Source: Clostridia bacterium
GTDB taxonomy: Bacteria; Bacillota; Clostridia; Christensenellales; Aristaeellaceae
DNA length: 64,000 nucleotides
Direction: 5' to 3'
NCBI GenBank assembly: GCA_017526525.1
Contig: JAFXRG010000053.1
Coordinates: 29,765-93,764, forward strand
Position numbers and translations under genes: made by a program
Part shown: piece by piece, positions 1 through 64,000 of the stretch
How the letters are laid out: each line of letters begins with the position of its first letter
How positions within the stretch are numbered: the stretch's first letter is position 1
The notes under the pieces: model-generated
What the model saw: the letters and a program-made list of their open reading frames with translations, nothing else
Databases searched by the model: none
Told to the model about the DNA's origin: nothing

Positions 1-324
1 AGCGCCCCGGTGGCGGCTGGAAATCATGCCACACATATAGTCGTGCACCGCGCCTCCGAGGATCGCGCCGAACACGATCCACAGGAACACCACCGGGCCG
101 AACACCGCGCCCATCAGGGGCCCGAAGATCGGGCCGGTGCCGGCGATATTCAGCAGCTGCACCAGGAAAGCCTTCCAGGGCTTCATGGGCACGCAGTCCA
201 CGCCGTCGTTAAACTCAACGGCCGGCGTTTTCCGGCCGTCCGGGCCGAACGCCTTCTCCGCCACCCGGCCGTAAACCAGGTAGCCCACCAGCAGAACTGC
301 CAGCGAAATCAACAGTGAAATCAT
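1..324 (-). CDS. cstA: Carbon starvation protein A family transporter, N-terminal part (runs off window start)
   Basis: Manual translation of the minus strand from ATG 324: MISLLISLAVLLVGYLVYGRVAEKAFG...TPAVEFNDGVDCVPM...QLLNIAGTGPIFGPLMGAVFGP...GGAVHDY, typical CstA motifs. Not in the ORF track because it is truncated. Confidence 0.9.
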   Translation of the reverse strand, partial: MISLLISLAVLLVGYLVYGRVAEKAFGPDGRKTPAVEFNDGVDCVPMKPWKAFLVQLLNIAGTGPIFGPLMGAVFGPVVFLWIVFGAILGGAVHDYMCGMISSRHRGA

Positions 325-442
325 CTCATTGCCTTCTTTCGGAATCCGGGGAAACCCCGCGGTTTTTTAGTTTTATACCTTGTCCTCTGGCATTGTACCA
401 TAGTTTTCCAGGAATCGGAATCCCCCGGAGCATGTTTTTTGT

Positions 443-973
443 TCAGGAACCGTTTCCTTCGGGCGTTTTTCTCCAGATTCCCCGGAAAATTTCCCGTTTT
501 TCTCCCTGGTATTCCCCGGTTCCCTCAAATTCCGGCACAAATCCGCATTTCAGCAGCACCCGCCGGGAAGCCGCGTTTTCCCGCAGGCAGATGCCGTAGA
601 TTTCGCCGGTGCCGGCCTCCTCCGCCGCCCGGGGCAGAAACGCCCGCACCGCCTCGGTGGCATAGCCCTTTCCGGTATGTTTTTCGGCAATGTGATAGCC
701 GATTTCCCATTTTCCTTCGGAAATCGGAACCAGCTGGACATATCCGATGTTTTCCCCGCCCTGCCGCGTCAGCACCGCCCAGGCCAGCGGGCCTTCCCGG
801 CCGCCGTAGCGCGAGATCAGGAACGCGAGGGTTTCCCGGGCTTCCCCAACGGTTTCGAAAACCTCGTCCGGTACAAATCTACGGTTGTCCCGGTCCAGGG
901 AGTTCAGGTGCACGTCCCGGGCCATCTCCTCGGTAAATTCCCGGATGATCAGCCGCTCCGTTTCAATTCTCAT
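443..973 (-). CDS. GNAT N-acetyltransferase, RimJ/RimL type
   Basis: IETERLIIR start, EIGYHI, GKGYATEA acetyl-CoA motif, NAASRRVLLKCGF; start moved to MRIETERL. Confidence 0.85.
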   Translation of the reverse strand: MRIETERLIIREFTEEMARDVHLNSLDRDNRRFVPDEVFETVGEARETLAFLISRYGGREGPLAWAVLTRQGGENIGYVQLVPISEGKWEIGYHIAEKHTGKGYATEAVRAFLPRAAEEAGTGEIYGICLRENAASRRVLLKCGFVPEFEGTGEYQGEKREIFRGIWRKTPEGNGS

Positions 974-1427
974 GGTTTTTTTCCGCCTCAATCCGCCGGT
1001 CCGCCTGGGCCTGCATGGATTCCGGCGGCATTTCCATCATTTCAATCTCCGTACCGTCCGGGTCATGGGTCCAGAACATCAGGCACCGGGAGTTTCCCCT
1101 TTTGATACCGGTATCCAGCGGTCCCCCCGCCTTCTCCACCGCGTCGTAGGACCGCCGGATGTCCTTTGTCATCAGGCAGAGGTGGCACACGCCGATCACG
1201 TCCGGCCCGGAAAGGTTTTCCCGGGTGCCGTCGGAAAACAGTTCCAGATACTGTCCCGGCGCCAGGAACAGGTAAACCGTTCCCAGGGATCCGTCCTCCC
1301 GGTACATGCGAAAGGCTTCCCGCAGCCCCAGCACCGTTGTGTAGTACGCAAGGCTCTTTTCAATGTCCCGGGTGCGGATGGCCGCGTGGCTCAGTCCCCC
1401 CACGGTCCGGAATGCCTCTTCGTTCAT
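963..1427 (-). CDS. VOC/glyoxalase family protein
   Basis: LSHAAIRTRDIEKSLAYY, YLELF, HLCL, DPDGTEIE. Confidence 0.85.
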   Translation of the reverse strand: MNEEAFRTVGGLSHAAIRTRDIEKSLAYYTTVLGLREAFRMYREDGSLGTVYLFLAPGQYLELFSDGTRENLSGPDVIGVCHLCLMTKDIRRSYDAVEKAGGPLDTGIKRGNSRCLMFWTHDPDGTEIEMMEMPPESMQAQADRRIEAEKNHEN

Positions 1428-1846
1428 GGTTCGTCTCCCTTCTCCCGGTCCGCTCCGGACGTTTCATATCCGGCTTGCTCCAGCACGCTCATTGCCTGCT
1501 CAAAGTTTTCCCCGCGAACCAGTATGTAATCCGTGTTATAGGTGGATACGGCAAAAATGCCGATGGCGTTTTCCGCCAGGACCCCGGAAATGCCCGACAG
1601 GATCCCCGTCAGGGAAAAGTCGAGGCTGCCCTCCACCCGGAAGCAGCGCCAGCCGTCCTCCCGGGCGGTAACCCGCTCCGGCACATGTGCGGTTTCGCAA
1701 ACCAGCGAAATTTCCTCCTCCGTCCTGCCGATAAAGAAAAATCCCTGCTCCGTGGGAAGATCCGCCACGGAAAGCACCTTGCATATGCTCAGCCGGAAGG
1801 GCAGCCTCCTCAGCTTCGGTTTCCTTCCCGGATCCAGGCATTGCAT
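1424..1846 (-). CDS. ACT-domain protein (ACT_7/CASTOR-like)
   Basis: TEEEISLVC, GSLDFSLTGILSGISGVLAENAIGIFAVSTYNTDYILV; overlaps the next gene, forming an operon with the VOC and GNAT genes. Confidence 0.8.
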   Translation of the reverse strand: MQCLDPGRKPKLRRLPFRLSICKVLSVADLPTEQGFFFIGRTEEEISLVCETAHVPERVTAREDGWRCFRVEGSLDFSLTGILSGISGVLAENAIGIFAVSTYNTDYILVRGENFEQAMSVLEQAGYETSGADREKGDEP

Positions 1847-2049
1847 ACGCCCCGCCCCTTTCCTTTTTTGGATTCATTATCGCCGTTTCCCGTTTTGGCG
1901 TCAAGGCTTTCCGTCCCTTCCGCCCCCGTTTTCCCTCTTTTTCGGTCCCGCGGATTCTGCTATAATCGGTCTGCGGATCCGGACGCCCTTCCCGGGGGAT
2001 CCTTTCCGCCCGGCATCCGCCGGAAAAAAAGCAATTCAGGAGGTGCGGC

Positions 2050-3249
2050 GTGAACAGCACAGCGGATTGGCGGCACGGCTCCCTTTTTCGGCGCCTCCGC
2101 GGCGTTTCGGTTGTTTTCCTGGCCTGTCTCCTGCTTCTCGGCGCCGCCCGGGCGGAGGAACCGGACCCCGCCCTGCTGGTGGTGGATGATTCCATTGAAA
2201 CCCAGAGCCGGGTGGAGGATCTCATCGACCGCCTGACCCTGCACGAGAAAATCTGCCAGCTCTTTTTTGTGCAGCCGGAGCAGTTCTCCCGGCTGGACCG
2301 GGTGACCGCCTTCAGCACAAAGCTCGCCTCCGCCTTCACCCGTTTCCCGGTGGGGGGAATTATCCTCTTCGGCCCGAACATGACGGAAAAAAGCCTGGCC
2401 GCCCTGAACGCCGGCATGCAGCAGGCCTCGCTGGAGGCCGTTGGAATCGGCCTGCTGATCGGCGCGGATGAGGAAGGCGGAAGCGTTTCCCGGGTAGCCG
2501 GCGCGCTGAAGCTGCCGGAAAAGCAGCCCGCACCCTCCCGGATCGGCACCCCGGAGGAGGCCCGGGAATCCGCCCGGATCATCGGCACCTACCTTGCCCG
2601 CTACGGCATCAATGTGGACTTCGCGCCGGTGGCGGACGTCCGTTCGGATGTGGAGCGGAATGAAATTGCCGGCCGTTCCTACGGCAGTGACCCGGAAAAC
2701 GTGGCCCGCATGGTGGCCGGCTTTACGGAAGCGCTCCATGAATGCGGCGTCGTTCCGGTGCTGAAGCATTTTCCCGGCCACGGCGCCGTTTCCGGCAACA
2801 CCCATTCCGGCTCCGGCATTTCCGTGAAAACCCTGGAGGACTGGCGCGAAACGGATTTTGTTCCCTTCGCCGCCGGCATCCGTGCCGAGGCGGAAATGGT
2901 CATGATTTCCCACCAGACGGCGGTGGCCGTGGATCCGGATTCTCCCGCGTCCCTGTCCCCTGCCGTCATCGGTCTCCTCCGGCAGGAGCTGGGCTTTGAA
3001 GGCGTCATTATCACCGATGCGCTCCGCATGAAGGCGGTGCACGAACCCTACGGCTCCGGGGAAGCCTGTGTCCGGGCGCTGGAGGCCGGGGCGGACATGC
3101 TCCTCCTGCCCTATAATTTCACCGCCGCCTATGAAAGCGTCCTGAAAGCCGTGCAGGAAGGCCGCCTGTCGGAGGACCGGATCGATGAAAGCCTGCTTCG
3201 CATCCTGAATCTCAAGGAGCGCTACGGGCTGCTTCCCTTCTCCCGCTGA
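2050..3249 (+). CDS. Secreted GH3 beta-N-acetylhexosaminidase (NagZ-like)
   Basis: DEEGG, FAPVADV, KHFPGHG...NTH, IITDAL; signal peptide; TGcTATAAT promoter near 1958; RBS AGGAGG. Confidence 0.85.
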   Translation: MNSTADWRHGSLFRRLRGVSVVFLACLLLLGAARAEEPDPALLVVDDSIETQSRVEDLIDRLTLHEKICQLFFVQPEQFSRLDRVTAFSTKLASAFTRFPVGGIILFGPNMTEKSLAALNAGMQQASLEAVGIGLLIGADEEGGSVSRVAGALKLPEKQPAPSRIGTPEEARESARIIGTYLARYGINVDFAPVADVRSDVERNEIAGRSYGSDPENVARMVAGFTEALHECGVVPVLKHFPGHGAVSGNTHSGSGISVKTLEDWRETDFVPFAAGIRAEAEMVMISHQTAVAVDPDSPASLSPAVIGLLRQELGFEGVIITDALRMKAVHEPYGSGEACVRALEAGADMLLLPYNFTAAYESVLKAVQEGRLSEDRIDESLLRILNLKERYGLLPFSR

Positions 3250-3337
3250 TTTCCCGCCTCCGGCCGCAGATTTATGGTTGCCCTGTTTATAATAAGACCG
3301 CCGAATCAATTCCGTCCGGATTTTGGGAGAAAAACAC

Positions 3338-4261
3338 ATGGAAAGAAAGCCCAACGACCGCAAATCTGTCGCGATGATGGTTTCATCCATGCTGATCTTT
3401 GGCACAATCGGAATTTTCCGTAAAAATATTCCCCTTTCCTCCGCCTTCCTCGCCTTTTCCCGCGGCATTCTGGGCGGTCTTTTTATCTGGATTTCTTCCC
3501 TGCTGAAGCGGAAAAAGGACGGGGTTTCTTCCCGTTCTTCCCTCCGTTCCCTGCCGGGGCTGGCCTTCACGGGTGCCCTGATCGGGTTCAACTGGATCCT
3601 GCTTTTTAAAGCCTACCGCTGCACCACCGTAGCCGTCGCCACCCTGTGCTACTATATGCAGCCCACCATTGTCATGCTCCTGTCCCCGGTCATTTTCCGG
3701 GAAAGACTGTCGGGCCGGAGCCTGCTCTGCGCCGGGGCCGCCGTCCTCGGCATGGTGCTGGTGTCCGGCGTTTTCGGCGGCGGGGTTCCGGGGGAAAGCG
3801 GCGCCCTGGGCCTGCTGCCGGGGCTGGGAGCCGCCGTTCTCTACGCCGGGGTGGTCATTCTCAACAAGTGCCTGCCGGAAACCGATGTATACCGCAGGAC
3901 AACGGTGCAGCTGTTTTCCGCCGGCCTCGTTATGGTTCCCTACCTCCTGCTGACCGGCGGGTTTTCCGCCGAAGGCTTCACACCGCTTTCGGCCGTCCTG
4001 CTGCTGGTCGTCGGCATCGTGCATACGGGCGTCGCCTATTTCCTGTACTTTGGCAGCATCAAAGGCCTGCGTGTGCAGTCCGTTGCCCTGCTGAGTTATA
4101 TCGATCCGGTTTCCGCGCTGCTGTTCTCCGCCGTTTTCCTCGGAGAGCCCCTGAGCCTGCTGCATCTGCTCGGCGCCGTCCTGATCATCGGTTCGGCGGT
4201 CCTCGGGGAGCTGGGCAGCGCCGGATCCCCGCCGAAAAAGCTTTCCCGCGGCGAAACCTGA
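3338..4261 (+). CDS. EamA/DMT family transporter
   Basis: About 10 hydrophobic segments, two EamA repeats (YYMQP...FRERL; YIDP...FLGE). Confidence 0.85.
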   Translation: MERKPNDRKSVAMMVSSMLIFGTIGIFRKNIPLSSAFLAFSRGILGGLFIWISSLLKRKKDGVSSRSSLRSLPGLAFTGALIGFNWILLFKAYRCTTVAVATLCYYMQPTIVMLLSPVIFRERLSGRSLLCAGAAVLGMVLVSGVFGGGVPGESGALGLLPGLGAAVLYAGVVILNKCLPETDVYRRTTVQLFSAGLVMVPYLLLTGGFSAEGFTPLSAVLLLVVGIVHTGVAYFLYFGSIKGLRVQSVALLSYIDPVSALLFSAVFLGEPLSLLHLLGAVLIIGSAVLGELGSAGSPPKKLSRGET

Positions 4262-4302
4262 AACCTGCCTGACCTTTCCCCCGCAAATCGGAAAGAAAAA
4301 GG

Positions 4303-7300
4303 GTGAAAAAGCATATGAAAAGCATACGCGTCCGAATCATCGGCATCATCGTCCTGGTGGTTCTTTTCACCACCGGCCTGCTGTTCGTGGTCAGCTACCA
4401 GCGAACCCGGAGCAGCATGACCGTCCAGATGGAAAACAACTACAGCACGGTGGCCGAAAAATACGCCCAGGAGCTGACGGCGTGGATCAGCACCAACGCG
4501 ACGGTGGTGGATTCACTGGCAGCGGAAATCACGGTCAGCCGGATTTACGAAGAGGATAACGGGGTTTTTCACCGGTTCCTGGCGGAGCGCCGGGGACTGC
4601 TGGACCGGACAGGCGTCGTCTATGATTTCTATTTCACCTATCCGGACAACTCCATGGCCTGCGCCTCGGACTTTGTGCCGGACGGCACCGTGGATTACGC
4701 CCATGAAAGGGACTGGTTCACGGAGGCCGCCGCCACCGGTGAACTGTTCTATTCCACGCCCTACCGGGATTCGGACTCCGGAAAGCCGATTATCACCATT
4801 TCCCGGGGCATTTATGCGGAAAATGTGCTGCAGGGCGTTCTTGCCGCGGACATCTTTGTGGATGTGCTGGTGGATATCATCAGCGAAGCGGACGTGGCGC
4901 CGGACAGCTATGCCTTCCTGGTGGACCGGAACCTGGGCATGATCGTCCATCCCAACCAGGCCTACGCCTTCGAGGATACGCCCCGCAATGTGATGGATGT
5001 CCGGGACGCGCCGTATGCGGACGTGGTTTCGAAAATCCGCTCCGGCTCCACCGGCACGGTCTACCTGAAGGATTATGACGGCGTCACCCGCGGGGTGGTG
5101 GTCTCCCGGATGGCCAATACCGGCTGGTATGTGGGCATCGCCACCAGCCGGGAGGAACTGGTCCAGGATTACGGCTCCATGGCCCGCGGTTTCCTGATTG
5201 CCGGCATCTCCGTCCTGGTGCTCGGCAGCATTTTTGCGGTCCTGTTCACGTGGATCCTGGTAAAGGAAACCCGCCCGGAAGAGCTGGCCCGGAAGCTCCG
5301 GGAGAAGTTCCGGCGGCCCCAGAACGCCACGCGCCTTCCCGGAAAATTCCGGCGTATTGCCCCGATGGTGCTGATCTTCCTGCTGATGGTCGGCATGGTC
5401 CTGTATACCAGCCGGGCCATCACCAACGTGGCCACGGACAACATTCATGAGGTGGGCGAAGACCGGATCTCCGCCGCCGCCGCGGAACTGGAAAACTACC
5501 TGGGCACCGCGAAAAGCACCCTCTGGGTCACGGCGGATACCGTGGACCATATGCTCCGCACCGGCGCCTCCGTGGAGGAGATCGCCGCCTACATCATCGA
5601 GGAAACCAACCACCAGAAACAGCAGTTCGATATGAACATCACCGGCTTTTACGGCTACGTCCGGGGCGAATATATTGACGGGCTTTCCTGGGTGCCCCCG
5701 GAAAACTACGACCCCACCCGCCGGGACTGGTACCGGCAGGCCATTGCCGCGGGCGGCGAGGCCACCCTGATTGCCCCCTATGTGGACGCCCAGACAAACG
5801 CCCTGATCATTTCCATCTCCCGCATGCTGTCCGGCGGAACGGACGTGGTTTCCGTGGACGTGATGATGAATCATATCCAGGAGATTGTCTCCTCCCTGCA
5901 GATCAAGGGAAAGGGCTACGGTTTCATCGTGGATCGCAGCGGCATGCTGATCGCCCATCGGGACGAGGAAAGGCGCGGCAAATACCTGACGGAGGAAGAG
6001 GATAAGCTGGCGCTGTTCGACCAGATCCTGGAAACGGAAAACGGCTACGTCAAGCTCCGGGACGCCCCGGTGCAGAGCACGGCCTTCGTCCGTAAAATCA
6101 CCGACCAGTGGTATATGGTCATCATGATCGACGACCCCGAGCTCATGGCGGAGGTCTGGGAGCAGCTGGCCATCAACGTGGTCATCTGCTCGGTCATTTT
6201 CGGCCTGATCATCATCTTCTTCCTGATCGGCCACCGGACGGAAATCAATTATTCCCTGCGCATCGAAGCCCTCCGGGCGGAGGAGCAGAAGCAGGCTTAT
6301 GAGGCAAAAGCCCTGAAGCTGGAAAAGGAAGCCGCCGACCAGGCAAACCAGGCAAAAAGCGATTTCCTGGCCAGCATGTCCCATGAAATCCGCACCCCCA
6401 TCAACGCGGTGCTCGGCATGAACGAAATGATCCTGCGGGAAACCTATGCCCTCCAGGAGGAAAAGGATCCGGAGCGCCTGCGGGAGGCGGTCGCCGGCAT
6501 CCGTTCCTGCGCTGGGGATATCGGAAACGCCGGAAACAACCTGCTTTCCATCATTAACGACGTGCTGGACTTTTCCAAGATCGAGGCGGGAAAAACAGAG
6601 CTTTCCCCGATGGATTACAAGCTCAGCGCCCTCCTGAACGATGCCTGCAGCCTGATCATCTTCCGGGCCCGGAACAAAGGCCTGGAGTTCCGGACGGAGG
6701 TGGATCCCGCCATTCCGGACGGGCTTTACGGCGACGTGGTGCACGTGCGCCAGATCCTGACCAATTTACTGACCAACGCGGTGAAATATACGGACCGGGG
6801 CAGCGTCCTGCTTACCGTCCGCGCGGAGGAGCCGATCCGGAACGCCGGGGACCCCCTGACCCTGGTGATTTCTGTCCGGGATACCGGCATCGGCATCCGC
6901 CAGGAGGATATTGGCCGGCTCTTCGACCGGTTTGAGCGCCTGAACCTGGAGCACAACAGCACCGTGGAGGGCACCGGCCTCGGCCTGGCCATCACCCGGA
7001 AGCTGGTTTCCATGATGAACGGAACCATCTCGGTGGAAAGCACCTACGGCGAAGGTTCCGTCTTCACCGTCCGCATTCCCCAGCAGGTGCATTCCTGCGA
7101 GCCGGTGGGCTCCTTCAGCTCCAGGTATGAAGCCCGTCCGGCGGAAGAGAAAAAATACCGGGTTTCCTTCCGCGCTCCGGAGGCCCGGCTGCTGATCGTG
7201 GATGACACTAAAATGAACCTGACCGTGGCGGTGGGCCTGCTGCGGAAAACGGAGGTCCGGATCGATACGGCTGTCAGCGCCCGGGAAGCCCTGGAAAAGG

Positions 7301-8025
7301 CGCAGTCCGAGCATTACGACCTGATCCTGATGGACCAGCGCATGCCGGTCATGGACGGATCGGAAGCCCTCCGCCGCCTCCGGAAGCAGCCGGAAGGCGC
7401 CAACCGGGAAACCCCGGTCATCTGCATGACGGCGGATGCCGTGCAGGGCGCCCGGGAGCGCTACCTGGCGGAAGGCTTCACCGATTATCTTTCCAAGCCC
7501 GTCAACTGCGGCGAGCTGGAGGAAATGCTGAAAAAATACCTGCCGCCGGAAAAACTGCAGCTTGTCAGCGCGGAACCCCCGGCCGCCGAAAAAGCGGACC
7601 CTGCCGCCGTTCCGGAAGCCTTTGCCTGGCTTTCCGCCGCCGGCGTGTATCCGGAAACCGGCCTCCGTTACTGCCAGGGCGATGAAGGCCTGTACCGGAC
7701 GCTGCTGGCCGAATTCCTGCGTTCCGCGGAGGAGAAAAAGGAAAGCCTCCGCGCATACCTGGATGCCGGGGACTGGAAAAACTATACGATTCTCGTGCAC
7801 TCCCTGAAAAGCTCCGCCCGCACCATCGGCGCGCCGGCGCTTTCGGAGGTTGCTGCCCGGCTGGAAGCCGCCGGAAAGCAGGAGGATGCGGAAACCGTCC
7901 GCAGCGGCCACGGCGGCATGATGCGCCTGTATACCGCGCTCACGGACTTCCTGGCTGAAAACCAGTCCCGGATCCATCCGGAGGAAAGCGGCGACGATGA
8001 AATCCTGGAGTTCTTCCCGGAATAA
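4303..8025 (+). CDS. Hybrid sensor histidine kinase/response regulator with two dCache domains and Hpt
   Basis: Two RDWF/RDWY...PY.D Cache motifs; FLASMSHEIRTPIN H-box; N box, DTGIG, GTGLGL; receiver LIVDD...LMDQRMP...SKP; Hpt VHSLKSSARTIGA. Confidence 0.92.
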   Translation: MKKHMKSIRVRIIGIIVLVVLFTTGLLFVVSYQRTRSSMTVQMENNYSTVAEKYAQELTAWISTNATVVDSLAAEITVSRIYEEDNGVFHRFLAERRGLLDRTGVVYDFYFTYPDNSMACASDFVPDGTVDYAHERDWFTEAAATGELFYSTPYRDSDSGKPIITISRGIYAENVLQGVLAADIFVDVLVDIISEADVAPDSYAFLVDRNLGMIVHPNQAYAFEDTPRNVMDVRDAPYADVVSKIRSGSTGTVYLKDYDGVTRGVVVSRMANTGWYVGIATSREELVQDYGSMARGFLIAGISVLVLGSIFAVLFTWILVKETRPEELARKLREKFRRPQNATRLPGKFRRIAPMVLIFLLMVGMVLYTSRAITNVATDNIHEVGEDRISAAAAELENYLGTAKSTLWVTADTVDHMLRTGASVEEIAAYIIEETNHQKQQFDMNITGFYGYVRGEYIDGLSWVPPENYDPTRRDWYRQAIAAGGEATLIAPYVDAQTNALIISISRMLSGGTDVVSVDVMMNHIQEIVSSLQIKGKGYGFIVDRSGMLIAHRDEERRGKYLTEEEDKLALFDQILETENGYVKLRDAPVQSTAFVRKITDQWYMVIMIDDPELMAEVWEQLAINVVICSVIFGLIIIFFLIGHRTEINYSLRIEALRAEEQKQAYEAKALKLEKEAADQANQAKSDFLASMSHEIRTPINAVLGMNEMILRETYALQEEKDPERLREAVAGIRSCAGDIGNAGNNLLSIINDVLDFSKIEAGKTELSPMDYKLSALLNDACSLIIFRARNKGLEFRTEVDPAIPDGLYGDVVHVRQILTNLLTNAVKYTDRGSVLLTVRAEEPIRNAGDPLTLVISVRDTGIGIRQEDIGRLFDRFERLNLEHNSTVEGTGLGLAITRKLVSMMNGTISVESTYGEGSVFTVRIPQQVHSCEPVGSFSSRYEARPAEEKKYRVSFRAPEARLLIVDDTKMNLTVAVGLLRKTEVRIDTAVSAREALEKAQSEHYDLILMDQRMPVMDGSEALRRLRKQPEGANRETPVICMTADAVQGARERYLAEGFTDYLSKPVNCGELEEMLKKYLPPEKLQLVSAEPPAAEKADPAAVPEAFAWLSAAGVYPETGLRYCQGDEGLYRTLLAEFLRSAEEKKESLRAYLDAGDWKNYTILVHSLKSSARTIGAPALSEVAARLEAAGKQEDAETVRSGHGGMMRLYTALTDFLAENQSRIHPEESGDDEILEFFPE

Positions 8026-8037
8026 TCTTTCCCGGGA

Positions 8038-8595
8038 TCACCCGCCGCCGGGCAGCTGTATCCATTCGAACATTTCATACAGCATGCGCTCCCCCGCCGG
8101 CATGGACGCCGCCGGGCAGAGATCCAGCTCCGCAGCCCGGTCCAGCACCGAGGAAACGTCCTCCCCCATCATGGAGGCAATCAGCTCCCCGATCTCCGTT
8201 TCCCCCTCCGCCATGGTGTACAGCAGGTTGTGCACCGTCCACTGGGCCTTCATAAAGGAAATGGTGCCGAACTTATCCGGATCGTAGTTTTCGTTGGCCG
8301 CAATCAGCTCCAGCACCGCTTCCATTTCCGCCTCGTCGGTAATCTGAATGGATTCCTTAATCCGGATTCCGGTCACTTCCCGGCCCCCGGAGGCATAAAA
8401 ACAGATGTTGAGCTTTCCCGAACGGTCCCTTCCCCATCCCTGGCGGTAAAGGTTGACCGTTCGGGCGTTGTATTTCTCCCGGGCCAGCGCCAGGCGCTCC
8501 TCCCGGCCGGCGGGTCCGGCCTCCCCCCGGGCGGCCGCGGCCAGCATCACCAGGGCCAGCACCAGGACGATCCAGGTTCTTCTTTTTTCCCTCAT
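8038..8595 (-). CDS. Hypothetical secreted protein
   Basis: Signal-peptide-like N-terminus MREKRRTWIVLVLALVMLAAAARG; directly downstream of the GH3 gene. Confidence 0.6.
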   Translation of the reverse strand: MREKRRTWIVLVLALVMLAAAARGEAGPAGREERLALAREKYNARTVNLYRQGWGRDRSGKLNICFYASGGREVTGIRIKESIQITDEAEMEAVLELIAANENYDPDKFGTISFMKAQWTVHNLLYTMAEGETEIGELIASMMGEDVSSVLDRAAELDLCPAASMPAGERMLYEMFEWIQLPGGG

Positions 8596-8618
8596 CCGCC
8601 TCTCTCCGTTCTTCCCTG

Positions 8619-11225
8619 TCACAGCTCAATCTCCGCGCAAACCCTTTCGTCCGCGCTGGATCCGCCGGCGTAAACCAGGTATTTTCCGGGTTCCACAACC
8701 CGCTTCCCCTCTGTTTCCATATAAATGGCCACATCGCAGGGGTCCACGGTAAACTCCGCCCTCCGGCTTTCCTGCGGCGCCAGGTCCGGAAGCCGTTCAA
8801 AGCCGATCAGCCGGCGCAGCGGGTGCACGGTGCCGGAGGGGGAAAGCCGCCGGATATACAGCTGCGCCACCTCGTCGCCGGTGCAGCCGCCGATGTTCCG
8901 CACCTCCACGCTGACCCGCAGCCGGTCCCCGTCCTTCTCCGCCCGCAGATCGCTGTAGCTGAATTCCGTGTAGGAAAGGCCGTATCCGAAAGGATACAGC
9001 ACCGGCTTGTCAAAATACCGGTAGGTCCGGGGGTGGTGAATCAGGTCATAATCCTCCAGCGGCGGAAGATCCGCGTCGCTCCGGTACCAGGTCATGGGCA
9101 GCCGCCCCGCGGGGCTGGCCTCCCCGAAAATCGCGGCCGCCAGCCCATTCCCCAGATCCTGGGATCCCGTAACGTTGGTCAGGATGGCCGGCACAAGCTC
9201 CTGCAGCTGGTTGATGGCGTAGGGATAGTTGGTGATCAGCACCACGGCGGTGTTCGGATTCGCCCGATAAACTACCTCCGCCAGCTTTTCCTGCAGCGGA
9301 ATCATCTCAATGGTGCTCCGGTCAATCTCTTCCTTCGCGTTCACCACCGGGTTGCAGCCCAGTGCCACAATCACCTTTTTGCCTTTCCGGGCCAGGGCGG
9401 CCGCCCGCTCCGTGCCGGAGGAAACCATCTCCGCGGTCAGCACCGCCGCTTCCTTCTCCGATCCAGCCCAGGCCTCCTCGTAGTTTCCGCCTTCCTTCGT
9501 GTTGCTTTCAGGCATCACCCGCCGCAGCGGATCCGTTTTCAGTTTTCCGTCCTCCAGGTAAACGTTCCGGTTGCCGAAACAGTACAGCCGGATTCCGCCG
9601 TTTTCGTCCTGCCAGTACTCCGTCAGCTCCACGCAGTTGGCGTTCCGCGGCTCCGGCCTGCGCACCGCGTCCGCGGTGCCGATGGTAAAGCTCTCCATGA
9701 CGTTCCAGGAAAAAGGCTCTCCGGCGGACAGGCTGATGGTTCCGTCCCCGCCCGCGGTCAGGTATTTCCGGTATTCCGGCGCGTAAAGGAAATTGCTGCC
9801 GCATCCCCAGTTGATCTGTTCAAAAACCACCGCGTCCTCCGCCCGCTCGGTCAGCACCAGCTCCGCCGGTCCCGGAGGAACGGGCCTCCGGGGCATGCCG
9901 GCCGGCCGGCTGCATCCGATATACCGGTCCCCGATCCGGAAACGGTAGCGGTTCAGGCCGTTGTCAAAGGGAATCTCCCGGTGCATTTTCTTTTCCAGCG
10001 CCGCCTTCAGGGTCACCTCGTAAAGGGGCTTCCCGCCGTACCAGTCCCGGTACCAGTGTTCCGCCGCGTGGCCGATCAGCACAATGTCCTCGTCCTTCCG
10101 GAAAGGCAGGAAATGGTTCTCGTTCTTCAGCAGCACGTTGGATTCCACGCTCATCTGCAGGGAAATCCGCTTGGCCTCGTCCGTCCCCACGTCCGCCATG
10201 TCCAGCTCCGCATAGGGATCCTCCGGATCGAAGGCCCCCTGCCGGATCATTTCCGTCAGGATGCAGGCGATGGATTTGTCCATCTCCGCCTCGGTCAGCA
10301 GGCCGCGCTCATAGGCTTCCTTCGCAGCCCGGGTCACCTCCCCCGGATCGTCCAGCATGGCGTCCACGCCGGCCTTCACGGCCTCCGCCAGGGTTTCCGC
10401 GTGGGTCTTGAAATACCGGTGAAAGTTCACAGTCTGCAGGAAATCCCCGCCGTCCGTCATGGCGTAGGTAATGCCCCACCGGTCCTTCAGCAGGTCCTGC
10501 ACCTCGTGATTCAGCATGGCCGGCAGGTGGTTGATCTCGTTGTAGGAGGTCATGACGCCTTCCACGTGCCCCTCCTGGGCGCAGTACCGGTAAGGCTCCA
10601 GCTCGTAGTCATACTTGACCTTGTCGCTGACTTCAAAGCTGTCAAAAGCCCGCCGGTATTCCTGGTTGTTGGCGTAAAAATGCTTCAGCACGGCGCCGGT
10701 CCGCACCCGGTCCCCGCGTTCCCCGGGGGCCAGCGGCTTTCCGTCATACCGGTGCTCCTCCTGCATGCCCAGGATAAACGCGGAAGCCATTTTCCCCGTC
10801 AGGTACGGATCCTCCCCGTATCCTTCCTCGTTCCGGCCCCACCGGGGATCCCGGCACAGGTCCACGGTAGGTCCCAGCCGCCCGTGGCCGCCTTTCCCCA
10901 CCGCGTTGCCGAAGGCGCGGGATTCCTTTCCGGTCACGTCGCCGGCTTTGCGGATCAGTTCCCGGTCAAAGGTGGCCGCCATGCCGATGGGCTGGGGAAA
11001 AGATGTGGTGGGCGTCGGCCCGTAGGCCTCCCACTGTCCGCCCCGGGCCTGCACGCCGTGGGCGCCCTCCCCGCCGCAGGCGGAGGCCGCGATGCCCAGC
11101 CGGTCGTTGCGGATCCGCAGCGAAAAGCAGGCGAACTTCTCTTCCAGGGTCATCCGGGAAAGCAGCGCTTCCGCCCGTTCCCGGGCCGGGAGGGCGGGGT
11201 TGTAAAGCGGATTGTCCTTTTTCAT
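8619..11225 (-). CDS. GH3 beta-glucosidase/xylosidase, cytoplasmic, with C-terminal Fn3-like domain
   Basis: RDPRWGRNEEGYGEDP, KHF, MTSYN, TDG nucleophile region, PAGRLPMTWY, YPFGYGLSYTEF. Confidence 0.92.
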   Translation of the reverse strand: MKKDNPLYNPALPARERAEALLSRMTLEEKFACFSLRIRNDRLGIAASACGGEGAHGVQARGGQWEAYGPTPTTSFPQPIGMAATFDRELIRKAGDVTGKESRAFGNAVGKGGHGRLGPTVDLCRDPRWGRNEEGYGEDPYLTGKMASAFILGMQEEHRYDGKPLAPGERGDRVRTGAVLKHFYANNQEYRRAFDSFEVSDKVKYDYELEPYRYCAQEGHVEGVMTSYNEINHLPAMLNHEVQDLLKDRWGITYAMTDGGDFLQTVNFHRYFKTHAETLAEAVKAGVDAMLDDPGEVTRAAKEAYERGLLTEAEMDKSIACILTEMIRQGAFDPEDPYAELDMADVGTDEAKRISLQMSVESNVLLKNENHFLPFRKDEDIVLIGHAAEHWYRDWYGGKPLYEVTLKAALEKKMHREIPFDNGLNRYRFRIGDRYIGCSRPAGMPRRPVPPGPAELVLTERAEDAVVFEQINWGCGSNFLYAPEYRKYLTAGGDGTISLSAGEPFSWNVMESFTIGTADAVRRPEPRNANCVELTEYWQDENGGIRLYCFGNRNVYLEDGKLKTDPLRRVMPESNTKEGGNYEEAWAGSEKEAAVLTAEMVSSGTERAAALARKGKKVIVALGCNPVVNAKEEIDRSTIEMIPLQEKLAEVVYRANPNTAVVLITNYPYAINQLQELVPAILTNVTGSQDLGNGLAAAIFGEASPAGRLPMTWYRSDADLPPLEDYDLIHHPRTYRYFDKPVLYPFGYGLSYTEFSYSDLRAEKDGDRLRVSVEVRNIGGCTGDEVAQLYIRRLSPSGTVHPLRRLIGFERLPDLAPQESRRAEFTVDPCDVAIYMETEGKRVVEPGKYLVYAGGSSADERVCAEIEL

Positions 11226-11337
11226 GGGGCACCTCCTGCTCCTTGGTTTTTTTCTGCGGTTCTTTCATTCCTTGCTGCCCTCCATCATATCACGGTTCGC
11301 TCAAAAGCGGAACCGCTTCCCGCAAAGATCCGGAACC

Positions 11338-11367
11338 TTGATTTGCCCATTCACCCTGTAGTATAAT
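11338..11367 (+). promoter_or_regulatory. sigma70-type promoter of the Rrf2 gene
   Basis: TTGATT-18 bp-TATAAT. Confidence 0.55.
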
Positions 11368-11395
11368 CTGCGTGTCACGAAAGGGGGATCCCGCC

Positions 11396-11797
11396 ATGAT
11401 TTCAACCAGGGGAAGGTATGCCATCCGCGTCATGATCGATCTTGCCGAAAACGATCAGGGCCGCTTTATTCCCCTCCGGGATATTGCCGAAAGGCAGCAG
11501 ATTTCAAAAAAATACCTGGAAATCATCATGAAGGATATGGTCGCCGGAGGCCTGGTAACAGGCGCCAGCGGCAAGGGCGGCGGCTACCGGCTCTGCCGCC
11601 GGCCGGAGGAATATACTCTGGATGAAATCCTGGAGCTGATGGAGGGAACCATCTCCCCCGTCGCCTGCCTGGCATCCGGCAGCAACACCTGCCCCCGCCG
11701 GGATCAGTGCCAGACCCTGTCCCTCTGGACGGAATACGACCGGGTGGTGCACGATTTCTTCCACAGCAAAAAGCTGTCCGACCTGGTTTCCCGCTGA
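11396..11797 (+). CDS. Rrf2 family transcriptional regulator (IscR/CymR-like, three Cys)
   Basis: MISTRGRYAIR, ISKKYLE, GKGGGYRL, C-x7-C-x5-C. Confidence 0.9.
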   Translation: MISTRGRYAIRVMIDLAENDQGRFIPLRDIAERQQISKKYLEIIMKDMVAGGLVTGASGKGGGYRLCRRPEEYTLDEILELMEGTISPVACLASGSNTCPRRDQCQTLSLWTEYDRVVHDFFHSKKLSDLVSR

Positions 11798-11978
11798 CCG
11801 GAAACGTCTCTCCCGCCGCGGTTTCCGTCCGGGAATCCTTCAGGAAACGGAGTACGTGAAAAAAACCGTTCTTTTTCTTGTCAAAGCTTGTCCCTCAATG
11901 GTATGCTGAATCTGCCCGGCGCCGGAGGATTCCGGCAGCCCGGCCCCGCGGAAAAATGTACTGAAAGGTTGAACGCTG

Positions 11979-13709
11979 ATGAAGCTTGGGAGCCGTCTCT
12001 CGGGGATCCGTTCAAAGACTTCGGAAATACAGGACGCCTTCGGCGCCTCCGCCTCCGCTCCGCTCTGGGGCTTCTTTCTGCTGATCGGTATTTACCTCGT
12101 CGGTTACTTCATGGTTCGCTTCGTCTCCACCTCCGACGGATTCCTCCTCATCGGCGGAGCCCGGATCGCCTACCGGTCCCTGACCGGCGTAACCTCCTCC
12201 CTGTGCAATCTCTGCATCCTGCTGCTGGTCGTTTTCTACCGGAAGTGGGGGCTGATTGTCTCCCTGGCCATGATGGTCCTGTCGGTTCCCATGATGGTGG
12301 TGGAACTGTTCCGCGGAAATTATTCCGTCATTCCCGGCTTCTTCACCAACATCCTGACCCTTACGGCCGCCCTGCTGATTTACATTTTTATGCAGCGGGC
12401 CGGTAAGTATCAGCAAAAGCTGCAGGAACAGGCGGTCACCGAGCGGACCACCGGATTGCCCAACCGCTTTGCCGTCACGGAGCTCATGAACACCCTGATT
12501 CAGAAAAACGAGCCCTTTGCCCTGGCCGTTATCAATCTGAACCATTTCAAAAGCATCAACAACGCCCTGGGCCAGCAGTCCGCCAACGACGCCCTGTGCC
12601 AGATCGGCTCCCGCTGGCTCCGGATTGCTGAAAACGGTTCCTCCGGTACCCGGGACTTCGTGGCCTGCCATGGAGGAAACGAATTCCTCATTCTCCTGCG
12701 GGACTGGACCTCCGATGAGCAGCTGCAGAAAAGCCTGGAATGCTACGCCGCCGCCCTGAAGGAAAAAATCATTGTGGACGATGTGGATTTTGTGCTTTCC
12801 GCCGCCATCGGCTGCGCCGTTTTCCCGGGGGACGCCGGAAACCCGGAGGATCTTGCCGATAAGGCGTATTCCGCCATGATCCGGGCGAAGCAGACCGATC
12901 ACAACGGGTGTATCCTGCGGTTCTCCCCGGAAATGTTCCGGATGGACCGTTTCATGGAAACAGAGCGGAAAATCCGCAGTGCCCTGGATAACAACCGCGT
13001 TTTCTTTGTCCTTCAGCCCCAGTATGATATGTCCCATCAGCTCAGGGGCTTTGAAGCCCTGGCCCGCTTCAGGGATGCGGACGGAACCCTCGTCGACCCG
13101 GAAAATTACGTTCCCGTGGCGGAAAAAGCCGGCCTGGTGGACCGGATTGACCATACCGTGCTTTTCCTGGCCACCGAGTTTTTCGGCAAAGCGGTCCGGG
13201 AAACCGGCTCGGACGCGATTCTCTGCGTCAACGCCTCCGTCCGCCATCTGATGCGCAGCAGCTTTATCGATGAGGTCAAAACCGCGCTGAGCCGCAGCGG
13301 CCTCTCCCCCTCCCAGCTGGAAATTGAAATCACGGAATCCGTCATGATCGACTCCGTGGAGGAAGCGCTGAACTGCATCAGCCGGCTAACGGAAATGGGC
13401 GTGCATGTGGCCATTGACGATTTCGGCACCGGCTATTCCTCCCTCAGCTACCTCAACACGTTCCCCGTGGACATCCTGAAGGTGGATCAGTCCTTCATCC
13501 GGAACCTGGATTCCGGCGAGGACGCCCGCCAGTTTGTGGCGGCCATTATCGCCATCGGCCATGTCATGCATTTCCGCATCCTGGCGGAGGGCATTGAAAA
13601 CCAGCAGCAGCTGGACGTCCTGCGGGAAATCGGCTGCGATTATATCCAGGGGTTCCTGTGGGGCCGGCCCATGTGCCCAGAGGAAGCCGCAAAGCTCCTG
13701 GCCTCCTGA
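11979..13709 (+). CDS. Membrane GGDEF-EAL protein (GGNEF variant), probable phosphodiesterase
   Basis: N-terminal TMs; TGLPNR, GGNEF; QPQY, FEAL, EITES, DDFGTGYSS, EGIE, QGF. Confidence 0.9.
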   Translation: MKLGSRLSGIRSKTSEIQDAFGASASAPLWGFFLLIGIYLVGYFMVRFVSTSDGFLLIGGARIAYRSLTGVTSSLCNLCILLLVVFYRKWGLIVSLAMMVLSVPMMVVELFRGNYSVIPGFFTNILTLTAALLIYIFMQRAGKYQQKLQEQAVTERTTGLPNRFAVTELMNTLIQKNEPFALAVINLNHFKSINNALGQQSANDALCQIGSRWLRIAENGSSGTRDFVACHGGNEFLILLRDWTSDEQLQKSLECYAAALKEKIIVDDVDFVLSAAIGCAVFPGDAGNPEDLADKAYSAMIRAKQTDHNGCILRFSPEMFRMDRFMETERKIRSALDNNRVFFVLQPQYDMSHQLRGFEALARFRDADGTLVDPENYVPVAEKAGLVDRIDHTVLFLATEFFGKAVRETGSDAILCVNASVRHLMRSSFIDEVKTALSRSGLSPSQLEIEITESVMIDSVEEALNCISRLTEMGVHVAIDDFGTGYSSLSYLNTFPVDILKVDQSFIRNLDSGEDARQFVAAIIAIGHVMHFRILAEGIENQQQLDVLREIGCDYIQGFLWGRPMCPEEAAKLLAS

Positions 13710-13750
13710 CCGGTTTGCCCGGATTTCTCTCTCATGAAAGGGTATCTCCT

Positions 13751-14848
13751 ATGCTGATCGAACTCCTGAACCGGCATTTCCTGACGGTTTTTCTGATGAT
13801 CGGATTTTCCCTGAGGCTGTGGACCCGCCGCGGCGTTCCCGAATCCTCCCAGCGCTATTACTGGATGACCGTGATCTGCACGGCCGTCCTGATCGTCACC
13901 GACAGCCTGGATTTCTGGGCCTCCACCCGTCCGGACCTGCGCACCGCCCGCCTGGCATTTTCCGTTCTCGGTTATATTGCGCGTGCCGCCGCGGCGCTGA
14001 GTATCACGCTCACCGTCTGGCCGGGGCCCCGCCGGCCGTTCCTGCTCTGGATTCCCTTTCTCCTGAACGCTGGCATCTATATCTCCGCGTTTTTCACGCC
14101 CATTGCCTTCTCCATCTCCGCGGAAAACCACTTTGTCCGCGGCCCCCTGGGCTATACGGCCTTCGTGGTGGGCTTCCTGTATATCCTGATCTCCGTGATC
14201 ATCACCTGGAAGCGGTTCCGGGACAGGGACCATACCCGGGAGCGCTTTATTCTCTATACCTGCGCCGTGGCCTGTGTCACCGCCGTCATCCTGGATACGG
14301 AAACGGACGGGACCCATGTGAATACGGCCATCATGATCAGCAGCATCTTCCTGTATATGTTCCTCCGCTCCTTTGACGCCAACCTGGACCCGCTGACCAT
14401 GCTGCTGAACCGCTCCTCCTTCTTTGAGGATTGTGCCCGTCTCGGCAGCGCCGTCACCGCGGTGGGTTCCGCCGACGTGAACGGCCTGAAGCAGCTGAAC
14501 GACGCCGTCGGCCATGAGGCGGGGGATGAAGCCCTCCGCGTCATCGCCCGCAGCCTGCAGGATATTTCCGGCAAGAAAATCCTGGTCTACCGCACCGGTG
14601 GGGACGAGTTCGCCGTCCTTTTCCTCCGCCAGGGGGAAAACACCGTCCACGACGCCATGGAAAAGCTGAAAGGCATGGTCCGGGCCAAAGGCTATTCGGT
14701 TTCCACCGGCTACGCCATGCGCGGCGGCTCCAACTCCTTTGCCTCCGTCCGGGACCTGACCCGCCGGGCCGATGAAGACATGTATCAGAACAAGGCCCAG
14801 TTTTACCTGGAGCACATCCACGACCGCCGGAGATCCCCGCGTCGATAA
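13751..14848 (+). CDS. Membrane diguanylate cyclase
   Basis: About 7 TM segments; DPLT.LLNR, DVNGLK.LND..GH..GD, intact GGDEF. Confidence 0.9.
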   Translation: MLIELLNRHFLTVFLMIGFSLRLWTRRGVPESSQRYYWMTVICTAVLIVTDSLDFWASTRPDLRTARLAFSVLGYIARAAAALSITLTVWPGPRRPFLLWIPFLLNAGIYISAFFTPIAFSISAENHFVRGPLGYTAFVVGFLYILISVIITWKRFRDRDHTRERFILYTCAVACVTAVILDTETDGTHVNTAIMISSIFLYMFLRSFDANLDPLTMLLNRSSFFEDCARLGSAVTAVGSADVNGLKQLNDAVGHEAGDEALRVIARSLQDISGKKILVYRTGGDEFAVLFLRQGENTVHDAMEKLKGMVRAKGYSVSTGYAMRGGSNSFASVRDLTRRADEDMYQNKAQFYLEHIHDRRRSPRR

Positions 14849-14929
14849 GGAGACAGGGGACGAGGAGACAGGGGACGGTTCTCTGTCTCCTTATCGAAAA
14901 GGAGACAGAGAACCGTCCCCTGTCTCCTC
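14848..14929. repeat. REP-like palindromic element
   Basis: Perfect 31-bp inverted repeat (14862-14892 / 14899-14929, loop ATCGAA) plus a tandem 15-bp AGGAGACAGGGGACG duplication; lies between convergent genes. Confidence 0.8.
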
Positions 14930-14930
14930 C

Positions 14931-16574
14931 TTACTGCGGAGTTCCGCACACCGTTTCCAGCATTTCCATGTTCCGCAGCAGGGTCACCGCCGGCATCACA
15001 ATGTTGTTCTCCAGCTGAAAATCGTATCCGTTCATAATCAGCGCCAGGGTCATTCCCGTGTCCACCTGGTAGTAAACGTTGGATGTCAGCCCGCTGTAGC
15101 GTCCCTGGTGTCCGAACCAGGTGCCCCGGGGAAACTGGGCGTGCCGCACATTGCTCAGCCCGTAATCGCTCCGGGCCAGGCCGGGCTGGTCCGCCTCCAT
15201 CAGGGATACCGTTTCCCGGTTCAGGATCCGCACCCCGTCCAGCTCGCCCCCGGAAAGCATCATCCGGGCCAGCCGGGTCAGGGACGCGGCGCTGATGTAC
15301 AGCCCGCCCACCGTGTGGCCGTTGTTGGCCCGGGGATCCGCCGTGTTGTTGTAGGCATAATTCAGGTCGTTCTGCACGGAAATAGCCGTCGTGCCGTTGG
15401 TCCGGAGCATGTCCTTCGTCCGGGTGCCCGCCGGCAGGTATTTCGGGGAATAGGCGGCGGTCAGCCCCAGGGGCGCAAACACCGTCCGGTTCATGTAGTC
15501 CTGCACGCTTTCCCCGGTAATGGCCTCAATCAGCCCGCCGAAAAGGGCGCCGTTGTAGTCCGCGTACACAAATCGTGTGCCGGGTTCAATGCTTTCATCA
15601 AAAATGGGATCATATCCGTTCTTTCCGATCCGTTCCCAGTCCGGGCGGTATTTTTCCGCCTTCGGGCTCAGGGAGGAGGTGTGGCTCAGCAGCATCCGGG
15701 CGGTAATCGCCTTGTCCGGATACGCGGGATTGCGCACCGTAAAAGGCAGGTAGTCGCTGATATCCCGGTCCAGGTCCAACTGTCCCCGGTCCACCAGCGT
15801 CATCAGCCCGATCGCCGTCACCCATTTGGTCACCGAGGCAATCCGGAAGCAGGTTTCCGGGTCCGCGCCGCCAAAGCCCCAGGTCAGGATCGTCTTTCCG
15901 TCCTTCGTCAGCACCAGGGTCCCGTTGACCGCGCCGCTCTCCCGCCGAATCCGGTTCAGCAGAACCGCCGCCTCCTCCGGCAGGTGGCCCGTTTCCTTCC
16001 GTGCCGCCGTCCAGGCCGTATCCAGCGCCGCTAGGGTTTTCTTTCCGGCAATCCCGTCCCGCGTCAGCCTTGAAGCCGCCTGGAAGGCAATCACCGCGGC
16101 GCGGGTCCCGTCGTCATAAACGTCATTGACCTCTCCGTCCAGGTAACCGATGTACCGCAGCCGTGCCTTCAGCTCCCGCACTGCTTCGCCCCGGTCCCCC
16201 GGCCGGAGGCTTCCGGAGGCTGCGGCCGGTTTCACACTTCCCGCCGTCTGCTGTGCCGTTGCCCCTCCGGTGCTCCCGCCCCCGGTGGTTCCCCCGCTGC
16301 CGTAAAGGCTGCCCAGCGTTTTCGGCCCGGCGATTCCGTCCGCCTTCAGGCCCGCCTTCCGCTGGTAGGCGGTCACCGCCGCCACCGTGCCTTTTCCGTA
16401 AATTCCGTCCACCCGGATGGTATAAAGGCCCAGCGCCTTCAGGGCGTTCTGAAGCCGGGTCACTTCTTCTCCCCGGGATCCCTTCCGCAGGGTTCCGGCA
16501 GCTGCCGTCGCCCCGGAGACGCACACCGTCAGCAGTCCCAGGACCAGCAGCCAGGCTGTCAGGCGTTTCAGCAT
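14931..16574 (-). CDS. Secreted serine hydrolase (beta-lactamase/PBP fold) with two peptidoglycan-binding domains
   Basis: Signal peptide; two PG_binding_1 repeats (LRKGSRG..V..LQ..L...DGIAG); SVTK, LLSHTSS, HQG. Confidence 0.85.
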   Translation of the reverse strand: MLKRLTAWLLVLGLLTVCVSGATAAAGTLRKGSRGEEVTRLQNALKALGLYTIRVDGIYGKGTVAAVTAYQRKAGLKADGIAGPKTLGSLYGSGGTTGGGSTGGATAQQTAGSVKPAAASGSLRPGDRGEAVRELKARLRYIGYLDGEVNDVYDDGTRAAVIAFQAASRLTRDGIAGKKTLAALDTAWTAARKETGHLPEEAAVLLNRIRRESGAVNGTLVLTKDGKTILTWGFGGADPETCFRIASVTKWVTAIGLMTLVDRGQLDLDRDISDYLPFTVRNPAYPDKAITARMLLSHTSSLSPKAEKYRPDWERIGKNGYDPIFDESIEPGTRFVYADYNGALFGGLIEAITGESVQDYMNRTVFAPLGLTAAYSPKYLPAGTRTKDMLRTNGTTAISVQNDLNYAYNNTADPRANNGHTVGGLYISAASLTRLARMMLSGGELDGVRILNRETVSLMEADQPGLARSDYGLSNVRHAQFPRGTWFGHQGRYSGLTSNVYYQVDTGMTLALIMNGYDFQLENNIVMPAVTLLRNMEMLETVCGTPQ

Positions 16575-16671
16575 TTTCCGGTTCACTCCCGTTCTTGGTT
16601 TCCCCGTTGCGCCCATTGGGGGCCGGGATGTATAATCAGATCTGTACCAATAATATCACGGACGGTGCAGA

Positions 16672-18372
16672 ATGCAAGTTTATTATTTCGTTTCCTTTCT
16701 TCTTTCCCTGTTGCTGAGCGGCATTTACCACATCATCTGGCGAAAGCATTTTGATGTTCACCTGACCCTGGTTTTTGCCCTGGTGCCGATCACCAACATG
16801 GCGTTTTTGCTGCAGAAGCAGGCGCAGACCACGGACGCGGCCCTGATAGCCACCCGTTTTACCTATGTGGGCGGCTGTTTTCTGCAGCTGATCATCATGC
16901 TCACGGTATTCCACTTCTGCGGCATCCGGCTCCGCAGCTGGCTCCGCATTGCCATCCTGCTGCTGTGCAGCGCGGTTTTCCTTTCGGTGCAGACCATCGG
17001 GCGCAGCCCGCTGTTCTATACCCGGGCGGCGCTGGAGCAGGTCGGCGGGGAAACGGTCTTCGTCAAGGAATACGGCGTCATGCACACCGTGTTCTACATC
17101 ATGAACGCCTTGTTTTTTTTCGTCAGTGTGGCCGCCATTGTCTATACCCTGCTCCGGAAAAGCCAGGTCAGCCGGAAAATCCTCCTGCTGCTACTCTTCC
17201 CGGATATTCTCTGCTTTGCATCCTTCTTCGGCGGCCGCCTGGTCTTCCCGGGAATTGAGCTGATTCCGGCCGCCTATCTCGTCGCCCAGGTCTGTTACAT
17301 CTGCATTGCCTTCCGGCTCAGCCTCTACAACGTGTCGGATACGGCAGCCCAGGCCATGGCCCAGACGAATGATTCCTGTTTCATTACCTTTGACCCGCAC
17401 CTCAATTACCTGGGCAGCAACGAAACCGCCCGCCGCCTGCTGCCGCAGCTCAACAACCTGATCATCGACCTCCCGCTGGACCGCAGCCGGGCCATGCAGG
17501 ATAAGCTCCTGCCCTGGCTGATGCAGTACCGGGACCATCCGGAGGACACGGAAGCCAACCGGCATTTTGAAACCTTCGGGGGCAAAATCTACCTGTTCTC
17601 CGTCGCCTCCATCACCGTCCGCAATCGCCTCAAGGGCTATGAAATCATCGGCGTGGACGATACGCTGGACCGGTCCAGCATCAACGCCCTCACCTATACC
17701 AAAGAGGATCTGGAACGAAAAGTCGCTGAAAAAACCGCCCATATCGAGGCCATGCACAACAACCTGGTCATGGGCATGGCCACCATGGTGGAAAGCCGGG
17801 ACAATTCCACCGGCGGCCATATCCGCCGCACCAGCGAGGGCGTGCGTATCCTCCTCGACGCCGTGCGGGAAACCGGCGCCTTTGCCCTGGACGAGGTTTT
17901 CTGCCGCAATCTCATCAAAGCGGCCCCCATGCACGACCTTGGAAAAATCGCCGTGGATGACCGGATTCTCCGCAAACCCGGCCGCTTTGAGCCGGAGGAA
18001 TTCGAAATCATGAAAACCCACGCTGCGGAAGGAGCCCGCATCGTGCATGAAATCCTGAAGGAAACGGATGACCTGGACTTCCATCTCCTGGCGGAAAATG
18101 TGGCGCATTACCACCATGAGCGCTGGGACGGTTCCGGGTATCCCGCCGGCCTGAAGGGAGAAGAAATTCCCCTGGAGGCCCGGATCATGGCCGTGGCGGA
18201 TGTTTACGACGCCCTGGTCAGCAAGCGGGTCTACAAGGATAAAATGTCCTTCGAGAAGGCAAACGCAATTATTCTCGAAGGCATGGGCTCCCAGTTTGAT
18301 CCGTCCCTGGAGCCGGTTTACCGTGCCGCCCGCCCCCGCCTGGAAGCCTATTACGCTTCCCTGGAAAGCTGA
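16672..18372 (+). CDS. 7TM-sensor HD-GYP phosphodiesterase
   Basis: N-terminal 7TM region, PAS-like linker, RDNSTGGH, HDLGK, HHERWDGSGYP, ADVYDAL. Confidence 0.9.
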   Translation: MQVYYFVSFLLSLLLSGIYHIIWRKHFDVHLTLVFALVPITNMAFLLQKQAQTTDAALIATRFTYVGGCFLQLIIMLTVFHFCGIRLRSWLRIAILLLCSAVFLSVQTIGRSPLFYTRAALEQVGGETVFVKEYGVMHTVFYIMNALFFFVSVAAIVYTLLRKSQVSRKILLLLLFPDILCFASFFGGRLVFPGIELIPAAYLVAQVCYICIAFRLSLYNVSDTAAQAMAQTNDSCFITFDPHLNYLGSNETARRLLPQLNNLIIDLPLDRSRAMQDKLLPWLMQYRDHPEDTEANRHFETFGGKIYLFSVASITVRNRLKGYEIIGVDDTLDRSSINALTYTKEDLERKVAEKTAHIEAMHNNLVMGMATMVESRDNSTGGHIRRTSEGVRILLDAVRETGAFALDEVFCRNLIKAAPMHDLGKIAVDDRILRKPGRFEPEEFEIMKTHAAEGARIVHEILKETDDLDFHLLAENVAHYHHERWDGSGYPAGLKGEEIPLEARIMAVADVYDALVSKRVYKDKMSFEKANAIILEGMGSQFDPSLEPVYRAARPRLEAYYASLES

Positions 18373-18375
18373 AAA

Positions 18376-18408
18376 CATCCCTGCCTTCCGGCAGGGATGA
18401 AATTTTTT
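18376..18408. terminator. Intrinsic terminator between convergent genes
   Basis: CATCCCTGCC-TTCC-GGCAGGGATG stem with a T tract. Confidence 0.7.
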
Positions 18409-18415
18409 ATCCGTT

Positions 18416-19228
18416 CTATCTGGCGGTAATCACCATGGGCTCCGCCGCAACAGGCACCCGGCAAACCGTCCTGCCGGGATATTTTGCGTCCAGGTAATCC
18501 CGGAATGCTTCCGGATCCCCGGTGTTTCCCGCAAACATGTCCCAGTGGCCGGGAATCACCTGCCGGAATCCGCACTCCCCGGTCAGGTCCGCCGCCTCCT
18601 GGAAGGTCATGTTGCCGATCAGGTTGCTTCGGTATTTTCGTCCGTCCCGGCCGTTGATGGGCACAATGGCCGCGTCCACGGGACCGAATGCCTGCAGCTT
18701 GCCCAGCATTCCCTCGTAGCGCAGCGTATCCCCCGCGTGGTAAATCCGAAGGCCGTTTCCCTCAATGATATACTGCAGCGCGGGATACAGGCCCGTTTCC
18801 GGATCCCGGTCCAGGAACTCGTGGGCGGCGGCAAGGGCGTGAATCGTCACGCCGCCGATCCGCAGGGTTTTCCCCTCATTGATGCCCAGCGCGTTTTCCG
18901 GCCGCACCCCGTCCGCCAGCACGGCCGCCCGGTGGGCCTCCGGAAAAACAAACTTTGCCTCCGGGCAGGTCCCGGCCCAGATCTTCCAGGCATAGTGATC
19001 CATGTGGTCAATATGGTCATGGGTGCCCAGGAAGGCGTCAATTCCCGCCACCTCTTCCGCCGGCACGGGCGGGGGCGTCTGCCGGCCTTCGTCCGGCGCG
19101 GCGTAATAGTCCACGGAAACCGTGGTGTTCCCCATCCGGATCCACAGGCCCATCTGGCCCATCCACCAAAGCACGGCGGTGCCTTCCGGCGCCGCCGTAT
19201 TCAGTACGTTCTGCAGCATTGGATGCAT
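18416..19228 (-). CDS. MBL-fold metallohydrolase (UlaG-like)
   Basis: WMGQMG, THDHIDH, AAH, YHAGDT, PING, PGHWDMF. Confidence 0.85.
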   Translation of the reverse strand: MHPMLQNVLNTAAPEGTAVLWWMGQMGLWIRMGNTTVSVDYYAAPDEGRQTPPPVPAEEVAGIDAFLGTHDHIDHMDHYAWKIWAGTCPEAKFVFPEAHRAAVLADGVRPENALGINEGKTLRIGGVTIHALAAAHEFLDRDPETGLYPALQYIIEGNGLRIYHAGDTLRYEGMLGKLQAFGPVDAAIVPINGRDGRKYRSNLIGNMTFQEAADLTGECGFRQVIPGHWDMFAGNTGDPEAFRDYLDAKYPGRTVCRVPVAAEPMVITAR

Positions 19229-19245
19229 GCGTACGCTCCTTCCGC

Positions 19246-19554
19246 TTACCGCTTCATGCCCACCAGGGAGGCGGCAATCCAGCCGACGCCGGACCTTCCG
19301 TTCTTGTCCGTGAACTGCACCTGGACAAAATTCCGTCCGGACACCGGGTCATATTCCAGCTTGTCCGAAATCGTATCCACAACCGTCCCGTTTTCCAGCG
19401 AGGCAATCTGTCCGGTTCCCTTGGCGGGCCCCTTCCGGACCGCCGCGTTCAGGCCTTCCACGCCGGTGTTCACCGTCCGGTATACACCGCCGTTCACCTG
19501 TTCCATGCTGTCCAGGCTCAGCTCCTGAATGTTCTTGTTCTCTTCCATTTTCAT
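19246..19554 (-). CDS. Small protein: double-glycine leader plus SH3b-like domain
   Basis: RBS AAGGAG; leader ELSLDSMEQVNGG; then NAAVRKGP...IASLENG...VQVQF...GWI. Confidence 0.7.
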   Translation of the reverse strand: MKMEENKNIQELSLDSMEQVNGGVYRTVNTGVEGLNAAVRKGPAKGTGQIASLENGTVVDTISDKLEYDPVSGRNFVQVQFTDKNGRSGVGWIAASLVGMKR

Positions 19555-19672
19555 TCATTCTCCTTCATCCGCTTCCGCGGTTTTTCGCAGGTTTCGTATA
19601 TTAATACGTACCCGGCCGGCCCGATGGAAACGTTTCGGAAAAAAACACGGAAAAAATCCGGAAAAAGGGCTC

Positions 19673-20833
19673 TCAGCGCAGCGCCCCGGCAAAGGATTCC
19701 GCCTCAAACCGTTCCTTCAGCCCCAGCCATTCCGCGCAGGTGGCGGCAATGTCCGCAAAGGTTTTCCGGGTGCCCAGGTCCACGCTTTTGTCCATGCCCG
19801 GGGTATAGGCCAGGATCGGGATGAATTCCCGGGTATGATCCGTTGATATATCGCAGGGGTCGCATCCGTGGTCCGCCGTGATGATCATCAGGTCCCCGTC
19901 CCGCAGCAGGCCGGTCATTTCCGCCAGCCGCCGGTCAAAGTCCTCCAGCGCGCCGGCAAAGCCCTTCGGGTCGTTCCGGTGGCCGTAAACGGAGTCCGTG
20001 TCCACCAGGTTGGTAAAGCACAGGCCGTCAAAATCGGTCTTCATGAAGCGGATCAGCGCGTCCATGCAGGCCGGGTTCCCGGCGGCGTGATCAATCTTCG
20101 TCAGTCCGTCGTGGGCGAAAATATCCTCAATCTTCCCGATGCCGATGGATTCCAGCCCGGCTTCCATCACAGCCCGGGGCAGGGTCCGCCCGCAGGGCGG
20201 CATGGAGAAATCCCTCCGGTTTCCCGTGCGGCTGAAGCTTCCGGGCTTTCCCACAAAGGGGCGGGCAATCACCCGGCCCACGCCCAGGTCCCCCTGCAGC
20301 ATTTCCCGGGCGATCCGGCAGAATTCATACAGTTTTTCCGGCGGAAACAGCTCCTCGTGGCAGGCAATCTGGAACACGCTGTCGCCGCTGGTGTACACAA
20401 TGGGCGTCCGGTTCCGCAGGTGTTCCTCCCCCAGCTCCTCCAGGATCACGGTGCCGGAGGCCGGTTTGTTGCCGATGCATTTGTGCCCGATGGCCTTCTC
20501 ATAGGCCTCCATGAATTCCCGGGGAAAGCCCTCCGGGAAAACCGGAAACGCCCGGGTAACCCGCACCCCCGCAATTTCCCAGTGGCCGGAGGTGGTATCC
20601 TTGCCCTTGCTGACCTCCCGGGCCCGTCCCCAGGCGCCGGTGACCGGTCCGTCCCATGCGTATCCGGTGCTCTCAATCCGGCCCAGTCCCATACGCGCCA
20701 TGTTCGGCAGCTGCGGATGACAGGCCTCAATCACGTGTCCCAATGTATTGCTTCCGGCGTCTCCGTATTCCGCCGCATCCGGTGCTTCACCGGCGCCTAC
20801 CGCGTCCAGTACCGTCAGAAAAACACGACTCAT
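19673..20833 (-). CDS. deoB: Phosphopentomutase
   Basis: VLDAVGAGEAPDA, GKDTTSGHWE, YTSGDSVFQIA, GHRND, ITADHGCDP, TDHTRE. Confidence 0.95.
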   Translation of the reverse strand: MSRVFLTVLDAVGAGEAPDAAEYGDAGSNTLGHVIEACHPQLPNMARMGLGRIESTGYAWDGPVTGAWGRAREVSKGKDTTSGHWEIAGVRVTRAFPVFPEGFPREFMEAYEKAIGHKCIGNKPASGTVILEELGEEHLRNRTPIVYTSGDSVFQIACHEELFPPEKLYEFCRIAREMLQGDLGVGRVIARPFVGKPGSFSRTGNRRDFSMPPCGRTLPRAVMEAGLESIGIGKIEDIFAHDGLTKIDHAAGNPACMDALIRFMKTDFDGLCFTNLVDTDSVYGHRNDPKGFAGALEDFDRRLAEMTGLLRDGDLMIITADHGCDPCDISTDHTREFIPILAYTPGMDKSVDLGTRKTFADIAATCAEWLGLKERFEAESFAGALR

Positions 20834-20873
20834 CGGTCTCGCTCCTTTTTCAGTTTTCTTCGTTGTCCCCCCG

Positions 20874-20902
20874 AATATACCAGATTTTCCGGAAAATCTC
20901 AA
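20874..20902 (-). promoter_or_regulatory. deoB promoter with overlapping 18-bp palindrome
   Basis: Minus strand TTGAGA-17-TATATT; AGATTTTCCGGAAAATCT at 20882-20899. Confidence 0.5.
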
Positions 20903-20991
20903 GTTTTTCCTTTTCCCCGGGGTATTCAGGAAAAAAGGTTCATGGTATAATCAGCTCATCCAAAAAGTATTGATCTGAAAGGGGAAATGTT

Positions 20992-21774
20992 ATGTCTACC
21001 GTATATTCTCCCGAAGAAGAGTTCCACCTGAAAATCCGTACCGGCGATGTGGGACGCTATGTCCTGCTCTGCGGGGATCCGGCCCGCTGCAGCAAAATCG
21101 CCGCCCTGTTTGATTCCTCCGCCTTCGTGCAGTCCAACCGGGAATACACCATTTACACCGGCACCCTGGAAGGGGAAAAAGTCAGCGTCTGCAGCACCGG
21201 CATCGGCGGTCCTTCCACCGCCATCGCCGTGGAGGAGCTGATCCACTGCGGCTCGGATACCTTTATCCGCGTCGGCACCGCCGGCGGCATGGCCCCCGAA
21301 GTGCTGGGCGGGGATGTGGTCATCGGCACCGGCGCCATCCGGATGGAGGGAACCTCCCGGGAATACGCCCCGGCGGAATATCCGGCCGTGGCGGATTTCA
21401 GCATCGTTTCCTCCCTGGCGGACGCCGCCCGGGAAGCCGGGGTCCGCTACCACGTGGGCGTGCTGCATAACAAGGACAATTTCTACGGCCAGCACAGCCC
21501 GGACACCATGCCCGTCCGGGAGGAACTGAAGGCCAAATGGAAAGCCTTCCTGGACTGCGGCGCCCTGGCCAGCGAAATGGAATCCGCCGCCCTGTTCATC
21601 GTCTGCGCGGTCCGGCGGGCCCGGGCCGGCTCCCTGATGCAGGTCTTTGCCAACCAGACCCGCCGGGAAATGGGCCTGGAGGATCCCATGGTGCTGGATA
21701 CGGACGCGGCGGTCCGCGTCGGCGTCCTGGGCCTGCGCAAGCTGATTCAGCGGGACCGGGCTGCCGCCGAATAA
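20992..21774 (+). CDS. udp: Uridine phosphorylase
   Basis: GDPAR, NREY, STGIGGPS, FIRVGT, EGTS, FYGQ, SEMES. Confidence 0.9.
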   Translation: MSTVYSPEEEFHLKIRTGDVGRYVLLCGDPARCSKIAALFDSSAFVQSNREYTIYTGTLEGEKVSVCSTGIGGPSTAIAVEELIHCGSDTFIRVGTAGGMAPEVLGGDVVIGTGAIRMEGTSREYAPAEYPAVADFSIVSSLADAAREAGVRYHVGVLHNKDNFYGQHSPDTMPVREELKAKWKAFLDCGALASEMESAALFIVCAVRRARAGSLMQVFANQTRREMGLEDPMVLDTDAAVRVGVLGLRKLIQRDRAAAE

Positions 21775-21879
21775 CCCGGCTTCGTTGACAGAAACCGCGC
21801 CCCTGCGATATCATAAAACGATTCCGCGGCGGAAACCCCAGGGTCCCGCCGCGGCGCAATATCACTTGGAGGAAACCCC

Positions 21880-23004
21880 ATGAAACAGAAAAAACCCATT
21901 CTCTGGTGGATCTCCCTGCTGGTCCTGCTCCTGGTCATTCCCTTCATCGTTCCCTCGGCCGTAATGGATGCCGACGCGGAAGGAGAAGCCGTGCTGGAGG
22001 ACCTGGAAGAGGTGCCCGAAGTGCCGGCGGCGGATCCCAACCGGCCCGAGATGACCTACGACGGCTGGACCATCGGCTGGACCCTGGCGGACCTGCCGGC
22101 CTATGAACCCGTCACGCTGGAAAATCCCTTCCCGGACGCGCTTCCCCTGGGCGGCCCCAAGGAAAAAAGCAGCACCCCCGTGCCCTACGCTCCGCATGAG
22201 GATTCCTTCCTGCCGGACCAGGCCGGCTACCTGGACAGCACCCTTTCCGTCCGCATTGAAACCCGGGTGATTATGAATACGAAAGTGTTCTTCACCTTTG
22301 TGCAGATCGCGGATCCTTCCCAGCTGCGTACCGAGGTTTTCAGCGGCAACGGCACCGCCGTCCATAACAAAACCGGCAAATTCAAGTCTGTCCTGGCCAT
22401 CAACGGCGACTGGTACTACGCTGATGAAAAAGGCGGCCTCGGCTACATCTTCCGCAACGGCCATAACCTGCGGAAAATGCGCTTCGGCGAGTTTGACGGC
22501 CTGTTTATCGATGTAAACGGGGATTTCCATATCCTCCGCCACGCGAAAAAGGAAGACGTGGAAGCCGCCCCCTTCTTCGGCAGCATCCTCCACAGCTTCG
22601 TTTTCGGGCCCGCCCTGGTGATCGATGGGGAAATCGTCACCCTGAATTATGCCTCCATGCCGAAAGCGGGCAACATGCCCTCCCGGGATACCGCGGACGG
22701 TATTCTTTCCCGCAAAACCGGCGCCTATCACCAGACCCAGCGCACCGTGCTGTGCCAGATGGGCCCCCTCAGCTACCTGATCATCACCGCCGAAGGGCCG
22801 GAACAGTCCGACGGCGGCGGCTTCCCCACCTCCATTATGGCGCAGCTGGCCAAGGATATGGGCGCCCTGCAGGCCTTCAACCTGGACGGCGGCTCCTCCG
22901 CCCAGCTGGTGCTGGGCAATGACCGCCTCAACGCCCTGGGCAACGGCGGCAAAAGCAAGCGCGCCATCGGCGATATGATTTATTTCGCCACCGCCGAACC
23001 GTAA
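21880..23004 (+). CDS. Secreted phosphodiester glycosidase (NAGPA family)
   Basis: LAINGDWY, FGPALV.DG, QRT, AFNLDGGSS; upstream TTGACA-18-TATCAT. Confidence 0.85.
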   Translation: MKQKKPILWWISLLVLLLVIPFIVPSAVMDADAEGEAVLEDLEEVPEVPAADPNRPEMTYDGWTIGWTLADLPAYEPVTLENPFPDALPLGGPKEKSSTPVPYAPHEDSFLPDQAGYLDSTLSVRIETRVIMNTKVFFTFVQIADPSQLRTEVFSGNGTAVHNKTGKFKSVLAINGDWYYADEKGGLGYIFRNGHNLRKMRFGEFDGLFIDVNGDFHILRHAKKEDVEAAPFFGSILHSFVFGPALVIDGEIVTLNYASMPKAGNMPSRDTADGILSRKTGAYHQTQRTVLCQMGPLSYLIITAEGPEQSDGGGFPTSIMAQLAKDMGALQAFNLDGGSSAQLVLGNDRLNALGNGGKSKRAIGDMIYFATAEP

Positions 23005-23052
23005 GGCATTTCCCTTCGCCCGATTTCAACCTGAAAGGAAGAATGGCTGACC

Positions 23053-24138
23053 ATGGAACCGATCTGGACGCTGGGAGCCCTGCGGGTCACCCCATACAGC
23101 CTGATGATTTTTGCCGGCGCGGTCCTGGGCATCCTGCTCGCCGCCCGGAAAAAGGAAGCCCGGCCGGCCCTGCCGCTGATGCTCCTCCTGTCCCTGCTTT
23201 TCGGCCACTGGTTCTGGTGTCTCTTCAATATCAATAACACCGAGGAACCGGTTCTGCAGTTCGTCCTCTTCTGGCAGGGCGGCTACACCCTTTACGGGGC
23301 GGTGTTCGGCGGCCTCCTGGGCGCCTTCATCGCCTCCCGTGTGCTGCGCCGGCCCATGGCGGAAATCACCGATGCCGCCGCTCCCGGCGCCGCCGCCGCC
23401 CTCCTGCTGGGCCGCCTGGCGGAATACTTTGCCGGCACGGGCTACGGCGCCATCGTGGAAAAGGAAAGCTGCTGCTTCTTCCCCCTGGCCTTTGTCACGG
23501 ACCAGGGCGAGGATTATATCGAATGGTCCTACGCCGTCTGGTTCTGGGAGGCCGCGGCCGCCCTGGTCATCCTGCTCCTGCTGCTCTGGATCGCCCGCAG
23601 GGCCCGCCGGGGCGAAGTCACCGTCTGGTTCCTGGCCCTCCTGGGCACCACCCAGATCTTCTTCGAGCAGTGGCGAAACGACGATTACGTCACCACCTTC
23701 AACAGCTTCGTCCGCTTTTCCCAGGTGGCGGCCCTGCTGACGCTGGCGGTGCTGCTGGTTCTCCTGTTCCGGGCCCACCGCCCGGACGGCGCCGCGGTGT
23801 GCCTGAGCCTCACAACCTTCGTGCTGGCCTCCCTCACCGTGGTCTGCGCGGAGTTCTCCTTTGATAAGCCCTGGTTTGACCTGTGGATGCGGGTGGGCCT
23901 GGTGGCCGCTCCCCTGTCCGCCGCGGTGCTCCTGCGGCTCACCCGGGGCGGCGGCGGCGTCCTGCCCGGCGTTTCCCTGGTGCTGTGCGGCGCACTTTTC
24001 AGCCTGCTGCATTTCCTGGCGGACTGGAGCGAGGATACCGTCATGCTCTATACCGCCATTGCCTTCTCCGTGTTCCTGCTGGGCGTCACCCTCCGGGAAA
24101 ACATGGCTTCCGGCCGTCCCGAAACGCCCTGCCTCTGA
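23053..24138 (+). CDS. Divergent prolipoprotein diacylglyceryl transferase (Lgt)-like membrane protein
   Basis: WQGGYTLYGAVFGG, D..APG....LGR, G.G, FPLA, FFEQWRND. Confidence 0.7.
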   Translation: MEPIWTLGALRVTPYSLMIFAGAVLGILLAARKKEARPALPLMLLLSLLFGHWFWCLFNINNTEEPVLQFVLFWQGGYTLYGAVFGGLLGAFIASRVLRRPMAEITDAAAPGAAAALLLGRLAEYFAGTGYGAIVEKESCCFFPLAFVTDQGEDYIEWSYAVWFWEAAAALVILLLLLWIARRARRGEVTVWFLALLGTTQIFFEQWRNDDYVTTFNSFVRFSQVAALLTLAVLLVLLFRAHRPDGAAVCLSLTTFVLASLTVVCAEFSFDKPWFDLWMRVGLVAAPLSAAVLLRLTRGGGGVLPGVSLVLCGALFSLLHFLADWSEDTVMLYTAIAFSVFLLGVTLRENMASGRPETPCL

Positions 24139-24149
24139 GACAGGCCGGC

Positions 24150-24193
24150 AGAAAAAGAACCGGGCCCGAAAAAACGGGTCCGGTTCTTTTTCT
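24150..24193. terminator. Bidirectional intrinsic terminator
   Basis: AGAAAAAGAACCGGGCCCG...CGGGTCCGGTTCTTTTTCT hairpin with A and T tracts. Confidence 0.8.
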
Positions 24194-24202
24194 ATGCTTT
24201 TG

Positions 24203-24340
24203 TCAGGCAAAACGGATTTCGTCCAGGGTGCAGCGGATCACCTCATCCACGTCGTCCTCTTCCGGAGCGTCCGTCCCCATCAGCCACGGATGCGCTTCCT
24301 CCCACAGGGAGATTTGCTCTTTGCGTGATTCCTCATCCAT
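24203..24340 (-). CDS. Small acidic protein, 45 aa (below the ORF-track cutoff)
   Basis: MDEESRKEQISLWEEAHPWLMGTDAPEEDDVDEVIRCTLDEIRFA; RBS AGAGGA; promoter TTGCGT-17-TACAAT (24381-24409); terminator downstream. Confidence 0.65.
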   Translation of the reverse strand: MDEESRKEQISLWEEAHPWLMGTDAPEEDDVDEVIRCTLDEIRFA

Positions 24341-24447
24341 TGCCCGTCATCCTCTTCTCTTTTTTCAAAATCCACAAGAGATTGTACTCAGGCCGGGACA
24401 GAAACGCAAGATCTGTTTCGGTTTTTCCCTGTATTTTTTCGGGTCGT

Positions 24448-25446
24448 TTACGGCATTTCCGTGGTGCCGATCCCGATCAGCGAGGTCACGGACCGCACAA
24501 ACATCCGGTTCTGGAAAACGGCTTCCTTGTTCAGCATCCGTCCCCGGAAGCACAGGGCCATGGTGTTTCCGCCGTCCAGGTTCAGGGCCTGGGTCACACC
24601 CTTTTCCTTCATCATTTCGGCCACCCGCTGCAGGATGGTCCCCTTGCTGTCGTCCCGCCGGCCCTGGAAGGAAAGCAGCAGGTAGTGGCCCGGCTCAATC
24701 ATGCCCAGCGCCTGCCGGGGCTCCACGCTCCGGTAAAAGCTGCTGTAAACCTGGTCGTTGATCTCCCCGTCCCGGATCAGGATGGGCCCGAAGCTGAAAA
24801 CGTTCAGCGCCCCCTTCTCCAGCAGTTCCTCCGCCTTGTATTCATTGCATTCCGCAACCTCCAGGTACCCGTCCCCGTACTGGATCATCATGGCCAGGTT
24901 CGGCAGGTAGTAATACCGTTTGCTGTAGGTCCGGGTGCCGATCACCTGTCCCTCCCGGATAATCAGGCCGGTCCGCTTCTTGTCGTCAAACATGCGGTCC
25001 GCATAGAAGTCATCCGTGAACCCCAGCACAAATTTCTCGTCCCGGGCAATGTCGTAGGGATAACGGCCGCTTTTTCCGGGCCGGTCGGGATTCGTCATCA
25101 CCGTGCGGAACCGCTGTTCCCCCCGGGTCCGGATGTCGGTTTCAAACCAGATCAGGGGAATGCTCGTATCCCGGTACCGGCGGATCACCACCTGCAGGTC
25201 CCCGCTCAGGTACATCCACAGCCCGCCGGCCTCGTCCTCGTGAATAAACTCCCCCTCCGCCGCCAGGAAGCCTTCCGGATCCCGCTCCGGCGTGTCCGGC
25301 TCGCTCACCGGCGGTTCCGTCACCAGCGGCGGCCGGGTGGCGCGGGGTTTGTCCTCCGCTCCCGCGGCGCAAAACGGTGCGGCTGCCAGCAGCAGCGCCG
25401 CCGCCAGTGCGGCCGCCCTGCGGATCCTCTTTCCCGGAATGTTCAT
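24448..25446 (-). CDS. Secreted phosphodiester glycosidase (NAGPA family)
   Basis: FSFGPILIRDG, EPRQALG, ALNLDGGNT; signal peptide. Confidence 0.85.
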   Translation of the reverse strand: MNIPGKRIRRAAALAAALLLAAAPFCAAGAEDKPRATRPPLVTEPPVSEPDTPERDPEGFLAAEGEFIHEDEAGGLWMYLSGDLQVVIRRYRDTSIPLIWFETDIRTRGEQRFRTVMTNPDRPGKSGRYPYDIARDEKFVLGFTDDFYADRMFDDKKRTGLIIREGQVIGTRTYSKRYYYLPNLAMMIQYGDGYLEVAECNEYKAEELLEKGALNVFSFGPILIRDGEINDQVYSSFYRSVEPRQALGMIEPGHYLLLSFQGRRDDSKGTILQRVAEMMKEKGVTQALNLDGGNTMALCFRGRMLNKEAVFQNRMFVRSVTSLIGIGTTEMP

Positions 25447-25640
25447 GCTTTCATCCTCCCTGCCGTTTCCCGCTGATTTTTCCTCATTCTATCAGTTTCC
25501 CGCAGGCTTGAAAAGTTTATTTTCCCCTTTTTGGCCCTTCGCAGGAATTTTCCTTGATTCCCGGGCATTCTTTTTTGTATAATGATAGGAGCGCATCCCC
25601 CGCGGATGCGCTGAAGCAGCAGAAAAGGAGCGCCCCGAAC

Positions 25641-27329
25641 ATGGAAGAAAACAACGTCCGCAGCAATTTTATCTGGGACGCCATCGACAAGGATCTTGCC
25701 GACGGCCGGTATACGGAAATTCATACCCGTTTCCCTCCCGAGCCGAACGGCTATATGCATATCGGCCACTGCAAAGCCCTGATCATGGATTTCCTGACGG
25801 CGGAAAAGTTCGGCGGAAAATGCAACCTCCGCTTTGACGACACCAACCCCGCCAAGGAGGACACGGAATACGTGGAATCCATCAAGCGGGATATCCACTG
25901 GCTCGGCTTCCACTGGACCGGCGGGGAGTTCTATGCTTCCGATTATTATGACAAATGCTATGAAATCGCCGAGGAGTGGATCCGCCGGGGCCTGGCCTAT
26001 GTGGACGAGCTCTCCAAGGATGAAATGCGCGAATACCGGGGAACCCTGACCGAGCCCGGCAAAAACAGTCCCTGGCGGGACCGCCCGGCGGAGGAAAGCC
26101 TGGACCTGTTCCGCCGCATGAAGGCCGGGGAGTTCCCGGAAGGCAGCAAAACCCTCCGCATGAAAATCGACATGGCCTCCCCCAACATCGTCATGCGGGA
26201 TCCCGCCATGTACCGGATCCTGTACAAGGAGCACTGGCGCACGGGAAACAAATGGTGCATCTACCCCATGTACGATTTTTCCCATCCCATCGGCGACGCG
26301 CTGGAAGGCATCAGCCATTCCATGTGCTCCCTGGAGTATGAAATCCACCGTCCCCTTTACGACTGGGTGGTGGAAAAAAGCGCGGACATGCTGCCCGCCC
26401 GTCCCCGCCAGATCGAGTTTTCCCGCCTGAACATGACGGGCACCGTCATGAGCAAGCGCTATCTCCGCCAGCTGGTGGAAGGCGGCTACGTGGCCGGCTG
26501 GGACGATCCCCGCATGCCCACCCTGTCCGCCATGCGCCGCCGGGGCTACCCGGCCATGGCCATCCGCAACTTTGTGGATACCATCGGCATGAGCAAGGCG
26601 GATTCCACCGTGGATTACGCCGTACTGGAGCACTGCGTCCGGGACGTGCTGGGAGAAACCTCCCTCCGCGCCATGGCCGTCCTGAACCCCCTGAAGGTGG
26701 TCCTGACCAACTGGCCGGAAGGGGAAACCAAACCCGTCCGCCTGGAAAACCATCCGGATCATCCGGAAGCGGGCGAGCGCGAAATCGCCTTCGGCCGGGA
26801 AATCTGGATCGACCGGGACGATTTTATGGAAGAACCCGTGAAAAAATACCAGCGGATGTTCCCGGGCAATGAGGTCCGCCTCAAGGGCGCCTACATCGTC
26901 CGGTGCGACGGCTGCGAAAAGGATGCCGAAGGCAACGTCACCGAGGTGCACTGCACCGTGGACCTGGATTCCTTCTCCGGCAGTGCCGGCGCGGACCGCA
27001 AAATCAAGGGCAAAACCCTCCACTGGGTTCCCGTCCATGACTGCATTCCCTTTGAAGCCCGCCTGTACGAGCCGCTCCTGAACGACGAGCTTCCCGAAGA
27101 CGCGGAGGAAGAAACGGACAAAAAGGATTTCATCTCCCGCCTGAACCCCGAAAGCCTGAAGGTCTGCCGCGGCTATGCCGAAAAAGTCATCGGCGAAGCG
27201 GAAACCGGCACCTCCTTCCAGTTCCTGCGCACCGGCTACTTCTGTAAGGATCCGGATTCCACCGCTTCCCTGCCGGTGTATAACCGCACGGTCGGATTGC
27301 GGGACACCTTTGCAAAGCAGACAAAATAA
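25641..27329 (+). CDS. glnS: Glutamine--tRNA ligase
   Basis: TRFPPEPNGYMHIGH, YPMYDF, MSKR, GWDDPRMPT, FQFLRTGYF; RBS AAGGAG. Confidence 0.97.
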   Translation: MEENNVRSNFIWDAIDKDLADGRYTEIHTRFPPEPNGYMHIGHCKALIMDFLTAEKFGGKCNLRFDDTNPAKEDTEYVESIKRDIHWLGFHWTGGEFYASDYYDKCYEIAEEWIRRGLAYVDELSKDEMREYRGTLTEPGKNSPWRDRPAEESLDLFRRMKAGEFPEGSKTLRMKIDMASPNIVMRDPAMYRILYKEHWRTGNKWCIYPMYDFSHPIGDALEGISHSMCSLEYEIHRPLYDWVVEKSADMLPARPRQIEFSRLNMTGTVMSKRYLRQLVEGGYVAGWDDPRMPTLSAMRRRGYPAMAIRNFVDTIGMSKADSTVDYAVLEHCVRDVLGETSLRAMAVLNPLKVVLTNWPEGETKPVRLENHPDHPEAGEREIAFGREIWIDRDDFMEEPVKKYQRMFPGNEVRLKGAYIVRCDGCEKDAEGNVTEVHCTVDLDSFSGSAGADRKIKGKTLHWVPVHDCIPFEARLYEPLLNDELPEDAEEETDKKDFISRLNPESLKVCRGYAEKVIGEAETGTSFQFLRTGYFCKDPDSTASLPVYNRTVGLRDTFAKQTK

Positions 27330-27380
27330 CCGCGCCCGCGCCAGGGCGCTGAACCATGAATTTTTCCGGAGGAAACACCT

Positions 27381-28829
27381 ATGACAGTTCGTACCCGTTT
27401 TGCCCCCAGCCCCACCGGCTTTATGCATCTGGGCGGCGTGCGCACCGCGCTTTACGCCTATCTCTTTGCCCGGCAGAATCACGGCCAGTTCATCCTGCGC
27501 ATCGAGGATACCGACCAGGAGCGCTTTGTGGAAGGCGCCACCGAGGTGATTTACGATACCCTCCGCGCCTGCGGCCTTGACTGGGACGAAGGCCCCGATG
27601 TGGGCGGCCCCGTCGGTCCCTATATCCAGAGCCAGCGCAAGGACACCTACCTGCCCTATGCAAAGCAGCTGGTGGAATCCGGCCACGCCTATTACTGCTT
27701 CTGCTCCAAGGAGGAGCTGGACGGGCGCCGCGCCGCGGTGGAAGCCGCCGGCGGAACCTGGAAGTATGACAAGCACTGCCTTTCCCTTTCAAAGGAAGAG
27801 GTGCAGCAGAAGCTGGATGCCGGCATTCCCTGGACCATCCGCATGAACGCCCCCACGGAAGGCGAAACCAGCTATACCGATACGGTATTCGGGGAAATGA
27901 CCTTCAAAAACGCCGAATCCATGGACGATATGGTTCTCATCAAGCAGGACGGCATGCCCACCTACAACTTCGCCAATGTCATTGACGACCACCTGATGGG
28001 CATCACCCACGTGATGCGCGGCATGGAATACCTGTCCTCCACGCCTCGCTACAACTACCTGTACACCGCCCTGGGCTGGGAAATCCCCACCTATATCCAC
28101 CTGCCCACCGTCATGCGGGACGCCACCCACAAGCTTTCCAAGCGGGACGGTGACGCCTATTATTCCGATTATATCGAAAAGGGCTTCCTTACCGAGGCGC
28201 TGGTCAATTACCTGGCGCTGGTGGGCTGGAATCCCGGCAACGACCGGGAATTCTTCACCCTGCCTGAGCTGGTGGAAGCCTTCGATATCCACCGCATCAA
28301 CAAATCCCCCGGCATCTTCGACCCGGCCAAGCTGGAGTGGATGAACAGCCAGTACGTGGCAAAGATGGATTTCGAAAAATACCTGGCCATGGCCACCCCC
28401 TGGTTTGACAAAGTGCTGGCCGGCAAAAACATGGATTACCGCCGCCTGGCGGAGCTCATGCAGAGCCGCACGGAGATTTTCAGCCGCATTCCGGAAAAAA
28501 TCGCTTTCCTGGCGGAAATGCCGGAATACGACACGGCCATCTTCTTCAATAAAAAGCAGAAGAGCGACGAAACCGTGGCCCGGGAAGTGCTTCCCATGCT
28601 GCGGCCGGTGCTGGAAGGCATTGCGGACTGGACCGAGCAGGCCATTCACGACGCCGTCATGGAAAAAATCCAGGAGTGGGGCCGCAAAACCGGTTCCGTA
28701 CTCTGGCCCATGCGCATCGCCATCTCCGGCCAGGAATCCACCCCCGGCGGCGCCTTTGAAATCGCATACCTCCTGGGCAGGGAGGAAACCCTGCGCCGGC
28801 TGGATGCCTCCCTGGCCCGCCTGGCCTGA
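27381..28829 (+). CDS. gltX: Glutamate--tRNA ligase
   Basis: RFAPSPTGFMHLGG, RIEDTD, PTYNFA.VIDD, KLSKRDG. Confidence 0.97.
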   Translation: MTVRTRFAPSPTGFMHLGGVRTALYAYLFARQNHGQFILRIEDTDQERFVEGATEVIYDTLRACGLDWDEGPDVGGPVGPYIQSQRKDTYLPYAKQLVESGHAYYCFCSKEELDGRRAAVEAAGGTWKYDKHCLSLSKEEVQQKLDAGIPWTIRMNAPTEGETSYTDTVFGEMTFKNAESMDDMVLIKQDGMPTYNFANVIDDHLMGITHVMRGMEYLSSTPRYNYLYTALGWEIPTYIHLPTVMRDATHKLSKRDGDAYYSDYIEKGFLTEALVNYLALVGWNPGNDREFFTLPELVEAFDIHRINKSPGIFDPAKLEWMNSQYVAKMDFEKYLAMATPWFDKVLAGKNMDYRRLAELMQSRTEIFSRIPEKIAFLAEMPEYDTAIFFNKKQKSDETVAREVLPMLRPVLEGIADWTEQAIHDAVMEKIQEWGRKTGSVLWPMRIAISGQESTPGGAFEIAYLLGREETLRRLDASLARLA

Positions 28830-28887
28830 TCTTCCCGCCCTTTCCGCCCCGCTTCCCTGCGGGGCGTTTTTTTTCTGAAATTTCCGC

Positions 28888-28916
28888 TTGACACGGGTAT
28901 ACCCCTCTGATATAAT
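28888..28916 (+). promoter_or_regulatory. Consensus sigma70 promoter for the tRNA pair
   Basis: TTGACA-17-TATAAT. Confidence 0.9.
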
Positions 28917-28939
28917 ATCCCTTGCGGTTGAACCGCTGT

Positions 28940-29010
28940 TGGGGAATGGTGTAACGGCAGCACCTACGACTCTGACTCGTATTGTCTAGGTTCGAATCCT
29001 AGTTCCCCAG
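28940..29010 (+). tRNA. tRNA-Gln(CTG)
   Basis: Acceptor TGGGGAA/TTCCCCA, anticodon arm TACGA-CTCTGAC-TCGTA, GGTTCGAATCC T-arm; CCA not encoded. Confidence 0.95.
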
Positions 29011-29021
29011 CGTTTTTTTAT

Positions 29022-29094
29022 GGCTCCGTTGTCTAGAGGCCTAGGACGCGGCCCTCTCAAGGCTGAAACACGGGTTCGAATCCCGTCGGAGCTG
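29022..29094 (+). tRNA. tRNA-Glu(CTC)
   Basis: Acceptor GGCTCCG/CGGAGCT, anticodon arm CGGCC-CTCTCAA-GGCTG, GGTTCGAATCCC; CCA not encoded. Confidence 0.95.
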
Positions 29095-29097
29095 CTT

Positions 29098-29133
29098 AAA
29101 AGCCCTGCAATCTGAACGGTTGCAGGGCTTTTT
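29098..29133 (+). terminator. Intrinsic terminator after the tRNAs
   Basis: AAAAGCCCTGCAA...TTGCAGGGCTTTTT. Confidence 0.8.
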
Positions 29134-29285
29134 ATGTCGTAAAAAAACAGTTTGTCATTGTGCTATTTCCAGGTATTCCCGGCAAAACATTGCTACTTCC
29201 GGAATATTGACTGATCTGACGAAAAAACAGGATTATCTGACCGCAAGCGCCTGATTTCCAAAGCTCCGGACCCGTATTTGTTTAC

Positions 29286-29334
29286 ACAGTGTTCACACGG
29301 AAACGTTGAACACTGTTCCCCGATCATGTATAAT
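29286..29334 (+). promoter_or_regulatory. Promoter of the PPIase gene with an inverted repeat over -35
   Basis: TTGAAC-17-TATAAT; ACAGTGTTCA-N11-TGAACACTGT. Confidence 0.6.
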
Positions 29335-29386
29335 GGGTACAATCGGAGTCGCTTTTTCCGGCTCCATCTGAAACGGAGGAACACCC

Positions 29387-30796
29387 ATGATGAAGAAACT
29401 TTTCGCCCTGCTGCTGGCCCTGGCCATGCTGCTGTCCGTCTCCGCGGTTTTTGCTGAAACCCCCGTGGAGCTTACCAGCCCGGAACCCACGGCCACGCCG
29501 GTGCCCGATACGCTGCTGGCCACCCTGAACGGCCGCGAAATCCGCGAAAACGATGAAATGCTTCAGTATTACTACACCAACCTGATGAACCAGGTCACGG
29601 ATCCGGACGGGGAAACGGACCAGGCCATTGCCCGGATGCTGGCCATGCGTTACCTGATGCAGGCGCTGATCGTCAACTCCAAGGCTTCCGAAGTCTATAC
29701 GGAAACGGATTACGAAGCCTTCCGCGCCCAGGCGCAGCAGGAATGGAACGATGTGCTGAATTCCTTCATGGCGGACCTGGGCATCACCGAAACCTCCACG
29801 GAGGAGGAAAAGGCCGCCGCCCGGGCGGACACCCTCAGCTACCTGGAAACCGAAGTGGGCTACACCGAGGAAAAATACATTGAGGAATCCATTGACGCCA
29901 TCGTTTACAACTCCTACATCGAAAAAATGAAAGCGGATCTCTTTGCCGCCTATCCGGACCTGGCTGCAACGGAAGAGGAAATCCAGCAGCATTACAAGGA
30001 TCTCACCGCCGAGGAGCAGGAAATCGTCGGCAACGAGGTTCCCAGCTATGAGCTGTACAAGAATTACGGCTATTCCTTCCACTATATCCCGGAAGGCTAC
30101 CGCGGCATCATCCATATCCTCCTGAAGGTGGATGAGGACCTGCTGAAAAAGTACCAGGACCTGGCCAACCGGCTGGAAGAAAGCAAGAGTCCCGAAGAGC
30201 CCGTGGAAGCCACTGCCGCGCCGGAAGGTGAAACGCCCGCCGCCACCGAAGCTCCCGCCGTCACGGAAGAACCGGTCACCGAGGAAATGGTGGAAGCGGC
30301 CCGCCAGGAAATCCTGGACAGCCAGAAGGCCGTCATCGATGAAATCCTGGCCAAGTTCGCCGCCGGCACTCCCTTCGAAGACCTGGTGGCCGAATACGGC
30401 ACGGATCCCGGCATGCAGTCCCCGGACAACCTGAAAAACGGTTATCCCGTCCATGCCGAAAGCGTCATTTACGACCCCGTCTTCACCCAGGCCGCCGCTT
30501 CCCTCGGCAAGGTCGGGGATATCAGCGATCCCGTCGTTTCTTCCGTCGGTATCCATATCCTGTATTACCTGCGGGATCTTCCCGCCGGCCCGGAGGAACT
30601 GGACGAGCAAACCCGTGCCCAGCTGAAGGCCGAAATCGAAAACGAACGCGTCAACCTGGCCCTGAGCGAGCTGCTGGACCAGTGGCAGTCGGAAGCCGAC
30701 CTGGTCTGGACCGCGGAAGGCGAAGCCTGGCAGTATGACGCCGCCATGCTGGATGCCTACGTCGCCGCCATGCAGGGCGCGGACGAAGCCGAATAA
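29387..30796 (+). CDS. Secreted parvulin-type peptidylprolyl isomerase (PrsA/SurA-like)
   Basis: LATLNG, HIL, FEDLVAEYGTDPG, GDISDPVVSSVGIHIL; very acidic; Sec signal peptide. Confidence 0.8.
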   Translation: MMKKLFALLLALAMLLSVSAVFAETPVELTSPEPTATPVPDTLLATLNGREIRENDEMLQYYYTNLMNQVTDPDGETDQAIARMLAMRYLMQALIVNSKASEVYTETDYEAFRAQAQQEWNDVLNSFMADLGITETSTEEEKAAARADTLSYLETEVGYTEEKYIEESIDAIVYNSYIEKMKADLFAAYPDLAATEEEIQQHYKDLTAEEQEIVGNEVPSYELYKNYGYSFHYIPEGYRGIIHILLKVDEDLLKKYQDLANRLEESKSPEEPVEATAAPEGETPAATEAPAVTEEPVTEEMVEAARQEILDSQKAVIDEILAKFAAGTPFEDLVAEYGTDPGMQSPDNLKNGYPVHAESVIYDPVFTQAAASLGKVGDISDPVVSSVGIHILYYLRDLPAGPEELDEQTRAQLKAEIENERVNLALSELLDQWQSEADLVWTAEGEAWQYDAAMLDAYVAAMQGADEAE

Positions 30797-30812
30797 AGAA
30801 ACCGTCAAAAAC

Positions 30813-30850
30813 AGCCCGCTGGCTTCTGCCAGCGGGCTTGCTTGTTTTGG
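30813..30850. terminator. Terminator between convergent genes
   Basis: AGCCCGCTGGC-TTCT-GCCAGCGGGCT. Confidence 0.7.
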
Positions 30851-30867
30851 TTTCGGGTTTTCCCGGG

Positions 30868-32697
30868 TCAATAGGCTTCCTCGCCCCGGCTCCGGGCCTT
30901 GGCCCGCAGGGAGTGATCCAGCTGGCGCTTGCGCATCCGCAGATGCTCCGGCGTAATCTCCAGCAGCTCATCGTCGTCAATAAACTCCAGGCATTCCTCC
31001 AGCGTCAGGGGATGCACGGAAATCAGGCGCATGGCGTCTTCGGAGGCGGAGGCGTTGCGCATGTTGGTCACGTGCTTGGCCTTGCAGACGTTCACCACCA
31101 GGTCCCCGGGCCGGGCGTTCTGGCCGCAGATCATGCCCATGTACACGTTCTCGCCCGCGCCGATAAACAGGGTGCCCCGCTCCTGGCTGTAGAACAGGCC
31201 GTAGCTGGTGGCCACCCCGGTCTCAAAGCAGATCAGGGCGCCGCAATTCCGGTGGGGAATATCCCCCTTCACCGGTTCGTACCGTTCAAACACGGAGGAC
31301 ATAATGCCCTCGCCCCGGGTGTCCGTCATAAACTCGCTCCGGTACCCGAACAGGCCCCGGGAGGGAACCAGGAACTCCAGCCGCACCCGGTCGCTGCCGC
31401 TCATGTGCTCCAGGGTGCCGCGCCTGCGGCCGATCTTTTCAATCACGGCGCCGGCCGAAGCCTGCGGCGTATCCACAATCAGCCGTTCCACCGGCTCACA
31501 CTTTACCCCGTCAATCTCCTTGTAGATCACCCGGGGCTTGCTGACGGCAAACTCGTATCCCTGCCGCCGCATGTTCTCAATCAGGATGGACAGGTGCAGC
31601 TCCCCGCGCCCGCACACCTCAAAGGAGTCGGTGCTCTGGGTATCGTTGACCCGCAGGGAAACGTCCGTCTGCAGCTCCCGCATCAGCCGGGCCCGCAGGT
31701 GGCGGCTGGTGACGTACTGGCCTTCCCGGCCCGCAAAGGGGCTGTCGTTGACGGAGAAGGTCATGGTCACCGTCGGCTCGGAAATCTTCACAAAGGGCAG
31801 TCCTTCCACCCGGGAGGGATCGCACACCGTATCGCCGATGGAAATATCCTCCGCGCCGTACAGGGCCACGATATCGCCCATGCTGACCTCGGAGGCGTTT
31901 ACCCGCTTCAGTCCGTCGTACTGGAACAGCCCGCCCAGCCGCCATACAGGGCTGGTCACGCCCGTTTCCAGGTTGGTATGCACCACGTTCATGCCTTCCG
32001 TGAATTTCCCGCGGACAATGCGGCCCACGCCGATCCGGCCTACGTATTCGCTGTAGTCCACCGTGGAAATCAGCACCTGGGCCGGGCCTTCCGCGTCGCC
32101 TTCCGGCGCGGGAATATACTCCAGGATCGCGTCGAAGAGGGGCTGCAGATCCGTTCCGGGCTCCGCCAGGTCCAGCGTCGCCGTCCCCTTCCGGGCGGAA
32201 ACGTACAGAATCGGGTTTTCGATGGTGGTCTCGTCCGCCTCCAGGTCGATCAGCAGGTCCAGGATCTCGTTGACCACCTCGTCGCAGCGGGCGTCGGGCC
32301 GGTCCACCTTGTTGATGACGATCAGCACCTTCAGCTTCAGCTCCAGCGCCTTCTTCAGCACGAAGCGTGTCTGGGGCATGGGGCCTTCAAAGCTGTCCAC
32401 CAGCAACAGCACGCCGTCCACCATCTTCAGCACCCGTTCCACTTCGCCGCCGAAATCCGCATGCCCGGGCGTGTCCACAATGTTGATCTTGTGTCCCCGG
32501 TAGTGCACGGCGGTGTTCTTGCTGAGAATGGTGATTCCCCGCTCCCGCTCCAGGTCGTTGGAGTCCATCACCCGGTCCACGGTCTGCTGGTTCTCGCGGT
32601 ATACGCCGCCCTGCTTCAGCATCTGGTCCACCAGGGTCGTCTTGCCGTGGTCCACGTGGGCGATAATTGCAATGTTCCTGATATCTTCCCGAATCAT
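30868..32697 (-). CDS. typA: Translational GTPase TypA/BipA
   Basis: RNIAIIAHVDHGKTT, DTPGHADFGGEVER, GRGELHL, C-terminal LEITP..R.RK. Confidence 0.97.
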   Translation of the reverse strand: MIREDIRNIAIIAHVDHGKTTLVDQMLKQGGVYRENQQTVDRVMDSNDLERERGITILSKNTAVHYRGHKINIVDTPGHADFGGEVERVLKMVDGVLLLVDSFEGPMPQTRFVLKKALELKLKVLIVINKVDRPDARCDEVVNEILDLLIDLEADETTIENPILYVSARKGTATLDLAEPGTDLQPLFDAILEYIPAPEGDAEGPAQVLISTVDYSEYVGRIGVGRIVRGKFTEGMNVVHTNLETGVTSPVWRLGGLFQYDGLKRVNASEVSMGDIVALYGAEDISIGDTVCDPSRVEGLPFVKISEPTVTMTFSVNDSPFAGREGQYVTSRHLRARLMRELQTDVSLRVNDTQSTDSFEVCGRGELHLSILIENMRRQGYEFAVSKPRVIYKEIDGVKCEPVERLIVDTPQASAGAVIEKIGRRRGTLEHMSGSDRVRLEFLVPSRGLFGYRSEFMTDTRGEGIMSSVFERYEPVKGDIPHRNCGALICFETGVATSYGLFYSQERGTLFIGAGENVYMGMICGQNARPGDLVVNVCKAKHVTNMRNASASEDAMRLISVHPLTLEECLEFIDDDELLEITPEHLRMRKRQLDHSLRAKARSRGEEAY

Positions 32698-32733
32698 CCT
32701 CGGTCCGTTCCTCCTTCGGTTTCCGCCGGCCGC

Positions 32734-34350
32734 TTACCGTTCGGCCGTTTCCTTCAGCTCCAGCCCCTCGTTGTTCTCGCAGGCCAGGCGAATACTCCAT
32801 TCGTTTTCAAAAAGCAGCACGTCCCGTCCGTGGCTGTCCCGGGCCCGGCCGGAGGTGGAAGTCAGCTTCAGGTCTTCCACAGGCCGGGGGGTTTTCACCA
32901 CCCACCGGACGTACCGGAAGGGCATGCCCTCCATGACGATTTCCGTCTGGTACTCCGTTCGCAGCCGGTGTTCCAGCACTTCAAACTGCAGCACGCCCAC
33001 CACGCCGACCATGAATTCCTCCCGGCCGGTTTCCGTGCGGATAAAGGTCTGGATGGCGCCTTCCTCCGCCAGCTGGCTGATGCCCTTCTGGAACTGCTTG
33101 CGCTTCATGCTGTCCATGGGCCGCACCCGGTTGAAAAACTCCGGCGCGAAAACGGGAATGTTGGCATAGTGCATTTTGGGCCCGTTGCTCAGCGTATCCC
33201 CCAGCCGGTAAATGCCGGGGTCAAACAGGCCGATGATATCCCCGGCCCAGGCTTCCTCCACCGCTTCCCGCTCGTCGGCCATGAACTGCTGGGGCTGCTT
33301 GAGGGCCACCGGCTTGTTGGTGCCGCTGTGCCACACCTCCATGCCCTTTTCAAAGGCGCCGCTCACAATCCGCATAAAGGCCAGCCGGTCCCGGTGCGCC
33401 GGGTTCATGTTGGCCTGGATCTTGAAGATAAACCCGGAGAAATAGGGCTCCTCCGGCGTCACCATGCCCAGGTCGCTTTCCCGGGGCAAGGGCGGCGGCG
33501 TAAAGCTCAGGAACCGGTCCAGGAAGGGTTCCACGCCGAAGTTCGTCACCGCGGATCCGAAAAACATCGGGGTCAGCTCGCCCCGGCGGACTTTTTCCAG
33601 GTCAAAGGCGTCCCCCGCCTCGTCCAGCAGCTCAATTTCCTCCTGCAGCCGTTCCCGGTAATGCTTTTCCAGCACCTTTTCCAGGGCCGGGTCGTCAATG
33701 CCGATATCCGTCTTCTCCACCATGGTCTTGCCGTGGTCCCCGCCGGTGTAAAGCTCCACCGTCCGGGTGTCCCGGTGGTAAACCCCCTGGAAATCCCCGT
33801 CCACGCCGATGGGCCAGTTGATGGGGCAGGACCGGATGCCCAGCACCTGCTCCAGCTCTTCCATCAGGGAAAAGGGATCCTTGGCCGCCCGGTCCATCTT
33901 GTTCACAAAGGTGAAAATCGGAATGTTCCGCATCCGGCAGACCTTGAACAGCTTGATGGTCTGCGCTTCCACGCCCTTGGCCGCGTCCAGCAGCATCACC
34001 GCCGCGTCCGCCGCCACCAGCACCCTGTAGGTATCCTCGGAGAAGTCCTGGTGGCCCGGGGTATCCAGGATGTTGATCCGGTATCCGTCGTAAATGAACT
34101 GCATGGCGCTGCTGGTCACGGAAATGCCGCGCTGCTTTTCAATCTCCATCCAGTCGGAGGTGGCGTGCTTGTCGGTTTTCCGGGCCTTGACGCTGCCCGC
34201 GCTCCGGATGGCTCCGCCGTACAGCAGCAGCTTTTCCGTCAGCGTGGTCTTGCCGGCGTCGGGGTGGGAAATAATGGCGAAGGTCCGCCGCTTCTCAACC
34301 TGTTCGTGCAGCAGGCTCCGGAACTCCGGTGTATCGTTGGCTGGCAGCAT
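32734..34350 (-). CDS. prfC: Peptide chain release factor 3
   Basis: RRTFAIISHPDAGKTT, SDWMEIEKQRGISV, DTPGHQDFSEDTYR, FKIQANM.P.HRDR. Confidence 0.97.
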   Translation of the reverse strand: MLPANDTPEFRSLLHEQVEKRRTFAIISHPDAGKTTLTEKLLLYGGAIRSAGSVKARKTDKHATSDWMEIEKQRGISVTSSAMQFIYDGYRINILDTPGHQDFSEDTYRVLVAADAAVMLLDAAKGVEAQTIKLFKVCRMRNIPIFTFVNKMDRAAKDPFSLMEELEQVLGIRSCPINWPIGVDGDFQGVYHRDTRTVELYTGGDHGKTMVEKTDIGIDDPALEKVLEKHYRERLQEEIELLDEAGDAFDLEKVRRGELTPMFFGSAVTNFGVEPFLDRFLSFTPPPLPRESDLGMVTPEEPYFSGFIFKIQANMNPAHRDRLAFMRIVSGAFEKGMEVWHSGTNKPVALKQPQQFMADEREAVEEAWAGDIIGLFDPGIYRLGDTLSNGPKMHYANIPVFAPEFFNRVRPMDSMKRKQFQKGISQLAEEGAIQTFIRTETGREEFMVGVVGVLQFEVLEHRLRTEYQTEIVMEGMPFRYVRWVVKTPRPVEDLKLTSTSGRARDSHGRDVLLFENEWSIRLACENNEGLELKETAER

Positions 34351-34580
34351 TTTTTTCCTCCGCCCTTCGTGGTTCATAGTTTTTGCCGCGTCCCCGCCTT
34401 CCGGCGGGAAACACAACGGTGTATTTTATATCGCGAACCCTTTTGTTGTCAAGGATTTTCGGCTGCTTTTGCCCCGTTTTCCGCCCCGGCGCCCCCGGGA
34501 AGATGAAAACGCCAAAAATCTTCCTCATCCCCGGATTTCGTGCTATACTGTTTTCACTGCAGAAAGCAAGGAGGTACACC

Positions 34581-35291
34581 ATGGCTGTATATCATCGGAT
34601 TCTTCTGAAACTGAGCGGTGAAGCCCTCAAGTCCGAAAAGGATCTTTTCGATTTTGACAAGGTCAACAACGCGGCCCGCATCATCCGCCGCATGCACGAC
34701 CTGGGAACGGAAATCGGCATCGTCATCGGCGCGGGCAATATCTGGCGCGGCCGCCAGGGCCCTTCCGCCAATATGGACGCCGTTACCGCGGACCAGATGG
34801 GCATGCTGGGAACGGTCATCAACTGCCTCTGCATGGCGGACGCCCTGCGCAAGGCCGGGCTGGACGCGGTGGTACAGAGCGCGGTGGATATGAACCGCTT
34901 TGCGGAGCCCTTCAACGCCATGGCCGCCCGCCGCCATCTTTCCGAAGGCCGGGTGGTGCTCTTTGCCTGCGGAACGGGCAATCCTTTCTTCTCCACGGAT
35001 TCCGGCGTGGCGCTCCGGGCGGTGGAAATGGAAGTGGACGCGGTGCTCATGGCCAAGAATATCGACGGGGTCTACACCGCCGATCCCCTGAAGGATCCTT
35101 CCGCCGTGCTCATCCGGGATATTACCTATACCGAAGCCCTCCGCCGGGGCCTGAAGGTCATGGACGCCGCCGCCTTCGCCCTCTGCGCAGAAAACAAGGT
35201 GCCCATGGTCCGGGTTTTCGGCCTGGATGATCCGGAAAACCTGATCCGCGTGCTGGAAGGCAGCGATATCGGCACCTTCGTCCATCCCTGA
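34581..35291 (+). CDS. pyrH: UMP kinase
   Basis: LLKLSGEAL, GNIWRG, ADQMGMLGT, GNPFFSTD, DGVY.ADP, LKVMD. Confidence 0.95.
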   Translation: MAVYHRILLKLSGEALKSEKDLFDFDKVNNAARIIRRMHDLGTEIGIVIGAGNIWRGRQGPSANMDAVTADQMGMLGTVINCLCMADALRKAGLDAVVQSAVDMNRFAEPFNAMAARRHLSEGRVVLFACGTGNPFFSTDSGVALRAVEMEVDAVLMAKNIDGVYTADPLKDPSAVLIRDITYTEALRRGLKVMDAAAFALCAENKVPMVRVFGLDDPENLIRVLEGSDIGTFVHP

Positions 35292-35319
35292 TCGGTTTGC
35301 TGAAAGGAGCCTTCTGCCC

Positions 35320-35847
35320 GTGCGTAAATGGCTGTCGTTATTCCTGGCCCTGGTGCTGCTCCTGGCCCCGTCCCTCGTTTCGGCGGGCGAGGAATATTAC
35401 CTGACCTCCTTTGATTATCCGGACCTGGACGGCAACGCCCTGGATCCCGCCCTCCTTGAACAGGCACAGCTGGTGCTGCTGAACGTCTGGGAGCCCTGGT
35501 GCGAATGGTGCCTGGCGGAAATGCCGGACCTGAACGAGCTTTATGAGCTGAACCGGGAAAACGGCCTGCTGGTGGTGGGCATCAGCGGTCTCGGTTACCA
35601 GCCGAAATACAACACAAAGGAAACCGCCGCCTCCCTGAACATCACCTACCCCCTGGCGGCGGCCACCATCAGCAGCTTTCCCTTTGAGGTGAACGGGTTT
35701 CCCATGACCTTTGTCTACCAGCGGCAGGAAAACGGCGGCCTCCTGTTGCTGGGCTGCATCGAAGGCTACCTGCCCCGGGACAGGTGGAATCAGTTCCTGA
35801 AATCATATCTTCCCGGCGCCGTTACCGCCGCGTCCTCCGGCACCTGA
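35320..35847 (+). CDS. Secreted TlpA/ResA-like thioredoxin
   Basis: Signal peptide; LLNVWEPWCEWCLAEMP, GFPMT cis-Pro loop. Confidence 0.8.
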   Translation: MRKWLSLFLALVLLLAPSLVSAGEEYYLTSFDYPDLDGNALDPALLEQAQLVLLNVWEPWCEWCLAEMPDLNELYELNRENGLLVVGISGLGYQPKYNTKETAASLNITYPLAAATISSFPFEVNGFPMTFVYQRQENGGLLLLGCIEGYLPRDRWNQFLKSYLPGAVTAASSGT

Positions 35848-35873
35848 CTGCGGTGTCCTGAAAGCCGCGCGCA

Positions 35874-35912
35874 AAAAAACCCGAAACCGTAAGGAATCGG
35901 GTTTTTCATTTT
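35874..35912. terminator. Bidirectional terminator
   Basis: AAAAAACCCGA...TCGGGTTTTT between convergent genes. Confidence 0.6.
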
Positions 35913-35929
35913 ATTTATCGCCGTTGAAA

Positions 35930-37165
35930 TCAGGTATACAGCGGATAATGGGCCATCAGCTCTTCCACCTCGCTGCGCACCGCGGGCACGGCCACTTCGC
36001 CTTCCCGCAGCACCCGGGCAATCCAGCGGGCCACACGCTCCATTTCCGCTTCCTTCAGGCCCCGGGTGGTGGCCGCAGGGGTGCCCACCCGGATTCCGCT
36101 GGTCACGAAGGGGCTGCGGGTTTCGTTGGGAACCGTGTTCTTGTTCACGGTGATGTTGGCCTCTTCCAGCAGGCTTTCCATCATCTTGCCGGTCATTTCC
36201 GTCCCGGTGAAGTCCAGCAGCAGCAGGTGGTTGTCCGTTCCGCCGGAAACCATGCGCACGTCCTCTTCCCGGAAGGCTTTCTCCAGGGCTTTGGCGTTCA
36301 GCACAATCTGGTGCTGATAGGCTTTGAACTCATCCGTCAGCGCCTCGGCGAAGGAAACGGCCTTGGCGGCGATCACATGCTCCAGCGGTCCCCCCTGGGT
36401 GCCGGGGAAAATGGCCTTGTCAATGGCCTTGGCGTACTGCTCCCGGCAAAGGATCATGCCGCCCCGGGGTCCCCGCAGGGTCTTGTGGGTGGTGGTGGTC
36501 ACAAAGTCCGCGTAGGGCACGGGGCTGGGATGCTCTCCCGCCGCCACCAGGCCCGCGATGTGGGCCATGTCCACCATCAGCATCGCGCCTACCTCGTCGG
36601 CGATGTCCCGCAGGGTTTTGAAGTCGATGATCCGCGGATAGGCGCTGGCGCCGGCCACAATCAGCTTCGGTTTGCTGCTCTTTGCCAGCCTGCGGACCTC
36701 GTCATAGTCGATCATTTCCGTCTCGGAGGAAACGCCGTAGGGCACAAAGTTAAAGAAGGAACCGCTCAGGTTCACGGGGCTTCCGTGGGTCAGGTGGCCG
36801 CCGTGGCTCAGGCTCATGCCCATCACGGTGTCCCCGGGCTTCAGCATGGCAAAATAAACGGCGGTATTGGCCTGGGCGCCGCTGTGGGGCTGCACGTTGG
36901 CATGGTCCGCGCCGAAAAGCTCACAGGCCCGCTTCCGGGCCAGTTCCTCAACGATATCCACATATTCGCAGCCGCCGTAGTAGCGCTTTCCCGGATAACC
37001 CTCCGCGTATTTGTTGGTCAGGCAGGTGCCCATGGCCGCCATCACGGCCGGGGAAACAAAGTTCTCGCTGGCAATCAGTTCGATGTGTGTCCTCTGCCGG
37101 TTCAGTTCCAGCTCAATTGCTTCCGCCACCTGCGGGTCTGTTTTGCGGATTGTTTCCAGTTCCAT
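35930..37165 (-). CDS. glyA: Serine hydroxymethyltransferase
   Basis: [40 protein letters not shown]; extended -10 TGcTATACT near 37205-37213. Confidence 0.97.
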
Positions 37166-37251
37166 AACGCCAAATACCCCCATCACACTTGAAATTCATC
37201 ACAGAGTATAGCATACTTCTCTGTTTCTGTGAGGCCGGATACAAAAGAAAA

Positions 37252-37378
37252 ACCGTCTGCGCTCAGACCGGGCAGCCCCGCAGCACATCTTTCTGATGCT
37301 TACTGCTGCTTCCGTCAGGACCTGACAGGGTTCACACTGAAAGATCGCACGGGACCCAATCTTCATCGCGCATACGGC
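37252..37378 (-). ncRNA. ffs: Signal recognition particle RNA, small (4.5S) type
   Basis: Minus strand GAACCCTGTCAGGTCC-TGAC-GGAAGCAGCAGTAAG helix-8 motif; ends pair (GCCGTATGCGC / GCGCAGACGGT); T tract follows; promoter TTGCAT-17-TATACT at 37386-37414. Confidence 0.9.
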
Positions 37379-37523
37379 GAAAAATAGTATATCTTTTTTA
37401 CCCGGGAAATGCAAGCCGGTTTTTTTTCGTTTTCCCGCCTTTCGCCCGAATTAGTCATTGACCCGCCTTCGTCTTCGGGGTAGAATAGGCCTGTTTTTGA
37501 AAAAACTTTCGGGGGGCGGGAGC

Positions 37524-39005
37524 ATGAAAATCGGTTTTGATCACAATCGGTACACCCGGATGCAGTCCGAACGGATTATCCAGCGGATCGACGAGTTTGG
37601 CGGCAAGCTGTACCTGGAGCTGGGCGGCAAACTGTTTGACGATTATCATGCCAGCCGCGTCCTTCCCGGTTTCCAGCCGGACAGCAAGGTGCAGATGCTG
37701 CTGAAGCTGAAGGACCAGGAGGAAATCCTCATCGTCATCAACGCGGACGATATTGAAAAAAGCAAGGTCCGGGGCGACCTGGGCATCACCTACGACCTGG
37801 ACACCCTCCGCCTCATCGACGCCTTCCGGGGCATCGGACTGTATGTGGGCTCCGTGGTGCTGACCCGCTGGGCCAACCAGCCGGCAGCCCTGGCCTTTGA
37901 GCAGCGCCTGAATTCCCTGAACATCCGCACCTACCGTCATTATCCCATTGCCGGCTATCCAACGGATATCGAGCATATCGTCAGTGACGAGGGCTTCGGC
38001 CGCAACGACTATGTCGAAACCACCCGCCCCCTGGTGCTGGTTACCGCTCCCGGCCCGGGCAGCGGCAAAATGGCCACCTGCCTCAGCCAGCTGTACCAGG
38101 AAAACCGCCGGGGCATCAAGGCCGGCTATGCCAAGTTTGAAACCTTCCCCATCTGGAACCTGCCCCTGAAGCATCCGGTCAACGTAGCTTATGAGGCCGC
38201 CACTGCGGACCTCAGCGACGTCAACATGATCGACCCCTACCACCTGGAAGCCTACGGGGAAACCACCGTCAACTACAACCGGGATATCGAAATCTTCCCG
38301 GTGCTCAACGCCCTCTTCGAGCACGTCTGGGGCAAGTCCCCCTACAAGAGCCCGACGGATATGGGCGTCAATATGGTGGGCATGTGCATCACCGACGATC
38401 CGGTGTGCCGCGTCGCCGCGGAAAAGGAAATCCTGCGCCGCTACTACGCGGCCCGCTGCTCTTTCCTGCAGGGCCACGCCGCGAAGGAAGAGGCGGAAAA
38501 AATCCTCCTCCTCATGAAGCACCTGAACCTGGATGATTCCCTGCGCCCGGTCATCGGGGAAGCCCGCCGCCGGGCGGAAGAAACAGAAAACCCCGCCCTG
38601 GCCATCGAACTGCCGGACGGGGAAATCATCACCGGAAAAACCACGGACCTGCTGGGGCCGTCCGCCGCGGCCATCCTGAACGCCGTCAAACACCTGGGCA
38701 ATATTCCCAAGGGCGTTCACCTGATCCCGCCGCAGGTCATCGAGCCGGTGCAGGAGCTGAAGTGTAAATACCTGGGCAACCACAACCCCCGCCTGCATTC
38801 GGACGAGGTGCTGGTGGCCCTGTCCGTTTCCGCCGCTTCCGATCCCAACGCGGCCCGGGCGCTCAGCATGCTGCCCCAGCTGAAAAACTGCGAAGCCCAT
38901 TCAACGGTCATCCTGCCCGCGGTGGACGATAACACCTTCCGCCGCCTGGGCCTGAACCTGACCTGTGATCCCAGCTACCAGAGCCATAAACTGTATCACC
39001 GCTGA
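37524..39005 (+). CDS. DUF1846 / UPF0371 family protein
   Basis: KLYLELGGKLFDDYHASRVLPGF, APGPGSGKMATCLSQLY, YAKFETFP. Confidence 0.9.
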   Translation: MKIGFDHNRYTRMQSERIIQRIDEFGGKLYLELGGKLFDDYHASRVLPGFQPDSKVQMLLKLKDQEEILIVINADDIEKSKVRGDLGITYDLDTLRLIDAFRGIGLYVGSVVLTRWANQPAALAFEQRLNSLNIRTYRHYPIAGYPTDIEHIVSDEGFGRNDYVETTRPLVLVTAPGPGSGKMATCLSQLYQENRRGIKAGYAKFETFPIWNLPLKHPVNVAYEAATADLSDVNMIDPYHLEAYGETTVNYNRDIEIFPVLNALFEHVWGKSPYKSPTDMGVNMVGMCITDDPVCRVAAEKEILRRYYAARCSFLQGHAAKEEAEKILLLMKHLNLDDSLRPVIGEARRRAEETENPALAIELPDGEIITGKTTDLLGPSAAAILNAVKHLGNIPKGVHLIPPQVIEPVQELKCKYLGNHNPRLHSDEVLVALSVSAASDPNAARALSMLPQLKNCEAHSTVILPAVDDNTFRRLGLNLTCDPSYQSHKLYHR

Positions 39006-39502
39006 TCCGGTTTGCCGCCCGCTTTCATTACCCGGCTCATCACGGTCTTTTTGCAGATCGGCAGGAAAATAAACGCCAGCACAAAGCCCAGGGCCAGGCT
39101 GATGCCCAGCGAGGGCAGGAACATGCCCGGGAAGGAAACCTTCGCCCCGTGGGCCGCGGCGTTCCGGTAAGCCAGCAGGATGTTTGCCAGGCAGATCAGC
39201 GGGGAAAAAAGCAAATCGGAGATCAGGCTTTCCGCCAGCCGCGCCTTCAGGCTTTCCGGCTGGCATTTTAATTTTGTACAGACATTTTTTGTGATTTTCC
39301 CCATGGGAACAATGTAACCGACCACCCAGCTGATGGCAATGCTCAGCGCCAGGGATATAATCCACCCGGGAAACGTGAAATGTCCGGACGACAGCTGGCC
39401 GGCCAGTGACTGGAAAAAGCTCATAACCAGGCCCATCATCATCCCGATGGCCTTGCCTGCCGCTCTCATCCGGGCCGGATCTGCCTGCCTGTGCAGCTGC
39501 AT
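38996..39502 (-). CDS. Hypothetical 4-TM membrane protein
   Basis: Four hydrophobic segments; RBS AAGGAGG. Confidence 0.65.
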   Translation of the reverse strand: MQLHRQADPARMRAAGKAIGMMMGLVMSFFQSLAGQLSSGHFTFPGWIISLALSIAISWVVGYIVPMGKITKNVCTKLKCQPESLKARLAESLISDLLFSPLICLANILLAYRNAAAHGAKVSFPGMFLPSLGISLALGFVLAFIFLPICKKTVMSRVMKAGGKPDQR

Positions 39503-39718
39503 ACAGGAACCTCCTTTATGATACTGTTGGTTTTCGGGAGTATTATAATCGAAAAACAAAAAAAATGCAAAAATTTTGCGGAACAGCCAAAAAAGCTTGA
39601 ATTACATTATTTAATATGGTAGTATAGCATAATGTAATGAGTCGTTATTGCAATATGTAGGTTTCTGATCCCGGAATTCGTTGTCATCTCATCCTGTTGG
39701 TAAAGGGGAACGTTTTTC

Positions 39719-41401
39719 ATGGACCTGGATGCAAAATATTACTGTTGTATTGAGCGGATCACCCGGGAGATGGTCAGCCCGGATCAGATCCAGGCGGATA
39801 AGCTTTATCCGGATCTGCAGGAGCTGTGCCGCCTGCTTCGGGTTGCCAAAGGGGTTACCACCTTCTATAACAGCCTGGCCATGGAACGGCGGGGCGAGGG
39901 CGAATCCTATACCCCCTTCGATTCCGGCGCGGAAACGGATCAGGTCCTGACTGTGCGGGGCGAGCTGGGCGGCATGATGGTGGGCCAGTGCAGCGTATAC
40001 CATGAAAAAGGCACCCCTCCCTGGACGGAGACGGAGCGCGTCCGGATCGATACCGTTCAGCGCATGATGCTGAACTTTGTCAGCAAGGACCGGATGGCCA
40101 TGCTCATCCGCAAAGCCACCCTTTTTGACGACGCCGGCTTCAGCAACATCCGCTTGTTCACCGGCACCGTGGAAAAGATCGGCAGCGAGCAGGGGCTTTC
40201 GCAATTCGGTATGGCCCGCTTTGACCTGAAGCATTTTTCCCTCATCAACCAGCAGCTGGGCCGGGAGCTCAGCGATGAGGTCATGAAAAACTATATCGGC
40301 CTCCTGGAGGAGGCCGCCGGGGAGTGCGGAATCGTCAGCCGCCTGGGCGGGGACAATTTCGTCATCCTGTTCCGCAAGGAAAACCTGGACGCTGTCATCA
40401 AAATCTTTGAAGGTGCGCCCGTCCGTTACGGCCGCGATGATGACGGCCGCGTCATGGTTTCCGTCAACGCCGGCGTGCTGGTCATTCCCGAAGATTTCTA
40501 CTATCACGATTTCGGGGACCTGATGGACCGGATCATCAACGCCTATTCCGTGGCGAAAACCGGCATCCGGGGGGATATCGTCTTCTCCAGCGATGAAATG
40601 CTCCAGCAAAAGGAGCATGCCATGCGCATCAAGCAGCTCTTCCCCGTGGCCATGCAGAACGACGAGATCCTCGTTTTCTACCAGCCGAAAATCAACATCA
40701 CCACCGACGCGGTGGTCGGGGCCGAGGCCCTGAGCCGCTGGTATCACAGCGGAAAGCTCATCATGCCCATGGAGTTCATTCCCGTGCTGGAGCAGTCCAT
40801 GGATATCTGCAAGCTGGACTTCTATGTGCTGGATCACGTCTGCAGGGACATCCGCCGCTGGATGGATGAGGGAAAACCGGTGGTCCGCATCTCGGTCAAC
40901 CTGTCCCGCCGCCACCTGATCGACCTGGACCTGCTGGATCATATCCTGTCCATTATCGACCGGCACCGGGTGCCTCATCATTTTATCGAAATTGAACTGA
41001 CCGAAACCACCACGGACGTGGAATTCAAGGACCTGAAGCGGATCGTTACCGGCCTGCAGGAAGCCGGCGTCTACACCTCTGTGGACGATTTCGGCATCGG
41101 CTACAGCTCCCTGAACCTGATCCGGGAAATTCCCTGGAACATCCTGAAGGTGGATAAAAACTTCCTGCCCCTCAGCGAGCAGGCCACCCAGAACCGGCAG
41201 AACATCATGTTCCACCACGTGGTCAACATGGCCAAAGAAATCGGCCTCATCTGCGTGGCCGAGGGCGTGGAAACCGGCGAACAGGTGGAAATCCTCCGCA
41301 AAAACGGCTGCGATATCGCCCAGGGCTTCTACTACGATAAGCCCCTTCCCGTCCGGGAGTTTGAAAGGCGCCTGGACCGGCAGTACTACGAAAGTCTCTG
41401 A
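39719..41401 (+). CDS. Soluble GGDEF-EAL protein (GGDNF variant)
   Basis: RLGGDNF; YQPK, AEAL, ELTE, DDFGIGYSS, EGVE, QGFYYDKP. Confidence 0.9.
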   Translation: MDLDAKYYCCIERITREMVSPDQIQADKLYPDLQELCRLLRVAKGVTTFYNSLAMERRGEGESYTPFDSGAETDQVLTVRGELGGMMVGQCSVYHEKGTPPWTETERVRIDTVQRMMLNFVSKDRMAMLIRKATLFDDAGFSNIRLFTGTVEKIGSEQGLSQFGMARFDLKHFSLINQQLGRELSDEVMKNYIGLLEEAAGECGIVSRLGGDNFVILFRKENLDAVIKIFEGAPVRYGRDDDGRVMVSVNAGVLVIPEDFYYHDFGDLMDRIINAYSVAKTGIRGDIVFSSDEMLQQKEHAMRIKQLFPVAMQNDEILVFYQPKINITTDAVVGAEALSRWYHSGKLIMPMEFIPVLEQSMDICKLDFYVLDHVCRDIRRWMDEGKPVVRISVNLSRRHLIDLDLLDHILSIIDRHRVPHHFIEIELTETTTDVEFKDLKRIVTGLQEAGVYTSVDDFGIGYSSLNLIREIPWNILKVDKNFLPLSEQATQNRQNIMFHHVVNMAKEIGLICVAEGVETGEQVEILRKNGCDIAQGFYYDKPLPVREFERRLDRQYYESL

Positions 41402-41410
41402 GCCTTTGGC

Positions 41411-41872
41411 TCAGATTCCCATTTTCTTCTTTTCTTTCTTTTCTTCATTTTCTTCTTTTTCAAGGGCGGCGGTCAGCGCCGCCCTCAGTTTTTCATACCG
41501 CAGCCTTTTTTCCTCTTTGGCAAAATGCACCCTCCGGTCCTGTTCCGGGCAGTTTTCATAGCACAGTTCCCGGTTGCCGAACTGCTCGCTGGTCAGGTCA
41601 AACACACATCCCCCCGCCTCGTTGAAGCAATGGAAGTTTCCGTCCTCCAGGGGCACCCCCAGCACCTTTCCGCCGTAAATATCCTGCATCAGGAAGGCCG
41701 TCACCGAGCACTGGCCCAGGGTCCGGTTCTCCTCCGTCCAGTCCTGCCGCATCCGGGGCGCGCAGGTCTCCGCGCACCAGATTTCCGAAAGCAGGTCGTA
41801 ATAATCCCGGGGCGTCCGTCCCCGGGCATCCCGCACCTCCGCCTCCTGCCAGCCGTAAAAACGATAGCTCAT
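41411..41872 (-). CDS. YunG-like protein
   Basis: W..EN..GQCSVTA...QD.YGG, HCFN, FDLTSEQF. Confidence 0.7.
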   Translation of the reverse strand: MSYRFYGWQEAEVRDARGRTPRDYYDLLSEIWCAETCAPRMRQDWTEENRTLGQCSVTAFLMQDIYGGKVLGVPLEDGNFHCFNEAGGCVFDLTSEQFGNRELCYENCPEQDRRVHFAKEEKRLRYEKLRAALTAALEKEENEEKKEKKKMGI

Positions 41873-41989
41873 TGCTCTTCCCTCCTGCCTGCATGATATC
41901 ACAACTTCGTGCGTTCCGATTGATTTTTCAGGATTTTTCCTGTATAATGCACTCACATTAAAATTTCATCGAAAGGATGGTTCTTTGCC

Positions 41990-42727
41990 ATGAAAAAACT
42001 GTTTGCTGTTGTTCTGGCCCTTGCCCTTTGCTGCCTGCTCCTTCCCTCCCTGGCGGAAAGCCCGGATCTCACCGGTACCTGGTACCTGAACCGCACCCAG
42101 ATCGAGGGAAAAAAAGTCTTCCTCGTTGAAAATGACTTCATCATGCTGGAGATCGCCGCGGACAACACCTTCACCATGTCCTCCTCCATGTATGCCGAAA
42201 CCAAATCCGGCACCGCGAAGGTGGAAAACGGCGTACTGACCCTCACCGCCGGCGAAGAAACCACGTCCTTCGTCATCGAAGGCGATGAACTCAAGTACGA
42301 CATCGGCACCCAGGTTCTTTACCTGTCCAGGACCCCCGGTGAAACCATGCCGCTGCCGGTTTTCGCCCCCGCCGAAAAGGCTGAGGACTTCAACGGCACC
42401 TGGCTTCCCGTTGCGCAGGTCGCTTACGGCTTCTATGTGGAGATGGACGAAGAAACCCGCGGCACCGTCGGCACGCTGACCATTGAAAACGGAAAAATCA
42501 CGGTCCAGACCGGCGCCGTCGAAGGCCTTTCTGTCGATCCCAGCGTTTATGAAGGCACCTTTAGCGACGGAATGCTGCTGGCCTCGGACAACACCCTGTT
42601 CCCCAGCGAAATGGGCCTCTCCCTGCGGGAAGACGGATCCCTCTTCTACGACGTTGCCCTGAAGATGTCCGAGGAGCTCACCATGGAGACCACTACCATT
42701 TTTGTCCGGGCGGAAGCCGAAAAGTAA
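41990..42727 (+). CDS. Secreted beta-rich protein with two GTW (lipocalin-like) repeats
   Basis: Signal peptide ...PSLA|ES; DLTGTWYL and DFNGTWL. Confidence 0.65.
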   Translation: MKKLFAVVLALALCCLLLPSLAESPDLTGTWYLNRTQIEGKKVFLVENDFIMLEIAADNTFTMSSSMYAETKSGTAKVENGVLTLTAGEETTSFVIEGDELKYDIGTQVLYLSRTPGETMPLPVFAPAEKAEDFNGTWLPVAQVAYGFYVEMDEETRGTVGTLTIENGKITVQTGAVEGLSVDPSVYEGTFSDGMLLASDNTLFPSEMGLSLREDGSLFYDVALKMSEELTMETTTIFVRAEAEK

Positions 42728-42739
42728 GCTTCAGCGCCT

Positions 42740-43285
42740 TCAAGTCCACTGAAGGATGTTGAGGATCATATGCATCACAGCGGGAACGGTTACCGTTCCC
42801 GTTTTTTTGCGCCCGGCTCCCAGCAGCAACCCCGCGGCAAAGGCGGCGGCCATCCGCGGAAGGCTGCCGTGCGCCGCGGCAAAAAGCAGCGCGCTGACCC
42901 AGATCGCCGCTCCCGGCCGGTCCTCCCGGTAAACCCGGTCGTAAATCAGTCCCCGGTACAGCGTTTCCTCCGCCAGCGGTCCCACCCCGCAGCGTGAAAG
43001 GAAAAGCCAGAGGGACGCGTCCCCTTCCGGCCTTCCGAAGCAGAGGCGCGCCAGCACTCCCGCCGCGGCTGCCGCCGCGGCCCCGAAAAGCACCGCTTTC
43101 CCGGGAAGCCGAAAAACCTCCCGACCCTTTTCCCGGGCGTACAGGGCCATAAGTCCTGCCGCCAGCCCCGTTTCCAGGCAGGCGAGCGCGGCTGCCGGCA
43201 ATCCTTTCCCTGCCAGGCGGAAAAGCATCCATCCCAGCGCCGCGGCAACGGCCTGTCCCCAGCGGATCAGCTCATTCCTTTTCAT
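42740..43285 (-). CDS. CPBP (CAAX/Abi) intramembrane glutamic protease
   Basis: PLAEETLYRG, FAAAH, HMILN; overlaps the upstream gene. Confidence 0.85.
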   Translation of the reverse strand: MKRNELIRWGQAVAAALGWMLFRLAGKGLPAAALACLETGLAAGLMALYAREKGREVFRLPGKAVLFGAAAAAAAGVLARLCFGRPEGDASLWLFLSRCGVGPLAEETLYRGLIYDRVYREDRPGAAIWVSALLFAAAHGSLPRMAAAFAAGLLLGAGRKKTGTVTVPAVMHMILNILQWT

Positions 43286-44522
43286 GGCCGTCCTCCGCCG
43301 CGCCCGTCAGCCGCTGCCGGACGTCCGTCAGGTAATCCGCAATGATCCGGATGGATTCCCCCGGAAAAGCCCAGGTTTCGGCGACGGCCTCCTTCCGGCC
43401 CTCGGCATAGGCCCGGGACTGCAGGCATTCCCGGATCATCTCCGGCAGCCGGTCCGCGTTTTCCGCCGTCATCTCCATGCCCACCTTCGGCAGGGCCCGG
43501 AAGGTCCACATTTCGTTGTTCAGCCACCCCGCGTCGTAGGGTTCAAAGTCAAAGTCCACGTCCGCGTAAATCACCGGCCGGTCAAACACCAGCGAAAAGT
43601 CAAAAATGACGCTGGAATAGTCGGAAATCAGCAGGTCCGTCCGGTACAGCACGTCAAAATTGTCGTTGTCAAAGTTCCATTCCAGCCGATCGTCCGCCGG
43701 AAACCGTTTCCGCAGCCGGTCTATCAGCTCCTTTTCGGAAACCAGGCTCTGGGGATGCGGCCGCAGGATCACCCGGTACCCGGTCTTCCGCAGGTTTTCA
43801 ATCATCGCTTCCCCGAACCGGTTGAAAATGCTGCTGGGGCCCCAGCTGGGGGCCAGCAGCACGGTGGTTTCGTGCTCCGGCGCCGGCCCCCGCTCCTCCA
43901 GCTTTTTCCGCAGGGCGTCCATGTGCGGCAGCCCGGCCATGACGCATTCCTTAGCCGGCAGCCCCCGCATTTTTTCCATCTCCCGGATTTCCCGAACCTG
44001 GTATTCCCCGCTCACCAGCACGGCGTCGTAGTAGTCCGTGCCGAACATCCGGTAGCAGGTCACCCCGTTGGCCGCGTGCAGCACGTGGACATACCACCGC
44101 ACCTCCCGGGACCGCTTCCACTGGTAAACGTCCAGCCCCGGCGTGCTGGAAAGCACCACGTCTGCCTGCAGCAGGTTCATCCGGGCGTAGGCCCGGTTTC
44201 CCTCCCCGATGAATTCCGTCCGGATATGTTCGGTTTTCACCTGCAGCATCGGGTCGTCCGGGGAGGCGGTCAGGTACAGTACGCTTTCCCCCCGCCGTTC
44301 CATCTCGTCGCACAGGGGCCTGAAAATCGTTTCATACCGCTTGCTGTCGGTAAAGAATACAAAGGGCGCCCGGCCGTCCTCCCGGCCCCGGCTCCCGCCC
44401 CGCCGCAGCAGGGTTTTCATTCTGACCCATCCGGTCCGGGCCGCGTAAACCGCCGCCCCCAGCACCCCGATCAGGATCGTGAAGAGCATGCTCCCCGTGC
44501 CGGGATCGATATAGAAATCCAT
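43272..44522 (-). CDS. CDP-glycerol glycerophosphotransferase family (TagB/TagF-like) with N-terminal YIDPGTGS-TM
   Basis: GLPHMD, LLAPSW, RPHP, DLLISDYSSVIFDF...RPVI. Confidence 0.85.
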   Translation of the reverse strand: MDFYIDPGTGSMLFTILIGVLGAAVYAARTGWVRMKTLLRRGGSRGREDGRAPFVFFTDSKRYETIFRPLCDEMERRGESVLYLTASPDDPMLQVKTEHIRTEFIGEGNRAYARMNLLQADVVLSSTPGLDVYQWKRSREVRWYVHVLHAANGVTCYRMFGTDYYDAVLVSGEYQVREIREMEKMRGLPAKECVMAGLPHMDALRKKLEERGPAPEHETTVLLAPSWGPSSIFNRFGEAMIENLRKTGYRVILRPHPQSLVSEKELIDRLRKRFPADDRLEWNFDNDNFDVLYRTDLLISDYSSVIFDFSLVFDRPVIYADVDFDFEPYDAGWLNNEMWTFRALPKVGMEMTAENADRLPEMIRECLQSRAYAEGRKEAVAETWAFPGESIRIIADYLTDVRQRLTGAAEDGHEKE

Positions 44523-44548
44523 CCTTCTCTCCTCCGTTTCCCGGCGTC

Positions 44549-47197
44549 TCAGGGCACCGCCCAGTTGCTCTCGTCAAAAATCCATTGTTTTTTCAGCGTC
44601 AGCCGGATGGGGTCCGAATACTGCACCCCGTGGTTTTCCGCAATCCGCCAGTCCGTCAGCATCACGTACTGCTCCGCCTCGTTCTTCGCCTCCGCGCTGA
44701 TCGCCTTGCCGGTAAAGGGATTCACCGGGTTGTCAATCAGCCCCCGCATGGCCTCCGTCGGCGTATCCGCGATGGTCATGAAATCCTGCCGCACAGTGAA
44801 TTCCCCGCTGCTGCCGAAATCCTTGATCATCATCAGCGCGTTGTAGGCCATAATCCCCTCGTAGGGCGCCAGCCCGTTCTCCCCTTCCTCCCGGCCGGTC
44901 AGCAGGTGGCTCAGCCCCAGTTCCCATCCGTGGTCGCTCACCAGGATGATGCGGGTGTTGTCCCACACGCCGTTTTCCCGCAGGAAATCAAACCATTGCC
45001 CCAGCAGCTTCAGCGCCGCCGTGTCGCTCTGGTAATGCTCCATCTGTTCAATGGTTTTCAGCTCCAGCCGCCCGCCCGCCTGGGAAGTCCGCACCCGGTG
45101 GGCCGCCTCGTATTCGGTGTTGTCCACCCGGTGGCGAGGTTCAAACTCCGGCTCCTGCAGCATGGTCACGTCGTGGGTGGCGGTGTTGCTCATCAGCAGG
45201 AAGGTCCCCTTGCCCCCGGCGCTTTCCCCGGCCCCGGCGGCCACCGCAAACTCCGGCAGGTGCTGCAGCACGGTGTAGGCCTTCATATACTCGTCCGAAA
45301 TCCCGGTGCTTTTCAGTTCGCTCTGCTCAAAAAACGCCGCCTCGTAGTCCACCGCCCGGGAGGCATCCTGGGCCTCCGCCTCGTTGTAGCGGCCCTCGTT
45401 GTACGCCGCCGGCTGCAGAATTACCGGGCACGCGCGGAAAACGCTGTAGCAGAAAAGATTCCGGAAAAGCGTCCGGTCCTTTTTCCGGATGGCTTCCTCT
45501 TCCTTTTCCACAAACGCCCCGTGGGAGTTGTACCGGTGAATGGAGGGATAGTCGTCATAAATGCTCAGGTCCGGAATCCAAAGATACCCCGCGTAGGGCG
45601 GATCGCACACCGTAACCTCCCAGCCGTTTTCGTCAAACAGCACCGGCATCACCTTCAGGGCCTCGTTCTGCTTCTCCGGCAGGGCCGCGTCCGTCCGCTT
45701 GTTCAGCTCAAAGGGCCGGTATTCGTATCCCCCGTAAAGGGACGGCGTACAGACGTTGGTGTTTTTCCCGAAGGCCAGGGTGTTGGGATAGTAGGTAAAG
45801 TTCCGGAACTGCTCCGCAATCTCCGGGTTCTCCTCAAAAATATAGGGAACAAACCCGCTGATGCACCGGTCCAGCATGATCACGCAAACGTTCTTCCCCG
45901 TCCGGGAAAGGGTCACCCGGGGCTTTGCCCGCTCCCGCTCCGCCAGGGTTTCCCGGGCCGCCGCTTCCAGCTTCACGGTTTCGCCGGCAATGCGCTGCAC
46001 GTTCATTCCGGACATCACCGCCAGCCCGATGCATCCGGCAATGCACAGGGCCGCCAGGATCTCCGGCTTCTTTTTCAGCAGCAGCACCACCAGCCCGGCC
46101 GCGGCCGCCAGCACCGCCAGGTTCAGCAGCACCTCCCCCGGCGCGGCCGCCGGGGCATGGTCATATTTCAGCATGGGGGAAAGGTTTCCGTATCCCTGCC
46201 CGAAAAACATATAATCCGTCACCGCCGCGGCGGAAAGCACCGCGATTCCGGCGGTCAGCCGCTTCCGGCCCTTCCGGGAAGCCAGCGCGTAAAAAACCTG
46301 CCCCCAGACCAGGAAGGTGCCGGCCGCCGTCAGCGCGGCCGCCCCCACGTACCGCAGCGGGGTCCGGAAATCGGTAATCTCCACAAACTCCCCGGGAGAG
46401 GCGTCCACAATCGCGCTGGGAATCAGAACCCCCAGCAGCACCGTCAGCAGCAGGCATCCGGCAAGGAAAACCGTCCGCCCGTGCCGGTCCGGGGTCTTCC
46501 CTGCCGCCTCCGGGGCCGGTTTCTTTTCCCTTTTCCTGGTCCAGAGGTTCCGCGCCAGCGAAAAAACGTTGTTCAGCGTCCAGTACAGCACCAGCCCGGA
46601 GGGCGATCTGTACAGCAGCACCAGGAAAACCGCCCCAATGCCGAACACCTGAATCCGGTTCCGCAGCGGCAGGCCCCGGGTATACACCGCCCCTGAGGCA
46701 AGGTTCACCGCCGTCATCAAAAGGGGCAGCAGGTTGATGGCCGTGCCGGAAATCACCAGCAGGCCGTCCGGCTTTCCCAGGTCGCCGATCGGCCCGAAGG
46801 CGGTTCCCTGCAACAGGCCCAGAGAGCTCAGGTAGCGGTACGCCGCCAGGAAAAAAGGAATCTCCAGCAGCAGGGACACGGATCCCTTCAGCACGTAATA
46901 GGGTTTGTAATGATTCTGCCGGTAGTAGGTCTGCAGGATCATGAAGCGCTCGTCGCCCCGGAAAGCCCGCCGGATTTTGTCAACGCCGGGCTTCAGCCGC
47001 CGGGCCTGTTCCCGCTCCCCTGCCTGCACGGCGTCCGCCCGCCGGTACAGGGGCGTCATCAGCAAATTGACGGCCAGGCTCAGCAGGGCAATGGAAATCC
47101 CCGGATTTCCGCTCAGCCGGAAAGCCAGGGCAAAAAGGGTGTCAAACAGCAGCTCCAGCGGTCCGGAAACCAGCCGGTACAAAATATCCCCGATCAT
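44549..47197 (-). CDS. YidC/Oxa1-like domain fused to extra TMs and an alkaline-phosphatase-superfamily (LtaS/sulfatase-like) domain
   Basis: N-terminal LLEIPFF, DLGKPD, PSGLVLYWTLNN; C-terminal VIMLDR, TH, DNTRIILVSDHG; start from RBS GGAGG and upstream TGgTATGAT. Confidence 0.8.
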   Translation of the reverse strand: MIGDILYRLVSGPLELLFDTLFALAFRLSGNPGISIALLSLAVNLLMTPLYRRADAVQAGEREQARRLKPGVDKIRRAFRGDERFMILQTYYRQNHYKPYYVLKGSVSLLLEIPFFLAAYRYLSSLGLLQGTAFGPIGDLGKPDGLLVISGTAINLLPLLMTAVNLASGAVYTRGLPLRNRIQVFGIGAVFLVLLYRSPSGLVLYWTLNNVFSLARNLWTRKREKKPAPEAAGKTPDRHGRTVFLAGCLLLTVLLGVLIPSAIVDASPGEFVEITDFRTPLRYVGAAALTAAGTFLVWGQVFYALASRKGRKRLTAGIAVLSAAAVTDYMFFGQGYGNLSPMLKYDHAPAAAPGEVLLNLAVLAAAAGLVVLLLKKKPEILAALCIAGCIGLAVMSGMNVQRIAGETVKLEAAARETLAERERAKPRVTLSRTGKNVCVIMLDRCISGFVPYIFEENPEIAEQFRNFTYYPNTLAFGKNTNVCTPSLYGGYEYRPFELNKRTDAALPEKQNEALKVMPVLFDENGWEVTVCDPPYAGYLWIPDLSIYDDYPSIHRYNSHGAFVEKEEEAIRKKDRTLFRNLFCYSVFRACPVILQPAAYNEGRYNEAEAQDASRAVDYEAAFFEQSELKSTGISDEYMKAYTVLQHLPEFAVAAGAGESAGGKGTFLLMSNTATHDVTMLQEPEFEPRHRVDNTEYEAAHRVRTSQAGGRLELKTIEQMEHYQSDTAALKLLGQWFDFLRENGVWDNTRIILVSDHGWELGLSHLLTGREEGENGLAPYEGIMAYNALMMIKDFGSSGEFTVRQDFMTIADTPTEAMRGLIDNPVNPFTGKAISAEAKNEAEQYVMLTDWRIAENHGVQYSDPIRLTLKKQWIFDESNWAVP

Positions 47198-47420
47198 CCC
47201 GTTCCGCCTCCCCTTCCTGATTCTTCCGGCCTTGCGCGCCTTCCTGAAATCATACCACATTTTCTTTTCATTCTTCAATCTTTCTTAAAGCAATCCGCCC
47301 TATGATCATCCTGTCAGCAGGGAACGGTGCACATTTCCCCCTGGCAAACCTGTGAAACCGAATGATTTCTTTCCCGGGGAAAACCGGGGAAATGACAAAG
47401 AAGAAAGAAGGTTATGCAAA

Positions 47421-49007
47421 ATGAAAAAATGGAGCAAAATCCTCGCGCTCGGATTGTGTGTCAGCCTGATCGGAACCGCCGCCCTGGCGGAAGACACCGC
47501 CGCGGCAACCGGATCCGATACAGCCCAGGCCCAGCAAATGCAGCCCCCGGCGATGCCCGACGGCCAGCAACCTCCCGCCATGCCCGACGGCCAGCAGCCT
47601 CCCGCCATGCCCGACGGCCAGCAACCCCCGGCCATGCCGGACGGCCAGCAGCCTCCGGCCATGCCCGACGGTCAGCAGCCTCCCGCTATGCCGGACGGCC
47701 AGCAGCCTCCCGCCATGCCCGACGGCCAGCAGCCTCCCGCCATGCCCGACGGCCAGCAGCCTCCCGCCATGCCCGACGGCCAGCAACCTCCGGCCATGCC
47801 GGACGGCCAGCAGCCTCCGGCCATGCCCGACGGCCAGCAGCCTTCCGCCATGCCGGACGGCCAGCAGCCCCCGGCAAAGCCGGACGGCCAGGGAGGCCCC
47901 GGCGGCATGGGCGGCCCAGGCGGATCCGGCGCTCCCACGGAATACGCAGCCGCCAATACCGTCACCGAAAGCAGCACCGGCGCTTCCTATGCCTCGGAAC
48001 AGGACAGTGAAAATGCCGTCCTGGTCTCCGGGGAAACGGTCACCCTCAGCGGCGCCACCGTCACCAAAACCGGCTCTGCCGACGGCGACAGCGCAGATTT
48101 CTACGGCATCAACGCTGCGGTACTGGCCGTCAACGGCTCCTCGCTGACCCTGGAAGGCGCCGAAATTACCTCGGACGGCGCCCATGCCAACGGCGTCTTC
48201 AGCTGCGGCACCGGCACCGCCGTCAGCGTGTCCGATACAACCATCACCACCACCGGCAACTGCTCCGGCGGCCTGATGACCACCGGCGGTGCAGCCCTGA
48301 ACGCCTCCAACGTCACCGTATCCACCTCCGGCAATTCCTCCGCCGCCATCCGTTCCGACCGGGGCGGCGGAACGGTCACCGTCAGTGGCGGCACCTATGA
48401 CACCGCTGGCGTCGGCTCCCCCGCCATCTATTCCACCGCGGACATCACCGTCTCGGATGCCGTGCTCAGCGCCTCCGCCTCGGAAGCGGTGGTGATTGAA
48501 GGCGGCAACAGCGTCACCCTCCGCAATGTGGAAATCACCGGCAGCAACACGAAGCTCAACGGCCAGTCCACCGTGAACACCAATGTGCTGATCTATCAGT
48601 CCATGTCCGGGGACGCCAGCGAAGGCGCGTCCTTCTTCACCATGACCGGCGGCTCCATGACCGCCCTCACCGGCGCCATGTTCCATGTGACCAATACCGC
48701 CACCACCATCACCCTGGAAAATGTGGACTTCACCTGTGCCGCTGACAGCACCGTTTTCCTGGATGCCTCCGCGGATTCCTGGGGCCGCTCCGGCGCCAAC
48801 GGCGGCAGCGTCACCCTGAACCTGAAAAACCAGGACATCACCGGCGCCATCCTCTGCGACAGCGTGTCCTCCGTGTCGGTCTCCCTGGATGAAAACTCCT
48901 CCTGGACCCTCACCGGTGACAGCTCCGTGTCCGCCTTCACCGGCGACCTGGCAAACGTCAACCTGAACGGTTATACCCTGTATATCAACGGCGAGGCCGT
49001 AAAATAA
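47421..49007 (+). CDS. Secreted protein with Pro/Gln tandem repeats and a Ser/Thr/Gly-rich predicted beta-helix domain
   Basis: Signal peptide ...AALA|ED; (QQPPAMPDG)x13; AIRSDRGGG, SPAIYST, YQSMSGDA. Confidence 0.75.
   Translation: MKKWSKILALGLCVSLIGTAALAEDTAAATGSDTAQAQQMQPPAMPDGQQPPAMPDGQQPPAMPDGQQPPAMPDGQQPPAMPDGQQPPAMPDGQQPPAMPDGQQPPAMPDGQQPPAMPDGQQPPAMPDGQQPPAMPDGQQPSAMPDGQQPPAKPDGQGGPGGMGGPGGSGAPTEYAAANTVTESSTGASYASEQDSENAVLVSGETVTLSGATVTKTGSADGDSADFYGINAAVLAVNGSSLTLEGAEITSDGAHANGVFSCGTGTAVSVSDTTITTTGNCSGGLMTTGGAALNASNVTVSTSGNSSAAIRSDRGGGTVTVSGGTYDTAGVGSPAIYSTADITVSDAVLSASASEAVVIEGGNSVTLRNVEITGSNTKLNGQSTVNTNVLIYQSMSGDASEGASFFTMTGGSMTALTGAMFHVTNTATTITLENVDFTCAADSTVFLDASADSWGRSGANGGSVTLNLKNQDITGAILCDSVSSVSVSLDENSSWTLTGDSSVSAFTGDLANVNLNGYTLYINGEAVK
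47538..47888 (+). repeat. Coding tandem repeat, 13 x 27 bp
   Basis: CAGCAGCCTCCCGCCATGCCCGACGGC-type units, 351 bp, with mainly synonymous variation. Confidence 0.95.
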
Positions 49008-49030
49008 CGGCCGGGCCAAAGCCCCGAAGC

Positions 49031-49067
49031 CCCGGCAGGCGCCCCGGAAAGCCTGCCGGAGTTTTTC
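49031..49067 (+). terminator. Intrinsic terminator
   Basis: CCGGCAGGC...GCCTGCCGG followed by AGTTTTT. Confidence 0.55.
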
Positions 49068-49164
49068 GTGTTCCCGCATTGCAATCCCGCGGTTCCTCCA
49101 TTATAATGAAGAAAAAACCCCGTGCCCTGTCGGCGCGAAATCCAATGAAGGGAAATTCTGCTGT

Positions 49165-50727
49165 ATGAAATCACTCTTCTGCGCCTTTCTGGCAGCGCTG
49201 CTGGTCCTGCTGGCTCCGGCTGCCGGTCCCGCCGAGGCTTCCGTCCCGGCGGAAAAAGGAGCCTATTCCCGTCTGGAGGACCTGAACGGAAAAAAAATCG
49301 GGGTGCAGACCGGCACCAGCTTTGCCGAGATGGTGCAAAAAAGGCTGCCGGATGCCACGGTGGAGTTTTACAACACCAAGGCGGACCTGGTGGCGGCCCT
49401 CACGGGCCATAAGGTGGAAGCCTTCGTGGTGGATGAGCCCGTGGCCCGGCTGATGGAAGCCGAAAACGGCCGGATCACCTACCTGCCGGAATATCTGGAG
49501 GAATACACCTTCGGCATAGTGTTCGCAAAAAGCGAAGCGGGATACGCGCTCCGGGCGGAGTTCAACGAATTTCTTTCCGGTCTTCCCAAAGACGCGCTGC
49601 AGAACCTGGCCATCAAATGGTTCACCGAGGAGGAAAAAAACCAGACCATGACGGATCCGGCCTCCCTTCCCGCCAAAAAAGGGGTCATCCGGGTGGCCAC
49701 GGAATCAGGTTACGCCCCCTTTGAGTTTATGCGCAACGGCAAGGTCGTGGGCTACGACATGGATCTCATCGCCATGTTCTGCGAATCCCGGGGCTACGGC
49801 ATGGAAATCGTGGATATGAACTTTGACGGAGTCCTGCCCGCGGTGCAGACCGCCAAGTGCGATCTGGCGGCGGCCGGCATTTCCATCACGCCGGAGCGGG
49901 CGGAAAGCGTGGCCTTCTCGGACCCGGTCTATACCGGCGGCACGGTGCTGGCGTTGCTGACGGAGAACCGTTCCGCCCCCGGCGGCATCATTGACCGGAA
50001 AGGCCTCTCCTTCTGGCAGGACATCCAGGCCAGTTTCAATAAAACCTTCATCCGGGAAGGCCGCTGGAAGCTGTTCCTGGAGGGAATCGGAAACACCCTG
50101 CTGATCACGCTGCTTTCCATTCTCTTCGGCACGGTCCTGGGCTTCCTGGTATTCATGGCCTGCCGCAGGGGCAATCCCGTAGCCAACGCGGTTTCCGGTT
50201 TCGTCATGTGGCTGGTGCAGGGCACCCCCATGGTGGTGCTGCTGATGGTCCTGTACTATGTGGTTTTCGGCAGCATCGGAATCAGCGGCCTCGCCGTGGC
50301 GGTCATCGGCTTCACCCTCACCTTCGGCACCACCGTGTTCGGGCTCCTGAAAATGGGCGTGGGCACCGTGGACCGGGGACAGTACGAGGCGGCCTGCGCC
50401 CTGGGCCATTCGGACCGGCATACCTTCTTCCGCATTATCCTGCCCCAGGCTGTTCCCCATATCCTGCCCGCCTATCAGTCTGAAATCGTCAGCCTGATCA
50501 AAACCACGGCCATCGTCGGCTACATCGCCGTGCTGGACCTGACCCGCATGGGCGATATCGTCCGCAGCCGTACCTATGAGGCCTTTTTCCCGCTGATCGC
50601 CGTTACGGTCATCTACTTCCTGCTGGAAGGCCTGTTCGGCTTTGCCGTCAGCCGGATCCGCATCCGCACCAATCCCCGGAAGCGCAGGCACAGCCGGCTC
50701 CTGAAAGGGGTGAATACCCATGATTAA
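49165..50727 (+). CDS. Polar amino-acid ABC transporter: fused substrate-binding domain(s) and permease
   Basis: GKKIGVQTGT, YAPFEF, ISITPERA; QGTP, GQYEAA.ALG EAA loop. Confidence 0.9.
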   Translation: MKSLFCAFLAALLVLLAPAAGPAEASVPAEKGAYSRLEDLNGKKIGVQTGTSFAEMVQKRLPDATVEFYNTKADLVAALTGHKVEAFVVDEPVARLMEAENGRITYLPEYLEEYTFGIVFAKSEAGYALRAEFNEFLSGLPKDALQNLAIKWFTEEEKNQTMTDPASLPAKKGVIRVATESGYAPFEFMRNGKVVGYDMDLIAMFCESRGYGMEIVDMNFDGVLPAVQTAKCDLAAAGISITPERAESVAFSDPVYTGGTVLALLTENRSAPGGIIDRKGLSFWQDIQASFNKTFIREGRWKLFLEGIGNTLLITLLSILFGTVLGFLVFMACRRGNPVANAVSGFVMWLVQGTPMVVLLMVLYYVVFGSIGISGLAVAVIGFTLTFGTTVFGLLKMGVGTVDRGQYEAACALGHSDRHTFFRIILPQAVPHILPAYQSEIVSLIKTTAIVGYIAVLDLTRMGDIVRSRTYEAFFPLIAVTVIYFLLEGLFGFAVSRIRIRTNPRKRRHSRLLKGVNTHD

Positions 50728-51814
50728 AATTGAGCATCTTCGCAAGGAATACCCCGGCACGACCCCCCTCTCGGACGTCAGCGCGGAAATCCGCGACGGG
50801 GACGTCATCTCCGTCATCGGTCCCTCCGGCACGGGCAAAAGCACCCTGCTGCGCTGCATCAACCAGCTGGAAAAGCCCACCGCTGGCCGGATCTGGCTGG
50901 ATGACACGGAAATCACGTCCCCGCAGTGCGACCTCTGCCGGGTCCGCCGGCGCATGGGCATGGTCTTCCAGGGCTTCAACCTTTTCGGCCACCTGAACGT
51001 GATCGAAAACATCATGCTCTCCCCCGTGGACCTGCTGGGCACCGGCCGCCAGGAAGCCTACGACCGGGGCATGGAACTGCTCCGCCTGGTGGGCCTGGCG
51101 GAAAAGGCCATGAGCTGGCCGGATGAGCTGTCCGGCGGCCAGAAGCAGCGGATCGCCATCGCCCGGGCCCTGGCCATGGATCCGGAAATCCTCCTGTTTG
51201 ACGAGCCCACCAGCGCCCTGGACCCCACCATGGTGGGCGAGGTGGAGTCCGTCATCCGGGACCTGGCCAAATCCGGAAAAACCATGCTCGTCGTTACCCA
51301 CGAAATGAACTTCGCCCGCAGCATCAGCAACCGCGTCTTCTACATGGACGAAGGCGGAATCTACGAGGAAGGAACCCCGGAGGAGATTTTCGGACATCCC
51401 CGCCGGGAAAACACCCGGCGCTTTATCCGGCGGCTGAAGGTGCTGGAGCTGAAGATCGAAAGCCGGAATTACGACTTTGTGGACATGGCGGAGCAGATCC
51501 GCCGCTACTGTGAAAGAAACCGCATCCCGCTGAAAACGTCGGCTCGTATTCAGCTGGTCTTTGAGGAAACGGTGGAGCACCTGCTCCGGCCCACGCTGAA
51601 TCCGCCGAAGATTTACGCCGCCGCGGAATACGCGGAGGAAACCGGCCTGGCGGAATGGGAGTTCCGCTACAGCGGCCCCCGCCGGGATCTCCGCGAAGAC
51701 GGCGACCGGCTGCCGCTGTCCGTGGTGGAGGGCACCACGGTCCGGACCGAATATTCCTGGCAGGAAGGGGACGAACTGCCCAACCGCCTGCTCTGCACCC
51801 TGCTGTCCACCTGA
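50720..51814 (+). CDS. GlnQ-like amino-acid ABC ATPase with a C-terminal extension of about 120 aa
   Basis: GPSGTGKST, LSGGQKQR, FDEPTSALDP, VTHEM. Confidence 0.9.
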   Translation: MIKIEHLRKEYPGTTPLSDVSAEIRDGDVISVIGPSGTGKSTLLRCINQLEKPTAGRIWLDDTEITSPQCDLCRVRRRMGMVFQGFNLFGHLNVIENIMLSPVDLLGTGRQEAYDRGMELLRLVGLAEKAMSWPDELSGGQKQRIAIARALAMDPEILLFDEPTSALDPTMVGEVESVIRDLAKSGKTMLVVTHEMNFARSISNRVFYMDEGGIYEEGTPEEIFGHPRRENTRRFIRRLKVLELKIESRNYDFVDMAEQIRRYCERNRIPLKTSARIQLVFEETVEHLLRPTLNPPKIYAAAEYAEETGLAEWEFRYSGPRRDLREDGDRLPLSVVEGTTVRTEYSWQEGDELPNRLLCTLLST

Positions 51815-51823
51815 CCGGCGCAT

Positions 51824-51863
51824 TCAAAAAAACGGAGCTTCCGAAGAAGTTCCGTTTTTTTGA
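51824..51863. terminator. Bidirectional terminator
   Basis: TCAAAAAAACGGAGCTTC-CGAA-GAAGTTCCGTTTTTTTGA. Confidence 0.8.
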
Positions 51864-51878
51864 TGGGTTCGTCCGGTT

Positions 51879-53300
51879 TTATTTCAGCGGGGCAATGGCG
51901 TCCAGGATGGTTTTCTCCAGGGCTTCCCGGCCGTAGCTGTCCACCGCCGCCTTGTTCTTCTCCCCGTGGGTCAGGTTTCCCGCCCCGCCGATGCAGCCGT
52001 TCACGCAGGCCATGCCCTCAATGAAGTTGGCGTCCAGGGCATTCCTGCTCTTTTTCAGCAGCGCCATGCGGCATTCCTCAATGCCGTCGCAGGTGCAGGC
52101 CTTCAGCTGGAAGTCGTCCAGCTTCTGTTCCTTCAGGCCTTCGGCCACCGCGTCGCTCAGGCCGCCGCTGCGGGCGAAAATCCGCCCGAAATAGCTGGCG
52201 TTGTCCAGCAGGTCCTCCGGCAGCGAGGTAATGTCGATCTCCCGGCTGTCCAGCAGCGCCTGCAGCTCCTCAAAGGTAATCACGGCGTCCACGTAGGGCT
52301 TCACGTTTTCCAGCTGGGCCTCCGCCTTTTTCGCGGTGCAGGGCCCGATGAAAACAATCTTCGCGCTCGCGTCGTGCTCCCGGATGTACCGGGCCAGCGT
52401 AGCCATGGGAGACAGGTTGTGGGAAATGTAAGGCGCCAGCGCCGGGAAAGCCGTCTTCACGTACCGCACGAAGGCCGGGCAGCAGGAGGAGGTCAGGAAT
52501 CCCCGCTCGGTCAGCTCCTTCGATTCCGCCTGGGCCACCATGTCCGCTCCCAGCGCCGCCTCCACCACCGTGTGGAAGCCCAGCTCCTTGATGCCGGAAA
52601 TCACCTGTCCCAGCTTCGCGTAGTTCAGCTGGCTGCCGATGGCGGGCGCTACCAGGGCGTATACCTTGTACTTCCGGTTTCCTTCGCTCTTTTTCAGCAT
52701 GTCAATGACGTTCAGGATAAAGGAGCGGTCGGAAATGGCCCCGAAGGGGCACTGGTATACGCAGGCGCCGCACTGGATGCATTTCTCGTCATCAATGCAG
52801 GCGGCGTCGTCCTCGTTGATGGAAATGGCCTTGATTTTGCAGGCATTCTGGCAGGGCCGTTTCCGGTTGACAATGGCGCTGTAGGGGCATACCTTGGCGC
52901 ACTGCCCGCATTCCACGCACTTGGTTTTGTCAATGTGCGCCTCGTGGCGGTGGTCAAAGGAGATCGCTCCCCGCTTGCAGGCGCTTTCGCACCGGTGGGC
53001 CAGACAGCCCCGGCAGGAATCGGTCACCTGGTATCCCACGGCGGGGCAGTCGTCGCAGGCAATCTCAATCACCTGAATGACGTTGCTGCTGCTGCCGCCG
53101 CCCATGGCCAGCTTCACCCGTTCCGCCAGGATAGCCCGCTCCTTGTGCACGCAGCAGCGCATGGTGGGCACCTTTCCCGGCACGATGATTTTCGGAATGT
53201 CCATCACGTTTTCCAGCAGGGTGTCGTTCCAGGCCTGGCGCGCCACCTCCCGCAGCACCTTGTATTTCAGATACTGAACCTTTGTGTCAAACTTCTGCAT
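51879..53300 (-). CDS. Monomeric ferredoxin-type [FeFe]-hydrogenase (HfsD/HydA2-like)
   Basis: H-cluster motifs TSSCCP, GPCTAKKAE, EGMACVNGCIGG; several CxxCxxC 4Fe-4S motifs. Confidence 0.9.
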   Translation of the reverse strand: MQKFDTKVQYLKYKVLREVARQAWNDTLLENVMDIPKIIVPGKVPTMRCCVHKERAILAERVKLAMGGGSSSNVIQVIEIACDDCPAVGYQVTDSCRGCLAHRCESACKRGAISFDHRHEAHIDKTKCVECGQCAKVCPYSAIVNRKRPCQNACKIKAISINEDDAACIDDEKCIQCGACVYQCPFGAISDRSFILNVIDMLKKSEGNRKYKVYALVAPAIGSQLNYAKLGQVISGIKELGFHTVVEAALGADMVAQAESKELTERGFLTSSCCPAFVRYVKTAFPALAPYISHNLSPMATLARYIREHDASAKIVFIGPCTAKKAEAQLENVKPYVDAVITFEELQALLDSREIDITSLPEDLLDNASYFGRIFARSGGLSDAVAEGLKEQKLDDFQLKACTCDGIEECRMALLKKSRNALDANFIEGMACVNGCIGGAGNLTHGEKNKAAVDSYGREALEKTILDAIAPLK

Positions 53301-53309
53301 ACATACTCC

Positions 53310-54479
53310 TTAAAAATAACTCACCTTGATGCGCTTCCCCATTTTTTTCAGCGCTTCCGAAAGCTCCTTCACCAGGTTCATCTTGATGTTGAAGTTAATC
53401 GGCAGGTCGGGGTTCTGGTGAGCCGGGTTCACGGCCCTGCCCACGTAAAAGTTGATGTCGGTGGCCTCCTCAAACAGCAGCCGGCTGATCATGGACGCCC
53501 CGTCCTTTCCGTTGCTCCACGCCTCGTACTGCCGGTTGTCGCCGATGTAATCCTTGGCGTATTCCACCACCCGGTTCACGGTAATCACGCCCTCCGTCAC
53601 CAGGTCCACGCCTTCCAGGAATGCAATGGGAGGAATATCCCCCTCAAAGCTCAGGGAAGGCCGCAGGGGCTTGTTCAGCCATTTTGCGGCGATGGAAGAG
53701 GTGGTGCCGCCGCAGATGATGTGCTTCCCTTCCTTGGCAAAGAAAAGGTTCATCATCCGCTCCCCGTCGTCCCGGTTGCTGGGCGGGCCGAAAAGCATGT
53801 TCATGGGCACCCGTTTGCGGATCCGCACCACGCAGGAGGTGGCGTCGTCCCCCGGCTCCCCGCCGTAAAGCTTGTTGCATTCGTCCACCAGCAGCGTGGA
53901 AAGGTTCTTGGCGGTGTATCCGCAAAGGCTCATGGCCTCCATGAATTTGATGATGTCCTCCCGCTTCCATCCGAAGTTGTAGGCCATGCCGATGCCGGCA
54001 TGGGGACATCCGTCGCTCATGGCAATGAACACGTCGTCCTCCTGCAGCCGGATCAGGGAGCGGAAAATCTGTTTTCCCCCGATGGTGGTTTCCGTCCGGG
54101 GATATTCCCAGTTCTCGCCGTTGCGCAGCACAATCACCTGGGGGTTATCGTACTGAATCAGCTCCGCGGTCTGGTTCCGGATCAGCCGGATAATGGTAAA
54201 GGTGGAATAGGCCACCCCCCGCACCGAGCACACCGGCAGCGTGGCGGCAATGGTCTCCACGCATTCCTCAATGGAAAGCCCCGCGGCCAGCATGGTGGAA
54301 ATAATCTTGCTGGTCAGGGTGGACAGAATGCTGGCCTTCACGCCGCTGCCCAGCCCGTCCGCCAGCACGATCACGGTGGAGCCGTCCTCCTGCTCCACCA
54401 CCTCCACATGGTCCCCGCACAGCTGTTCCCCCGCGTGGTTGATGCTTTTGTAGCCGATGTCACAGGTTAATTCATTCAT
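53310..54479 (-). CDS. SpoIIE/PP2C Ser/Thr phosphatase (HfsC-like)
   Basis: CGD, LADGLGSG, MSDG, GDDAT. Confidence 0.9.
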   Translation of the reverse strand: MNELTCDIGYKSINHAGEQLCGDHVEVVEQEDGSTVIVLADGLGSGVKASILSTLTSKIISTMLAAGLSIEECVETIAATLPVCSVRGVAYSTFTIIRLIRNQTAELIQYDNPQVIVLRNGENWEYPRTETTIGGKQIFRSLIRLQEDDVFIAMSDGCPHAGIGMAYNFGWKREDIIKFMEAMSLCGYTAKNLSTLLVDECNKLYGGEPGDDATSCVVRIRKRVPMNMLFGPPSNRDDGERMMNLFFAKEGKHIICGGTTSSIAAKWLNKPLRPSLSFEGDIPPIAFLEGVDLVTEGVITVNRVVEYAKDYIGDNRQYEAWSNGKDGASMISRLLFEEATDINFYVGRAVNPAHQNPDLPINFNIKMNLVKELSEALKKMGKRIKVSYF

Positions 54480-56148
54480 TGGTAATGGACTCCTTCAGCT
54501 TGGACAGAGCGATTTTTGTCTCCGCGGCGGTTTCACCCAGCAGGCTGGCAATCTCCTGGACAATGCGCATCTGCTTGTCCACCACCTTGTCGGCCACCTC
54601 CACCGTCTGGCGGCTGAGTTCCTCCCGTGCCCGGCGGGCCTCCTCTTCCTCGCTGACGTCCCGCATGATGCACAGCAGCATCCTTCCGTCCTCGGCGGGC
54701 ACGATGGTCTGCTGAATGGTGCATCCGTATTCCGCCAGGTACGTCCGCTGGTGGAAAATGCCCCGCCCGGTGGTTTTCACCTGCATGAAGGGCGCGGGAT
54801 CCAGGATGCGTACCACCTGGTCCCCCAGCACCGCCTTGTCTGTCCGCAGGTTCAGGATTTTCAGGGCCGCCGGGTTAATCTGCTGCACCTCCAGCTGGTC
54901 GTTCAGCATCAGGATGCCGTTGGGGCTGTTCCGGGAAATGGTGTCGTTGACGTTCTCCGCCTTTTCCATCAGGTAGGGCAGGCACATGGAAACGTCCGCC
55001 TTGCCCTGGTAAATGGCAATGGCCTTTTCCCGGCACGTGTTGTATCCGCAGCTGCCGCAGTTCAGCTCCTGGCTGGGCTTGAACTTGCCCATTTCCCGCA
55101 GGATATCCCGGATCTCGTCCTCGCTGGGCATGGCCGCCCGCTGGTCAATGGGCTCAAAGTGCTTGCGCATCTGCCGGCTTTCCGGCTGGTCGATGTCAAA
55201 GTCCTTTTCACCGGCGTACCCGGCCACGGCCAGGTAGTCCTTCACCGGGCTCCGGCCGTATTTTTCCATCACCGGGCCCCCGGCGCAGCTGCCCACGCAG
55301 GCGCTCATTTCAATAAAGCAGTGGTGGATCTTTCCCTGCTCAATGTCCTTCAGCGCGCCGATGCAGTTTTCCACCCCGTCCAGCGCCAGGTAGGTAAATC
55401 CCGGCGCGTCCTGGGCCATGGTTTTGAGAATGCCCCCGGTGGTGGGAAAAAACCGGGCCAGACCTTTGCCGTCCGTCTGTTTTTCCGCGCGGATCTCAAT
55501 GCCCTCTTTTTTCAGCCACTCGGTCAGTTCCTCGTAGGTCAGCACGGCATCCGTAAAGCCCTCGTAGTATTCCGCCTCGTCCTTCTTGGCCACGCAGGGC
55601 CCGATGAAAACGGTTTTCGCCCCGGGAATCCGGCGCTTGATGTCCCGGCAGTGGGCCTGCATGGGGGACAGCACGTCCGCCAGGTACGGCAGCTCCCGGG
55701 GAAAATATTTCTGAATCAGCAGGTTGATGGAATGGCAGCAGGAGGAAATCACAATGTCCCGGTCCTCCTCCTGCAGGATCCTGTCATATTCCCGCTTCAC
55801 CAGCGTGGCGCCCAGGGCTGTCTCCTCCGCGTCGTAAAAGCCCAGCTTTTTCAGGGCTTCCCGCATGGCTTCAATCCCCGCCCCCTCGTAGTTGGCCACG
55901 AAGGACGGCGCCAGGGAAGCCACCACCGGCTCCCCGCCCTGGATGAGCACCTTCACCTTTTCCGTCTCGTTCACAATTTCCTTGGCGTTCTGGGGGCAAA
56001 CCACAAAGCACCGGCCGCAAAGAATGCATTCGTTGCCGATGATGTGGGCCTGGTTGCCGGAAAAGCGGATGGACTTCACGGGACAGTGGCGGATGCATTT
56101 GTAGCAGTTTTTGCAGTTGGATTTTTTCAGTGTCAGACAGTTTGGCAT
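54472..56148 (-). CDS. Sensory [FeFe]-hydrogenase with PAS domain (HydS/HfsB-like)
   Basis: 2x4Fe-4S N-terminus; SSCCHS, GPCVAKKDE, EMSACVGSCAGG; CGSCGYNTC FeS domain; C-terminal PAS and coiled coil. Confidence 0.9.
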   Translation of the reverse strand: MPNCLTLKKSNCKNCYKCIRHCPVKSIRFSGNQAHIIGNECILCGRCFVVCPQNAKEIVNETEKVKVLIQGGEPVVASLAPSFVANYEGAGIEAMREALKKLGFYDAEETALGATLVKREYDRILQEEDRDIVISSCCHSINLLIQKYFPRELPYLADVLSPMQAHCRDIKRRIPGAKTVFIGPCVAKKDEAEYYEGFTDAVLTYEELTEWLKKEGIEIRAEKQTDGKGLARFFPTTGGILKTMAQDAPGFTYLALDGVENCIGALKDIEQGKIHHCFIEMSACVGSCAGGPVMEKYGRSPVKDYLAVAGYAGEKDFDIDQPESRQMRKHFEPIDQRAAMPSEDEIRDILREMGKFKPSQELNCGSCGYNTCREKAIAIYQGKADVSMCLPYLMEKAENVNDTISRNSPNGILMLNDQLEVQQINPAALKILNLRTDKAVLGDQVVRILDPAPFMQVKTTGRGIFHQRTYLAEYGCTIQQTIVPAEDGRMLLCIMRDVSEEEEARRAREELSRQTVEVADKVVDKQMRIVQEIASLLGETAAETKIALSKLKESITNE

Positions 56149-56151
56149 CGC

Positions 56152-56391
56152 TTACACCCTTGCCTTGATTTCTTTTTCGAAGAATGTGCCGACGGTTTCC
56201 GGGGATACCGAGAAAAACTCCCCGTCCACCGTTACGCAGACCCCCTGCTGGCATTTGCCCATGCAGAAGGTGCCGCCCAGTTCAATTTTGTCGCTCAGGT
56301 TGTCCCGGGCAATCAGGTCCTGCAGCTGCTCCACCACGTGGCGGGAGCCCTTGATATGGCAGGAGGATCCGATACAGACGGTTACTTTCAT
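56152..56391 (-). CDS. Thioredoxin-like [2Fe-2S] protein (HfsA-like)
   Basis: VCIGSSCHIKG...FCMGKC. Confidence 0.9.
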   Translation of the reverse strand: MKVTVCIGSSCHIKGSRHVVEQLQDLIARDNLSDKIELGGTFCMGKCQQGVCVTVDGEFFSVSPETVGTFFEKEIKARV

Positions 56392-56425
56392 TGTTCTTCC
56401 TGTCTCCTTTGCTCATTGATTTCAA

Positions 56426-56457
56426 ACGCGGAAAGGGAGTTCCCTCCCTTTCCGTGT
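56426..56457 (-). promoter_or_regulatory. Intra-operon stem-loop between the kinase gene and hfsA
   Basis: CGGAAAGGGAG-TTCC-CTCCCTTTCCG. Confidence 0.55.
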
Positions 56458-56469
56458 CTCTTCCGCTGA

Positions 56470-57219
56470 TTAATGATATTCCACTACGCCGGCCCAGCTC
56501 AGCAGGAATTCCCGCTCCTGCTCGTTGCCCTTCACGGACTGGCTGGCGGCCACAATGGGCATCCATTTCTGAACGTACTGCATGGGCGTTCCGCTCTTGT
56601 CGCAGAACAGCTGCAGGTATTCCTTCGCGCCGTCGATGTCGCCGTGCAGCCAGAACAGCAGGTAGGTCCGGGCCACGTCGGCGCTGGCGTTGCCCTGTGT
56701 CACATGGCTCCAGTCGATCACGTAGGGATCGCCGTTCTTGCTGATAATCACGTTGGAAGGCCAGAAGTCCCCGTGGCAAACCTTGTTGTGGGTGGGCATG
56801 CCCTCCAGCCGGGCATGCAGGTCGTACCGGGTGGTGGCGTCCAGGTCCGCCTGGCTGATCTTCCGCTTCATCTTGTCCTTCAGCTGGTTCAGCAGGGGGC
56901 AGGTTTTGCTCTGCACCTCCATCTGGATGTCCACAAACCGGTTCAGGTATTCGCTCTTGTGATCCGGATCCTCCTTCATCATCTGGGAAAGGGTCTTTCC
57001 CTCGATGAACTCGGAAACGATGGCCCATTTTCCCTCGATCATGGTAACCTCCAGGATCCGGGGAATATGCAGCCCGGTTTCCTCAATGCGGGCCTGGTTC
57101 AGCGCCTCGTTGAGGATGTCCGCCTTGGAGTAGTTCTCGTTGAAAACCTTGACGCACCGGTCGCCGTCCCGGTAAATGGTCTTGGCGTTGCGCACGGCAA
57201 TGACGCGGTCCAGATTCAT
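56470..57219 (-). CDS. APH/protein-kinase-like phosphotransferase
   Basis: VKVF, EFIEG, CHGDFWPSNVI, IDW, DVART. Confidence 0.85.
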   Translation of the reverse strand: MNLDRVIAVRNAKTIYRDGDRCVKVFNENYSKADILNEALNQARIEETGLHIPRILEVTMIEGKWAIVSEFIEGKTLSQMMKEDPDHKSEYLNRFVDIQMEVQSKTCPLLNQLKDKMKRKISQADLDATTRYDLHARLEGMPTHNKVCHGDFWPSNVIISKNGDPYVIDWSHVTQGNASADVARTYLLFWLHGDIDGAKEYLQLFCDKSGTPMQYVQKWMPIVAASQSVKGNEQEREFLLSWAGVVEYH

Positions 57220-57235
57220 GTTTTTCTCCTCCTTC

Positions 57236-59938
57236 TCACTTTTTCCGGCGGCCCCGGTAGGCTTTCTTCACGGCGTCCTCTTCCAGGGAGACGATGTCGG
57301 CGGCCGTGGGCTTCGGCGTTTCGGTAAAATGCTTTTCGCCGTAGTAGGCGTTCAGGTACATCTGTTTGATCTCGCTCATCAGCGGATACCGGGGATTGGC
57401 GCCGGTGCACTGGTCGTCAAAGGCCTGCTCCGTCATGGCGTCCAGCCGGTCCAGGAAATCCTTTTCGTCCGGCACGTAGTCCCGGATGGTGGGCTTGATG
57501 CCCACGTAGGCTTTCAGGTCGTTGATCATCCGGATCAGCCCTTCCAGCTTCTCCCGGTCGTCTTCGCCCCGCACGCCCAGGGCTTCCGCCACCTCGGCAT
57601 ACCGCCGCAGGGTGTGGGGATAGCTGTACTGCGGGAAGGTGCCCATCTTCGCCGGCGCTTCGGCGGCGTTGAAACGCAGCACCTCTTCGATCATCAGGGC
57701 GTTGGCCACGCCGTGGGCAATGTGGTGGAAGGCGCCCAGCTTGTGGGCCATGGAGTGGCATACGCCCAGGAAGGCGTTGGCGAAGGCCATGCCCGCCATG
57801 GTGGCGGCGTTGGCCATCTTCTCCCGGGCTTCCGTGTCGGTCAGCCCGTTGTCATAGGCACGGGGCAGGTATTCAAAAATGGTCTGCAGGGCCTTGACGG
57901 CCAGCCCGTCGGTGTAGTCCGTAGCCATCATGGAGGCGTAGGCTTCCAGGGCGTGGGTCACGGCGTCAATGCCGCTGGCCGCGGTCAGGCCCTTCGGCGC
58001 GGTCATGTGGAAGTCGGTGTCGATAATGGCCATGTTGGGCAGCAGCGCGTAGTCCGCCAGGGGATACTTGACGCCGCTCTGCTCGTCGGTAATCACCGCG
58101 AAGGGCGTCACCTCGCTGCCGGTGCCGGCGGAGGTGGGAATGGCGATGAAGTAAGCCTTTTCGCCCATCTTCGGGAAGGTGTAAATCCGTTTGCGGATGT
58201 CCATGAACCGCATGGCCATGTCCTGGAAATCCACGTCGGGATGCTCGTACAGCACCCACATGATTTTGGCCGCGTCCATAGCGCTGCCGCCGCCCAGGGC
58301 GATAATCACGTCCGGCCGAAACAGGCGCATCTGTTCGGCGCCGGCCTTGGCGCATGCCAGGGTGGGATCGGGCGCCACGTCAAAGAAGGTGGCGTGCTGA
58401 ATACCGAGTTCGTCCAGCTTGTCGGCAATCGGCTTCGTGTTGCCGTTCTGGTACAGGAAGCTGTCGGTGACGATGAAGGCCCGCTTTTTGTCCATCACCT
58501 GCTTCAGCTCCTCCAGCGCCACCGGCAGGCAGCCCTTTTTGATATAAACCTTTTCCGGCGCGCGGAACCACAGCATGTTCTCTCTCCTCTCAGCCACGGT
58601 TTTGATGTTCAGCAGGTGTTTGACGCCCACGTTTTCGGATACGGAGTTGCCGCCCCAGCTGCCGCAGCCCAGGGTCAGGGACGGAGCCATTTTAAAGTTG
58701 TAAAGGTCGCCGATGCCGCCCTGGGAGGAAGGCGTGTTCACCACAATGCGGCAGGTCTTCATCCGGCCGGCAAAGGCTTCCAGCACCTCGGGCTTTTTCT
58801 GCGTGTCGGCATACAGGGAGGCCGTGTGGCCGTAGCCGCCGTCGGCAATCAGCCGCTCCGCCCTGGCAAAGGCGTCCTCCAGGTCCTTCGCCTTGTACAT
58901 GGCCAGCACGGGGCTCAGTTTTTCATGGGCAAACTCCTCGCTCAGCTCCACGGAGTCCACCTCGCCGATCAGCACCTTGGTGCCTTCCGGCACGGTCACC
59001 CCCGCCAGCGCGGCAATTTTGCAGGCGCTCTGGCCGACGATCTTCGCGTTCAGCGCCCCGTTGATCAGGATAGTATGGCGCACCTTGTCCAGCTCGCCCT
59101 CCCGCAGGAACCAGCATCCCCGCGCCGCAAACTCTTCCTTCACGGTGTCATAGATGCTTTCCGGCACAATCACGCTCTGCTCCGAGGCGCAGATCATGCC
59201 GTTGTCAAAGGTCTTGGAGTGAATAATGGAGTTCACCGCCAGCACCGGATCGGCGCTTTCATCAATCACGGCGGGCACGTTTCCGGCGCCGACGCCCAGG
59301 GCGGGCTTGCCGCTGGAGTAGGCGGCCTTCACCATGCCGGGTCCGCCGGTGGCGAGGATAATGTCCGCTTCCTGCATCAGCGTGTTCGTCATTTCCAGGG
59401 AGGGCACGTCGATCCAGCTGATAATGCCTTCCGGCGCCCCGGCCTTCACCGCCGCCTCCAGCACCACCCGTGCCGCCTCAATGGTGGATTTTTTTGCCCG
59501 GGGATGGGGGCTGAAGATGATGCCGTTGCGGGTCTTCAGGCAGATCAGCGCCTTGAAAATCGCCGTGGAGGTGGGATTGGTGGTGGGAATCACCGCCGCC
59601 ACCACGCCGATGGGCTCCGCAATTTTCTTCATGCCGGCGGCCTTGTCTTCCTCAATCACGCCGCAGGTCCGGGTATCCCGGTATGCGTTGTAAATATATT
59701 CGCTGGCGTAGTGATTCTTGATCACCTTGTCCTCCACCACGCCCATGCCGGTTTCTTCCACCGCCATCCGGGCCAGCGGAATCCGTGCCCGGTCGGCAGC
59801 CATGGCGGCAGCCAGGAAGATTTTGTCCACCTGCTCCTGGGTGAATCCGGCGTAAATCCGCTGGGCCTCGCGCACCCGGCCGATAGCCGCCTTCAGCGTC
59901 TCCACACTGTTCACCGTGTCAACTGTTCTGGTTTCCAT
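57236..59938 (-). CDS. adhE: Bifunctional acetaldehyde-CoA/alcohol dehydrogenase
   Basis: PTTNPTST, ATGG, DNGMICASEQ, GCGSWGGN linker, GGGSAMDAAK, HSMAHKLG. Confidence 0.97.
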   Translation of the reverse strand: METRTVDTVNSVETLKAAIGRVREAQRIYAGFTQEQVDKIFLAAAMAADRARIPLARMAVEETGMGVVEDKVIKNHYASEYIYNAYRDTRTCGVIEEDKAAGMKKIAEPIGVVAAVIPTTNPTSTAIFKALICLKTRNGIIFSPHPRAKKSTIEAARVVLEAAVKAGAPEGIISWIDVPSLEMTNTLMQEADIILATGGPGMVKAAYSSGKPALGVGAGNVPAVIDESADPVLAVNSIIHSKTFDNGMICASEQSVIVPESIYDTVKEEFAARGCWFLREGELDKVRHTILINGALNAKIVGQSACKIAALAGVTVPEGTKVLIGEVDSVELSEEFAHEKLSPVLAMYKAKDLEDAFARAERLIADGGYGHTASLYADTQKKPEVLEAFAGRMKTCRIVVNTPSSQGGIGDLYNFKMAPSLTLGCGSWGGNSVSENVGVKHLLNIKTVAERRENMLWFRAPEKVYIKKGCLPVALEELKQVMDKKRAFIVTDSFLYQNGNTKPIADKLDELGIQHATFFDVAPDPTLACAKAGAEQMRLFRPDVIIALGGGSAMDAAKIMWVLYEHPDVDFQDMAMRFMDIRKRIYTFPKMGEKAYFIAIPTSAGTGSEVTPFAVITDEQSGVKYPLADYALLPNMAIIDTDFHMTAPKGLTAASGIDAVTHALEAYASMMATDYTDGLAVKALQTIFEYLPRAYDNGLTDTEAREKMANAATMAGMAFANAFLGVCHSMAHKLGAFHHIAHGVANALMIEEVLRFNAAEAPAKMGTFPQYSYPHTLRRYAEVAEALGVRGEDDREKLEGLIRMINDLKAYVGIKPTIRDYVPDEKDFLDRLDAMTEQAFDDQCTGANPRYPLMSEIKQMYLNAYYGEKHFTETPKPTAADIVSLEEDAVKKAYRGRRKK

Positions 59939-60575
59939 ATTGTTCCTCCTCTTCCTGTTTAAACGGTCCTCCGGCCGTTCTCTGAAGATATGCCAGCGAT
60001 AAAGCGATGTTCTCCTGCTGTACCGTTACCCCGGGCGGGACCGTCACGGCCGCCGGCGCGAAGTTGAGAATCGCCCGCAGCCCGCCCCGTACCATTTCGT
60101 CCGCCGCTTCCTGCGCTGCCGCGGCAGGCACCGTCAGGATCCCGGCCTGAACGCGGTGCTCCGTGCAGAACGGAACCAGCCGGTCCATGGAATATACCGG
60201 AATCCGGCTTCCGGCGCGGACGCCTTCCCCGGCGTTCCGGTCAAAGGCAGCGATAATTTCCATTCCGTATTCGGCAAACCCGTCGTATTCCATCAGCGCG
60301 GTGCCCAGTTTGCCCGCCCCGACCACCACGGCGCAGGTGGGCCGCTCTGCCTTCAGGGTCCTTTCCAGGTCCTTCCGCAGCGCCGCCACGGGATATCCGA
60401 CCTTGGGCAGCCCGGCGGCGCATACGCTGGCCAGGTCCTTCCGCACCTGAACCTCGCCCAGTCCCAGGCCTTTTGCAATCTGCGTTGCCGAAACCTTGTC
60501 GGCCTTCACCGTCCGGATAAACCGCAGGTACCCGGGCAGCCTGCCCAGCGTCGGTTTGGAAATCGTGCTCTGCAA
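59919..60575 (-). CDS. rex: Redox-sensing transcriptional repressor Rex
   Basis: RLPGYLR, QVRKDL, GYPV, VGAGKLG, ILNFAP; TTG start after AAGGAGG; overlaps the adhE start. Confidence 0.9.
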   Translation of the reverse strand: MQSTISKPTLGRLPGYLRFIRTVKADKVSATQIAKGLGLGEVQVRKDLASVCAAGLPKVGYPVAALRKDLERTLKAERPTCAVVVGAGKLGTALMEYDGFAEYGMEIIAAFDRNAGEGVRAGSRIPVYSMDRLVPFCTEHRVQAGILTVPAAAAQEAADEMVRGGLRAILNFAPAAVTVPPGVTVQQENIALSLAYLQRTAGGPFKQEEEEQYGNQNS

Positions 60576-60701
60576 GGGATCATCCTCCTTTCGATATGCA
60601 TTATATCGAATGAAGCTTCCTTTGCGAATTACCAAAACCGTATATCGGTTATATCAATATCGATAAGAAATCCACCGATACGGAAACCGGCCCGGCCCGC
60701 C

Positions 60702-61631
60702 TTATCCGCGATCCGCAATGCAGGCCCGCCTGGACCGGGTCAGTTCCGTAATGAACCGCTTGTCCAGTTCCGTCAGCACGTAGTCCTTCCGGCGGATCAG
60801 CATATCCCGGTACATCCGCCGGTCGTCCGTGCATTCCCGCTGAACCAGTCCCAGCGTCTTCAGCAGCCGCTCCGGCAGCGGGGAAACCCACATGTACGTT
60901 TCAGGGTTGGTGCTGAGCAGATCCATCTGGCTTCCCCGTTCAAAAACAAAAATGCTGCGCGGCGCCTGCGGCAGCTCCCCGCTTTTCGCAACGGAAAGCG
61001 GCAGCGAAGGTACATAAGGATCCGCGTGGGCAATCCGGATGTATCCGTCCAGGTCGGAAAAATGAATGTTCCCGAGGGCTGCCAGGGGGCTGTCCGCCCG
61101 CATGGCCAGCACATACCGGAATTCCGCCGCCAGTTCCCCGTCCAGGCCTTTTTCCTCCAGCATCTGCCGGTAATATTTATCGTATCCGGAGGCGTACCGG
61201 ATGATGCCCAGGTTGTACCCAACCTCGAGAATGTCCTTCACCGCCTGCAGCGCGTTGGTTTCGTGGTAAAAAAACTCGGCCTCCCCCGGCCCCAGCGTCC
61301 GGGAAAAGGCGGAAAAAGCCTCGGAAATATAGCTGGCCCGGGGCACGGAAACGGAAAAACGCTGTTTCCCGGGTTTCCGTTCCTTGTACAGGCTTTCCAT
61401 CTCGTCCACCTGTTCCAGGATCTTCCGGGCCTGCTGCACAAAAAGCTCCCCGTCCGGCGTCAGCATCATGCCCCGGGAGGACCGCAGGAAAAACTGAAGT
61501 CCCAGCTCCGCCTCCAGCTCCCGCACCACCCGGCTCAGGTTGGGCTGGGCCACATGAAGCTCCTCCGCCGCCTGGTTGATGGAACCGTGCTCCGCGATGC
61601 TGACCACGTATTTGAGATGCAGGATGTTCAT
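60702..61631 (-). CDS. LysR family transcriptional regulator
   Basis: GSINQAAEELHVAQPNLSR..ELE.ELG..F.RS.RG..LT.DG. Confidence 0.92.
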   Translation of the reverse strand: MNILHLKYVVSIAEHGSINQAAEELHVAQPNLSRVVRELEAELGLQFFLRSSRGMMLTPDGELFVQQARKILEQVDEMESLYKERKPGKQRFSVSVPRASYISEAFSAFSRTLGPGEAEFFYHETNALQAVKDILEVGYNLGIIRYASGYDKYYRQMLEEKGLDGELAAEFRYVLAMRADSPLAALGNIHFSDLDGYIRIAHADPYVPSLPLSVAKSGELPQAPRSIFVFERGSQMDLLSTNPETYMWVSPLPERLLKTLGLVQRECTDDRRMYRDMLIRRKDYVLTELDKRFITELTRSRRACIADRG

Positions 61632-61841
61632 TTTTTCCTCCCGGAGCCGTTTACTGTTTTTTTTCATTTTACAGCATTTTTCCCGTCCCGGCAAGTGCCG
61701 CCCGCGTCCGCCGGGCGCAAAATCCGTTATTCTTCCTTCCTTTTTTGCCATCTGTCCCGTTGTTTTTTCCGGTTCCCTATGCTAAACTGTCTGCAGGTTG
61801 AACCTCATCTGAATAAAGAAAACCCCGAAGGAAGAAAATCG

Positions 61842-63542
61842 ATGAAAAAATCCCTTTCGCTTTTTACTGTATGTGTGCTGATCCTGCTGTCCGTCAGCCT
61901 GTTCCCCTGCCTGCCGGAAATCCCGGGCGTGACCGTTCCGGCCGCGGCAGCGGAAACGGCAGGGGACTGGGATGAACCGGAAGGCGGATACGATCCGGAG
62001 GACTGGCGCAATCCGGAAACCCCGGAAAACCTGGACCTGCCTGTCCTGCCCTTTCTCCTGGTGAACGTGGAGGGCCGGGAGCCTGCCATCAACCGGGAAA
62101 GCGAATGGGTGCTCAAGCTGAAGGATACCTGGGAGGACCGGGATTTGCCTTCCCGGGTGAAATCCGTCAAGCTTCGGCTTTACTGCCACGATATGGACTG
62201 GAAGGACAGCTGGTGCCTGGTCTGGAAAAAAGATTATGAGGGATTTCCGGAAACCATGGTCTGCGGCGACCCGAAAGTTTCCGGCTGGTATCATCTGGTC
62301 GCCACGGTCTACACCGACGATGAGGACGAATGGGTGAATATTACCGCCGGGTTTACCCTGGAAGGTCCGGGCATGGAGCAGATTACCGACCTTCTCAGCG
62401 CGGCCGCCAGGGAATGCCGGGTGCCGGGGGATGAATGGCAGACGGCCATGAACCTGTATCAGTGGCTGCTGGACCACATGACCTATGACGATACCCTTTC
62501 CTTCTCTTCTTCCGATGCGATTCTGCGGGGCACCGGGGTCTGCGACAGTTACTCCCGCCTGTACGCCATGCTGTGCCGGGCGGCGGGGCTGGAGGTTTAC
62601 GTGATCAACGGGGAAACCAACGCCGGCTACCACGCCTGGGACGCGGTGAAAATCGACGGGAAATGGTATTTCGCGGATCCCACCTGGGACGACCATCCCG
62701 ACAACGACCCCGCCATGGACTACAGCCAGCCCACGACGGACGAAAACGGCCTTGCCTACGGGGTGCTGGATTACCGTTATTTTATGCTGAATACGGAACT
62801 GGCCACCATGAACGGCCATGTCACCTACGAATGGCTGGATGCATCCTGGCTTCGCCGGCAGGAGCAGCCGACGGAATCCCTGGACGCCAATTACTATGTG
62901 CATACCGGCCGTGCCGCCGCCTGGGGCATCGGCGAAGGGGACAGCTTCCGCACCGTGCCGGAGCTTGTCCGGGACGCATTCGCCGCCGGTGAAACCATGT
63001 GGAGCTCCCGCAGTATCAATAACAAGCCCATCTTCACCCGGGGCTTTTCGGATCCGCCCTTCCTGGCGGGCAATACGGAAAGGATACTGCTGGGCTGGGC
63101 CCTGAAGGGCATGTCCGTCACCCTGCCGGACGGAAAGGAAATCACCCTGGATACCTACAGCTACAAAATGCCGGACGAATCCGGCTGGGTGGTGAACGTG
63201 TTCCCCGAGGGCCATAGGGAAACGGATGAGCCCCTCCGGGTGGAAATTCCCGCCGGCACAAAGCGCATTGAGGCCGGCGCCTATGAAAATGACCCCCACT
63301 GTGGGGAGGTCATTTGCCCGCCGGGCCTGGAATCCATTGAGTCCCGGGCCTTCGCCAACTGCCGGGCCCTGTGGTCCGTGCACATTCCATCCGATGTGAA
63401 ATCCATCGCCGAAGACGCCTTTGAAGGCAGCCTGGAATTCTGCATCTGGACAGAAAGCCGGGACAGCGTCCCCGCCCGCTTCGCGGAAGAGCACAACATT
63501 CCCCTCTTCATCTACGAAGAAATGGAAGGCAGCAACGGCTGA
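61842..63542 (+). CDS. Secreted transglutaminase-like protein with C-terminal BspA-type LRR
   Basis: Signal peptide; GVCDSYS, HAWDAV, DPTWD triad; IESRAFANC..L.SV.IP..V.SI...AF repeats; 3' half of track ORF 60156-63542. Confidence 0.8.
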   Translation: MKKSLSLFTVCVLILLSVSLFPCLPEIPGVTVPAAAAETAGDWDEPEGGYDPEDWRNPETPENLDLPVLPFLLVNVEGREPAINRESEWVLKLKDTWEDRDLPSRVKSVKLRLYCHDMDWKDSWCLVWKKDYEGFPETMVCGDPKVSGWYHLVATVYTDDEDEWVNITAGFTLEGPGMEQITDLLSAAARECRVPGDEWQTAMNLYQWLLDHMTYDDTLSFSSSDAILRGTGVCDSYSRLYAMLCRAAGLEVYVINGETNAGYHAWDAVKIDGKWYFADPTWDDHPDNDPAMDYSQPTTDENGLAYGVLDYRYFMLNTELATMNGHVTYEWLDASWLRRQEQPTESLDANYYVHTGRAAAWGIGEGDSFRTVPELVRDAFAAGETMWSSRSINNKPIFTRGFSDPPFLAGNTERILLGWALKGMSVTLPDGKEITLDTYSYKMPDESGWVVNVFPEGHRETDEPLRVEIPAGTKRIEAGAYENDPHCGEVICPPGLESIESRAFANCRALWSVHIPSDVKSIAEDAFEGSLEFCIWTESRDSVPARFAEEHNIPLFIYEEMEGSNG

Positions 63543-63546
63543 AGCC

Positions 63547-64000
63547 TCAGAGATTCAGTTTTCCCTCCAAACCGCTTTCCGACCGGAAGTGAACGATGGG
63601 GACGCCCCTTTTCGTTCCCACCCGGAAGTACGCTGTCAGCGTTCCCTCCCGGGTTTTCCGGTAGTTTTCGCTGTAGGGGGTCAGGTCGTCCGGAGTGCCG
63701 TTTTCCAGCCCCATCAGCTCCAGGTCCCCCGTCACCTGGCAGGTCAGGACTTCGTCCTCTGCCGGGTTCCCCTGGGCGTCCAGCAGCTCCGCCTCCACCT
63801 GGACCACCCGGGTTTCCGCCCCTTCCGGTTCCGTTTTTTCCGGTTCCCGGACCGTCAGGCGGATTTCCGCAGCCTTACCGGGGGTGGCCAGCCGGTCCAG
63901 GGCGCCTTCCGTCCGGGCCTCCAGCACCCCCTCCTCATATTCTGCGATCCATATCGCCCGCACGCCATCCGGCTGTTTCTTTCCGAGGCTCCGGCCGTTC
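63547..64000 (-). CDS. C-terminal end of a probable GH2 glycosidase (runs off window end)
   Basis: YEEGVLEA, L.TPG, VE...D.QGN, V.G..EL.GLENG Ig-like tail typical of GH2 enzymes. Confidence 0.6.
   Translation of the reverse strand, partial: NGRSLGKKQPDGVRAIWIAEYEEGVLEARTEGALDRLATPGKAAEIRLTVREPEKTEPEGAETRVVQVEAELLDAQGNPAEDEVLTCQVTGDLELMGLENGTPDDLTPYSENYRKTREGTLTAYFRVGTKRGVPIVHFRSESGLEGKLNL

Follow-up and report, generated by a model that had tools for sequence, protein, structure and literature searches.

The three genes and their products

Three close-packed genes lie on the minus strand of the window, the whole stretch of 64,000 nucleotides that was analysed. Gene 1 (P0001; 44549..47197, ATG at 47197) codes for 882 amino acids that join, in a single chain, a YidC-fold core, a membrane helix bundle and an alkaline-phosphatase-superfamily ectodomain. 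Gene 2 (P0002; 43272..44522, 416 amino acids) combines a tyrosine peptide, one membrane helix and an enzyme of TagF (GT-B) fold, and gene 3 (P0003; 42740..43285, 181 amino acids) encodes a CPBP/Rce1-like intramembrane protease. The arrangement claimed in an earlier note on this DNA, with a 26 bp gap and a 14 bp overlap, matches the open reading frames at every coordinate, and a GGAGG-type ribosome site precedes the ATGs of both gene 1 and gene 2. Both junctions, gene 3/gene 2 and gene 2/gene 1, are spanned by contigs of run X10 (records 10 and 12), and 3067 clusters of full-range homologues of the gene 1 fusion were obtained (7999 candidates scored); the fusion is therefore real, and an assembly artefact is ruled out. 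RNA-library contigs also cover the locus, a kind of coverage that cannot show transcription. The single promoter-like site (47249-47278) scores at chance level and was rejected. The three genes likely form a real module that carries head groups over the membrane for decoration of the cell surface. No description of it was present in the literature searched, and homologues are currently labelled 'membrane protein insertase YidC', a label that masks the module. Butyrivibrio sp. X503, Oribacterium sp. and Aristaeella hokkaidonensis are among the named sources of homologues.

The YidC/Oxa1-fold core with its coiled hairpin comprises residues 1-222 of gene 1 (46532..47197, minus strand). All gene 1 motifs named in the earlier note are present in the sequence, and its reading of the N-terminus as a YidC fold is borne out by Pfam 60KD_IMP (residues 33-221, 67.5 bits, cut-off 35) and by the Foldseek match of the AlphaFold model (mean pLDDT 87.6) to E. 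coli YidC (6al2; rmsd 3.7 over 217 columns). With YidC/Oxa1/SpoIIIJ proteins (E. coli YidC, 6al2 and 3wvf; B. halodurans YidC2, 3wo6) the core shares its fold, the coiled hairpin and the motifs P-D, P-G-L and YW. Unlike these proteins, the module YidC is encoded outside rnpA-jag, is fused to envelope enzymes, has a patchy distribution (of 151 genomes in the window's family, 2 have it) and lacks the conserved groove Arg/Lys of insertases. R366 of E. coli YidC aligns to Asn44 of gene 1; of 42 module rows, 38 have Asn here and not one has Arg/Lys, whereas Lys/Arg is found in 22 of 30 canonical rows (7 gaps). The groove Asn is kept in 91 of 93 full-length rows, and other polar residues specific to the family are Ser40, Gln58, Thr162, Asn165 and Asn209. 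The TIGR03592 score, 66.5, is below the cut-off of 84.3. A canonical yidC exists as a separate 359-amino-acid gene on contig C30, in the order rpmH-rnpA-yidD-yidC-jag, so the fusion is not the genome's sole YidC; in a quick tree the module copies form a clade apart from the canonical ones, as expected for a specialised second copy. Both YidC trees are quick ones with long branches that meet and a canonical outgroup from one phylum only, and for this reason two separate recruitments of YidC are not established.

The membrane helix bundle (residues 238-423; 45929..46486, minus strand) is delimited by model helices and placed like an anchor of the EptA/PbgA type; PbgA (6xlp) can be aligned over residues 234-882 of gene 1, but with an rmsd of 13.4. 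The alkaline-phosphatase-superfamily domain that had been read from sequence motifs is confirmed as a structural core (residues 433-882; 44552..45901, minus strand; Z 19-21, rmsd 3.5-4.4). Besides E. coli YidC, the gene 1 model matches EptA, MCR-1, PbgA and LtaP/LtaS in Foldseek, and the best PDB profile match of the ectodomain is that of LtaS (2w5q, E 1.2e-10), with the His and the Asp-His aligned. The active-site residues are invariant, including in 12 rows at 15-45% identity: Asp443, Thr480 and His675 are found in 93/93 rows and Asp755-His756 in 91, the other two being gaps. Thr480 is the predicted nucleophile, its equivalence to that of LtaS/EptA being one of position in the model and not of direct alignment. 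Helix bundle and an ectodomain with Asp, Thr, His and Asp-His are thus common to gene 1 and to LtaS, EptA, MCR-1 and PbgA (YejM). Gene 1 differs from these in its identity of 8-15%, in having no NCBIfam match to an LtaS or EptA family model (P0001 or 12 relatives), and in its partners, a TagF-like enzyme and a Tyr peptide, which we infer to take the place of bulk phospholipid. The Pfam Sulfatase match of gene 1 is weak (19.4 bits, below cut-off).

The motif YIDPGTGS, our candidate carrier, spans residues 4-11 of gene 2 (44490..44513, minus strand), with a 3-residue leader before it and a helix (residues 10-28) and basic tail after it. It is identical in all 63 intact TagF-like neighbours, which were picked through the fusion gene and not through the motif; this conservation goes far beyond what a membrane anchor requires. 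Motif and helix recur in 107 of 150 distant representatives, with the Tyr in 107/107. In 68 distant representatives a signal-peptide-like leader, called by a simple rule, ends directly before the Tyr, which would therefore lie outside in the mature protein, with the TagF domain inside. ESM Atlas gave no result for the peptide.

The enzyme part of gene 2 matches Pfam Glyphos_transf above cut-off (60.2 bits) and TagF (3l7k) in Foldseek (E 4e-13). His149 and His256 are invariant and correspond, in a family member with a high score, to the TWHG and HP motifs, so that GT-B fold and two His in TagF-family motifs are as in the CDP-alditol phosphotransferases TagF, TarL and Cps3D (PF04464). Unlike these, gene 2 carries the N-terminal Tyr peptide and membrane helix, scores only 20-26 bits with NCBIfam TarF/TarL against cut-offs of 550-1000, and is set among CDP-choline or phosphonate donor genes. 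Enzymes of the TagF family are known to act on sugar or polyol hydroxyls, not on Tyr.

Gene 3 is an intact CPBP protease (Pfam Rce1-like, 70.3 bits), with its motifs EExxxR (106), FxxxH (135) and HxxxN (172). Its inclusion in the system stands only in part: such a protease adjoins the fusion in a minority of loci (16/79), which makes it accessory and not core, likely an optional helper. A restriction of CPBP to short-leader peptides was considered and dropped, the counts (0/15 vs 3/58) being too thin. MroQ is described as removing a leader, and LnsB as functioning without its motifs.

Gene neighbourhoods and the peptide as a mobile unit

Of 79 related loci, 64 have a TagF-like gene next to the fusion, as the earlier note had anticipated; a TagF-like match is lacking in 2 of the 9 genomes with an orphan fusion (small assemblies). 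Of the outcomes that the earlier note named as speaking against it, none of those open to sequence analysis occurred. Other neighbours are licA (31/79), licC or licC-like genes (37/79) and licB, coding for a LicB-like EamA protein (22/79), the only transporter recurrent in the loci. pepM was found in 3/79 and 8/80 loci, and pepM/ppd in 3 of 8 loci with a YidC::TagF gene. The module's suggested role in envelope modification fits, and the frequent licA, licB and licC-like neighbours recall the Lic-1 phosphocholine pathway (LicABCD). Unlike Lic-1, LicD is present in 0/79 and 2/80 loci (one query), and the module seems to replace it. No licA/B/C (choline kinase, LicB/LicC) or Ppd was found in the window's own assembly (G000), which is 64% complete.

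The peptide also exists as a free microprotein, for example beside NoeA, a kinase-methyltransferase, and a NoeB-type transferase (62 plasmid records), or beside a soluble TagF and a stand-alone YidC (L164, L172). Peptide, TagF, YidC and transferase occur in five fusion combinations: peptide::TagF and YidC::transferase in the window, YidC::TagF with a peptide gene nearby in 8/8 loci, peptide::transferase (L246) and peptide::TagF::transferase (P0270, P0283). In genome G102 the transferase has lost the YidC core (43 bits vs a median of 385), and a YidC::TagF gene and a microprotein lie elsewhere; YidC thus accompanies the peptide and the loader, not the transferase. YidC-type genes also adjoin peptides that have a leader (10 of 15 loci). 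Neither at nodL-noeA-noeB nor at L098 does a YidC-like gene lie near the peptide, so some peptide systems manage without a dedicated YidC.

Searches with so short a query have to be read with care. When short relatives of the peptide were sought, the matches examined (15 of 120) were mostly fragments at contig ends, and most of 118 weak plasmid matches are probably due to chance: of three looked at closely, one was a metallopeptidase gene and another an in-frame stretch that lacks the motif, so neither is the peptide, and the third pointed to the gene that separates nodL from noeA. Absences of the peptide are also unreliable, since the G102 microprotein, plainly present in L215, escaped a one-protein search.

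Related systems and a proposed carrier route

In rhizobia the Tyr peptide is a 71-amino-acid gene between nodL and noeA. The rhizobial nodL-noeA-noeB locus, and putatively the Legionella cluster Lani_1193-1195, have the same Tyr peptide and a NoeB with the same order of Thr, His and Asp-His as gene 1, the NoeB match to gene 1 itself being weak (hhalign probability 0.8%, E 0.068). Unlike the module, the rhizobial locus is without YidC or TagF, and its putative loader, NoeA, is described as a kinase-methyltransferase (PMC9758233). SignalP 6 gave mostly no signal peptide for the small conserved neighbour of a Legionella NoeA homologue, a candidate for the same peptide (5 rows).

Tyr shuttles are described for DltX and PatA (PMC12148441). 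According to this source, the Dlt (DltB-DltX-DltD) and PatAB systems combine a loader inside, a small membrane peptide, free or fused to an enzyme, whose Tyr is invariant, and an outer enzyme with a hydroxyl nucleophile, the same division of labour as we propose here. The module departs from them in its N-terminal Y-[ILV]-D-P motif, predicted phospho or phosphono cargo, TagF-fold or NoeA-like loader, outer enzyme of alkaline-phosphatase fold and membrane part of YidC fold. No sequence or fold link to MBOAT or SGNH proteins and no such domains were found in the module proteins or neighbours scanned, and the module lacks the Dlt/Pat-type MBOAT and SGNH pair with C-terminal FxYxxF motif. At most, and by analogy, it would work like a Dlt/Pat shuttle.

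We favour a Tyr carrier because of the invariant motif, the leader that ends before Tyr, the mobility of the peptide, its fusions, the gene arrangement in G102, the donor neighbours without LicD, and the DltX/PatA precedent. In the proposed route, a phospho counterpart of DltX on which our judgement is evenly poised, the TagF-fold domain of gene 2 would load a CDP/CMP-activated head group, likely of the phosphocholine/ethanolamine type or an aminoalkylphosphonate, onto the peptide Tyr. The YidC-fold domain of gene 1 would carry the loaded peptide tail to the outer face, where the LtaS/EptA-type ectodomain would take the group onto Thr480 and pass it to a surface glycan or protein. The tail may be used once or repeatedly; reuse would need back-translocation, which is not known for YidC. 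CPBP, where present, would likely trim the short leader or turn over the spent carrier, and would not be needed in most loci.

Alternative readings and wider meaning

Among the alternatives, the best-surviving one is still rather unlikely: the TagF-like enzyme would make a lipid-linked head group in the inner leaflet, the YidC groove would scramble it outward and the ectodomain would use it, leaving the Tyr peptide only as a docking tag by which the complex is kept together. EptA and LtaS, closest characterised relatives of the ectodomain by structure and profile, belong to enzymes that use lipid donors, and the groove, though without its Arg, is still polar. YidC and other Oxa1 proteins are described as scrambling lipids in vitro (10.1101/2023.09.01.555937). 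Such a lipid donor leaves unexplained, however, the same peptide with a NoeA kinase-methyltransferase and no TagF, the peptide as a free gene, and the leader stopping exactly ahead of an invariant Tyr; moreover, no CDP-alcohol phosphatidyltransferase was seen among the recurrent neighbours scanned.

We doubt more strongly that YidC serves in assembly only, as an insertase or chaperone reserved for the module that acts a single time, to insert the N-out helix of the peptide or to fold the transferase, while the head group crosses otherwise and meets Tyr or Thr only outside. The peptide does have the shape of procoat and Pf3 coat, named YidC substrates that consist of a leader, short loop and helix, or of a short tail and helix, and peptide systems without a local YidC exist. 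Yet a housekeeping YidC is already in the genome, the module YidC has invariant residues of its own, unlike the 30 canonical copies, YidC is fused to a cytoplasmic TagF domain in a second family, and the LicB-like EamA protein is the only other transporter that recurs.

It is improbable that the ectodomain is a hydrolase that removes or recycles head groups, or that the peptide with its modified Tyr is the end product, serving as surface decoration or signal. In VIA, choline sulfatases and phosphonate monoester hydrolases rank first for the ectodomain, tied with the transferases to within about 2 Z units; its sole NCBIfam match is a weak one to PehA, and a plasmid search with it gave one short PehA match. 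Against this, a Thr nucleophile is typical of LtaS/EptA, sulfatases having Cys/Ser, and the nucleophile position is Thr in every row; the best PDB profile match is LtaS, the neighbours are biosynthetic, and several kinds of fusion join the peptide to enzymes. Least probable is the polymer of the earlier note, a non-canonical teichoic acid made from CDP-glycerol or CDP-ribitol by the TagF-like enzyme and exported or attached by gene 1, for although TagF and TarL are the closest folds and Glyphos_transf is above cut-off, the TarF/TarL scores are far too low, the neighbours are CDP-choline-type or phosphonate donor genes, a stand-alone TagD-sized cytidylyltransferase gene was found in 1/159 loci only (single weak query), and no tagA, tagO, tagGH or LCP cluster recurs among the neighbours scanned.

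Returning to the Tyr carrier, we tentatively extend it to a broader proposal, for which we would claim somewhat less than for the route itself. A YidC insertase may have been repurposed, possibly twice, as translocase of a reusable Tyr-peptide arm. This arm would take phosphocholine, phosphonate or another phospho group from nucleotide donors in the cytoplasm and bring it to the cell surface, without a lipid carrier or LicD. The same peptide would then be the overlooked fourth gene of the nodL-noeA-noeB operon, with NoeA as loader and NoeB as outer transferase in the modification of a surface or secreted glycan. If true, phospho-Tyr peptide and insertase fold would constitute a new way of moving activated groups over the membrane and a new job for YidC, and many gut and rumen anaerobes would be able to place phosphocholine or phosphonate on their surface without LicD. 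Whichever reading holds, the literature searched does not describe a YidC clade dedicated to decorating the envelope. The host-range genes noeA and noeB, known since 1995, would become directly testable through one unannotated gene of 71 codons.

A four-part module and its tyrosine peptide

Our results describe a real, conserved and undescribed four-part module for envelope modification. Full-text literature searches, which cover subscription papers poorly and in which most matches were judged by listing, gave no description of it; for its tyrosine motif there was, among the matches listed, one unrelated-looking YIDPG match. The three-gene layout of the earlier note was borne out, with its 26-bp gap, 14-bp overlap and all named motifs. 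Gene 1 (44549..47197, minus strand, 882 aa) indeed begins with a YidC domain (Pfam 60KD_IMP above cut-off, residues 33-221). Its remainder, for which a Sulfatase/LtaS domain had been expected, matches Pfam Sulfatase only weakly, and it is the predicted model (pLDDT 87.6, built from 44 sequences) that reveals an alkaline-phosphatase core at residues 433-882; structural matches of the model are EptA, MCR-1, PbgA, LtaP/LtaS and E. coli YidC. Residues D443, T480, H675 and D755-H756 do not vary, either in close homologue sets or in 12 rows at 15-45% identity; the ectodomain profile of these 12 rows has the LtaS ectodomain as best PDB match, with His and Asp-His aligned. T480, assigned by position, is the predicted nucleophile. 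Pfam places gene 2 (43272..44522, minus strand, 416 aa) in Glyphos_transf, its model matching TagF with E 4e-13, and gene 3 (42740..43285, minus strand, 181 aa) among Rce1-like proteases.

The fourth part, missed in the earlier note, is a Tyr peptide. Gene 2 starts with MDF-YIDPGTGS, followed by a helix (residues 10-28) and a basic tail. Among 65 TagF-like neighbour ORFs read, two lack the N-terminus, and the octapeptide YIDPGTGS is identical in 63/63 intact ones. Of the best 150 distant representatives, 107 carry an xDPxxG-type motif plus helix, the other 43 being fragments or without the motif; the pattern leaves the first motif residue unconstrained, and all 107 rows have Tyr there. By a simple rule, leaders of these 107 rows are signal-peptide-like in 68, short in 35 and something else in four. 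Since the signal-peptide-like leaders end directly before Tyr, the mature Tyr is predicted to lie outside and the TagF domain inside. The short leader of the gene 2 type ends in Leu or Phe in 54/63 and is thus unlike a signal-peptidase site.

Three further features flank or overlap the genes. A secreted-looking protein of 529-551 aa (47352-49007, plus strand) is divergent from gene 1; its gene repeats a 27-bp unit 13 times (47540-47891, encoding QQPPAMPDG), and the protein has no Pfam or NCBIfam match. A lipocalin-like protein with signal peptide (41990-42727, plus strand) converges on gene 3 at 12 bp, and a hairpin of 11 pairs followed by a T run on the plus strand (42779-42803) lies within the end of gene 3.

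Gene neighbourhoods

The genome scan yielded 390 confirmed relatives, of which the best 79 loci were used; as these are related, counts are non-independent. Co-occurrence with TagF-like genes, anticipated earlier, is widespread: 64/79 loci have a full TagF-like gene no more than 8 kb away, as do 50 of the 59 with room on both sides, and seven of the nine remaining genomes carry one elsewhere. By local HMMs, 31 of the 79 loci carry licA-like genes, 37 licC-like ones and 22 licB-like ones (family names by Pfam on representatives, licC by motif and context). One-query searches placed pepM in 3/79 and licD in 0/79; known phosphocholine transferases are LicD and PptA, according to excerpts of PMC10434233. 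A second set of metagenome loci (the best 80 of at least 230) contained pepM in eight, licD in two and a TagD-sized gene in one, and the YidC fusion was present in 32 of its 39 loci of at least 8 kb. At L056:4973-6067 the ethanolamine-utilisation protein EutH adjoins the module, which may indicate that ethanolamine takes the place of choline at some loci. Seven loci (L017, L024, L049, L057, L065, L073, L080) have two to four tandem YidC::transferase paralogues (:: denotes one chain) per TagF-like gene, none of the latter being seen at L073, which suggests that one loader serves several acceptors.

The linkage to CPBP proteases stood in part. In 16/79 loci a CPBP gene lies within 400 bp; one of these genes runs in the opposite direction, and three share an open frame with the TagF-like gene. 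Most loci are without it. Because the window's genome has only two CPBP genes, such proximity exceeds chance, yet it is optional. CPBP and Tyr-peptide::TagF share an open frame at L026:6395-7993, L045:5408-7123, L083:6265-7998 and L059:2-1408, where the Met just before the Tyr motif is missing. Partial sources describe leader removal by MroQ, and LnsB working without its catalytic motif.

The YidC-fold domain and reshuffled fusions

Besides the YidC fold of gene 1, taken in the earlier note to be repurposed, the genome (assembly 64% complete) has a separate housekeeping copy on another contig, in the order rpmH-rnpA-yidD-yidC-jag. Homologue clusters of the fusion number 3067 among 7999 candidates scored, and its distribution in the window's family is patchy (2/151 genomes). 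In a quick tree of 42 module against 30 canonical rows, gene 1-type YidC domains form their own branch (SH-aLRT 100). The groove Arg, which keeps the YidC groove hydrated and whose loss inactivates S. mutans YidC2 with a Trp above it (excerpts of PMC8920935), is replaced by Asn, and the Trp is present in gene 1. As this resembles inactive YidC2, ordinary insertase activity is doubtful; extra polar residues may offset the loss.

The window combines peptide::TagF with YidC::transferase. Locus L102 has peptide::TagF, a stand-alone YidC, two Sulfatase-domain genes and pepM/ppd/cytidylyltransferase; all four parts are separate at L164 and L172; and proteins P0270 and P0283 are single peptide::TagF::transferase-like chains, their last part being judged by motifs, with no Pfam match and barely a match to the gene 1 profile. 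In G102, a 99% complete genome of the same genus, a free microprotein adjoins a 635-aa YidC::TagF gene, and the transferase has lost its YidC core and kept its active site. Such YidC::TagF genes, present in 7/400 class genomes scored, represent a second family of about 630-710 aa (L215:706-2613 and L243-L250), which databases label 'membrane protein insertase YidC'; their YidC domains keep a Lys in the groove and form a third branch in a second quick tree. A same-strand Y[IV]DP peptide, by a pattern requiring Tyr, accompanies 8/8 YidC::TagF loci (G102 included), seven free and one fused to the transferase; an adjacent transferase is found in 5/8 and pepM/ppd in 3/8. Together with the core loss in G102, these reshuffled fusions indicate that the YidC domain is tied more closely to peptide and loader than to the transferase.

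A possible Tyr-peptide shuttle

We propose, at about even odds, that the Tyr peptide acts as a shuttle. With its tail accessible on the cytoplasmic side, the peptide would be loaded at Tyr by the TagF domain, which would draw the head group from a CDP/CMP donor. The loaded tail would then pass outward by way of the YidC groove, and the ectodomain would accept the group on Thr480 before handing it to a surface acceptor; CPBP may cleave off the short leader. The logic would be that of DltX and PatA, in which acyl groups travel on an invariant Tyr belonging either to a microprotein or to a fused motif (PMC12148441, in part). That the peptide is found fused to large enzymes speaks for a tail that is reused; free microproteins could be used once, and the housekeeping YidC could serve where a private copy is absent. 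Rather unlikely is a lipid donor route with the YidC domain as scramblase, in favour of which lipid scrambling by YidC-type proteins is reported (10.1101/2023.09.01.555937, in part). We give less weight still to a YidC domain serving assembly only, and very little to a hydrolytic ectodomain or a peptide that is itself the end product. A teichoic-acid polymer is the least probable product: no teichoic-acid gene recurs among the 50 further neighbouring ORFs, out of 75, that were scanned with Pfam.

As to the donor, neither lic genes nor ppd were found at the locus or elsewhere in the window's 64% complete assembly, except an unlinked licD. An unlinked cytidylyltransferase::PEP-mutase gene lies at G000:C52:5192-6490, its Ppd not being found in this assembly; phage-like terminase and portal-type ORFs (labelled by eye) are located about 5 kb away.

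The peptide also occurs in rhizobia. A 71-aa gene (L095:6941-7156, NZ_CP088011.1) with leader, YLDPGTGSM and helix lies between nodL and noeA of Rhizobium sp. T136 and matches 62 plasmid records, 57 of Sinorhizobium, many without annotation beneath the match; neighbours were checked for L095 and L098. According to PMC9758233, NoeA is a kinase-methyltransferase, and in 65% of 816 neighbourhoods a small conserved gene lies beside it; the supplement gives that gene about 65 aa and weak signal-peptide scores, in rows that carry no sequence. At L098 a second, unannotated peptide gene adjoins a NoeA-like gene and a transferase akin to gene 1 (E 1.7e-12 at Z=1000).
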